From assembly GCF_001194135.2 (NCBI RefSeq), contig NC_068984.1, forward strand, positions 74,202,575-74,258,646: a DNA stretch of 56,072 nucleotides, given 5' to 3'. The number at the start of each line of letters is the position of its first letter. Position 1 is the first letter of the stretch. The notes beneath the pieces were generated by a model, which was not told where the DNA came from, searched no databases, and saw nothing but the letters and a program-made list of their open reading frames with translations. The position numbers and the translations under genes are program-made. This DNA comes from Octopus bimaculoides (Eukaryota). Of this stretch, positions 1 through 56,072 are shown piece by piece.

Positions 1-816
1 AGGTATGTATTTTATGTATCGCTGAGAGAAAGGGAGAGAGAGACACAGGCAGACTAGCGAAGTTTAGTCATGTCTTTGGAAAACGCAGTCAATTATCTAA
101 ATGATTGAATGAGTTACTAATTCTGCTGATCGAATTAATGGAATTCTTATCAGTGAGCTATCTACGTTTATTTCATGCCCATTTTTTTTTTCTTTCTAAA
201 TAGTGTTTTGTTTTTCTTTTGCTTTTACCTTAATTTTCAGGGTTTCATGTATCTGGGGCCACGCTATCCAAAGTGTCCTGTTTTAAAATTTTAGGGCGTG
301 GCCGGCTTTTACTTCTTGTTCGCAGTACGACCGCATAGAGGATCTCTGACAGATTCATATGTGTATGTAAGCTAGTGCGCACATGTTTCTAAGCCGGATA
401 AAACAGAAATGTATAATTTTAGTTTGAAATGAAAAGAGAGGGGAAAAAAAGGCGGGCTTTAATGAAAGTAAGTACGAATATCTAAATTAGCAAATTCGAA
501 TACTTCCTTTACTGTAGCAGATTACTAGAAATAACTGCTCAGTCTCCCTCAGTTGTCAAAGTACCATATTGAATAAAGGAAGTATGCATAGGACAGTGAA
601 GTTGTAAATTTTAAAAAAATTAAAAGGGTGAGAATGTTTAATGTGATGCCATACACACACACACACATTGCCTAGAAAAACTGGTGGAATGGCCACGACG
701 AGAATGGCTTTAATCTTACGACTGTTCGATCAGGACAAACTTGGTATTAAACAACAACAATAACAACAAGAGAAACAATAGCTATTTTATAAGTAATGTT
801 ATTAATAAACAACTTA

Positions 817-1765
817 AAGCGGCGAACTGGTTGCGTCATTTCATCCGTCTTAACGGTCTGAGTTCAAATTCCACCGAGGTCGACTTTGCCTTTCATCCTT
901 TTCGGGGTCGATAAAATAGGTTAACAGTGGAGCACTGAGTTTTATGTAATCGACTCACCCACTCCCCCGAAATTGCTGGCCATATGCCAAAATTTGAAAC
1001 CAATATTATTATTAAACAGTATAAAGGTAGCGAGCTGGAAGAATCTTTAGAGTTTTGGAAAAAATATTTTTTACTTTATTTGGTTAGACCCCGAGATCGA
1101 TTGTGCCTTTCATCTTTCCGAGCACAATAAAATAGATACCAGTCAAGTATTGGAGTAGACGCTGTTGATGTTGACTTACTTCTCCACTAAATCTTGCTGG
1201 TACTGTGCCAAAAATTAAAAAGAATTATTATTATGCTTAGTGACATTTTGTCCGTCTTAACATGGTGGATTTAAATTTCGCTGAGGTTAACTTTAAATTT
1301 GATATTTTGGTGGGGTCGATGAAATAAGTACCTGTTGTGCCCTAAAAAATTTCAAGCCTTGTGCCTATAGTAAAAAACATTATTACTAAGACAGCGAGAT
1401 GGCAGAATCGTAAGATTGTCGGACAAAATGCTTAGCGATATTTTTCGGGCTAGTTCTGAGTTCAAATTTCTCTGAAGTCAACTTTTATCCTTTCAAGGTT
1501 GATAAAACAAAGTACTAGTCGAGTACTTGGCTCGGTGTACTCGACATCAGGACTAAAGTCAAAATTTAAAACAAGGTGGCGCATGGGACGAAATGCTTTG
1601 TGGAATTTCTTCCGGTTATTTACGTTCTGATTCAGTTGAGGTCGGTTTTGCCTTTCATCCTTTTAGGGCTGATAAGATAAGTACCAGTCAAGTACTGGGG
1701 TCGATGTAATCAACTAAACAACTCCCTTAAAATTGCTCACCTTGTGCTAAAATTTGAAAAATTTA
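817..1765 (+). mobile_element. Cluster of five head-to-tail SINE-A copies (tRNA-derived, central CCTTTCATCCTTTCGGGGTCGATAAA motif)
   Basis: Copies at about 817-1005, 1024-1225, 1236-1380, 1390-1555 and 1574-1760 share ggcgagctggcagaa...gagttcaaattcc(g)ccgaggtcgactttgcctttcatcc...gtcgataaa and are separated by (ATT)n spacers. Confidence 0.85.
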
Positions 1766-2617
1766 TTATTAGTAGTTGTTAATTACCATTGCTTTTACCT
1801 TTATTTTTAATGGCCTCTGCATTAAATATTTTTCTAACTACAAAGACAGCAAATAAAAACTCCATAGTTTACATCAGACTAGTACTGGTTTTCAGTGCCA
1901 GATTAAATCCGACAAACGGCCTAAACGCAGCCCAGTAACAGAGTTCAATCAAACTCTTTGATCGTCTGACTGACAAGACTTTAAAACATAGTAGTGAATA
2001 TGAAGTAGATTAAAAATGCCATTTTTTCCTGACTATCTTCCAGTTTAAATTTCACAGCATTAGTTAATGCAACCTATTTTGAAAATTCATTTATTTAGCA
2101 CAGAAAGCAGGAGTCAATCAAATTATTTACTTATAACTAGGACGACAGATAACACGTAAACTTTCAACAAACATACAGGCATATGCTTTTGTATGCATGA
2201 ATACCTGCATAGTTTAATTGCTCTTTTTTTTTCTGCCAGTTTAGAAAGACCCGGTTTCCAAACTGAGATGCAAAATTCTTTATTGGAATTTAGACAATAT
2301 CAACGAGATAGGCATGTAGTATGTAAATATGTATTGCATATGTATGTAATATGTTTGTTTGTGTATATGTATATTTTCTGTATGTATTTACGTGTATATA
2401 TATATATATATATAGACATACATTTGCATACTGATATACCCGAATGTATATTTTTATGCATATATATATATACATCATCACCTTGTGCGTAAATTTGTAT
2501 TTCATTACTACATGCTTATATATGTACGTCTCTATGTGAAGATATGTACACTGATATATTGTAATTACGTATATTTGTGTGTAGACTGTATTAGACTCTG
2601 TGTGCGTGTGTCTGTGT

Positions 2618-2665
<48 letters not shown>

Positions 2666-2741
2666 GCGTGCGTGTGTATGTGTGCGTATCCAGAAAACTC
2701 GCTTGTATGCTTGTTTGATTCGTATTTTCTACACCCACTTT

Positions 2742-2930
2742 TACATTGGTCAACGGCGACCAAAGAAACGATTCAAAGACCAGTTGAAGACCATGTTAAA
2801 AAGGAACAGCATTAACCTTTCAAGAGTTGAAGACTTCGCTACCCATTGTTCCATTTCGCGGGCTCACTGTCAGAGTGGAATTGAAATAACGAAAGAGAAT
2901 TGCAGTCGCCACCACTAGAAAAATGAAGCG
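2742..2930 (+). mobile_element. RTE-clade LINE fragment (post-RT C-terminal region)
   Basis: Translation GQRRPKKRFKDQLKTMLKRNSI resembles the RTE G.R..G...KR.KD.LK motif. Confidence 0.6.
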
Positions 2931-4582
2931 TGTACACAAAATAATGTCTTAAAACTTTCTATGTAACAACATATTTACATGTTTAGTCTGCAACGGATGA
3001 AGACGCACATCATAGAAAGGGAGTCATAAACAGACTCCATGGATACCCATATACAAGAACATATGTGCACAGACATTTATATATCTATACACAGGCCTCA
3101 TTGCATACAAATACGGAACGTGTTGATTGTTATAACTACCATCCCTGACGTTTTGCTTCCTAATCTCACTCAGGTTTTACTTGAAGATTGAAATTATTTG
3201 ACATTTGCATCATAGTAGAGTTGAGGCTCTCGAACTGTGATCAGCAGATTTTTAAGGATCATCGTTTAGGATTTAGAAAATTCTTACTAATTACTCTTTT
3301 TCATAGTATATTTTATTATATAATAAATATGATTAGTAAAACGTGATGGGCAAACACTTTCTATGCTTTTACACGTTTAATTTCAATGTAGTTTTATTTT
3401 TAATACATGAGGAGTTATTGATGCATTTTCTGTGGTAAGTGCATCACTAAATAATTTAGTTTCCATGTGAAGTGGACCACTAATTGTTTTCACATTCTAT
3501 GAGAAGGACAATAATAAAGTTCTTACTTTTTATTTTTAATTTTTTTTTTTTTTTTTTTAATTTTCAGTATGCTACGAAGTCAGAGGAAGTCAAATGAAAG
3601 TGATATATATATCGTTCAAAATGCATATGGCTCGAGGCCAGAAGTCTATTTATCCGATAGATTCCTCATCGCCTTCTTCAAGATCCATTTGAAACTGTGG
3701 GCGAGATGTTGTTCTTCAACAAAACTAGTGGGGGATTGCAAGTAGCAGAAACTGGTACACGTAAGAGGGTTAATTTAGGAATTTTGGTAGATTTCAGTCG
3801 AAAGAGGGTGTATCAAGTTGTCAAAACCTTAGAGGCGTTTTGGATACCCCGTACGCATATGCACCTACACGCACGAGCAGGTGTAGTATTAAATTATTGA
3901 ACGCGCAAATCAATTATCAAAACTGTTCTAGTTGAGAATATTCTGTATTATTTTTACGTTTAGGTTATCGGGGTAATTTGAAAGAGATTTGGCTATAATT
4001 TATTACAAGTTGAATAACTACGTGAAGGCTTCCTCGTAGGTTCGACACCAAAGTATTTTTAAACCGGATGTTAAAAATCAACTCATTATCATTTTAACCA
4101 AACAATAGGAGCTCGAGTTAAGGTTTTATTTTTATTTTATTCATAGCCTAATTTATGCAATGAACAAAATTGAATAGAGAATATAAGAGGAAGATGAAGA
4201 GAACGAAGCAGATTGGATAGAGAGAAAGAGTTAGTGAAATACACTGTGTGCACGTGAGTGTGTCTGTATAGGAATCTATATGCATGTTATACAGCAGTCC
4301 CCTACATTATAGAAAGGTTGTGTTCCTGCAAGATTTGCCACAACATGAAATTCCAATACGGAATGCTTATTTTGTAATTAAAGTCCTGTTATAATTTGAG
4401 ATGCGATCCTATAGAACTGTTTTCGGAAAACCGAATAATGCACATCACTTTTCTGTATGAAAATGAATATTTTTGAAATCATAGACTAAAACATTTGAAG
4501 ACAAGAACATTGGGGATTAAATAAGGATGAACATTTAGCTTTCGCTTGAGTAACTAACCGTCGTGGTTATCTGCACAATAGT

Positions 4583-4795
4583 TCTTGGCTGATCTGGCAG
4601 AAACGTTAGCACGCCGTGCGAAATGCTTAGCGGTATTTCTTCTGTCTTTGCGTTATTGATTCAAATTCCGCTGATGTCGAATTTGCCTTTCATCCTTTCG
4701 GGGTCGATAAATTAAGTGCCAGTTGTGCACTGTGGTCGATCTAATCGACTCCTCCACCAAAATTTCGGGCCTTGTGCCTAGAGTAGAAAAGAATA
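4583..4795 (+). mobile_element. SINE-A copy
   Basis: ctggcagaaacgttagcacgcc...gcctttcatcctttcggggtcgataaattaagtgccag...gtgcctagagtagaaaagaat. Confidence 0.85.
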
Positions 4796-5119
4796 TTTCT
4801 AGGCTGATTGCTGTTCCCAAATCTGAGATGCCATTCTATATAAAGCTTTCGTTTCCATTTGGTGGCTTCTTTCCAGTCATCTTGACTCTATGCTCTGTAC
4901 ATTGCAAACAATAAATTCATCTGCAGCGACGAAAGATGAGAAAAATTGCACCTCAACCCTAGTAGGCAAGAAACATCAATTGTATATATAATGTATAATT
5001 ATATTTTGTCGTATCTATGTATGTAAGTACGTTTTATGTATGGCTGTATATATGAGTGTATTATATATATTCGTATATATGTATGTATACATGTACTATG
5101 CTTGTTTTTAACTTTTGAC

Positions 5120-5159
5120 TGTCTATGTATGTATGTATGTATGTATGTATGTATGTATG

Positions 5160-5210
<51 letters not shown>

Positions 5211-5215
5211 TTATC

Positions 5216-5298
<83 letters not shown>

Positions 5299-5426
5299 TT
5301 ATCTATATGTATACATCATTGTGTACTAAACATATATGCTAACACGAGTTCAGATATTTTTCATCTTTTCAGTTTGTTTTCCAAATTAGCTTGTATAGGC
5401 ATAAACATGTGTGCGTGCGTGCGTGC

Positions 5427-5482
<56 letters not shown>

Positions 5483-5591
5483 ATGAGTGAAAAGCGATCG
5501 ATCGCACTATCGATAGAGAGACTAATAGACAGACAGACAGACAGACAGATAGATAGGTAGATGGATAGATAGATAGATAGATAGGTAGATG

Positions 5592-5642
<51 letters not shown>

Positions 5643-5643
5643 G

Positions 5644-5709
<66 letters not shown>

Positions 5710-5710
5710 C
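5120..5710. repeat. Compound microsatellites (TATG)n(TATC)n, (TG)n, (GATA)n
   Basis: Direct reading; the TATC block (5160-5300) and GATA block (5545-5708) are in opposite orientation. Confidence 0.95.
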
Positions 5711-6144
5711 CGATAAGGTAGTAATCATAGTCAGGCCCTGATAAATAGATTTATAAATTTATTGATAACTGTATCATATAGGTACCAACATGTAGAATAT
5801 ATACCTACATACAAACACAAACCTTATAGGCGAGTGAGAAGGACAGTTATTAATGTACCCATGAATATATTCGTAATATATTTCGCAACAAGTAGAAAAT
5901 CGCTAAAACCAAATTCTTGCGTTAACAAACACAATTATAATGAAAAGCGTGGGGGTGTGATTGTAAAACTTTACAGAAAAGAATGATAAGAAATAAAAAT
6001 GGCGGCATTTTCCTTTAAGTGAAATGTATCCGGGTTTGATTCCGGACACAAATTTCTTCTCTTATTACTGTAATTTTCAGAATGAATTAAATTGTATAGA
6101 AAATGGAATCTGTGTTCTATTTATTGCGTAATCTTTTCAAGAGT

Positions 6145-6340
6145 GGCATAATCGTTTAAGTGTCGTCCCGAAAAAATGTTTTATATATTCCGACATTTTA
6201 CATCTTGAATTCAATTCCCGCCAACGTCAACTTCGCTTTTCATGCCTCCTCTGCGGTCGATAAAATAAAGTACCGGTCAAGTTCGAATACCGGGATCGAC
6301 CCTTCAAAGTAGCTCGGCCTTCTGCTTAAATTAAAAGTCA
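6145..6340 (+). mobile_element. Diverged SINE-A copy
   Basis: cttgaattcaattcccgcc...cttcgcttttcatgcctc...ggtcgataaaataaagtacc. Confidence 0.65.
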
Positions 6341-6454
6341 TATATATGTATTTCCTTACATAGCATTCCTCAACATACGGTCTACTGATCATACTTCTAC
6401 CATTTGCATTCAAGTTTCGAAATAAACCGCGAAAATGAAATTATATTCTCATTT

Positions 6455-6966
6455 GAACAACACACACTCACACATACATTTAGGACATAAAACCAACGTG
6501 ATGCTCAATTACAAAATACAAACTAAAAAAGCTAAAACAGCGTTTCAAAGAATATTCCACTAAACATGAAAAATAAATTCAATCAGATATAACAACAATA
6601 ACAACAAATAAAATTGCACGTATATATATGTATGTGTTATGCATGTATGTTTTGTGTGATTCTATCTATCTAGCTAGCTAGCTAGCTATATAAGTGTGTG
6701 TGTGTGTGTGTGTATGTATGTATATATGTATGTATGTATGTATGTATAGATAGATAGATAGATAGATAGATAAATTCACACACATACATACATGCATAGC
6801 ACACACATATATAGTGCTATTTTATTTGTTGCTATATCTGATTGAATTTATTTTTCATGTTTACTGGAATATTCTTTAAAACGCCGGTTTAGCTTTTTGT
6901 TTGTATTTTGTAATTCAGCATCCCGTTGGTTTTATGTCCTAAATGTATGTGTGAGTGCGTGTTGTC
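6455..6966. repeat. Inverted repeat: arms 6455-6627 and 6807-6966 around a microsatellite spacer
   Basis: The reverse complement of 6807-6966 reproduces 6455-6627 (cacatacatttaggacataaaaccaacg..gatgct.aattacaaaatacaaac...aaacatgaaaaataaattcaatcagatata) at about 90% identity by eye. Confidence 0.92.
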
Positions 6967-6982
6967 CAGTATATATATACAT

Positions 6983-7037
<55 letters not shown>

Positions 7038-7069
7038 TGTATGTATATAGGATGTTTGTATGTATGTTG

Positions 7070-7137
<68 letters not shown>

Positions 7138-7455
7138 GGTGCCCCAGTATGGCCGCAGCCTCAAGGCTGAAACATATAAAGGAATAAAAGAATATTTATA
7201 TATATATATATACATAATTTCAAAACATGAAGTATGTTAAAAAATCTTACCATGTGGCTGTTTCTTCTGCAGCGATTTCCTGACATTTTAAAAATTTTCA
7301 TATGGTTTTCATTATTACAGGTCATTGTTGTTTTCTGTGCGTATATATATATATGGCTATATACATTCATATATATGTACATATATATACGCATGCATGT
7401 ATGCACATGCTATTGAACTTGGTTTTTACTTTTTTCAGCACATTTTTTTTTTCTT

Positions 7456-8739
7456 TCAGAACCATTTTGTGAATCCCAATAATTCTTCTTCTTCAGCACT
7501 AAGTCCTTCGTAAGAACTATCCGAGCAAGAACTCGGTCGCGGCGAGTTCATAACCGTAGTCTGGTATATTCCGTTAGTTAAACCGGCAGCCGTTAATCCG
7601 GCAGCGGTCAAACAGCTACTATCGAAGATTGTGTTGACGGTGTCACTATCCTCAACAAGGTCTTGTAGGTAGTGTATGTAATCAATGGCTGCTCGTAAAG
7701 TTTCTACTTTGCTCATTTTTTTGTTCTTACTGCCCTTCGGACCGCTCGGTATATGTTCTCTAAGCGTGGCAAAAGTCATGTTGATCAACTTAACGCGGTT
7801 TCTTTCGCGTTCGTTGCGCCGAGCCACGGCAACTGTCTGTGGTCGATGCAACGGCAAGTAGTTGGTGTGGTTGAAATCGAGACGTCGCTTACAGTTCATC
7901 AGCTCGCGTGCGTTCTCTTTCATCGATATCGTACGGACTGATTTCGAATTGGGAGTCGTCGTCGTCGTCGTGGAGGAGGTTGTGGTCGCCGCCGCCGCCG
8001 TCGTCGTCGTCGTCGCTGGAAACCCGTTCGTTGCCGCCACTGCCGTCGTCGTTGAAAACGCGTTCGTCGTCGTCGTCGCAGCCATCATCGCAGTCGCCGT
8101 CGTCGTCGTTGTTGTAGCCGATGACGTCAGCGTCGTCTCTACCACCATTGGTTCCGGCACCAGTGCCGCTGTCATTGTATTTCGTGCCGCTGCTCGTTGC
8201 AATGCAGCCTGTTGTGCCGCCACCACCGCAGTATTCCCAACTGCTGCTTGCACCGCTGCCGCCGCCGCCGCCGCAGCCGCTTGTACTGCTGCTGCTGTTG
8301 ATGATGATGACGATAATGATGATAATGATGACTGTGTTGGTAACGAAGACAGCGATGGTAACGAAGACAGCGATGGTAACGAAGACAGCGATGATGACGA
8401 AGACGATAATGATGATGCTGATGATGCTGATACTGATGATAACGCTGACATTGCTGCTGCAGTTGCTGCCACTGACGATGAAGATGATAATGATGATGAT
8501 GACGATGATAATGATGCTGCTACAACAGGTGGCGCTGTGTGTATTGTCAGTGGCATTGCATTCGATGTGTTCAGATTTGCTATTGGAGAATGTATAGTAA
8601 ACATACAAGCCGGTCGGTCAGTACCGGTCAGTGCGCCCAGCATTGTGTGGCCTTGAACGCTTATCTGTTGTGCAGCCGCCGCCATTGACGCAACGTTAGC
8701 TATAGCACTCAATGATATTGTCTCTACTTGACCATCCAT
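7456..8739 (-). CDS. ASCL1: Achaete-scute family (ASCa/ASCL1-like) proneural bHLH transcription factor, 427 aa, single coding exon
   Basis: ELMNCKRRLDF pre-basic motif, bHLH VARRNERERNRVKLINMTFATLREHIP...NKKMSKVETLRAAIDYIHYLQ and C-terminal SYEGLSAEEEELLGFTKWF all match vertebrate ASCL1 (PELMRCKRRLNF / ARRNERERNRVK / KKMSKVETLR / EEQELLDFTNWF). ATG is in a strong context (aagATGG) with an upstream in-frame TAA near 8821. The symbol denotes family-level homology, not proven orthology. Confidence 0.97.
   Translation of the reverse strand: MDGQVETISLSAIANVASMAAAAQQISVQGHTMLGALTGTDRPACMFTIHSPIANLNTSNAMPLTIHTAPPVVAASLSSSSSSLSSSSSVAATAAAMSALSSVSASSASSLSSSSSSLSSLPSLSSLPSLSSLPTQSSLSSLSSSSSTAAAVQAAAAAAAAAVQAAVGNTAVVAAQQAALQRAAARNTMTAALVPEPMVVETTLTSSATTTTTTATAMMAATTTTNAFSTTTAVAATNGFPATTTTTAAAATTTSSTTTTTTPNSKSVRTISMKENARELMNCKRRLDFNHTNYLPLHRPQTVAVARRNERERNRVKLINMTFATLREHIPSGPKGSKNKKMSKVETLRAAIDYIHYLQDLVEDSDTVNTIFDSSCLTAAGLTAAGLTNGIYQTTVMNSPRPSSCSDSSYEGLSAEEEELLGFTKWF
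8339..8392 (-). repeat. 3 x 18-bp coding tandem repeat encoding (SLSSLP)n
   Basis: ggtaacgaagacagcgat occurs three times head-to-tail on the + strand inside the ASH CDS. Confidence 0.9.
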
Positions 8740-9234
8740 CTTATCTGCTTGTTTGCTTACGTGTTTGTTTGTTTGTTTGTTGTTGTTGTTGTTAATGTGA
8801 CTGTAATTAGTAAAAGTCTTTTAAGTGGTGGTGAAGGTATAAAGTTAATATGATGTTTTTTGATTAAGTCGACAAAAAATATACAAATGCATGCATGAAC
8901 ATTTATATTATATATGTATATCCTTGTGAATGTATGTGATAAAATGTGATATATTTTTTTTTATCACAAATACTTTANNNNNNNNNNNNNNNNNNNNNNN
9001 NNNNNNNNNNNNNNNNNNNNNNNNNNNNNNNNNNNNNNNNNNNNNNNNNNNNNNNNNNNNNNNNNNNNNNNNNNNNNNNNNNNNNNNNNNNNNNNNNNNN
9101 NNNNNNNNNNNNNNNNNNNNNNNNNNNNNNNNNNNNNNNNNNNNNNNNNNNNNNNNNNNNNNNNNNNNNNNNNNNNNNNNNNNNNNNNNNNNNNNNNNNN
9201 NNNNNNNNNNNNNNNNNNNNNNNNNNNNNNNNNN

Positions 9235-9272
<38 letters not shown>

Positions 9273-10309
9273 CGATAATGTGTATACAGGTGTTATGCTC
9301 AGTTATAAGTTTGTAATGACAAATGATGAATATTACAATTACTATGATATCAACATAATATATAATATTAAATTGTAATTAGTTTAAACAAATTCGTTTA
9401 AAACACTACATACACATATATATTCATACATATATATAGTTTTTTAATAATAATTTTTTGTTGTTATTATTATAACGAAGGAAGCAGTAATGTAATCAAA
9501 TGTGTGAAGATATCTCTTTGTAACGAACTAATTATCTAATTAATAAATAATTGCCTTTCTGTGTGACTATGCAACAGATTCGTTTTTGTGTGAATTCTAT
9601 AAAGTCTGTTTTGCCTGCATGCATTTTCATCTGTTATTTTGTTCTGATTTTTTTTTTTCTTCTTGATTGCTGGTATATTATGTTCGATTTATCGATCTCT
9701 CTGTTGTCAGTGGATTGTAATAATCAATACGATCGTCGACAACACGTTTTTCTTTTCCTTTTTTTTCTTTTCTTTTTGATGTAATTGCGGTTCCTTTGGT
9801 TTCACTAGGCAGCTAGTAATATGTATGCATACACTTAGACAGATAAATACATATACATTAATAAATAAATAACTTAATATATATGTTCAGCGTGTATGTA
9901 TATACGAAAAAGGCTTGTTGCATAGATAAGGATGTTTTTTTTTTTCGTTTACTTGATTTTTGGATTATTATCTCTTTCTATATATATATTATATATATAT
10001 TGTATATATATATGTGTGTGTATAGTAAACTGATTGTTACATATAAACATTTGCGGGTACGGATGAGTCTGTAAGTGTGCCTGTGTATATGTATTTGTGG
10101 GTGTGTAAGTGTAAGTGTGAATGGCGTATACAGTCTCCGTAGGTGTGTATGTATGAGCGTGTGTATATATGTGGTGATTTTTTTTCTTTTTTTTTTTCTT
10201 TTCTTGTTTTGGTTTTTTTTTTTTTTTTTGCCAAAGTGCGATAGCCGACGCTTCTTGACTGACTGCCTGCCTGATTCGCCTGTCTGCGTGAATGGAGTGC
10301 CGTCTCACT

Positions 10310-10372
10310 CACAACTGACTGGAAGAACGAGTCAGCCGGGGCTTAAAGCTCAACGTGTGCGGGTCGCGTGGA
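10310..10372 (-). promoter_or_regulatory. Candidate core promoter of the achaete-scute gene (Inr, TATA-like box, Hairy/E(spl) class C site)
   Basis: On the minus strand: TCAGTT initiator with its A at 10316, TTTAAG starting 31 nt upstream (10347), and CACGCGAC at 10370-10363, all in a CpG-containing non-repetitive island. Confidence 0.55.
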
Positions 10373-10419
10373 TAAGCAACCGGGAGTTTGCTTTTGCCTT
10401 TCAAAGCAGGCCGACGGAC

Positions 10420-11135
<716 letters not shown>

Positions 11136-11835
11136 TACATCTCATAAAAGAAATCATCTTTACAATTTTATTTATTTATTTTTTTCTTACCTGCTTGCCG
11201 AGCGGATAGTTTGCTTTTTGATAATGTTCTCTCTTTCTTTCTTTCTTTCTTTGTCTATTTATTCATTTATTTATACACTTGCGGTTTATCTATCTGGTGT
11301 TTTGTTTACCCTTTTCTTAGACATAGTTTGTTATACTTCATACACACTAACACATACATGTATACATACATACACGCATACATGCATACAAAGAGAGCTA
11401 CATGCATACGTACATTCATACATACATACATGCATGCATATATATACATGCATACATACACACATGCTCGTATACATACAGTATAACACGCATGCATATT
11501 CCCATACATTAATACATGCACATACACATATATACATACGCATACACACATACATACATTCATATATATATATACTTTCCTGCCTTTCTTCTTCTTCTTC
11601 TTCTTCTTCTTCTTCTTCTTCTTCTTCTTCATCCTCCTCCTCCTCTTTCTCGTCTGTCGCTTTCTCCCTCACGGCTATCTACCTCATTCGCTCTCCACAT
11701 CTCTCTCTCTATCTCTCATGCTACCTTTCTTTCCTTGCCTAGGCTTTCCTTTCTCCTACCTTGTTCCCCCACCACCATACATACATGTATACATACATGT
11801 ACAACCGTGCGTAAACACATAGCGATTGCTCCATC

Positions 11836-11975
11836 TTAACAGGTTATTGTCGTCGTTTTGTGCTTTCTCGTTGACAATAACATATCTGACTTTCCGTCCG
11901 TGACTCTTCAGATGGGTGGTCAGACCCGTTGCCGATCTGCATAGTCTGCTGCATAGGAGACAGACCAAAATCGTA
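11836..11975 (-). mobile_element. RTE LINE 3-prime end fragment
   Basis: LVCLLCSRLCRSATGLTTHLKSH matches the RTE C-terminal C..C.R.C.S..GL..H Zn-finger-like motif. Confidence 0.65.
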
Positions 11976-12076
11976 ACATATACACATACATACCTAGATA
12001 CATATATGCATGTATACATATATGCATGTATACATACATACAAACATCCGTACACACACACACACGCACGCACGCG

Positions 12077-12113
<37 letters not shown>

Positions 12114-12116
12114 ATA

Positions 12117-12250
12117 GTGAAGGCGCAAGGTTTAGTGGTTAGAGCGTCGATCTTACGATCATGAGGTTGTCAGTTCGATTCCCGAACCGGGCTGTGTGTT
12201 GTGTTCTTGAGCAATGCACTGTATTTTCATGCATTTACGGCTCCGTTGGT
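12117..12250 (+). mobile_element. tRNA-headed SINE fragment
   Basis: A-box-like ggtttagtggttagagc and B-box-like agttcgattcccg, followed by gtgttgtgttcttgagcaa. Confidence 0.6.
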
Positions 12251-12947
12251 GGCTTACGAGCCCTGCTCTTGACAAGCATATACGACTGGAAACATTGCAA
12301 ACCAAGGTTTCCCCATTCTCTACACCACGAGTTCGCTTTCGAGCAGCACATTTAAGTTCTTCATGCAGAAGACGTGCTCTCTCAAAGGTGTAGACCCCGC
12401 TCCTTAACCTGCTTCTCCCATCTGTGGTGCTGACAGGCATTGCTCTCCCAGTCAGTCTCCGGCATATCACAGGCCCTTAATGAGGACTTGACACAGTCCT
12501 TAAATCACAGCCTTGGTTTCTGCTGGGGTTTCTTTCCATTAACAAGTTCCCCACATAACATCTGCTCAGGGATCCTGCTATTCTTCATTCTAATAAGGTG
12601 TCCAGTCCAACGTAACCAGTGCTTGTTCACCATCGCCTCAAGATATCAGCTGTCCTCAGGACCTGTATGTCTGGACTTTTTAAGGTCCAGCCAACATTCA
12701 GAATGTGTCTGAGACATCTCTGATAAAAGCATTCAAGGACCCTTACATGACGTTTGTAATGGGTCCATGTCTCACATGAATAAAGAAGCGATGTTAGTAT
12801 ACATGCACGGTACACAGCAATTTTTGTTTGCTTTGTGATGCCATGCTGGGACCAGACACGAGACTGAAAAGACCGGAAGGAATCAGTTGCTCTCTGCAGC
12901 CTGAAAGTTATTTCATCATCCAGGGAACAAGAACCAACAAATACCAC
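12250..12947 (-). mobile_element. RTE (BovB-like) LINE remnant, late RT to C-terminus
   Basis: SLDDEITFRLQRA...GITKQTKIAVYRACILTSLLYSCETWT...LECFYQRCLRHILNVGW and CNVSSRICLSRAGLVSHQRS. Confidence 0.85.
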
Positions 12948-13318
12948 TACTACTGCTGCTGATTATTACTACTTTGTCTCCTCCCACTCCCTTTCCTCCT
13001 ACCTGCACCCGCGTCGTCTGCATCACACCCTCACCTAGCTAAAACCCAGACGAGACTAACCTAACCTTCTTCTTCTTCTTCTTNNNNNNNNNNNNNNNNN
13101 NNNNNNNNNNNNNNNNNNNNNNNNNNNNNNNNNNNNNNNNNNNNNNNNNNNNNNNNNNNNNNNNNNNNNNNNNNNNNNNNNNNNNNNNNNNNNNNNNNNN
13201 NNNNNNNNNNNNNNNNNNNNNNNNNNNNNNNNNNNNNNNNNNNNNNNNNNNNNNNNNNNNNNNNNNNNNNNNNNNNNNNNNNNNNNNNNNNNNNNNNNNN
13301 NNNNNNNNNNNNNNNNNN

Positions 13319-13735
13319 AGGCCTGCAATCACTCTTGTTATCCAACAGAGTGCGCACATTCCAGCATGAAATGTTCAAGTTCCATCCAGATTTTATAAAT
13401 AAAAGTTTCTTTGTTTTTCGAGCGTAGGGTGGACATCCGCCAGTCGCGCTAAACTGACCAGATATAGAAAGATAGGCAATATTTGGTTCACCTATTCTAG
13501 AACTTCCTCGCCCTCCGGGTGAACAGTGCCCTTTCCAAATGGAGCTGCTCGGACACCCTGCAGAAACCGAATCCTACCGTTGTCTTCGGCGACAAGGAGA
13601 CGACTTTATATCTAGTATGGGCCGCCTACGTGCAGGTCGCTGACTACAGACTTCCAACCCATCAGGTCTGCATGCTTCACCACCTTCCCATAGTCGCAGG
13701 ACTTCCGAATAAAAATAAAATAAATATATACTAAA
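13319..13735 (-). mobile_element. RTE LINE 5-prime part: start of APE endonuclease plus probable 5-prime UTR
   Basis: LNISCWNVRTLLDNKSDCRP (13378-13319) matches the RTE N-terminal WNVRTLLD..RPERR motif. Assigning the upstream GC-richer segment as UTR is inference. Confidence 0.65.
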
Positions 13736-14504
13736 ATAAATAAATATATAAATATATACTAAAAATAAAGATACATATATACTGAGAATAAAATAAAGAC
13801 ATATAGGAAAAGAAAAGGCAGCAACACATATCGAGCTGAGGTCAGCAATGCCTGTGCAGAGTTTTAGGTCCAATAGGGTTTGCACGACACCTCATACACC
13901 CTCTCCCCGTTATTGAAATTATCCAGAGACAAGTCAAAACAAGATATCTGGTGCGAATATGAGTCGCAGGCTCAGGGATGTGGGAGCGCCATGATCTCTA
14001 ACACAACCCGAAGATCATCAACATGTCCAGTGCCATTCCCTGTATATCTGGTTTTATATCAGAGTGACCTTTTCCTAGAGACATGCTTCAACAGAAACTG
14101 AGGAGTGCCTCACTCCCAGTGGATTTTCAGCACGCCGGACAACATCCCGGAACTTCTGCGTGCTCGTGATATAGCTAGATAGCCGTTGAGCCTGCACTAG
14201 GAAAAGATAAAAGAACCACTAAAGTCCTTACTAAAACTTAAAGCTAAGGGAAGTGACTTTTGTTTGGACATTGGAACCTCTCACGGTCGTTTCGCCTGCT
14301 AGAAATAGCAACCCAAATGCTTTTAAATCAAATCCCAATGCTGGATGTTCAAGAACCAAATAAACGGCAGATTTTCAATCTCAGAATCATCCCGATTTCA
14401 AAAAGGTAAAATATGTCTATGTAGAGCAAACGGAGATTGAGATACAGGGGTCCCAGACGGACAGAGAGAATTTCGCTTTTATTAATATAGATATTGTAGA
14501 GCAT

Positions 14505-14895
14505 CAAGGAAGCGAGCTAACACAATAGTTACCATGTTACACAAATGCTTAGTGACATTTCTTCTGTCTTTACGCTGTGAGTTCAAATGCAGCCGTTTAT
14601 CCTTTCAGTGTTGACAAAATAAATATCAGTTGAACACTGGGGGTCGATATAACCAACTTAACCTCTGCCCTGAAACTGCTGATCTTGTGCCAAAATTTGA
14701 AACCAATATTATGAGGAACCAAGGCTGGGAGCTAACGGAATCGTTACTGCGCTGGACAAACGCTTAACAGCATTTCTTCCGTCTTTACCTTTTGAGCTCA
14801 AATCCCGCTGATGTCGACTTCGCCTTTTATCCGTTTGAGGTCGATAAAATAAAAACTAGTTCAGTGCTGGGATCGATGTAGTTGATTAGCAGCCT
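14505..14895 (+). mobile_element. Two tandem SINE-A copies
   Basis: Two successive gagttcaaat...tatcctttcagtgttgacaaa / cgccttttatccgtttgaggtcgataaaa units. Confidence 0.75.
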
Positions 14896-14899
14896 CGCA

Positions 14900-15510
14900 T
14901 AAAATGTGATGGAGCTTACGGTGGAAGTGTTATCAAACCATTGCACATCCGGGTTAAGGAACACCTCTATACACGTGCTTCTTCCATGAGAAATAGCCTG
15001 CGGAAATGCCTCACCTAAGACATCCAGGTCTCCGTTGAAACAAGATGAAACATTTAGAAGTGGAGAATAAAAGAGACCATTATCATTAGCAAGATCAAGC
15101 CCCCAAAACAACACACTTCTCACCGCTAAGTGAGACACTAAGCATAACTACAGGCAGACAAATGCCCGGAATTCAGTGGAGAATTCTTGTTCGAAAAACG
15201 AAACCCAAACAAGCCCCCACTGAAACCCCAAAAACAAACGTCTTGTAGTTGAGCTTCACTTAATTCAATTATTCGCCACGCTGCAAACCAACTTCGCGAC
15301 TTCTCTCAATGCAAAGAAAAACACTGACATGCGCAGTGGGGAAGCAAGAAAAGTCTTCTGAAGAGAAGCAACGAAGGAAATTCGAACATTTCATTTGACC
15401 AAAAATTAAATGGAAATACAAGAGAGAGGATGAGTTTATTTGATCTTTAAGACTTATGGTGACAGCCCAGAACATATTTCGGTCTCATGAGACCTCTTCG
15501 GTGAACCATT
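14900..15510 (+). mobile_element. Penelope-like retroelement remnant (GIY-YIG endonuclease C-terminus plus terminal repeat region)
   Basis: KCDGAYGGSVIKPLHIRVKEHL...KWRIKETIIISKIKP resembles PLE GIY-YIG (C..YIG.T.R.L..R..EH...R.IKE...I....P); contains in-frame stops. Confidence 0.65.
15464..15507 (-). ncRNA. Degenerate minimal type I hammerhead-ribozyme-like motif (PLE-associated)
   Basis: ggttca CCGAAGA GGTCTC-AT-GAGACC GAAA tatgttc tgggct: core with U4C, perfect stem II palindrome, stem I with G-U pairs, imperfect stem III. Confidence 0.4.
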
Positions 15511-16001
15511 TTCTAACACAGAGCTACAAGAACACACAATGATTTGTAAAGAATACAATTTGGGTAGCAAACACACCCCTTAATGATTTTTCTTCTCATT
15601 ACAAGTAGAATATCAATTGTTAAAAACATCTTTTCAGATCAGCAGATTAAGAATGACAAATTGCACTTAAGTATATGTTTTTTATGGAGAAGGCAACCTT
15701 GGAAATGCACTTACTCAAGAAGGGACGCACAAAGGTCGAACCAGAGAGCTCACAATTTTGTATCGAACTTCTAAACACTCGGCTACGCCTGCATCCGATT
15801 GCTTTGTGATTACCTCAAACACAGCCATTCATATACCTCCCTTTAACAGACACACACATATCCTACCAGTTTGTTATCACCCCTTACTTCTTTATTCATT
15901 TATCACCCTTTCCTTTCTCATTCATATGTTGTGACGGAGAAAAACACAAGAGTATTATTATAGTAGAAGATTATTTTTCTCATATCTCATTCTCCTCCTT
16001 G

Positions 16002-16036
16002 TGCGCATGCGCAACATCTTTGGTTACTATGGAAAC
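16002..16036. promoter_or_regulatory. NRF1-type palindrome plus RFX X-box, candidate promoter
   Basis: TGCGCATGCGCA at 16002-16013 and GTTACTATGGAAAC at 16023-16036 (fits GTHNYY-AT-RRNAAC exactly), 9 bp apart. Confidence 0.5.
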
Positions 16037-16849
16037 AAACTTTTCCGCGACGGTGGTGTGTAAAACACTCGCTTCTGATTGACTAAAATGCCCAAATATT
16101 GCAAATTTTAAAGGCTAATCCCTTTTTAATTATGGATTTAGAGGGAAAATGAATTTCATTTTCATAATTAGTATACAAAACTTAATCCATATACCAAATT
16201 TGAAAACAATTGGAACAAAATTGTAAACAGAGACGAAAACCACAAAGGTCCGAAAGCAAAGCACTGGAGTCGGTTTGTTAGACGTAAATCTCTCTGAGTG
16301 CTGACCCAGCATGGCTGCAATCCAATGATTGAAACAAGTAAACGACAAAAATTTAAGAGATTAAGTTTCAACGCGTAGAACTAAGAACGTCCGCCTTCAC
16401 TGGTTTTAGTAAAAATTACTCATTTCCGTTTTGTGTTCTGCTTTCACTTCGCTGATTTTCGTGGCAGATTTTTGAAGAAATTCCGGTAAGGGGCGGGAGC
16501 ATACAAAGAGTTGCAATTTTGATATATAACTGGAGATTTTATTTGTCATATGCAGTGAAGTAGACTGTTATTGTGAATGATGATGATTATGTGAGATACA
16601 CTATAATGTGTTTCACATTCAGTTTCACGGTTTATTTATGTGGTATAAATAGCAGCTAAATATAAGAATCTATGTATTGTAAAGTACTATATATATTAAG
16701 TATGCCATTGGTTTTGTGGTTTATTTGTATGGAAATATATAAATATAAACTGTAATAATGAAAGTAAATACCTACGTACGTCACATGTAGTGTATAATAT
16801 ATATGAGTGTATGAATGTATATATGTATGACAAACAGCAACTATATATT

Positions 16850-16923
16850 GTGGTTTACTTATTGGTTTTTGTGGTTTAGTTATTTGTTATTGTGGTTTAG
16901 TTATTGGTTTTTAGGGTTTAGGT
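16850..16923 (+). repeat. 21-bp minisatellite, about 3.5 copies
   Basis: gtggtttacttattggttttt / gtggtttagttatttgttatt / gtggtttagttattggttttt / agggtttagg. Confidence 0.75.
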
Positions 16924-17112
16924 GTATATATGTGTATATATATATATAGCGACTCAGTGTATGTGTATATGTATGTATACACGTGTGTATGTATATACGT
17001 CCGTAAGTCTTATGAATGTATCTGTAGTAAATTACTGTATTTAGTATTTTATTATTAGTTTTGAGGTTTACGTGTATACACAGACTGAGAGAGAGACACA
17101 CACACATATATG

Positions 17113-17192
<80 letters not shown>

Positions 17193-17262
17193 NNNNNNNN
17201 NNNNNNNNNNNNNNNNNNNNNNNNNNNNNNNNNNNNNNNNNNNNNNNNNNNNNNNNNNNNNN

Positions 17263-17318
<56 letters not shown>

Positions 17319-17542
17319 ATACATACGTACATACACATATATACATAAATACAAGCATACATAAGTGAGAGACAAATGCAAAATAAAGTACAATATAATG
17401 TGATGGATTATTAGTTCTCGGTTTATGTGTATGTACAAAGTGTAATACTACCTGAAAATATGTATGTACACATGTATGTATGTATGTATGTATGTATGTG
17501 TGTATGTATGCGTGTATGTATGCGTGTATGTATGCGTGTATG

Positions 17543-17576
<34 letters not shown>

Positions 17577-17882
17577 TGCATATGCATACACACAGATAAA
17601 CATATATGCGTATTTCTTTTATATACGTATATATATATATATACATACACACACACGCATATATATNNNNNNNNNNNNNNNNNNNNNNNNNNNNNNNNNN
17701 NNNNNNNNNNNNNNNNNNNNNNNNNNNNNNNNNNNNNNNNNNNNNNNNNNNNNNNNNNNNNNNNNNNNNNNNNNNNNNNNNNNNNNNNNNNNNNNNNNNN
17801 NNNNNNNNNNNNNNNNNNNNNNNNNNNNNNNNNNNNNNNNNNNNNNNNNNNNNNNNNNNNNNNNNNNNNNNNNNNNNNNNNN

Positions 17883-17917
<35 letters not shown>

Positions 17918-17929
17918 CACCAAAATTAC

Positions 17930-18716
17930 ATAAAATCACCTTGAAATACTAAAGAGTAAATTTATTCAATAAAATCACCATTGGCTTCACCCATAGCCTC
18001 CAGACGACTTCGGAATCTCTTGCAAGTCTTCTGGATGGTCTCCTTGTTTAAGGTGGTGAATGCTGCTATAATCCCTGCCTTCACATTATCTTCGGTGCTT
18101 TGTTGGTCTCTCGCTCAACTGCACTCCCCACATAATAATCAACGGGGTTGCAGTCTGGGTAGTTAGGTGGCCAGATTTTAGGCATGTTGTGGTGGCAAAA
18201 ATTGTCCGACACCCATGACTGGGTTCTCCTGTTTGTGTGACATGGTGCAGAATGCTGTTCCAGATATAGGGCCTTTTAACAGCCAACCTCTTGACCCAAG
18301 ACAGCACTACCTCCTGCAGGCACTTGATGTAGGCCTCCGTGCTGAGTCTGAGGCCGTGTGGAAAGATGATTGGAGGCTAACATCGCCATCACTAGTGATC
18401 AATCCAACAACACGATGTTGACTAGATGTTTGATCTTTATCACTCTCGGTACATGTTTTCGGGGCATGGTAAGCCAACGGTTGTTCTGTGTGTTCTTCAT
18501 CTGTTCGTAATGGCGCTTCCGGCGCGAATGCCAACAGTTACAGAATGTTGTTTTCAAATTTCTGGCAGAGACAATTGCACCATGGTGTTGTTTTTCTTAC
18601 AGACGATGCTCACCTGACCCTACTGTACAGTGTAGTCGAAAATCAAAAACGACCAAAGCGCATGCGTGAAATCAAAAATATAAAATAGCGACAAATCACC
18701 CATCGCAAACTGTATA
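17930..18716 (-). mobile_element. Decayed maT (DD37D) Tc1/mariner-superfamily transposon
   Basis: Frameshifted RPYIW..Q(D>H)SAPCHT...WPPNYPDCNPVDYYV, 37 residues between the second and third catalytic positions, and C-terminus LNKETIQKTCKRFRSRLEAMGEANGDFIE. A TA-flanked end lies near 18714. Confidence 0.8.
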
Positions 18717-18734
18717 TATATTTGTATATATGTA

Positions 18735-18793
<59 letters not shown>

Positions 18794-19761
18794 NNNNNNN
18801 NNNNNNNNNNNNNNNNNNNNNNNNNNNNNNNNNNNNNNNNNNNNNNNNNNNNNNNNNNNNNNNNNNNNNNNNNNNNNNNNNNNNNNNNNNNNNNNNNNNN
18901 NNNNNNNNNNNNNNNNNNNNNNNNNNNNNNNNNNNNNNNNNNNNNNNNNNNNNNNNNNNNNNNNNNNNNNNNNNNNNNNNNNNNNNNNNNNNNNNNNNNN
19001 NNNNNNNNNNNNNNNNNNNNNNNNNNNNNNNNNNNNNNNNNNNNNNNNNNNNNNNNNNNNNNNNNNNNNNNNNNNNNNNNNNNNNNNNNNNNNNNNNNNN
19101 NNNNNNNNNNNNNNNNNNNNNNNNNNNNNNNNNNNNNNNNNNNNNNNNNNNNNNNNNNNNNNNNNNNNNNNNNNNNNNNNNNNNNNNNNNNNNNNNNNNN
19201 NNNNNNNNNNNNNNNNNNNNNNNNNNNNNNNNNNNNNNNNNNNNNNNNNNNNNNNNNNNNNNNNNNNNNNNNNNNNNNNNNNNNNNNNNNNNNNNNNNNN
19301 NNNNNNNNNNNNNNNNNNNNNNNNNNNNNNNNNNNNNNNNNNNNNNNNNNNNNNNNNNNNNNNNNNNNNNNNNNNNNNNNNNNNNNNNNNNNNNNNNNNN
19401 NNNNNNNNNNNNNNNNNNNNNNNNNNNNNNNNNNNNNNNNNNNNNNNNNNNNNNNNNNNNNNNNNNNNNNNNNNNNNNNNNNNNNNNNNNNNNNNNNNNN
19501 NNNNNNNNNNNNNNNNNNNNNNNNNNNNNNNNNNNNNNNNNNNNNNNNNNNNNNNNNNNNNNNNNNNNNNNNNNNNNNNNNNNNNNNNNNNNNNNNNNNN
19601 NNNNNNNNNNNNNNNNNNNNNNNNNNNNNNNNNNNNNNNNNNNNNNNNNNNNNNNNNNNNNNNNNNNNNNNNNNNNNNNNNNNNNNNNNNNNNNNNNNNN
19701 NNNNNNNNNNNNNNNNNNNNNNNNNNNNNNNNNNNNNNNNNNNNNNNNNNNNNNNNNNNNN

Positions 19762-19794
<33 letters not shown>

Positions 19795-19889
19795 CATGCA
19801 TATATATATATTTATGTATATATGTATGTACTATATATTTATGTGTGTATAATATATACATACATACATATATTTGATTGTATATATAC

Positions 19890-19963
<74 letters not shown>

Positions 19964-20281
19964 GCATATGCATATATATATATGTATATACATATATATG
20001 CATATGTATGTGTTTGTGCATACACACACACACACACACACACGTAAATATAATGAATACGCACGTATGTGCAAACACCTTCACACACGCATTACCTTTT
20101 TAACTGTACCAGTCATTGGACTGCAGCCACAGCCGTTATTTTCTGTTAAGTCTGGGATTTATTCTCCAGGTCTCTGTTGACAAACCACTATAGGGACGTA
20201 AACAAAGCAACACGGTTTCAAGAAGTTGAATGTGGTGGACAGACGCACACATACATATATATGAACACAGATATGTGTATA

Positions 20282-20358
<77 letters not shown>

Positions 20359-20430
20359 TGTATACACATAAACAAGCATACAAACACCCACACACACACA
20401 CATACACACACACACATATATACACATTCT

Positions 20431-20478
<48 letters not shown>

Positions 20479-20479
20479 A

Positions 20480-20858
20480 TCTTCTATTTTTTTCAATCAC
20501 TAGACCGTGCCCATGCCAGGGCACTGCTTTGAAAAATTTTCAGTTGTATATATCGACCCCAATACTAATTTTTTGAAAGTTTGGTACTTATTCTGTCACT
20601 GTCGTTTGCCGAACCGGTAAACTTCGGGGACATAAACACACCAGCACTGGTTGTAAAAAACATTGTTGGGTGGACAAACACACACACCCACATTTATATG
20701 ACGGTCTTCTTTCAGTTTCTGTCTACCAAATCCGCTCAGAAGGCCTCAGTCGACCTGGAACTATAGAAGGAGACACTTGCCCAAGGTGCCATGCTGTGAG
20801 ACTGAACCCGGAACTATATAGTTGGGAAACAAACTCCTTACAACGCAGCCACGCCTTG
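20480..20858 (-). mobile_element. SINE-B (CORE-like, tRNA-derived) full copy; a further 3-prime fragment at 20105-20250
   Basis: Reverse complement of ggc(t)gtgtggtaag...gggttcagtc...ccttgggcaagtgtct...gtagacagaaactgaaaga...cagcatggc. Confidence 0.8.
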
Positions 20859-20955
20859 ATGCGTGCGTATACCTACACATGTCTATGTTTATGTATGTGT
20901 GTAAGTATGTGTTTTGTAAGTATGTATGTTTGTCTGTCTGTAAGTATATAAGTAA

Positions 20956-20993
<38 letters not shown>

Positions 20994-21602
20994 ATGTGTG
21001 TGTGTGTGTGTATACATACATAAGATAGATGTATATAAATACATGTGTATATATGTATGTCTATTTGCACATGTGTTTGCACTTACCTATGAATGCGACA
21101 GTGAATATGTTTGCGTATGTGTGTGTGGGAGAGAGAGAAAGAGAGAAGAGAAGGAGTAAGGGAGAAGATGGCGGTGTATAGGTAGTAGAGAAGGTGGGTG
21201 TGTATAAATGTTTTCCTTTTTGTTGTTTCTCCTTTAATATATTCGTAAACCAGCCCATCTACATTCTTTCATCACCCGCTCGCTTGCTTCGGTTAAACTA
21301 ACCCTCACTATGTCACACACCACAGCCACAAAGAAAATACAGGAGCGGACACGCACACGTATACACATGCAAAAGTTATACACACAAGGCATAAACAGCA
21401 GCATAAATACATACATATATACTAACACAAACGTATAAGTGCACGCAAATACACGGTCCTATCTTCTGTCTTATCTCTCCCCACCAACACTCATTCTATA
21501 CTTTACTTTTGCCTTTAGTTTTTTTCATTACCTGTAACCGTCTCAATCTAGTTTTACTACTCTCTCCTCTCTAACACTCTTTTCTTTCTTTCTTCCTCTC
21601 TG

Positions 21603-21663
<61 letters not shown>

Positions 21664-21677
21664 ATATATATATATAT

Positions 21678-21770
21678 ATTGCGTGACTTGGCTATGTGGT
21701 AAGTAGCTTGCTTACCAGCCACATGGTTCCGGGTTCAGTCCCATTGCGTGACATCTTGGGCAGGTGTCTT
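21678..21770 (+). mobile_element. SINE-B 5-prime head running into an assembly gap
   Basis: ggctatgtggtaagtagcttgcttaccagccacatggttccgggttcagtccc...ttgggcaggtgtctt. Confidence 0.85.
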
Positions 21771-22981
21771 NNNNNNNNNNNNNNNNNNNNNNNNNNNNNN
21801 NNNNNNNNNNNNNNNNNNNNNNNNNNNNNNNNNNNNNNNNNNNNNNNNNNNNNNNNNNNNNNNNNNNNNNNNNNNNNNNNNNNNNNNNNNNNNNNNNNNN
21901 NNNNNNNNNNNNNNNNNNNNNNNNNNNNNNNNNNNNNNNNNNNNNNNNNNNNNNNNNNNNNNNNNNNNNNNNNNNNNNNNNNNNNNNNNNNNNNNNNNNN
22001 NNNNNNNNNNNNNNNNNNNNNNNNNNNNNNNNNNNNNNNNNNNNNNNNNNNNNNNNNNNNNNNNNNNNNNNNNNNNNNNNNNNNNNNNNNNNNNNNNNNN
22101 NNNNNNNNNNNNNNNNNNNNNNNNNNNNNNNNNNNNNNNNNNNNNNNNNNNNNNNNNNNNNNNNNNNNNNNNNNNNNNNNNNNNNNNNNNNNNNNNNNNN
22201 NNNNNNNNNNNNNNNNNNNNNNNNNNNNNNNNNNNNNNNNNNNNNNNNNNNNNNNNNNNNNNNNNNNNNNNNNNNNNNNNNNNNNNNNNNNNNNNNGTGT
22301 GTGTGTGTGTGTGTGTGGTTTTCTTTCTGTCTTCTGTCCTCTCATATTCCTCGCACGCGCATGGCAATTGTGTTTCAGTGGCGTCAGTGTTGTCCCCCCC
22401 CCCACGTCCTACCGCAATACTTTATATTTGTGAAGGTGTCTAAATTGTCTGTCTGTCTGTCCGTCTGTCTGTCTGCCCGTCTGTCTGTCCGTCTGTCTAT
22501 CTATTTAGCTGGCTGGCCAGTTGACTTTCTGGCGGGCTGGCTGACTAGTAGAATGTATGTATGTATGTATGTATGTATGTATGTATGTATGTGTGTATGT
22601 AGCTATGTATGTGCGTATGTACGCATGCATATATATATATATGTATATATTATGTATGCATGTTTCTATGTAGGTATGTGTATATGTATGATGGTCCTAC
22701 GTGTGTCAATATTTTCTCTCTATCTTTCTGTCGGTCTGTCCCTCTCTCTCTCTTTCTCTTTCTCTCGCTCTCTCCCCCCCCTCTCTCTCTCTTTCTCTCC
22801 GTACATATAATTACGTGTTCGTGTGTGCGCGCGTGCATGTTTCTCTGGGAAGAGTTATAAATATGCGGGCTCGTATGTAAATATGCATAAATGCTATGTA
22901 CTTACGTGTATATGTATGTTTGTATGTACGTACGTGCGTGCGTATGTAAGTATATATGCGCGTACGTATGCATGTATGTCA

Positions 22982-23019
<38 letters not shown>

Positions 23020-23386
23020 ATAAATATGTATGTATTTACGTATATGCGTATGTTTGTACATAAGCATATGTGTATGTAAGTTTATATGTAGAGAAGAGGT
23101 GTGCGAGAAACTGGTTAAGCCACGCCCCCGTTTGTCATTGCTGTTCTACAACTTATGACGCGTGGCCAACTCACGTCTCGCCTGTTTTTCTAGGCTTGGC
23201 CGTAGGTACGCAAGGCCAGATAATTCAGTACACTAAATAACAGGATCGTGCCTATTACATTGTGTACATACATACGTACATACATACACACGCACGTACA
23301 TACATACATACATACATACATACATACATACATACATACCACCCCTGCAAACAAATATATTCACACACACACACACAAACACACAG

Positions 23387-23417
<31 letters not shown>

Positions 23418-23465
23418 TACATGATATGAATGTGCGTGCGCCTGTCTCATTATTATATTATATAT

Positions 23466-23685
23466 AAGGCGGTGAGCTGGCTGAATTGTTAGCACGCCGG
23501 GCAAAATGCTTAGCGGCATTTCGTCCGTACTTACGTTCTCAGTTCAAATTCCGGCGAGGTCGACTTTGCCTTTCATCCTTTCCGGGTCGATACGATAAAT
23601 ACAAGTTATGAACTGGGGTCGATGAAATCGACTTACCCACTCCCGCTAAATATTCAGGCCTTGTGTCTATAGTAGAAAGGATTAT
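23466..23685 (+). mobile_element. SINE-A copy
   Basis: aaggcggtgagctggctgaattgttagcacgcc...gactttgcctttcatcctttccgggtcgat. Confidence 0.85.
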
Positions 23686-23725
23686 TACTTTGCACTTAAA
23701 AAAAAAGAGAAAAAAAAGCATTAAT

Positions 23726-23897
23726 TGGCGCAGGAGTAGCTGTGTGGTAAGTAGCTTCCTTACCAACCACATGGTTCCGGGTTCAGTCCCACTGCGTGGC
23801 ATCTTGGGTAAGTGTCTTCTACTATAACCTCGGGCCGACCAAAGCCTTGTGAGTGGATTTGGTAGACGGAAACTGAAAGAAGCCCGTCGTATATATG

Positions 23898-23928
<31 letters not shown>

Positions 23929-24122
23929 TTCTGTGTCTGTGTTCGTCCCCCTAGCATTGCTTGACAACCGATGCTGGTGTGCTTATGTCCCCGTAACCTA
24001 GCTGTTCGGCAAAAGAGACCGATAGAATAAGTACTAGGCTTACAAAGAATAAGCCCCGGGGTCGATTTGCTCGACTAAAGGCGGTGCTCCAGCATGACTG
24101 CAGTCAAATGACTGAAACGAGT
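23726..24122 (+). mobile_element. SINE-B full-length copy with internal (TA)n(TG)n microsatellite
   Basis: ggcgcaggagtagctgtgtggtaag...cttgggtaagtgtcttc...gaaagaagcccgtcg[TA/TG run]...ggcggtgctccagcatg.ctgcagtcaaatgactgaaac. Confidence 0.9.
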
Positions 24123-24649
24123 ATGTATGTATGTATTGATGTATGTATGTTTGTATTGGCAATACTCGTTGAAATTCCACGGTTATTTTGAAATCTAGAA
24201 GGTAACTGAAAGTTTAGAACGAGCCACCGAAATACATAATTTCTTTTGAAATTGTATGTTTTCTGAAACAAATGAATGAAAGGACAGTGTAAAAATTCAC
24301 ATAACTTCAATTGAAGGTGCAGTCTTAGGAGAGAACATCTGTGAAAATTATATTCTTTGTTATACACTTACCACTTCTAGCTTGAGAATTGTTACGTATT
24401 ATTAGTTTTTACTTTTACATCAAGCAGTAAACAATCTTAACTATGGAGCAAAATGAAAGACATTCTATGCAAAGTCATATCCTCCGTCGGTGTGGTTGCC
24501 CCGCTAAAGCTTTTAAATAATGATATGCTATATTACATCCTGATCCTCATATCGGAGAACAGTTAACATTGCTATGCGTAGAAGAAGTCCCAGTGAACGA
24601 AGTATTGTCTTCTCACTTAGCGAAAAAGATTTTTTTAATTCGTACGGAG

Positions 24650-24957
24650 ACACGTGGCCTTGTGATAAGAGCAACAGATTCGCGGTCGAGGGATCGCGAG
24701 TTCGAATTTCGGATTGGGCGGTGTGTGTGTGTTTATGAGCGAAACGCCTAAGCTCCACGTGGTTCCGTCAGAAGGCAATGGCGAAATTCTGCTGACTCTT
24801 ACACCACAACTTTCTCTCACTATTTCCTCCTGCATCTAGCAGATCACCTGCGACGGACCGGCGTCCCGTCCAGGTGGGGAACCTATACGCCAATGAAACC
24901 GGGAAACCGGCCCTTATGAGCCAGGCATGACTCGAGAAGGAACAAGCAACAACGTAA
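24650..24957 (+). mobile_element. SINE-C variant with a V-domain-like 3-prime module
   Basis: tRNA head shared with the 40044 and 41815 copies, then cctgcgacggaccggcgtcccgtccagg...gaaaccgggaaaccggccc.tatgagcc, which resembles the V-SINE central domain (from recall); ends in a caacaac tail. Confidence 0.6.
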
Positions 24958-25067
24958 TAATCTGTTTAAAATGTTAAAGAAGTGATTTTTAATTCTCAAA
25001 CGCAGGATAATGCTAATAATATAGCCTGAACAGGATAAACTACCCCTATTTTGCAGAAAAATAGTGT

Positions 25068-25130
25068 AGACTGAACCCGGAACTATGTGGTTGGTAATCA
25101 TGCAACTTACCACACAGCCACTCCTGCGCC
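25068..25130 (-). mobile_element. SINE-B 5-prime head only
   Basis: gactgaacccggaactatgtggttggt...cttaccacacagccactcctgcgcc. Confidence 0.8.
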
Positions 25131-25599
25131 NNNNNNNNNNNNNNNNNNNNNNNNNNNNNNNNNNNNNNNNNNNNNNNNNNNNNNNNNNNNNNNNNNNNNN
25201 NNNNNNNNNNNNNNNNNNNNNNNNNNNNNNNNNNNNNNNNNNNNNNNNNNNNNNNNNNNNNNNNNNNNNNNNNNNNNNNNNNNNNNNNNNNNNNNNNNNN
25301 NNNNNNNNNNNNNNNNNNNTGTATGCATGTATGTATGTATATCGCGTACTGTCAGTACAGCTATCAAATGCAAACCACGTGGTGGCCTTTACAAGAAACT
25401 GTCTCTCCTGTCATAGCGTAACCAATGATTTCCCATGCTCGCGGCCATTTTGAGTCTGCCGAGTCGTCTATAAAGCTAAGCTTTTTATAGATGCGAGACC
25501 ATTGGTCACTCTATGACCAGCCATATACTAAACTTTCTGTAAATACATTGCTGCTCTAACTTTTAGTGTGCTTCTTCTCAGATATTTGAGCCACTGACA

Positions 25600-25649
<50 letters not shown>

Positions 25650-26089
25650 ACTACTCCTTTACTCTTTTATTAGTTTCATTAATTAGGCACCGATCATGCT
25701 TGAGCACGGTGTTGAAATATTCTTATTTGATTATATCGACTCTAATATAGGTCCAGCACTGATCTTCCGGTCACGAATGAGCACCACCTTTTATAATCAA
25801 TACAAAATTATGTGCGGACACTTGAATCTTTGGTAACCGCAATTAATAACTCTTTTTGTTGTTGTTTTTGTTGTTACTAAGCTAACAAGACACATTTGTT
25901 TTTTCATTTGTAATGTACCTTTAAGACAGATACACTCTTCTTACAATTGACTCCCATATTATGAATAAGCTATTATTTAGAAATAAATTTAATACCACGT
26001 GCTAATATCCTAAAACACTCTCTTTCTGAAGAGCAAGTGAATATATTACTTATCTGAACTGCATAGATAACAGTGTCCTGTGCTAACAC

Positions 26090-26149
<60 letters not shown>

Positions 26150-26154
26150 GTCTG

Positions 26155-26196
<42 letters not shown>

Positions 26197-26197
26197 C

Positions 26198-26291
<94 letters not shown>

Positions 26292-26314
26292 ATATCTATC
26301 TACCTATTCTTTTA

Positions 26315-26690
26315 TTTGTTTCAGTCATTTGACTGAGGCCATGCTGGAGCAGCGCTTTTTGTCGAGCGAATCGACCCCAGTACCTATTCTTTGTAAGCCT
26401 AGTACTCATTCGTAGGTATTTTGCCGAACCGCTAAGTTAGAAGGACGTAAATATACCATCATCAAGCGATGTTGGGGGGAACAAACACAGACATACAAAC
26501 ATATACACACACATACATATATATATGACGGTCTTTCACTTTCCGTCTACCAAATCCACACAGAAGGCTTTGGTCATCCCGAGGCTGTAGTAGAAGACAC
26601 TTGCCCAGGGTACCACGCAGTGGGACTGAACCCGGAACCATGTGGTCAGTAAGCAAGCAACTTACCACACAGCCACTTCTGCACCTACAC
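26315..26690 (-). mobile_element. SINE-B full copy
   Basis: tttcagtcatttgactgaggccatgctggagca...ttccgtctaccaaatccac...gaagacacttgccc...gggactgaacccggaacc. Confidence 0.88.
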
Positions 26691-27059
26691 ACANNNNNNN
26701 NNNNNNNNNNNNNNNNNNNNNNNNNNNNNNNNNNNNNNNNNNNNNNNNNNNNNNNNNNNNNNNNNNNNNNNNNNNNNNNNNNNNNNNNNNNNNNNNNNNN
26801 NNNNNNNNNNNNNNNNNNNNNNNNNNNNNNNNNNNNNNNNNNNNNNNNNNNNNNNNNNNNNNNNNNNNNNNNNNNNNNNNNNNNNNNNNNNNNNNNNNNN
26901 NNNNNNNNNNNNNNNNNNNNNNNNNNNNNNNNNNNNNNNNNNNNNNNNNNNNNNNNNNNNNNNNNNNNNNNNNNNNNNNNNNNNNNNNNNNNNNNNNNNN
27001 NNNNNNNNNNNNNNNNNNNNNNNNNNNNNNNNNNNNNNNNNTTAGGTGGTAACAGTTCA

Positions 27060-27790
27060 AAGTGAATTACTCCTTTGCAATCCCACCAGATAGAGAAAAG
27101 AACCTTTTTCCTATGAAGTTCTCTTCTCGGTTGTGGCTGAGCTTTTTCCCTTTTACCAAGCCACTGCTTACGACGTTTAACATTTCAATAGAAGATCCAT
27201 TTTTCATCACCAGTCACAAGTTTATCCAAAAAGGGTGAAATGAATTCGCGATAATGGAGAGAAGAGTAGATGTCAACTCGGGATTTGCGGTTGCTTTCGG
27301 ACATTCATGAGTTTAGGAACCTTTCCAAGTTGTTAAAGATGACAATGAACAGTTGTATGGTTTGAACTAAGCTTTATTGCGAATTCTTCAACTGATAATG
27401 CAGGATTTTCTTCAAGTAATGCCTCAAGGGGCTTATCAAACTCAACTGGACGTCCTGTTCGATCTTCATCTTCGAGGCTGAAATCTCCACTTCTGAATTT
27501 TGCAAACCATCTTCTGCAAGTTCTTTCATTCAAGCATTCTTTCTCATAAACTGAGTGTATGTTTCGAGTCGCCTCGACTGCAGAGTTTCCTTTTCTTTTT
27601 CTTTTTTTGTACTCATAAAGCATTATGTGCCTTAAATGCTCTTTGGATATTTCCATGTTAGAAAGGGTTTTAATCAAAGAAATTTTAATTCTATTATTCT
27701 GTAAAATAATATTTAATTAGTTTAAATGTTCACAAATGCATGAAAATAATTTTTAAATCGTAATTGTCATTTCATATAACCGGTTATTGA
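27060..27790 (-). mobile_element. Mariner (Mos1-like) transposase remnant, N-terminal HTH region plus decayed catalytic start
   Basis: HLRHIMLYEYKK...GNSAVEATRNIHSVY...ERTCRRWFAKFRSGDFSLEDEDRTGRP is a typical mariner HTH; downstream frames are broken. Confidence 0.88.
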
Positions 27791-27908
27791 AAAGACCGTT
27801 AGTTGAAAGACCCAAGACACAAAACCATTTTCAAATGTGTATCTATGAACATAATTGTGTATTTATGCATATAACCATATTTTGTTCCATTCTCAACCAA
27901 AACTAAAA

Positions 27909-27937
27909 CTGTCCGACGAACGGGAACGTGAAAGTCG
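27909..27937 (+). ncRNA. Truncated copy of the hammerhead-like motif seen at 28808-28844
   Basis: ctgt CCGACGA ACGGGAACGT GAAA, with stem III and the cleavage site not retained. Confidence 0.4.
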
Positions 27938-28772
27938 TTTTTGCGCTGTCTTTGCAGCTTTATTCTTAAAGTGTGTGTATATATATATATATCAGTATTT
28001 GTGCATTGTGTGTGCATGCGCTTATTTATATATTATTTATGTTTCAGTTAGCAACAACAGTTATCATTTATTGAAAAAGGACGTAGGCGCACGCAAAAAT
28101 GAATTTCTTCAATATACATGTACGAATACACCCATATATATATGTATGTGTGTGTGTGTGTGTGTTTGTAGGCTGTTAGCATGTGGTATTAAATTTATTT
28201 TTAAATGATAGCATATTCGTAATATGGGAGTCAATTGTAAGAAGAGTGTATCTGCCTTAAAATGAAAAAACAAATGTGTGCCGTTATCTTAGTAGCAACA
28301 ACAACAACTACAACAAAAATAGTTATTAATTGCAGTCACCAAAACTTTAAGTGGTCGCACATAATTTTGCACAGACTATAAAGGGTTCTGTTCATTCGTT
28401 ACCGGAAAATCAATACTGGACCGATAATAGAGTCGACATTGTCGAATGAAAATATTTCAACACCGTGCTCAAGCATGATCGGTGTCTAATTAATGAAACT
28501 AATAGAAGAGTATATACGATATACATACATATTCATGTACAAGTTGCGTTCGATTAAGTGACCAATACTCCTTCTAGAATCTAGAGGAAATTTTCTTTTT
28601 GACCATTTGTGTTTCAAAATGCTGTACATATCTGTGCACGTGTGTATATTTATATATGTGTGTGTGTGTGTATTTATATATATATATATATATATATATA
28701 CCGGAGTAAGCATATAAAATGTGCAACAAGGTGGAAAAAATAGTACTCAAATACCAGAGGTAGAGTAATATT

Positions 28773-28866
28773 CTTTATTTAAAAGCAGCAGAAATATAAC
28801 AAAAGATTGTTACTCGGAGTTTCACGTTCCCGTTCATCGGACAGTTTCTGCTGCTTTTAAATAAAG
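28773..28866 (-). ncRNA. Minimal type I hammerhead-ribozyme-like motif (U4C core) enclosed by a perfect 22-bp inverted repeat
   Basis: Minus strand: (c)tgt CCGATGA ACG-GGAA-CGT GAAA CTC-C-GAG TA aca. Flanks ctttatttaaaagcagcagaaa (28773-28794) and its exact reverse complement (28845-28866). Confidence 0.55.
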
Positions 28867-29745
28867 CATATATATGTATATATATATNNNNNNNNNNNNN
28901 NNNNNNNNNNNNNNNNNNNNNNNNNNNNNNNNNNNNNNNNNNNNNNNNNNNNNNNNNNNNNNNNNNNNNNNNNNNNNNNNNNNNNNNNNNNNNNNNNNNN
29001 NNNNNNNNNNNNNNNNNNNNNNNNNNNNNNNNNNNNNNNNNNNNNNNNNNNNNNNNNNNNNNNNNNNNNNNNNNNNNNNNNNNNNNNNNNNNNNNNNNNN
29101 NNNNNNNNNNNNNNNNNNNNNNNNNNNNNNNNNNNNNNNNNNNNNNNNNNNNNNNNNNNNNNNNNNNNNNNNNNNNNNNNNNNNNNNNNNNNNNNNNNNN
29201 NNNNNNNNNNNNNNNNNNNNNNNNNNNNNNNNNNNNNNNNNNNNNNNNNNNNNNNNNNNNNNNNNNNNNNNNNNNNNNNNNNNNNNNNNNNNNNNNNNNN
29301 NNNNNNNNNNNNNNNNNNNNNNNNNNNNNNNNNNNNNNNNNNNNNNNNNNNNNNNNNNNNNNNNNNNNNNNNNNNNNNNNNNNNNNNNNNNNNNNNNNNN
29401 NNNNNNNNNNNNNNNNNNNNNNNNNNNNNNNNNNNNNNNNNNNNNNNNNNNNNNNNNNNNNNNNNNNNNNNNNNNNNNNNNNNNNNNNNNNNNNNNNNNN
29501 NNNNNNNNNNNNNNNNNNNNNNNNNNNNNNNNNNNNNNNNNNNNNNNNNNNNNNNNNNNNNNNNNNGAATTTAGCCCGTCTCATTTCGATCTAATTATTA
29601 CAACTCCTGTGTGTTTAATATTATATTTTTCTCTGTACACGTATTTGTTCTATTCATATTCTTTATTCACAGTGTTTCTATGACCATAATTCTGTATACA
29701 TATTTCTTTTCCCTAATGTTTTTTTGTTTTTTTGTGAAAATAAGA

Positions 29746-29950
29746 CGGCGAGCTGGCAGAGACGTTGGCACCACGGGCGAAATGCTTAGTAGTATTTCGT
29801 CTGTCTTTACGTTCTAAGTTCAACTTCCGCCGAGGTGGACTTTCAGGATCGATAAATTAAGTACCAGCTGCGTTCTGGGGTCGATCTAACTGATTCCCCC
29901 CCCCCCTCCACCAAAATTTCGGACCTCGTGCCTAGAGTAGAAAAGAATGT
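29746..29950 (+). mobile_element. SINE-A copy
   Basis: cggcgagctggcagagacgttggcacc...gataaattaagtaccag...gtgcctagagtagaaaagaat. Confidence 0.8.
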
Positions 29951-30904
29951 TTTTGCGATCAAGTTTTTACTGTGTCTCTGTGTTTATGATCGATTCTTTA
30001 TTTTAAACCAATTTCCCTATCTATTGTAAACTTTCTAATGGCTGCTATATGGCGTTTCATTACGTACACATATACTTATGAATCGTTTAGTTTTCTTTTC
30101 TTTTTCTTTTCTCCCTTGTATTGAATTCAGGCTAAATTTCTGAATTTATTTGCATCTTAATTCAAATTTTTATCACGTATAATACTTTATTTCCAATAAT
30201 GTTTTTCTGATTTTCTGCATTTTTTAATACCCGTTTCAACCAGTATAGATGATTTACACTATTCACTTTTTTTTTTATTAGACTCACCTCTGTTTTTCTA
30301 TGTTTTTTTGTTACGGTCAAACGTTTGAGTGTGTTTGTGCATGCGTATGCATAGAAGACGGTAATTTCTAAGTGAAAGTGAAAATGTTTCTGTATGCGAG
30401 GAAGTCTAACGACTAAAAGTTGTAGAAATATTCGTGAATTTGTTGACTCTACGATATCTTGCATTGATTTCATTTAGTGTCCGGAGCTGAAGAATTGAAG
30501 CGAATGCGTCATCATCTGCCTATATCTCTACAGCTTGCAACAGAATGGACTCTGCGAAAGGTATCCTGCTTCTGCGTGCTACTGCTTCTCAAATACAGTA
30601 CAATCGATAGGCTTATGCACAAGCAAGGACTGGAATAGCTGAACTTCCTGTTTATCAGAGTTGACTATGTATCTGCAACTGGAAAATTTCTCTCCAAGGC
30701 GCAAGTTTAGGTCTTTATATTTTTCATACAGAAGACCAGCAGTTGCTAATCAAGCAGTTTTGTCCCCTCCCCACGCCGGCAACATTGTGCAAGGGAAAAA
30801 CAAGAGCGGCTCCAGCTTGACATCTGGGTCGTCACAAGCGATTTCAGATCGTAAACAACCGGAAAAAACATGCCAAACAGAATTTTATCAGAGGTTCTAA
30901 TAAT

Positions 30905-31140
30905 TCATCCTGACTTAGGATGAAATATTATTTTATCGACCCCGGAAGGATAAAAGTTATATTTGATTCTGGGGCAATTTGAACTCATACTTAGAGGTGG
31001 AAGAAATATTCCACAAAGAATTTTGTCAGACGCCCCAACAATTCAGTTCAACTTAGACTGGAATTTTATCTATCTGAGTTCAAATCACACCGAACCGATT
31101 TGAATTTAGACCGTAAAGGGCTAGGACAAATATACAGCAA
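30905..31140 (-). mobile_element. Diverged SINE-A material
   Basis: tttatcgaccccggaaggataaaag...aatttgaactc. Confidence 0.55.
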
Positions 31141-32652
31141 AGCATTTGGTTCGATAGTCTTACGAATCTGCCAATATATCGCCTTCACTAACACAAGGTG
31201 TTGATAAATATTGTATGAATTTTAATAGCAGCCGATTTATATTCACTATAAAGCAAGAATTTGGGTTGCTGTCTTAACCTCTTGTCGACCCTTGTGGCAC
31301 CAATAGTATGACCTTGAATATTTTTAGAGAAATCGGCTACGTTTGTAAGCATCTGGTTTGAGAATAATTTCTTCCTGTCTTCTCATCGCAACCAGAAATT
31401 CTAAAATGGGTTATGGGCGTGCTACTTCTTCCACCGATGAAGCTATTAAAAATAAGAAGGGGCAAACTTCCGGTTAGCAGTGCATTTTTGAATCAAGCAG
31501 TAACGCTCGAGTAAACAGGACATCCTCAGATGATATCCACTTCTCTTCGGCCCCACCTATCCTTCGACACACATATATACAAAGATGCACACTCATACGT
31601 ACATACATACATACATACATACATGCATACATGCATGCATACGTACATACACATTTGTATCCGTTGCAGCTATCATTATCGAGAATAAAGATTCCCATAC
31701 CATCACCGCTATCACCACTACCGCTCCCACAGCCCTAACAAACAACAATGAGATTTTAACACCCCCGCTGCCCGCTTACCACTATTATGACCGTCGTTAC
31801 TAGCACCACCGCTACCATCATCAACTTTCCACCAGTAGCACCAAAACCAGCAACAGCACCGACAGTACCACCAATACCACCACCAAAACGACCAACGGTA
31901 GCAGCATAAATCAGCCGTAACAGCTTAAATCGGCAGTACCACTAACCATCATTACCATTAGCAACATGCTTATCATGAGTCAATGGGGAAGGCCTCTATG
32001 CAAGCGCTTGACCTGCTAGAAAAAGCAGTTAAATTTACCGCAAATCAAATCCTGCCGTTCTTATAGAGGGACTCATTGTATATTATAGATGTCAATGTAA
32101 TATTAATGACATGTAGGGACGCGGTATTTCGTTATGGAACCATAATATACTATAAACTATATTAAACGTTTTCCTTTTTATAAGTCAATACCGTGTACTA
32201 CTGTGTTAGCAGTGCGCGTTAACATCACTTATTGAGATAATCTCTACCGATATGCTATAGAAACTATAGGCGGCACTGATTTTTGCTTCGGCGTTTCGTA
32301 TACGAGACGTCAGATGTAAACAAACAATGAGATCGAAGACGAAAAGATGGTAACGGGCGTAATATGTCTCAAATATATAAAGCTTACTTTGACTACTATG
32401 CTTTTGATTATTAGTCGTCTCTGCCAGAGCAGAACTATCGCTAAGATACAAAACTCATCCTCACTGCTATCTACATAAGAAAATGGTCCGAATGAGTGAA
32501 CTCTGAAGCAGTAGTTTGCCTGCTAGAATTTGTAAATAGCGTGTATGTAATTCTGAGTCTAGTTCAGTTGCTCTCATCCAATTTTTGCCTTTGGACCCCC
32601 TTGATTCCTATTTGACCCCACGAGACCTTCATAGCCATTCGATATAATAATA

Positions 32653-32739
<87 letters not shown>

Positions 32740-32741
<2 letters not shown>

Positions 32742-33648
32742 TTTGTTATTCATGGATGACCTCAAACTTTATGGTAAAAATGAAGCCCAAGTCAGTTTCC
32801 TCGTTGATATGGTGTATACCTTCAGTGTTGATATCGGAATGGAGTTCGGACTGAGAAAGTGTGGTGTGTTAGTCTTGAAGAGAGGCAAAATCAAATGTAT
32901 GGACGGGCTAACGATGCCGTTGGGGGAGGTTATGAAACAGATAGAAGAGACTGGCTATAAGTACTTGGGAATTTTGGAAATGGATAAATTGATGGAGAAA
33001 GAAATGACAGAAAAATTTAAGGTGGAGTACTTGCGCAGACTGTGACTGATTCTTAAGACGAAATTAAATGGACGGAATAAGATCGAAGCTATCAACACAT
33101 GGGGGATTTCACTCATTAGATATGGAGCATGGATAGTAGACGAACTAAACAGCTAAGACGGAAAGACAAAGAAGTTGCTAACTACATATTCTCAGGTCCG
33201 TCCTCCATTTCACCATACTTTTTCTAAGTAATCGCTCAACATTCGAGAATAGGAAGCCGAACACAGTCTTTATTGAGAAAGAAAACAAACTATGCTGGAT
33301 CATGGATATAGCATGCCCAGCTGACAACAAGGTTTGCGATAAAGAAGAAAGAAATGTCGAGAGATATGACAGGTTAGCTTGGGAAGTTAAGCAGTTGTGG
33401 TCGATGGAAAAGGTAGCAGTAGTACCAATGATTGTCGGAGCCCTGGGAACAGTGAGAAAAAGTCTCGAGAAGTACGTGGAACAAATAGGGGCTGCAATAA
33501 GGGTGGAGCACTTGCAGAAGACAGTACTGCTTTGAACCGCTCGAATACTCTGGAAGGTGCTCGAAAAATAAAGTGTGTTTCTTTAGTTCACTGGTAGTGA
33601 ACAGCTGTCACCGTAGTACATCTCCAGCGTTAGAAGCTGTGCAAAGGC
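32740..33648 (+). mobile_element. R4/Dong-clade non-LTR retrotransposon, 5-prime truncated and internally deleted, embedded in (TAA)n
   Basis: LLFMDDLKLYGK...DIGMEFGLRKC...YKYLGILE (RT) and MDIACP...Y..LAWEV..LW....VVPMIVGALG (REL endonuclease). Flanked by (ATA)n(ATG)n at 32644-32740 and (TAA)n at 33649-33746. Confidence 0.88.
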
Positions 33649-33748
<100 letters not shown>

Positions 33749-34131
33749 TGTAGCAACAAAAGAATGAGACCTCTATATTAGAGAAATAGAGGATTATTTA
33801 TAAATGTTATAGTTTAGAACAAACATTCGAAGTTTATATAGAGGACTGGGCGAGAGGTGATGGTAAAAGAAACCATATTTAATGGAAGAGATACCAAATT
33901 GAACCGATGCAGAGCATTCAGATGCTTTAAATCGAAAATAATCATAAAAAAGATCTTGGTTTCATAGAATAATCAGCACCTGATGAACGTGCTTGTCATG
34001 TACGTGAAACTATTAATAACACGTGTAATACAAATGGCGTGAAAAGCACGCATTAATATTGGACTCTCATTAGATAGATTACTCTTCTTGTTGACGTTTT
34101 CACGCAGACCAATGTATGAGACTGACGTATA

Positions 34132-34183
<52 letters not shown>

Positions 34184-34443
34184 TTTGTGTATCTTTATTA
34201 GAGTAAAGACAGAAATATGTAATGACCATTATTTATACCTTTCTTATATACCAGTCTGTGTAAAAACCAGTTGACAGGCGCCCAACCACGGATTTACAAT
34301 ATAGAATTGTGATGAACCATTAACTCGGACCCTGCCATAAGAATATTGGAGTTCTTCACAAATCTAAACAATATTGTTAACCTGGTGTGCCAACAGAAAG
34401 CTTATAAAGTATTTTGCCCGGATTGATAATCCTTCATTATTAG

Positions 34444-34524
<81 letters not shown>

Positions 34525-34539
34525 AACTACTGTATCTTT

Positions 34540-34668
34540 ATAATTAAATGTTACTAGAGATTGTATAATTTTTAAAAAATTGTGCATTGTAGTAGTGTAA
34601 GCAAATTTTAATGACAAAATCTTACATGAGCCTCCAAGGGCCATACTGACCCCAGTTGAAAACCACTG
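34540..34668 (-). mobile_element. Possible hAT/Charlie-like transposon end
   Basis: Minus strand begins CAGTGGTTTTCAACTGGGGTC, like Charlie-type TIRs; no matching opposite end found. Confidence 0.4.
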
Positions 34669-36552
34669 GGTCAAGTTATCTCGACTAAATTTATATAGCC
34701 TCGTCAAGTAGAGGCGCTGTACTGACCCTCCGAGACTTCTGAAGCCGATAACAAGTATATTCATCGTAAACTTTTATCTGCAGCAAACGTGATTGGAGAA
34801 AGGTGTATACCCACATACTATTATTGCTTTCAATTTACGCTTTTTAGTCGTTTCTCTTTTAGCACCACAGTTGTAAATTGATAGATTCGTTACAGTGTGT
34901 TGAAGCTATTTTGTGGAATTTGTTCTGGCTGCTGAGTTCTGTGTTCAAATCCCTTCTAGGTCGACTTTGCGACTCGCTCTTTTAGGGACGATGAAATAAA
35001 TATCAGTCCAAAGCGGTGGATTGGCGGAAATATTAGCGCATTGAACGATATGCCTTGAAGTATTTGTTCCGGTGCTTCTTTGGGGTTTGAGTTCTTGAAC
35101 TACTCTGCCTTGTGTAGAATACTAAACTGCATCCATTGAGACTCTAGCTGGAGAGTTCAGAAGTTTTGGTGAGTACGAATTTACCCCTTGAAATCGCTAC
35201 TACCAGGTCCGGAATGATTTAAGTTGAAAAGACCTGTCAAGAGACAGACCCAAGTATGGATCAAAGTATGAACCTGAATGCTAACAAGCATACAAGTTCA
35301 TACGAAGTCAGTACCGATTTCATGAGCGACAAACGTTCTCAGGGGTGTAGACAAACTCTGATGTCAGGTGAACCAGTTTTGCGTCAAAGGGTGAGGTAAT
35401 CACTATGCTTCAAGAGTAGGCTCGGGAGAACAAGATGCAAGCAGAGTAAATTCTAACCGATGTTGCAGAAGTCAACAGGAAACAACTGCTACGTCTTTTC
35501 CAAGAAAAATCATGAATCTTTAGGCTCTGGTCCCACAATTGCTAAAACCTGTAGGCATCGTACATGACGGGAGAGAGGGGGAAGAGAGAGAGGAGAGGAG
35601 AAAGAGAGAGAGAGAAAGAGAGTTAATCTTGCGTTCGGAGTAATACCTTCTTCCGATCCTTCAATGCCTTTAATGGCGTTCAGTCTTGCAAGTATTGGCA
35701 ATAGGTCACCTATTTAAGAACAAACTTCATCTTTTCATTCTAACATTCTCGAAGGTTCCGAAAGCGTAGACAGTTATTGGCTTGTCTCTTCACAGCTAAA
35801 ATAAATATCAGACCTCATCAGAAACATCTCAGACATAAGGCTCGTGTCGTTTTTATTTTCGAGTATAGTGTACAGTGTGTAGGAATATACTATCAAATGA
35901 GTTCTTTTTAAAATTATAGGATGAAATTTAAGCAAGATTTAGCTTCTACTTCTAGCATATAAAAGCCACCTTAGAGCGGCTACTATCCTAGCACAATCTC
36001 TTTTCTGTGGATTCTAATTTCTTCAGGTAGTGTGTAGGCAAATGGATGGAAACTCGCTCAGAAACTCAGGACCAGATACACAACTTTATCCTCTACTATA
36101 ATAGTACAATAACCATGATAATAACAAACAATAAAAGCAACAACAACAATAAAACCATTATCAATGCCACCACTATAATCACGTCAACAGTGTCAGCTCA
36201 AATACCACGACAAGCTATTGAAACAACGCTACATTATCACCATTACCGCCGCCGTGGCCAACTTAAATCCTACTCAATTATCAAAGCTTCCCCTTATAAA
36301 CAAACATCCGACGGATAAGCAGTTGATACGACTGAATGAATACACACACATAACCATACATACACATAACCCCCCACAAACACACACGCACAAACACACA
36401 CACAAATACACACACGCATGACACAGTCAACAATAGAAACGCAATATATACATACATATATATGCATATATGCATACATGTATGTGTGGATACATAGATA
36501 TATATATATACATACATATATGTATATTATTATACATACATACATACATACA

Positions 36553-36601
<49 letters not shown>

Positions 36602-38181
36602 AAGTACATATATGTATATATATGTGTGCGTGCATGTGTGTGATTATATGTATGCATTTATGTACACACACACACATTCCCATACGTACATACAAATACA
36701 AGTGCATCATTATTCGGTAGCTTCAAGAAACAATAAGTCACGCATGAGAGAACGTATAATCCCCATAGCGTGCCATATAATAGAACATCAGTATGATTTT
36801 ATGAATAGGTTGTATGCAGATACGAGTTTGATTTTTGCGGGCTTTCGGGGAATTTTTTATGAGTCCGCTTCATTCAGTTGTCACTGGATTTTCGCTTCCT
36901 TTTTGGAGGTTTGACTGTCTGGCTGTCTATGAATTAAAATGTACATTTGTGTATCTGTCTGTATGTGTGCGTGTATATGTGTATATATATATATATATNN
37001 NNNNNNNNNNNNNNNNNNNNNNNNNNNNNNNNNNNNNNNNNNNNNNNNNNNNNNNNNNNNNNNNNNNNNNNNNNNNNNNNNNNNNNNNNNNNNNNNNNNN
37101 NNNNNNNNNNNNNNNNNNNNNNNNNNNNNNNNNNNNNNNNNNNNNNNNNNNNNNNNNNNNNNNNNNNNNNNNNNNNNNNNNNNNNNNNNNNNNNNNNNNN
37201 NNNNNNNNNNNNNNNNNNNNNNNNNNNNNNNNNNNNNNNNNNNNNNNNNNNNNNNNNNNNNNNNNNNNNNNNNNNNNNNNNNNNNNNNNNNNNNNNNNNN
37301 NNNNNNNNNNNNNNNNNNNNNNNNNNNNNNNNNNNNNNNNNNNNNNNNNNNNNNNNNNNNNNNNNNNNNNNNNNNNNNNNNNNNNNNNNNNNNNNNNNNN
37401 NNNNNNNNNNNNNNNNNNNNNNNNNNNNNNNNNNNNNNNNNNNNNNNNNNNNNNNNNNNNNNNNNNNNNNNNNNNNNNNNNNNNNNNNNNNNNNNNNNNN
37501 NNNNNNNNNNNNNNNNNNNNNNNNNNNNNNNNNNNNNNNNNNNNNNNNNNNNNNNNNNNNNNNNNNNNNNNNNNNNNNNNNNNNNNNNNNNNNNNNNNNN
37601 NNNNNNNNNNNNNNNNNNNNNNNNNNNNNNNNNNNNNNNNNNNNNNNNNNNNNNNNNNNNNNNNNNNNNNNNNNNNNNNNNNNNNNNNNNNNNNNNNNNN
37701 NNNNNNNNNNNNNNNNNNNNNNNNNNNNNNNNNNNNNNNNNNNNNNNNNNNNNNNNNNNNNNNNNNNNNNNNNNNNNNNNNNNNNNNNNNNNNNNNACCA
37801 CGCATAATACATATAATTATCAATATGCCTTTTGACTCCTATCCCTGCCATTATCCCACAAAGGCATGATAAATCTAACGCATACTCATGAACAGACACA
37901 AACATAGGCACATTAGACTCTGTCGTGTATATGACACTCACAAACATATACACACACACACATCCAACGCTTATGCACACCTGTACACTCTTGGTCAATT
38001 GCTTTCTTTCAGGAACTCATAAATAGCAATCAACTTCTCATTTGTCTTCCTTAATCCCTTCCGATTGTGTTCTGATAACTGTCACAATGATCATTATCAT
38101 CGTTTTCGTTGTCATCACTATCGTTGTTATTGTCTGATTACCATCGTCGTTATCATCATCATCATCATCATCACCGTCATC

Positions 38182-38215
<34 letters not shown>

Positions 38216-38799
38216 TCATCATCGTCATCATCATCATTATTAATCAATGCTAACAGCATGTCCGTACATCGAGGGAAATATCTCGTGTCAAAGAGTTGTC
38301 GTCTACCCGGTCACCCTATAAGCTAGGAATAATAAGTAAAATTCTGTTAAATTACACGCTACAAAAAATGGAAGGACATTATTCAAACTATAGTTTAAGG
38401 CACCGTATATTTGAAAAACAAGATTGATCGACCACAGCTAAATGCTCATTCGATCAACATTCTTATCGATTAGTTGTGATATATAGCTAAAAGAAAAACA
38501 AGCATCGTTATCATCCCGCTACCACCACCACCACCACCACCACAACCACAACCACCACCATAATCGCTGCAAATAATTCCATCGAAATTTATCTTTTGGA
38601 CCTGGAAAATGATATTTTAAAATTTACCTATTTCTTCTGAGAAAGCAGGCCAACTTGCACATTCTCACTCACGTAAGTTAGTAAAACACATATGAAGCAT
38701 ATTTAATTTTTCGTTATACTTAGGATGTACAAAGGTGGACTTCAAGTTTAGAAGTGACTAGTTTCTAGAGGTTTGTGAATGTAATGTAACTTAAATTCT

Positions 38800-39700
38800 C
38801 GTATCTCTCCCACCAGATACAACCTCCCATAACGTCCACGCTAAGCGCTTCTTGGTATCAGCGTTAAAAATTTAGAGATTCTTGGTAGACGTGCATCCCT
38901 TACTTTTCTGAGTATGCAATAAAGTACAAAATGTAGCCTATTTTTCTGTAATTCTTCCTTCATCAGTGCCTCAACCAGCTCCGAGAACCTTCCTTTACTA
39001 CGAGAAATCTATCCCTAGTTTTATCCTTTCCACTGAATACATTAAGTAATTCCTTCCACTCCAAGATATTTTTATCTGTGGTCTAGCAAAATACAACTGC
39101 CTTGGCCTAGGCAGCCTAGGAAAGAAGTAATGAAAGTAAGTAATTTGCTGCCTTTTCATTAAGAGCTGTGACAAATTATTCTATAAGACCATGTTTCATG
39201 TTGCACGGTGAGAACAATTCCTTCCAGTGGTCCACCGATGGCTCGTACATGACGTTGTTCCTCCCCAGAGACAAATCGTTTTGTTGTAGCTACTACTGTT
39301 TGCGTGTGATAGTACGCCACGGTGTCTATACTGTTCCAAAAGCAAAGAGGCGAAGCGTATTGAAGCTGCCTTCGAGACCCAACAGGGATGTTACCACTTT
39401 GAAGTTTGCGATTATCTCCCAAACATATTCACCATAACTTAAAGCATCTAGCAGGTCTTGACATTGTTGTACACTTTTTTGATGTGAATTGAGTGAACCA
39501 GGAAAATAGATGGGTACTTTTTTCCAATTACGGTGCAGCACAGATGTGACGCCCCTCAATGAGCTGTAAATGATGAGGCGTCACACGTTTGAGTTCTAGA
39601 CGATGCCTATTGCCTTGAAAAGGTCACATTTTGTCAGAAGCAAAATCTGCCTGCCAGATGCGTACAGCCTTTTAACGTCATCTCTATCTAATAAACGCAG
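38800..39700 (-). mobile_element. Heavily decayed DNA-transposon transposase, Chapaev3/CMC-like
   Basis: Frameshift-corrected: (W)RLIIYSS...SVLHRNWKKYPSI..HSIH...Y.EYVWEII..FKVV..LLGL...CFWNS...SPCNMKHGLI..FVTAL...FPRL...RPQIK...YQ.......MGGCIW follows the WRLFIDSS/LLHNGNKYPS/PPLHIKLGL/GPQIR/RYQG..DYCW motif order. The family name is from recall. Confidence 0.7.
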
Positions 39701-40043
39701 AAAGCTCTATCTACTTATGCAGCTAAAGCTAAACTGTACTGGTAAGCTGAAGGGCCCCGTACTTAAATTACAATTTATATATCTGAAAAGTCTGAGAAAA
39801 TACTCTGATAGCTATCAACAACAAATCTATTTGGAATGTTCTGGGAAACAGCTGAATTTCAGCATATTATTGAGGTCACAAAAATAATGTTTGACGAAAA
39901 TAACAAGCATTTCTTTTCTATTTTAGGCTTATGCAATAAGTATTACTTACTAAAAAAAAAAAGTAAAAACTAAACGCTTCGCCACATAGTGTTAATTTTA
40001 CTGCTTTGTAAGAGTGTCACTGCGAGGCTGCTCGATTTACAGT

Positions 40044-40422
40044 TGTTGAAACTCCGTCGCTTACGACGTCGAGGGTTCCAGTTGATCCGATCAACGGAAC
40101 AGCCTGCTCGTGAAATTAACGTGCAAGTGGCTGAGCACTCCACAGACACGTGTACCCTTAACGTAGTTCTCGGTGATATTCAGCGTGACACAGTGTGACA
40201 AGGCTGACCCTTTGAATTACAGGCTGAACAGAAACAGGAAGTAAGAGTGAGGGAAAGTTATGGTGGAAGAGTACAGCAGGGTTCGCCACCATCTCCTGCC
40301 GGAGCCTCGTGGAGCTTTAGGTGTTTTCGCTCAATAAACACTAACAACGCCCGGTCTGGGAATCGAAACCGCGATCCTATGATCGTATGTCCGCTGCCCT
40401 AACCACTGGGCCATTGCGCCTC
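40044..40422 (-). mobile_element. SINE-C full-length, young, with 13-bp target-site duplication
   Basis: tRNA-like head ggcgcaatggcccagtggttagggc...ggtttcgattcccag. CTCGATTTACAGT is repeated at 40031-40043 and 40423-40435. Confidence 0.92.
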
Positions 40423-40695
40423 CTCGATTTACAGTAATAACAACTAAATTTCCGTCAAGTACATTTTCCTCTATATCATTAAGGAAAGGATATACAGGAT
40501 AATCTAGACCAAGATATACAATTAACAAAGAAGGGATGGTCATGACTGAAGTGTCTCTGCTCAATGAAGGTGAAATTAGGGTTAAACAATAACAGTAGTA
40601 TTCAAATAGGTACTGAAGAGGAGCTTTTGAATACTACAGTTCTACACAGGAAGCTGGTTAAGCTAATGTTTGTATGTATGTATGTATGTATGCAT

Positions 40696-40755
<60 letters not shown>

Positions 40756-41597
40756 ACGCACTCATTCATAAATTCATAGATAGTACATAAATGTCTGTGC
40801 GTCTTCCTATATGTGTATGAATGCAAGTTTGACTAAATTATGTCGCAACTTATCGAAAGGTTATTCAACTTACTATACAATAACTTTCACATTATTACCT
40901 CTTATCTTCCTGTATGAAAATTATCCAGTTTAGTGTGCAGTTTATACTTTTGTACGAGCGCTGCCGTATTTGGGTGTGTTAAACCGAAACTGTTCGCTAA
41001 ACAAAAGTGTTATTAAGATCAGTTGAGCATATTTTTAAAGTATCACCGGAAAGACATTAAAATGTGTCTTTTGTAATATATATATATTTCTATATATAAA
41101 TATAAATGAATAAATGAATGAATAAAGAAAAAAGCTGAATGGCGGATGCGTATGCTTTGCATTGACAAACAAGTCTTTATTTGTAAGAATATGGATAAAT
41201 GTGGCAAAAATTGTAAATTTGAATGGTCTTACTCTCAGCGTGTGCCCGTTTTGGGGGAGTAACAGTTATGTGAGGGCTCGTGCCTTTGGTAGTCTGGGTG
41301 ATCCTGGATGTTGGGTTCCATGATTGGTCTTCGTTAGAGGTTCTCCTGCCTCAGGAAGGCTGCACCATTCACGGCTCCACATATTTTGTATACTACATAT
41401 GCTTATCTCTCATTTCTCGCCTTTCTATTCTAGTCTGTCCTTTCATCATTTATGCTCCTCCCTCCACCTCGCGCACAAATTGTTATGTTCTTGTAACGTC
41501 TTGTTCTTATAATTTTCCCCTTCGTTTGATGCCCCTCTGGAAAATAAAAGAAATCATCATCATGTCCGCCGTCGTCATGGCTACCATCATCATCACG

Positions 41598-41714
41598 ACT
41601 AGCATCATCATAAAACTGACTACTACTACTACTGTTACTACTACTACTACCACCACCACCACCACTACTACTACTACTACTACCACCACCACCACTACTA
41701 CTACTACTACTACT
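41598..41714. repeat. (CTA)n/(CCA)n trinucleotide microsatellite
   Basis: Direct reading. Confidence 0.95.
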
Positions 41715-41814
41715 GGATGGGAGTCTTTCTCGTAATGCTTGCAACTGAGTGTATTTTGCAGCAAGCGTTCCTGAGTTACATGGTCGTGTTATTAACGTAC
41801 ATGGTCGTGTTATT

Positions 41815-42140
41815 CACAGCCTGCTCGTGAAATTAACGTGCAAGTGGCTGAGCACTCCACAGACACGTGTACCCTTAACGTAGTTCTCGGGGATATTCAG
41901 CGTGACACAGTGTGACAAGGCTGACCCTTTGAATTGCAGGCACAACAGAAACAGGAAGTAAGAGTGAGAGAAAGTTGTGGTGGAAGAGTACAGCAGGGTT
42001 CGCCACCATCCCCTGTTGGAGCCTCGTGGAGCTTTAGGTGTTTTCGCTCAATAAACACTCACAACGCCCGGTCTGGGAATCGAAACCGCGATCCTATGAC
42101 CGCGAATCCGCTGCCCTAACCATTGGGCCATTGTGCCTCC
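41815..42140 (-). mobile_element. SINE-C copy, 3-prime truncated
   Basis: Near-identical to 40100-40422; its 3-prime end abuts a 21-bp-period tandem duplication (tacatggtcgtgttatt x2, 41777-41814). Confidence 0.9.
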
Positions 42141-42356
42141 ACAGTTACCAGGAAAGGAATTCTAAAAGTACAATGTTATTCAATTATTTTGTAAGCGCGG
42201 ACATTTTCTTAATGGAATGATTTTAAAAAGCCTGCAAGGTTACTTTATCAGGCTCTCTACTCTTTCTATTAGTTTTATTTCTTCATCCTATTGTTTATGA
42301 TGAAATAAAAGATCGAAGGAGATGCACGCGTTAACAGACGCTATATTACTATAAAT

Positions 42357-42554
42357 TTCAAATTTAGGCACAAAGCCAGCAATTTTATGAAGGGGGCAGG
42401 TCGATTATATCGACCCCAGTGCTCAACTGATACTTATTTTATCGACCCCGAAAGGATGCAAGGCAAACTTGATTTCAGCGAAATTTGAACTCAGAATATG
42501 AAAATGCTAAGCACTTGGTCCGCCGTGCTAACGATTTTGCAAAGTCGCCGCCTG
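42357..42554 (-). mobile_element. SINE-A copy (left member of an inverted pair)
   Basis: ttttatcgaccccgaaaggatg...aaatttgaactcagaa...gctaacgattttgc. Confidence 0.82.
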
Positions 42555-42584
42555 AAGAGGGTCTGTTTATATTTCCTTGTGTTA

Positions 42585-42793
42585 AGGCAGCGAGCGGGCA
42601 GAATTGTTAGTACACCCGGAAAAATGCTTAGCAAACTTTCGTCTGTCTTCCCATTCTGAGTTCGAATTCCGCCGTGGTCGACTTTGCCTTTCATCTTTTC
42701 GGTGTCGATAAAATAAGTACCTGTTGTCGATGTAAGAGACTTACTCCTCCCATAAAAATTTCTGGCCTTGTACCAAAATTTGAAACCAATATT
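42585..42793 (+). mobile_element. SINE-A copy (right member of an inverted pair)
   Basis: aaggcagcgagcgggcagaattgttag...gactttgcctttcatcttttcggtgtcgataaaataagtacc. Confidence 0.82.
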
Positions 42794-43329
42794 ACCTTGT
42801 GTTGGTTAGCAGATGACATTCTTATATGAAGAAAGACAAAAACAAACGGAGAATGGAAACAATGAAAGATATAAAGAAATTAGATGAAAGGAATGAAAGA
42901 AATATGAGAGACACGGAGAAGAAATGAGAGTTGACAGAAAGAACGAGAAGAAAGAAATATAGACAGAAAAGAGAAATAATCAAATAAAGACAATGAAAAA
43001 AAGAAAAGAAGTGACAAAGGGAGAAGAAAGGTTTGAAAAAAGCGAAAGAAAGACAGACAAGAAAGAAAGAAAAGACAGACAAGAAAGAAAGAAAAGAAAA
43101 TCACAGAAGCAAACAAAATGTGTAGAACAAAACAATAGGAAAACATCAAAGACTACCACGGTATAAGTGTTGAAAGATTCAAATATACGTTGATCACATA
43201 AGGATTATGATATCACATGGGTAGGAAGATCATAGTGAAGATAAGACACGGACGAATTTGTGCAGAGCAGGTACGATATAGAAGAATTATTTTCAAATTA
43301 TGGTGAGTATATGTATACATCATATACGT

Positions 43330-43493
<164 letters not shown>

Positions 43494-43721
43494 ATATCGT
43501 CTAAGGATGATGTATGCATGTTTAGATTGGGTGGTTACACTACTTAGCTTCGGTAGGCCACATGGATGTGACAAATTCATGCACACTCACGCACGCAGAA
43601 TGTGTATGCATGTGTGTGTGTGTGTGAGAGAGAGAGAGAAAGAGGAAGCCGCTTATTATAATCGAGAGTAATGTTATGAAACAGTTATTGTTATTAAAAT
43701 TAGTCAAGATATAGTCATATC

Positions 43722-43928
43722 TTTTCTATCATAGGCACAAGGCCCAAAATTTGGTGGGAGGGAGGCCAGTCGATTAGATCGACCCAGTGCATAACTGGTA
43801 CTTAATTTAGCGACCTCGAAAGGATGAAAGGCAAAGTCGACCTCGGCGGAATTTGAACTCAGAACGTAAAGACAGACGAAATATTGCTAAGCGTTTCGCT
43901 CGGCGTGCTAACTTTTCTACCAGCTTGC
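43722..43928 (-). mobile_element. SINE-A monomer
   Basis: aggcacaaggccc...gaaaggatgaaaggcaaagtcgacctcggcggaatttgaactcagaacg. Confidence 0.85.
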
Positions 43929-43950
43929 ATTTTAAAAAGAAACGTAGAAG

Positions 43951-44374
43951 GAATCTTTTCTACTCTAGGCACAAGGCCCGAAATTTTGAGAGAGGGGGGC
44001 TAGTCGATTAGATCAACCTCAGTACGCAAATGGTACTTTATTTATCGACCTCGAAAGGATGAAAAGCAAAGTCGACCTCGGTGGAATTTTAACTCAGGAC
44101 ATAAAGACAGACGAAATACCGGTAACCATTTCGCCTGACGTGCTAACGTTTCTTATTTCTTTATTGCCCACCAGGGGCTAAACATAGAGGAGACAAACAA
44201 GGACAGACGAAGGGATTAAGTCGATTACATCGCCACTAGTACATAACTGGTACTTAATTTATCGACCCCGAAAGGATGAAAGACAAAGTCGGCCTTGGCG
44301 AAATTTGAACTCAGACGAAATACTGCTAAGCATTACGCCCGGCGTGCTAACGTTTCTGCTAGCTCGCCGCCTTA
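43951..44374 (-). mobile_element. Dimeric SINE-A
   Basis: Left monomer with tail ...tttagcccctggtgggcaataaagaaataaga fused to a head-clipped right monomer starting aacgttagcacg; junction at about 44153. Confidence 0.8.
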
Positions 44375-45811
44375 AGACAAAGTTATATTATCAGGTTAAT
44401 ACTATCAACCGGTTATTATTATCTAAACGGTTACATTCCAGATTGAGTAAAATAAGCACCTTCCAATCTTTCGAAGTATTCCTTCAAGAAGTACAATCTC
44501 CGTTTTTTTTGAGGTTTTTTTTTCCGCAGATCAAAGATATAAGAAAAATATCATTTCTTCTCACAGCTAAGATTTTCTAATAATTAAATTCACACTATGT
44601 TGAGCCTTACACACACAAACACACACGCGCGCACACATACACACACGCTCGCACACACATACATGCATACACACACATATATGTGACTCTAAATGTAATT
44701 TGAAACCAAGTCTTGTTTCTCTGGATTCAATGTCTTCTTGTTGGACATTGGATGCTAGGATTTTAGGTATGAGCTCTAATTCTCTGTATTTAAAAGCGTT
44801 CTTCACATATTATCATATGTGTGTATGTGTGTGTGCACATGTGTGTATGTATGTGCGTGTTTGTGTGTGTGTGTGTGTGTATGAATGTATACGTACGTGC
44901 ATGTGTGTGTGTGTCTGTCTGTGTCTGTGTCTATGTGTGTGCCTGTGTATGATGAGAGGGAGAAGAAATTATAGTGCAAATTTAACATCGACGGTCTAAA
45001 ATGGAAGTGGAATTTGTAATGGTGCTTCTACCAGTGCAAGTCCCGGCCTTTGGCTATTTGTCTTCTGAAAGTATTTAGCGATTGCTGCAGTTAACAGAGG
45101 TGGTCTCTCTCTCCCGCTCTCCCTCTGTTTATATATATATATATATCAATAATAAAAGTTTGCACAGAAAGTCGACAAGGAGCACAGGCAAAATATATAC
45201 AAAAGATGTGAACGCGCCCATCACACAATAGTTACCTACCAAACGTCATTGCAATTTCGTGCCATGTATGTACTGTATAATGTGCTTTAAATGCACGGCA
45301 CATGACTATAAGAATTAACGCTCAATCTCTATACAATATTAAACTTCTATATTCCGATATTGCATGTGCACTTCTCAGAGCATTAAAATGTATATATTTA
45401 GAGTTTCGCTATTATGTAGGAAAAAGACATCATAAAAATGGCAGAAAACAAAGTATTTATTTTAAAAATCGTTATTTGCACTCTGTACAGCGAGATCTAA
45501 AACGGTGATTTGTATATATGTATTCTTAATACATCCAGCAGATTCGAACGCAAACTATGCTTGTCGCTGTGGTGTATCTAAAAAGAGGACAACTTCTCCC
45601 CATTATAACAACAGTGTGTTCCTATCACACTCACATTATTGGTGCAAGAGTATTCTGTGTCACCGGTGTTTCGATATGTGTCTTGTTAAATTATTTATAT
45701 TTCGAGCCTTTTGATTACGTTTGTTTGAATAATTTTATAAACATAAAATTATATGGAAACGAACGTATTGAAGGATAACTTATTTTCCGTTCTTAGTTCA
45801 TATTGATATGC

Positions 45812-45812
<1 letters not shown>

Positions 45813-45893
<81 letters not shown>
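45813..45893. repeat. (TG)n microsatellite
   Basis: Direct reading. Confidence 0.97.
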
Positions 45894-45896
<3 letters not shown>

Positions 45897-46024
45897 TGCG
45901 TGTAATTTAATAGGACAGTTCAAACAAAACTTTTGTCCCTCGATTCACCGATGTACTCTTCTTTCTGTACATATCTTAATTTCTTCTGTTTGTATAAGCA
46001 ATCCTATGTGTGTGTTTATGCCGC

Positions 46025-46059
<35 letters not shown>

Positions 46060-46440
46060 GCACGCACGCACACACGCACACACACACACATTAATCTAGA
46101 GGGTGTTGCTTAATATTTCATGTTACAAGAAATAAGAAACAAAAGATTTTGGGTGTACTATGATATCGACAAATCTCTATCTTCACACTCCCACATCAGA
46201 ATTCCATTCTGACATATTATGGCATGTAAACGCCCGAAATGACACAAGTGAGACGTTAAAAAAGTGCTTCTTTTTATTGTCCAAGATCATCTAAGTGGAA
46301 AAGTAAAAGAAACCGCATACAGCAGATTTCATCAAGACAGTGATTCGCGTATTTGGCATAATGATCATAAAAGAAAAACAATAATTAAAATTGGACCTCA
46401 AATTATAAACAGAAAACAATATACAATCAAAACAATATTA

Positions 46441-46627
46441 AACAGGCGCAGGAGTGGCTGTGTGGTAAGTAGCTTGCTTACCAGCCACATGGTTCTGGGT
46501 TCAGTCCCACTGCGTGGTACCTTAAATAAGTGTCTTCTACTATAGCCTCGGGCCGACCAAAACTTTGTGAGTGGATTTGGTAGACGAAAACTGAAAGAAG
46601 CCTGTCGTATATATGCATATATATATA
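46441..46627 (+). mobile_element. SINE-B 5-prime half running into a gap at its internal microsatellite
   Basis: aggcgcaggagtggctgtgtggtaag...gaaagaagcctgtcgtatatat then N. Confidence 0.88.
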
Positions 46628-47232
46628 NNNNNNNNNNNNNNNNNNNNNNNNNNNNNNNNNNNNNNNNNNNNNNNNNNNNNNNNNNNNNNNNNNNNNNNNN
46701 NNNNNNNNNNNNNNNNNNNNNNNNNNNNNNNNNNNNNNNNNNNNNNNNNNNNNNNNNNNNNNNNNNNNNNNNNNNNNNNNNNNNNNNNNNNNNNNNNNNN
46801 NNNNNNNNNNNNNNNNNNNNNNNNNNNNNNNNNNNNNNNNNNNNNNNNNNNNNNNNNNNNNNNNNNNNNNNNNNNNNNNNNNNNNNNNNNNNNNNNNNNN
46901 NNNNNNNNNNNNNNNNNNNNNNNNNNNNNNNNNNNNNNNNNNNNNNNNNNNNNNNNNNNNNNNNNNNNNNNNNNNNNNNNNNNNNNNNNNNNNNNNNNNN
47001 NNNNNNNNNNNNNNNNNNNNNNNNNNNNNNNNNNNNNNNNNNNNNNNNNNNNNNNNNNNNNNNNNNNNNNNNNNNNNNNNNNNNNNNNNNNNNNNNNNNN
47101 NNNNNNNNNNNNNNNNNNNNNNNNNNNNNNNNNNNNNNNNNNNNNNNNNNNNNNNNNNNNNNNNNNNNNNNNNNNNNNNNNNNNNNNNNNNNNNNNNNNN
47201 NNNNNNNNNNNNNNNNNNNNNNNNNNNNNNNN

Positions 47233-47603
47233 AGACCAGTGGATAAGATCATCTCAGTACGCAACAAGGTACTTACTTTATCGACCCCGTAAAGGATGAA
47301 AAGCAAAGTCAACTTCGGCGGAATTTGATCTCCGAACGTAAAGATAGACGAAATACCACTAAGCATTTCGCCCGGCGTGCTAACGGCTCTTATTTCTTTA
47401 CTACCCACAAGGGGCTAAACACAGAGGGGACAAACAAGGACAAACAAACGGATTAGGTCGATTATATCGACCCTAGTGAGCAACTAGTACTTATTTAATC
47501 GACCCCAAAAGTATGAAAGGCAAAGTCGACCTCGGCAGAATTTGAACTCAGAACGTAGCGGCATTTCGCCCGGCGTGCTAACGTTTCTGCTAGCTCGCCG
47601 CCT
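47233..47603 (-). mobile_element. Second dimeric SINE-A
   Basis: Same junction (gctaacg..tcttatttcttta..cccac.aggggctaaaca.agagg.gacaaacaaggaca) at about 47388. Confidence 0.8.
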
Positions 47604-50194
47604 TTAATGGCAGATATTCGTTGCAGTATTTGAAATCAGGAAAGCGTTGTGATGTTCACCTTTAATAAAGTCGTAATTTCACAAAATTTTAAATAGTTTC
47701 TCCAGGTTTCGATCTGTTTGATCTCCTCTCAGCATTATCTCTTTCCATACATGTTTAAACATAATACTAGGACTGATTCGAGCACAAAATACGGAATTCA
47801 GAAATATAGTATTAGAAAAGTTACCAAAAAGCCCCATGAAAGCTCTGTTGATAATAATAATGACGTAGTGATTATGATGAGGATGGTAGTGCTGGTGACA
47901 AAGATGAAGACAACGAAGACGAAAAACATAAATATAATAATGACGATGACTACCACGACAACGACGGTGACGATGATGATGGTGATGATGACAACTACGG
48001 CGACGANNNNNNNNNNNNNNNNNNNNNNNNNNNNNNNNNNNNNNNNNNNNNNNNNNNNNNNNNNNNNNNNNNNNNNNNNNNNNNNNNNNNNNNNNNNNNN
48101 NNNNNNTGGTGGTGGTGGTGGTGGTAGCGATGTTGCCAGTGAAAACGATCAACAACGAAACCGAAAGGCAGTGACAGCTTCGTCTTCGATTACAAACGGC
48201 AAAAATAACAATAGCAGGCTTCAAGCTGCAGTTTAATACGGTTTCACGTTTTGCCGTATCGGACTGAAATGTATTGTGAAGGTATACATTATACAGACCT
48301 ATCAAGTTTTTAAAGCATCTCTCGTGATATCCACATATATACGTATATACGTATGTATATATGTACTTACGTGTGTAGCGGTTTGTATTTTCTGCGTATG
48401 TATGTATGTATATGTGTATGTATTTATATATGTATATATATACATGAGACTGTGTATGTGCGTGTGTGTGTTTTTGTGTTTATGAGAGAGAGTGAGAAAG
48501 GGAGAAAGGAGAAAGAGAAGGCCAAAAAGAAACAGAGTGAGGTGAAAAGAGGGAAGAGAAGGAAGAAAGAGGGTTTGGCATTTATAAACGCGGGTGGACG
48601 TCTGTCAGTAAGCTTATACATTTGGTGGTATGCATGTTTGTGTGTTTGTATGAAAATATGTTAATGTATATAAATAAGAGTCTCAGAATAGTACTGATCG
48701 TGTGTTAGTGTTTCGATATGTGACAGGGTTGTGTGTGTGTGTGTGAGTATTTTGTGGGCGCTTAAATGTGTGTGGCAGATAAGGAGACTAAGACATAAAG
48801 ACAGTGAACGAAAGTGCGAAAATATCAGTCGTAATTTTCTTATTGCAGGTACGTTCCAAGACAACCACTCACTAATGCTAACGAGTATGATGTACGTGGA
48901 AAGGTCTCCGGGAGCCTGAAGACGTCTTGGGACATAAATAGCTTCTCATCTCAGAACATTACTTTTACTACTACACACGTAGAGCTCCACCGACCTGTCG
49001 TAAAAGCCCTGGAAAATCGGCCTTATCTCGAGACCTATTAAGTACAGCCAGGACACACAGTCTTCATGAAATTGGTTTGAAGATGGGCTTTTTTCTCTAC
49101 TGGATATAGATTTGGGTAGAGAAAGCCTTATCCTCAATTCTTTTATGTAGGTCCTCTATACAACAGTCTTTTCACTTAAGATTTTTTCAACAGTTTTTTT
49201 TTTTTTTTTTCACTTTTTTCACCAAATAGCGAAAAGCTGCCTGACTTTTTACATTGAAAGAGAGCGCAGCACGTGACAGGGATGTAGCTGCAATAATCTG
49301 GGATATGCCTGTCCAGACTGAAAAAGATATAAAAATACTATCCAGATATAATTATTAATAGTAGGAAAAAATTATCGTCACTATGATAGAGAAACATCGT
49401 GATCCCTATCTTTTCTTTAGCTAAATGTCGTCTCGGAAGAGGATGAGAGTCTATCAAAGTGCAACGATCTTGAAACAGAAATAAGCCGAAGTGAACGTAA
49501 GGTAGTATCAATAACAAATGGAAAACTTTGTATGATAAAGATCATGAACGAAATTATGAAAAGCATTCGATGATTCATATTAGCAACACACTCACACAGC
49601 TCGAATATTAACCTTGTTAGTCACAGCCTATACATTACGCAAAATACTTTTAATTACAACACACTCCCGACACATTCATCCCCCAATAAATTAAAATGAT
49701 TCACAGAACACACACTCGATATTATTCACGTCACTTTTCAAGTGGCGTGAATAATAAATTCACGTCATCTAAAATTCTCCAAATTCTACCCAAGAGTCAC
49801 TTATTGATATGGCACAGTCTGCTCAGCACATAGTCTACAGTGTAGAGTTCACGCACTCAAAACCAAGTAACTCATATGGGTTTGCACGATTAAAGTTGAC
49901 CTGTAACTATGTAGATGCAACTACATCATCATCAAAACAACAACAACAGCCAGAGCGGCAACAAGACGGAAGGTTCTGCTAGGGCTTTTCACTTACTAGA
50001 AATAGCAGCAAAATCTCCTTACAATCCTAATAATAGGGCACATTCAATAATCTACCTAGCAGTACGATATATTTAAAAAAGCAATGAACATGAGTCTCTG
50101 TCGTGGCCAGATTCCTTTTTTGATAGTAGGTCTGGTTGACCAGGGCAAACTTGGGGCCAAACAAAGCAATTAAAGGAGGGAAAGGTAAGAAAAT

Positions 50195-50653
50195 TCACAG
50201 CAACAACGCTCTTCTCAGCACGTGTGACGTACCAGTTAAGACAATCTTTTACACTTTCTGCATAGATGGTAAGCTAGGGGTCACTCTTGAATAATTTTCA
50301 GTTCCTTTTTTGATCATTCCAAGTGCTCCTACAATCACTGGTATTGTAACCGTCTTGAGATGCCACATATTTTCGATTTCGATCAAAAATCTTTATATTT
50401 TCTGAGCTTATCAATTTTTTTTTGCCGAGATATTATGGTCACAGGGTATGCTCATGTCAACCAATAAACAGACTTTATTGTTTTTGTCTTTCACAACAAT
50501 ATCTAGTTTATTTGTCTTAATGTTCCGGTCTGTACATACTGAAAAGTCTAAAAGAATCGTTACATTTTCTCCCTCAGTTACAGCTTCATGGTGGTGCTTG
50601 TACCATTTGTCAGCAGTTTTGATTTTATAATGCCGACACATTATCCAATGTAG
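50195..50653 (-). mobile_element. R4/Dong-clade LINE 3-prime fragment (REL endonuclease), different subfamily from 32740
   Basis: HWIMCRHY...KWYKHH...VTILLDF...TDR.IK.NKLDIVVKDK...CLLVDMSIP.D.N...MWHLKTVTIPVIVGALG...VLRRAL. Its 5-prime junction abuts a (TAA)n run at 50654-50757. Confidence 0.85.
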
Positions 50654-50673
50654 ATTATTATTATTATTATTAA

Positions 50674-50758
<85 letters not shown>

Positions 50759-50761
50759 ATA

Positions 50762-50976
50762 TAAGGCAGCGAGCTGGCAAGATCGTTACGGTTCCGGAGA
50801 AAATGTTTCGCAGCATTTCTTCCGATCTTTTACCGTCTGAGTTCAAATGCCGCTGAGGTGGAATTTGCCTTTCATCTTTTCTGGGTCGATAGAATAAGAA
50901 TCAGTTTAACATTGGAGTCGATATAATCGCCTAGCATTTCCCCACAATTCCAGACCTTGTACCTGTCGTAGAAAGG

Positions 50977-51041
<65 letters not shown>

Positions 51042-51272
51042 TACAACCGTTATTAAACCGGTGAGCTGGCAGAATCGTTAGTACGCCGGGCAAAATGCTT
51101 AGTGGCAATTCCTCCGACTTTATGTTCTGGGTTAAAAATCCGCTGAGGTCCACTTTGCCTTTCATCCTTTCGGCATCGATAAAATAAGTACCAGTTGAAC
51201 CTTTCGGTCGATGCAATCGGCTTACTCCTCCTCCAGAAATGCTGGCCTTGTGCCTAAATTTGAAACCATTAT
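50762..51272 (+). mobile_element. Two SINE-A copies separated by (ATT)n
   Basis: Copies at about 50762-50967 and 51057-51272 carry the gcctttcatc...gtcgata motif. Confidence 0.82.
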
Positions 51273-51403
51273 TACAATTATTATTCCTGCTATTACGACC
51301 GCTACCACTACCTTTGCAGCCACTTTTCTCACCACCACTCTCAACACCACCACTTGTTCGTTCATCATAACCATTACTATTACCGCTATTATTATTGTAT
51401 TAG

Positions 51404-51650
51404 GGAGCATGACTTAGTGGTCAGGGTGTTGCACTCACGATCGCGTGATCGTGGTTTCAATTCCTAGATGCGTTGTGTTCTTTAGTAAAACACTTCCTCA
51501 CACATCGCTCTACGATCACTTCGACACCTGACGCGTGGTACACGTTCAGGCAACGTCGATTTGATGGAAAGAATGAGCTAATGTACAACACATACATTTC
51601 ATCTCTATAAACACATAATTTGTGCAGGTTGTTCAGTAAGAAATAGCAAA
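51404..51650 (+). mobile_element. Old tRNA-headed SINE
   Basis: gacttagtggtcagggtg...gtggtttcaattcc...gttgtgttctttagtaaaacactt. Confidence 0.5.
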
Positions 51651-52109
51651 GCTGTTTTTCTCAGACTAGCATAGATTACCATAATACGTTATTATTGTTA
51701 TTGTTGTTATTACTGTTAGTGATACCAATACTACCAAAATACAAGCTTGGGGTGGAATTTGGGTTAATGTCGGTATGAATGTTGCGGTTAACACCATGAC
51801 TGGCGTACCTGTTATTCGTATTACTAGGGGGTGGTAAATCGATGTCTTGCAGTATGCATGTATAATTATATATATATANNNNNNNNNNNNNNNNNNNNNN
51901 NNNNNNNNNNNNNNNNNNNNNNNNNNNNNNNNNNNNNNNNNNNNNNNNNNNNNNNNNNNNNNNNNNNNNNNNNNNNNNNNNNNNNNNNNNNNNNNNNNNN
52001 NNNNNNNNNNNNNNNNNNNNNNNNNNNNNNNNNNNNNNNNNNNNNNNNNNNNNNNNNNNNNNNNNNNNNNNNNNNNNNNNNNNNNNNNNNNNNNNNNNNN
52101 NNNNNNNNN

Positions 52110-52158
<49 letters not shown>

Positions 52159-53365
52159 GCACGTGTATATGTAGCTATATCTGTATACATTAATGTACTA
52201 TGTAATGCATCTATATAATTAGTTTTGCTTTATTTCCAGTCCATCATCATAGCTTGATTTGTAAATGACGGTGTTAGTGGAATTGATTGAAAACCCGAAT
52301 TATGTAAATCGTCGGTTTTCTTGTCTTTTGAATGCTGTTTCATACATAATTCATGTGGCAGAAAGATATGTCCCCAAAAAATGATCAACTTAAAAACTAC
52401 CTTAGTTTGATGCATAAATGAATATCTCCCATTGAGAGCACGATAAATTTCGAAAACTAATTCAAGATGTTCATCATTTTCTTCAACCTACGGAGAAATA
52501 GTTAAATTTACTCTATTTGTAAGTCTACTACATAGGATGCGTATACTATATCGTACAATAATATAATATATTCATAAAATTACGATTAAAATACTACTTA
52601 ACAACAAAAGTCTCAGATAAATAACATCAGGCTGTTTGCTTTTAGACAGAATTTAACATTTTGTAGGAAATATTAGAAATAGACTAAACGAAAAGAAATG
52701 GTGGAATATCTATCTTCACAGCTGAGTAGAGTTCCATATTGTTGAATACCAAAGCCTATTTTCAGAAATACATATATTAATTCAGGTTTTCGTATATTTC
52801 CATCTACCAAAATCCGCCTCAAGTTAGACAACACGAAGCTATAGCAGAAGGCTTTTGCTCAAGATAGAATGCAGTTGGATCGAACAAATATGTCACGAAA
52901 CAAACTACACAACTATGGCTGTGCATTGCGCTGCATAAATATATATTTCCAGTTTATATCCAGAATGCATTATAAAAGAATTTACCCACCGCTTATAGCG
53001 TATGGTAGACCTGAATAATTTAATTTCTTGGTGAATGTTTCAATGATTCATGCATTAAATATATTAACATTCATTTAACTAGCGCGTATTATTTATTTAT
53101 TTTTGTTCACGCTGTTAGCATATATGTTTTATGTAAATTCTAGCTATAGATATGCTAACATAAATCAACCCACGCATGTATTGCTTAAATGGCCTAATGT
53201 CCTGTAGTGTGCATGAAGAGTCTAAGTGCGTGTATGTGTGTAAGTGAGTGACGGATGTATACATGCACTCATACACACACATACATATATACATGTATAG
53301 CATACATACACATACAGTGTATACACACATATATACATACATACATATATATATATATATATGTA

Positions 53366-54989
53366 CAGGGGTTGGACAAAATAATGAAAACGCCTTGTTA
53401 AATACAAGTTTTATTATTTTTATTATTTAATATGGAGTCGGTTCTTCTTTGGAAATAATATTTCGAGGAATTGATTCGTACAGGTTATGAACGGTTGTTA
53501 GGGGAATTAGGAGCCATTCTTCAAATAACGCTTCCGTTAGCCCTTTCGGTGATAGTGAAGCGAAGGGAAGCCGTTCCTGGCGATAGCGAAAGGAAGCGGT
53601 TCTTGACGTACTGACCAAAATACACGATAAAAATTCGATTGTATTGAAATCCTATGATTAAGGTGGGAATTCTAAGTGATCTACTTCACTTTCGTGCACT
53701 TCATACCAATTTTGAATAATATTAGCCGTGTGAATTGGTCCATTATAATTCTAGGATATTACCTTACCATCAGGGAATATTCAGGTTACTTGGTGTTAAC
53801 TTAACAAAGGGCAACCACTAAAAGCCAAGAAAATTCTGTGGTATGGCTTCCCGAATGATCACAGAGCCACCCCTTACTTCAAACTAGGGGTCAAAGTGTG
53901 AAAGATGAAGGCTTCTTTGGGCTGTCTCCAGACATATACTCGCTCCGAAGTGGGAAAAGATTTGAATGGAGATTTATCAGAGAAGATGATATTGTTCCAT
54001 TGAGCTATTGACCACTCTCCGATTATGAATGTTGATGATGGATAAATGAGGTTTAGCAATTGTAGCCCTCCCAAATGTAACCGTTTTATGGAGATCACGA
54101 CGAACAGTTTTGTTTGATGGAGGTTTGACAAGGTAGTAGTTTTGCACTGCTGTCAAATTTACTGTCGTAGTTCGATGGTTTTTAGAGACAATACGCCTCA
54201 CTATTCTGCAGTGTCTCTTAGTAGACTTCCTATTCCGTCCACAATTATGCTTGCCAGATCTGGTTTTTTCCTTGGTTTTGGATTGACAGCATGATTTTAC
54301 ACATTGCACCTCTCAAAATACTCAGTTCAGCAGTTTTATCAACTGTAACACCAATCATCCATGCTCAGACAAATTTCCATCTTTGCAAATCTGATACGTC
54401 GCGCAATTTAACTTATGTAAGTATATATATCTGTAAAAACAAATAAATGCAAGGCTATATCATGAAGGAAAACACATACAGAGTGCATACTAACACATAT
54501 ATACAGAAAAGAATACTTGTTACATAGTCAATAGAAAAATAAATAGGCGCAGGAGTGGCTGTGTGGTAAGTAGCTTGCTTACCAACCACATGGTTCCGGG
54601 TTCATACCCACTATGTGGCATCTTGGGCAAGAGTCTTCTACTATAGCCTCGGGCCGACCAAAGCCTTGTGAGTGGATTTGGTAGACGGAAACTGAAAGAA
54701 GCCTGTCGTATATATGTATATATATATATATGTATGTGTGTGCATATGTTTGTGTGTCTGTGTCCACACCAACATCCCTTGACAACCGATGCTGGTGTGT
54801 TTACGTCCCCGTAACTTAGCGGTTCGGCAAAAGAGACCGACAGAATAAGTACTAGGCTGCCAAATAATAAGTCCTGGGGTCGATTTGCTCGACTAAAGGC
54901 GGTGCTCCAGCATGGTCGCAGTCAAATGACTGAAACAAATAAAAGAGTAAAAGAGTAAAAGATATTTCCATTATTTTGTTTAACACCTG
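53366..54989 (-). mobile_element. Full-span decayed Tc1-like transposon with DD36E spacing, TA target, and nested SINE-B
   Basis: TIRs caggggttggacaaaataatgaaaac (from 53366) and ttccattattttgtttaacacctg (to 54989), each flanked by TA. Transposase motifs IIFSDKSPF..RVYVWRQPKEAF and (D)NGPIHTA...PP*S*DFNTIE. Confidence 0.85.
54541..54962 (+). mobile_element. SINE-B full copy nested in the Tc1-like element
   Basis: aggcgcaggagtggctgtgtgg...gcagtcaaatgactgaaacaaataaaagagtaaaagag. Confidence 0.92.
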
Positions 54990-55871
54990 TATATACATAC
55001 ATACATACATACATACANNNNNNNNNNNNNNNNNNNNNNNNNNNNNNNNTATATATATATGGAATACACGCACATACGCACGCACACATACACTCACGCG
55101 CATATACGCGCACAAATACTCACGAACCACAGAGGTCTTCGTGCTGTTTCGATAAGAAAACGTACGCATCTTGTCATTCTGCCCTACTGGAATCCAACAA
55201 AGAAGGCTAGTTTCCCAGAGATAAATTGCAGAAGAAGGCTTCATTTTGATACTGACACTTTTGTTCTCTATTACACTTAACGACTGTGCAAATACGTGTG
55301 TGTGTGTGTGTGTGTGTGTGAGTGTGAGAGAGGCATAGCTAGAAATAGGAGTTAAATCCCAAACCACGAAAACACTAATTCTTGTTTTAGCACGTTGAAT
55401 GCAGACAGTCAGGACAATTTGAGAGAGTTCAAAACTGTTTAGTCATTCCCGTACTTCGACGTTTCGTCCTTAACGATTGAATACACTAATTGATTAATCA
55501 ATTAATCAATGTATTAAACCATCTATGGCTAATCAGCGAGAATTACTATGGACATATAGTTATAAAACTCAATTCATACTGCATCAGACAGGATACACTG
55601 CATATTGAGTTTACAGTTTTATATATCGAAGAATTCAATAAATGACCCACAAACAGCGCGCCAAAAGCCAGAGTAAAGCAACAGTGAATGAACATTCCGC
55701 AGCGAATTATCTGACTCTTAGAATTAAAACTAAAATATTTAAAATTTAAATATCTAATAGGTGTGGGAGTTTGGCCGTGTGATTACTTCCTAATTCTAAG
55801 ATATTAGTTACGCTACTGGCAGATGTTCCAAACCTATGTAACGCATCGCTTGCTCGCTAACTTATTTTTCT

Positions 55872-56072
55872 TTAGGCGCAGGAGTGGCTGTGTGGTAAAT
55901 AATTTGCTTACCAACCACATGGTCCCGGGTTCAGTCCCACTGCGTGGCACCTTGGGCAAGTGTCTTCTACTATAGCCTCGGGTTGACTAAAGCCTCGTGA
56001 GTGGATTTCGTAGACGGAAACTGGAAGAAGCCCGTCGTATATGTATGTATATATATATATATATATATATAT
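55872..56072 (+). mobile_element. SINE-B 5-prime half, cut by the window end
   Basis: taggcgcaggagtggctgtgtgg...ccttgggcaagtgtcttc...gaagcccgtcgtatat. Confidence 0.9.

What the first reader, a model, noticed from the sequence alone, without database searches (positions are those of the whole stretch)
10310..10372. Ancient Hairy/E(spl)-to-proneural repression site sitting in a correctly spaced ASH core promoter
Seen (minus strand): CACGCGAC at about -54 to -47, TTTAAG at -31 and TCAGTT initiator at +1 (10316), in the only clean CpG-bearing island next to the gene; the Inr overlaps an E-box (CAACTG). Known: Drosophila achaete is repressed by Hairy through GGCACGCGAC, and HES1 represses mammalian Ascl1 through class C sites. 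Inference: the Notch/HES-ASH linkage is hard-wired in this mollusc promoter. The match is 8 of 10 nt to the fly site.
Basis: partly seen in the sequence, partly recalled or inferred. Interest (0 to 1): 0.7.

Follow-up and report, generated by a model that had tools for sequence, protein, structure and literature searches.

The report
Conserved HES-type repressor site at octopus ASH

Summary
Inside this window the 8-mer is not beyond chance (1 hit against 0.41 expected).

Comparison across species changes that. The exact 8-mer sits once, sense strand, upstream of the achaete-scute (ASH) start codon in 7 of 9 lineages examined, with a per-lineage chance of 0.5-1.6%. These are Octopus, two other octopod-like loci, their sister lineage, an unplaced lophotrochozoan, a scallop and oysters. 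A limpet has CACGCGAA. The flanks are unalignable. It matches the fly Hairy consensus ggCACGCG(A/C)C except for the 5' GG. So the HES-to-ASH reading is supported, though that linkage is already published for other phyla (Rebeiz et al. 2005).

The "correctly spaced core promoter" is not supported:
- TTTAAG corresponds to TTCAAC/TTGAAC in other octopods.
- The motif-to-Inr spacing differs by 12 nt.
- In outgroups and two octopod loci a TATA box lies 86-104 nt upstream of the site, which puts the site at about +55 to +75 in the 5' leader.
- The proposed leader would be about 1.5 kb with 17-22 upstream ATGs.

No transcript data were available, so the TSS remains open. Verdict: a new molluscan member of a known kind.

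The parts
10363..10370 (-). CACGCGAC, a class C (Hairy/HES-type) box and the conserved core of the finding
   Evidence: Read. It is the only copy in the window. The exact 8-mer lies on the sense strand upstream of the ASH ATG in L001, L007, L011-L015, L021, L005/6, L018, L019 and L003/4. It is invariant in a motif-anchored alignment whose upstream flank shows no conservation.
10354..10360 (-). GCACACG, a second conserved box 2-3 nt after the first; it contains CACACG, which fits CACNNG
   Evidence: CCACGCGACNNGCACACG is shared by the window, L001, L007 and L011-15. L021 has GCGCACG, L005 has CACATG and the scallop has CACGAG (an N-box) in the same register. I noticed this after the fact.
10342..10347 (-).
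   Evidence: It matches TATAAA at 4 of 6 positions. The aligned positions are TTCAAC (L007) and TTGAAC (L011), lying 19 nt rather than 31 nt before their TCAGT.
10313..10318 (-). TCAGTT, an Inr-like element that overlaps the E-box CAGTTG; candidate TSS, unproven
   Evidence: AGTCAGTTG is identical in L001 and L007, and L011 has GTCAGTCG. It is absent after the site in L021, L005 and the scallop. TCAGTY occurs 67 times in the window against 59 expected.
10315..10335 (-). Inverted repeat CTGACT (10335-10330) / AGTCAG (10320-10315) with a 9-nt spacer
   Evidence: The arms are kept in L007 (3-nt spacer) and L011 (GACTG-T-CAGTC). The RNA hairpin is not unusually stable, z = -0.7 to -1.4.
10307..10312 (-). 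GTGAGT, a consensus 5' splice-donor hexamer directly after TCAGTT
   Evidence: It is conserved in O. sinensis. L007 has GTGAGC about 25 nt further on, and L011 has no GTRAG. An exon 1/intron boundary here is therefore possible but not supported across octopods.
10287..10445 (-). Block around the site that is identical between two Octopus species apart from one 1-nt indel
   Evidence: Alignment. A 108-nt exact run (10394-10287) is the second longest in about 11 kb of aligned sequence and is longer than any run in the bHLH coding region. Background substitution rate is 7-10%.
10417..10422 (-). CACGTC half E-box 52 nt upstream of the site, followed by CGGCCTGC
   Evidence: L011 has CCACGTCG 80 nt upstream of its site. 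The significance is unknown.
7456..8739 (-). Achaete-scute homolog (ASCL1-like) coding sequence, single exon, 427 aa
   Evidence: ORF, Pfam HLH, homologs. The N-terminal MDGQ...DRPACMF is shared with P0025, P0026 and P0059, so the ATG at 8739 is credible.
8740..10312 (-). AT-rich, microsatellite-laden spacer between the conserved block and the ATG (contains the N gap 8978-9233); either a long leader or an intron
   Evidence: 71% A+T with 17 upstream ATGs here and 22 in O. sinensis, where the distance from the site to the ATG is 1535 nt with no gap. There is an acceptor-like ttttactaattacag at about 8801.

Best explanation
CACGCGAC at 10370-10363 is a selectively maintained, orientation-fixed binding site for a Hairy/E(spl)/HES-class bHLH-Orange repressor in the promoter-proximal region of the octopus achaete-scute (ASCL1-like) gene.

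Proposed mechanism (inferred): a HES dimer, induced by Notch signalling in cells that stay progenitors, binds the class C box, and possibly the adjacent CACNNG box one helical turn away. It recruits Groucho/TLE through its WRPW motif and shuts off ASH transcription.

The site is the octopod copy of an old molluscan 'site b', which lies 86-104 nt downstream of the ASH TATA box. That position is about +55 to +75, in the DNA encoding the 5' leader, and 8-40 nt before the annotated ATG in non-octopods. It is partnered by a 'site a' (class C or class B box) 63-84 nt upstream of the TATA box (77-84 nt in six of the seven loci).

In octopods 0.45-1.5 kb of AT-rich, repeat-rich DNA has been inserted between the site and the ATG.

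Shown: presence, exact conservation, orientation and spacing. Inferred: the identity of the binding protein, repression, and the TSS position.
For: (1) Match to the known site. The site matches the Hairy consensus ggCACGCG(A/C)C and the eight 3' bases of the functional fly achaete site. HES1 represses mammalian ASCL1/Mash1 through a class C box.

(2) Conservation of the exact 8-mer. It lies on the sense strand upstream of the ASH ATG in 7 of 9 lineages. Markov-1 expectations are 0.005-0.016 per lineage, and there are only 2 hits in 230 kb of background strand-positions. My arithmetic from those values gives about 1e-11 for 7 of 9. Counting the three octopod lineages as one gives about 2e-8 for 5 of 7.

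(3) Unalignable flanks. BLAST finds only the coding region outside Octopus. The motif-anchored alignment shows no upstream conservation.

(4) Orientation. Every class C box within 400 nt of the ATG or in the conserved block is in sense orientation. This includes boxes upstream of the TATA box, which are not transcribed, so the constraint acts on DNA.

(5) Recurrent architecture. Site a lies 63 nt upstream of the TATA box in L005 and 77-84 nt upstream in the scallop, limpet, two oysters, the nemertean Lineus and L021. Site b lies 86-104 nt downstream of the TATA box in the scallop, limpet, L005, L021, L011 and L007.

(6) Within Octopus. The block carrying the site is the second-longest exact match with O. 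sinensis in about 11 kb.

(7) Biological context. Ov-ascl1 marks the neurogenic lateral lips and retina. Squid progenitors express Notch and Hes-1, and DAPT changes their fate.
Against: - No binding, expression or TSS data for any of these loci could be obtained.
- The 5' GG of the Hairy optimum is not conserved. The base before the motif varies (c, c, c, g, a, g, a, t).
- In the window alone the motif is not beyond chance.
- The species of the Logan and ENA contigs (L005, L007, L011, L021) are inferred only from a neighbour-joining tree.
- TSS positions in outgroups are inferred from TATA boxes, not measured.
- Octopus itself lacks a recognisable TATA box at the homologous distance, so its TSS may have moved.
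- The architecture and the second CACNNG box were noticed after the fact.
Confidence: 0.65

Rival explanations
1. One reading: the TSS is the A of TCAGTT at 10316, and the HES box sits at -54 of a TATA-like plus Inr core promoter.
For: The spacing is literally as stated. TCAGT follows the site in all octopod loci, and the roughly 50 nt from the site to TCAGT is the only stretch alignable among octopods. Octopus lacks a TATA box upstream of the site, so an Inr-driven start is conceivable.
Against: - TTTAAG is not conserved, and the motif-to-Inr spacing is 42 nt in Octopus against 30 nt in L007 and L011.
- L007 and L011 keep TATTTAAC 103 and 89 nt upstream of the site, the same distance as the TATA boxes of L021, L005, the scallop and the limpet.
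- The implied leader is about 1.5 kb, 71% A+T, with 17-22 upstream ATGs.
- TCAGTT is immediately followed by GTGAGT, and TCAGTY is common.
Confidence: 0.2
2. The conserved 8-mer is bound by a different factor. One candidate is a bHLH-PAS AhR/ARNT-type dimer: the opposite strand, GTCGCGTG, contains TCGCGTG, which fits the xenobiotic-response core TNGCGTG (from my own knowledge). Another CGCG-reading protein is also possible.
For: The conservation covers CACGCGAC, not the GG that Hairy prefers. The opposite strand fits TNGCGTG by direct reading.
Against: The partner site a varies among CACGCGCC, CACGCGAC, CACGCGTC and CACGTG. That is the known HES/E(spl)/Hey range of class C and class B boxes. 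CACGTG does not fit GCGTG. Direct HES repression of ASH genes is established in flies and mammals.
Confidence: 0.12
3. The element works in the RNA, as a 5'-leader motif or hairpin controlling ASH translation or stability. This would explain the fixed sense orientation.
For: In non-octopods the site is 8-40 nt before the annotated ATG, inside the inferred leader. An inverted repeat follows it in octopods.
Against: - Boxes upstream of the TATA box share the same orientation.
- In octopods the site stayed with the promoter side while the ATG moved 0.45-1.5 kb away.
- The hairpins are not unusually stable, z = -0.7 to -1.4.
- There is no Rfam match.
Confidence: 0.05
4. It is a chance match with no function.
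For: Within the window alone, 1 hit against 0.41 expected.
Against: The exact 8-mer recurs in the same orientation in 7 of 9 lineages, with a per-lineage chance of 0.016 or less and unalignable flanks.
Confidence: 0.01

Closest known systems
Hairy binding site of Drosophila achaete (GGCACGCGAC; Ohsako et al. 1994, Van Doren et al. 1994, as cited in PMC449821)
   Same: It has the same eight bases, CACGCGAC, attached to an achaete-scute family gene close to its promoter. The expected action is the same: a class C box bound by a WRPW bHLH repressor.
   Different: The 5' GG is TC in Octopus and is variable across molluscs. The position appears to be downstream of the TSS rather than upstream. Binding has not been tested.
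HES1 class C site of human/mouse ASCL1 (hASH1/Mash1)
   Same: It is a class C box in the promoter of the orthologous proneural gene, mediating Notch-dependent repression.
   Different: The mammalian core is CACGCA, whereas the molluscan core is CACGCG with an AC flank. The mammalian site has EMSA, ChIP and reporter support; this one has none.
'An ancient transcriptional regulatory linkage' (Rebeiz, Stone and Posakony 2005, Dev Biol 281:299)
   Same: The claim is the same: direct H/E(spl)-to-ASH repression through a conserved promoter-proximal site across distant animals. It is cited in that sense in PMC2958161 and PMC3988846.
   Different: The paper is not held in the library, so I could not check which taxa it covers. 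My recollection is arthropods and vertebrates, which would make molluscs and cephalopods an extension. The two-site, fixed-spacing layout seen here may or may not be described there.
Drosophila-type TATA/Inr core promoter (Inr TCAGTY, TATA box at about -30)
   Same: TCAGTT matches the fly Inr, and TTTAAG sits 31 nt upstream of it.
   Different: The TATA-like element and the spacing are not conserved even among octopods, and no TSS evidence exists.

Membership tests
Hairy/E(spl)/HES class C binding site | Core hexamer CACGCG | tested here: met
   10370-10365 on the minus strand.
Hairy/E(spl)/HES class C binding site | Flanks of the Hairy optimum, ggCACGCG(A/C)C (PMC449821) | tested here: inconclusive
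   The 3' AC is present and invariant across lineages. The 5' GG is absent (TC here) and variable elsewhere.
Hairy/E(spl)/HES class C binding site | Bound by a HES-family protein in vitro or in vivo | not testable with these tools
   This needs EMSA, DAP-seq or ChIP with cephalopod HES proteins.
Hairy/E(spl)/HES class C binding site | Mutation de-represses the target, or loss of Notch raises ASH expression | not testable with these tools
   The only context available is that squid progenitors express Notch and Hes-1 and respond to DAPT.
Conserved H/E(spl)-to-ASH promoter-proximal linkage (Rebeiz et al. 2005) | The target is an achaete-scute family (ASCa) gene | tested here: met
   Pfam HLH domain; the best hits are ASCL1-type proteins of molluscs and vertebrates.
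Conserved H/E(spl)-to-ASH promoter-proximal linkage (Rebeiz et al. 2005) | The site is retained in orthologous position across distant taxa while the surrounding sequence diverges | tested here: met
TATA plus Inr core promoter with TSS at 10316 | Inr consensus at the start site | tested here: inconclusive
   TCAGTT is present and TCAGT is conserved in octopods. However, the motif is common and forms part of an inverted repeat.
TATA plus Inr core promoter with TSS at 10316 | TATA box at -31 to -24, conserved | tested here: not met
   TTTAAG matches TATAAA at 4 of 6 positions. It is TTCAAC/TTGAAC at about -19 in L007 and L011.
TATA plus Inr core promoter with TSS at 10316 | Transcripts start there | not testable with these tools
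   No transcript data were available. The Logan contigs end in microsatellites without poly(A) and look genomic.

The most novel reading that the evidence does not exclude
Lophotrochozoan ASH genes may carry a rigid promoter grammar more than 500 million years old. It would consist of two sense-oriented HES boxes bracketing the start site. Site a lies 63-84 nt upstream of the TATA box, and site b about 90-100 nt downstream of it. Site b carries a second CACNNG box one helical turn away. Such a layout would imply a geometrically constrained repressor complex clamping the TSS, for example HES dimers bridged by Groucho oligomers. Octopods would have kept site b with the promoter while inserting 0.45-1.5 kb, possibly a new 5'-leader intron, before the ATG.
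Probability: 0.3. Interest if true: 0.6.

Novelty: new member of a known kind. Interest (0 to 1): 0.45.

Why it matters
Individual transcription-factor sites rarely survive hundreds of millions of years. An exact 8-mer kept in the same orientation at the same gene in cephalopods and bivalves, with a one-base variant in a limpet, and matching the functional fly site, is a clean example in Lophotrochozoa of the Notch/HES-to-proneural linkage. It gives cephalopod neurobiologists a specific, mutable DNA target for testing whether lateral inhibition controls ascl1 in the octopus neurogenic zone. The fixed spacing of two HES-type boxes around the TATA box, if real, is a testable case of promoter grammar. 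The general idea is already published, so the gain is extension and detail rather than a new principle.

Tried and rejected
(1) Nucleotide BLAST of the 3-5 kb upstream region against all fetched orthologous loci. Only the coding sequence aligned outside Octopus. An unanchored MAFFT alignment misplaced the motif. Anchoring on the motif was needed.

(2) My first impression was that the block is 100% identical against an 84% background. This was overstated. Most of the 16% is microsatellite indels, and the substitution rate is 7-10%. The block is nevertheless the second-longest exact run.

(3) Hypothesis that TCAGTT|GTGAGT is the end of a non-coding exon 1, with the acceptor at about 8801. The donor is perfect in both Octopus species. 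It is displaced in L007 (GTGAGC) and absent in L011, and the branch-point-like TACTAAT is TATTAAT in O. sinensis. I kept this as an open possibility and did not adopt it.

(4) Using the Logan contigs as transcripts to read the 5' end. The contigs end in (TG)n, (TA)n or (GATA)n repeats, lack poly(A) and carry SNPs between runs, so they are probably genomic and say nothing about the TSS.

(5) I first took L003/L004 for a squid. Its upstream region is colinear with Saccostrea, so it is an oyster. L005 could not be placed.

(6) RNA hairpin at the inverted repeat: not significant. Rfam: only two sub-threshold mir-297 matches in microsatellite sequence.

(7) Rebeiz et al. 2005 and Rebeiz et al. 2012 could not be read.

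(8) A Markov simulation timed out. I replaced it with an analytic expectation.

Full report
**What is in the window**

CACGCGAC is at 10370-10363, TTTAAG at 10347-10342, and TCAGTT at 10318-10313 with its A at 10316. The 10-mer TCCACGCGAC matches the fly achaete Hairy site GGCACGCGAC at 8 of 10 positions. The fly oligo and the Hairy consensus ggCACGCG(A/C)C are given in PMC449821.

Taken alone, none of this exceeds chance:
- CACGCGAC: 1 hit against 0.41 expected, and 34 of 100 shuffles have one.
- CACGCG: 11 against 8.2 expected.
- TCAGTY: 67 against 59 expected.

The "CpG island" is modest. There are 13 CpG in 200 nt with observed/expected 1.05, against 0.88 for the whole window.

**The gene**

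The nearest gene is a single-exon minus-strand ORF, 8739-7456, of 427 aa. It has a bHLH domain (Pfam HLH, E = 2e-17). Its best hit is "achaete-scute homolog 1a-like [Octopus sinensis]", followed by ASCL1-type proteins of molluscs and vertebrates. Its N-terminus (MDGQ...DRPACMF) is shared with orthologs, so the ATG at 8739 is credible.

The proposed +1 lies 1577 nt upstream of that ATG, including an N gap. In O. sinensis, which has no gap, the site-to-ATG distance is 1535 nt.

**Octopus against Octopus**

The O. sinensis locus (L001) aligns across the whole region. Much of the apparent divergence is microsatellite indels, and the substitution rate is 7-10%.

The block 10445-10287 differs only by a 1-nt indel. 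Its 108-nt exact run (10394-10287) is the second longest in about 11 kb of alignment and is longer than any run in the bHLH coding part. The block is therefore constrained, but two congeners cannot say which bases matter.

**Deep conservation of the 8-mer**

I fetched orthologous loci through their proteins:
- Two octopod-like loci: L007 (a 215-kb ENA contig) and L011-L016.
- L021, the sister of the octopod clade in a neighbour-joining tree.
- L005/L006, an unplaced lophotrochozoan.
- L003/L004, which turned out to be an oyster because its upstream region is colinear with Saccostrea.
- Four named species: Patella vulgata, Mizuhopecten yessoensis, Saccostrea cucullata and the nemertean Lineus longissimus.

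Outside Octopus only the coding region aligns by BLAST. Yet CACGCGAC occurs on the sense strand upstream of the ATG in these loci:

| Locus | Position of CACGCGAC relative to the ATG |
|---|---|
| Window (Octopus) | -1631 |
| O. sinensis (L001) | -1535 |
| L007 (octopod-like) | -544 |
| L011 (octopod-like) | -452 |
| L021 (sister of octopods) | -36 |
| L005 (unplaced) | -40 |
| Mizuhopecten (scallop) | -8 |
| Saccostrea (oyster) | -290 and -227 |
| L003 (oyster) | -241 |

Patella has CACGCGAA at -17, and Lineus has CACGCGTC at -245.

A Markov-1 model expects 0.005-0.016 hits per lineage in up to 2 kb of upstream sequence. Only 2 hits occur in 230 kb of background strand-positions. By my arithmetic, 7 of 9 lineages at p of 0.016 or less is about 1e-11. 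Counting the three octopod lineages as one gives about 2e-8.

In a motif-anchored alignment the upstream flank shows no conservation, while the 8-mer is invariant.

**Where the site sits**

The non-octopod loci share a layout.

1. A class C or class B box ("site a") lies upstream of a canonical TATA box. The spacing is 77-84 nt in six of the seven loci and 63 nt in L005.
   - Scallop: CACGCGCC
   - Oysters: CACGCGAC
   - Limpet: CACGTG
   - Lineus: CACGCGTC
   - L005: CACGCGTC
   - L021: CCACGTGCC
2. A GGAGCCTAT-like box lies between site a and the TATA box.
3. A second box ("site b") lies 86-104 nt downstream of the TATA box and just before the ATG. It is CACGCGAC in the scallop, L005 and L021, and CACGCGAA in the limpet.

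The octopod site is homologous to site b. L021 reads CACGCGAC-ta-GCGCACG, and the octopods read CACGCGAC-nn-GCACACG. L011 and L007 keep a shared TATTTAAC 89 and 103 nt upstream of the site.

With the usual 25-35 nt from TATA box to start, the ancestral site lies at about +55 to +75, not at -54. Octopus itself has no recognisable TATA box at that distance, because purine-rich repeats have expanded there. Its TSS may therefore have moved.

In its favour, TCAGT follows the site in all octopod loci: AGTCAGTTG in the window, L001 and L007, and GTCAGTCG in L011. The roughly 50 nt from the site to TCAGT is the only stretch alignable among octopods.

Against it:
- TTTAAG is TTCAAC/TTGAAC elsewhere.
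- Octopus has 12 extra bases, so the "correct" -31 spacing is -19 in the other octopods.
- TCAGT is one arm of an inverted repeat (CTGACT/AGTCAG) kept with spacers of 9, 3 and 1 nt.
- TCAGTT is directly followed by the splice-donor consensus GTGAGT.
- The implied leader is 71% A+T with 17-22 upstream ATGs.

I tested whether the block is instead a non-coding exon ending at 10313. The donor is not conserved in L011 and is displaced in L007, so that idea stays open rather than adopted.

The Logan contigs end in microsatellites and look genomic, so they give no TSS information. I put the probability of a TSS at 10316 at about 0.2.

**Mechanism**

The best reading is a HES-class repressor site. The evidence is as follows.
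- The core and 3' flank match the Hairy optimum.
- The partner site a ranges over exactly the class C and class B boxes that Hairy, E(spl), HES and Hey bind.
- All of these boxes share the sense orientation, including those upstream of the TATA box. This argues for a DNA-level rather than RNA-level constraint.
- In octopods the site stayed with the promoter side when the ATG moved away.
- Direct HES repression of ASH genes is established in flies and mammals.
- Ov-ascl1 marks octopus neural progenitors.
- Squid progenitors express Notch and Hes-1 and change fate under DAPT.

A second CACNNG box sits 3 nt after the 8-mer in the same register: CACACG in octopods, CACATG in L005, and the N-box CACGAG in the scallop. 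I noticed this after the fact.

Binding and repression are inferred, not shown. The rivals are:
- A bHLH-PAS or other CGCG-reading factor. The opposite strand fits TNGCGTG (my own knowledge).
- An RNA-level leader element. The hairpins are not significant and there is no Rfam match.
- Chance.

**Novelty**

The idea that H/E(spl) proteins directly repress ASH genes through a conserved promoter-proximal site in distant animals is the subject of Rebeiz, Stone and Posakony 2005. It is cited in that sense in PMC2958161 and PMC3988846. I could not read that paper or its 2012 successor. A full-text search found no paper in the library describing such a site at a molluscan ASH gene.

The octopus site is therefore a new, well-supported member of a known kind. 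The two-site, fixed-spacing layout and the octopod insertion are the details that might be new.

**Limits**

- There are no transcript, binding or expression data.
- The species of four loci are inferred only from a tree.
- Outgroup TSSs are inferred from TATA boxes.
- The architectural regularities were found after looking.

Noticed in passing
window 10769-10960 and 11586-11777: A 192-nt direct repeat (97% identical, 817 nt apart) lies upstream of the ASH block. It is embedded in long (GAA)n, (GGA)n and (GA)n purine tracts. It may be a local duplication or the ends of an inserted element.
   Followed up: partly
window 3187-3296: This is the longest exact match with O. sinensis in about 11 kb of alignment (110 nt). 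It lies about 4.2 kb downstream of the ASH stop codon. It could be a distal 3' regulatory element or part of a long 3' UTR.
   Followed up: no
window 10315-10335; L007 about 9487-9504; L011 about 184-194: The inverted repeat CTGACT/AGTCAG is kept in three octopod lineages with spacers of 9, 3 and 1 nt, and it includes the Inr-like TCAGT. The RNA fold is not unusually stable, z = -0.7 to -1.4.
   Followed up: partly
L017-L021, L003 and L005, upstream of the ASH ATG: A GGAGCCTAT-like box (GGAGCCTAT, GGGGCCTAT, GTGGCCTCA, GGAGCCTAC, GGAGCCCAG) recurs 10-30 nt upstream of the TATA box in the scallop, limpet, oysters, L005 and Lineus. A class C or B box recurs 63-84 nt upstream of the TATA box.
   Followed up: partly
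window 8740-10312: The stretch between the conserved block and the ASH ATG is 71% A+T, full of microsatellites, holds an assembly gap (8978-9233) and carries 17 upstream ATGs (22 in O. sinensis). An acceptor-like ttttactaattacag lies at about 8801.
   Followed up: partly
window 12159-12947, minus strand: ORF fragments here look like the C-terminal part of a LINE-type reverse transcriptase. This judgement is by eye only. They lie just upstream of the ASH regulatory region.
   Followed up: no
L001 (O. sinensis) 9467 against the annotated start at 10001: The public O. sinensis protein model (242 aa) starts at an internal methionine. The longer ORF with the conserved N-terminus, starting at L001 9467, is intact there too, so the annotation is probably truncated.
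   Followed up: partly
L021 about 2131: A second CACGCGAC, sense strand, lies about 480 nt downstream of the stop codon in L021.
   Followed up: no
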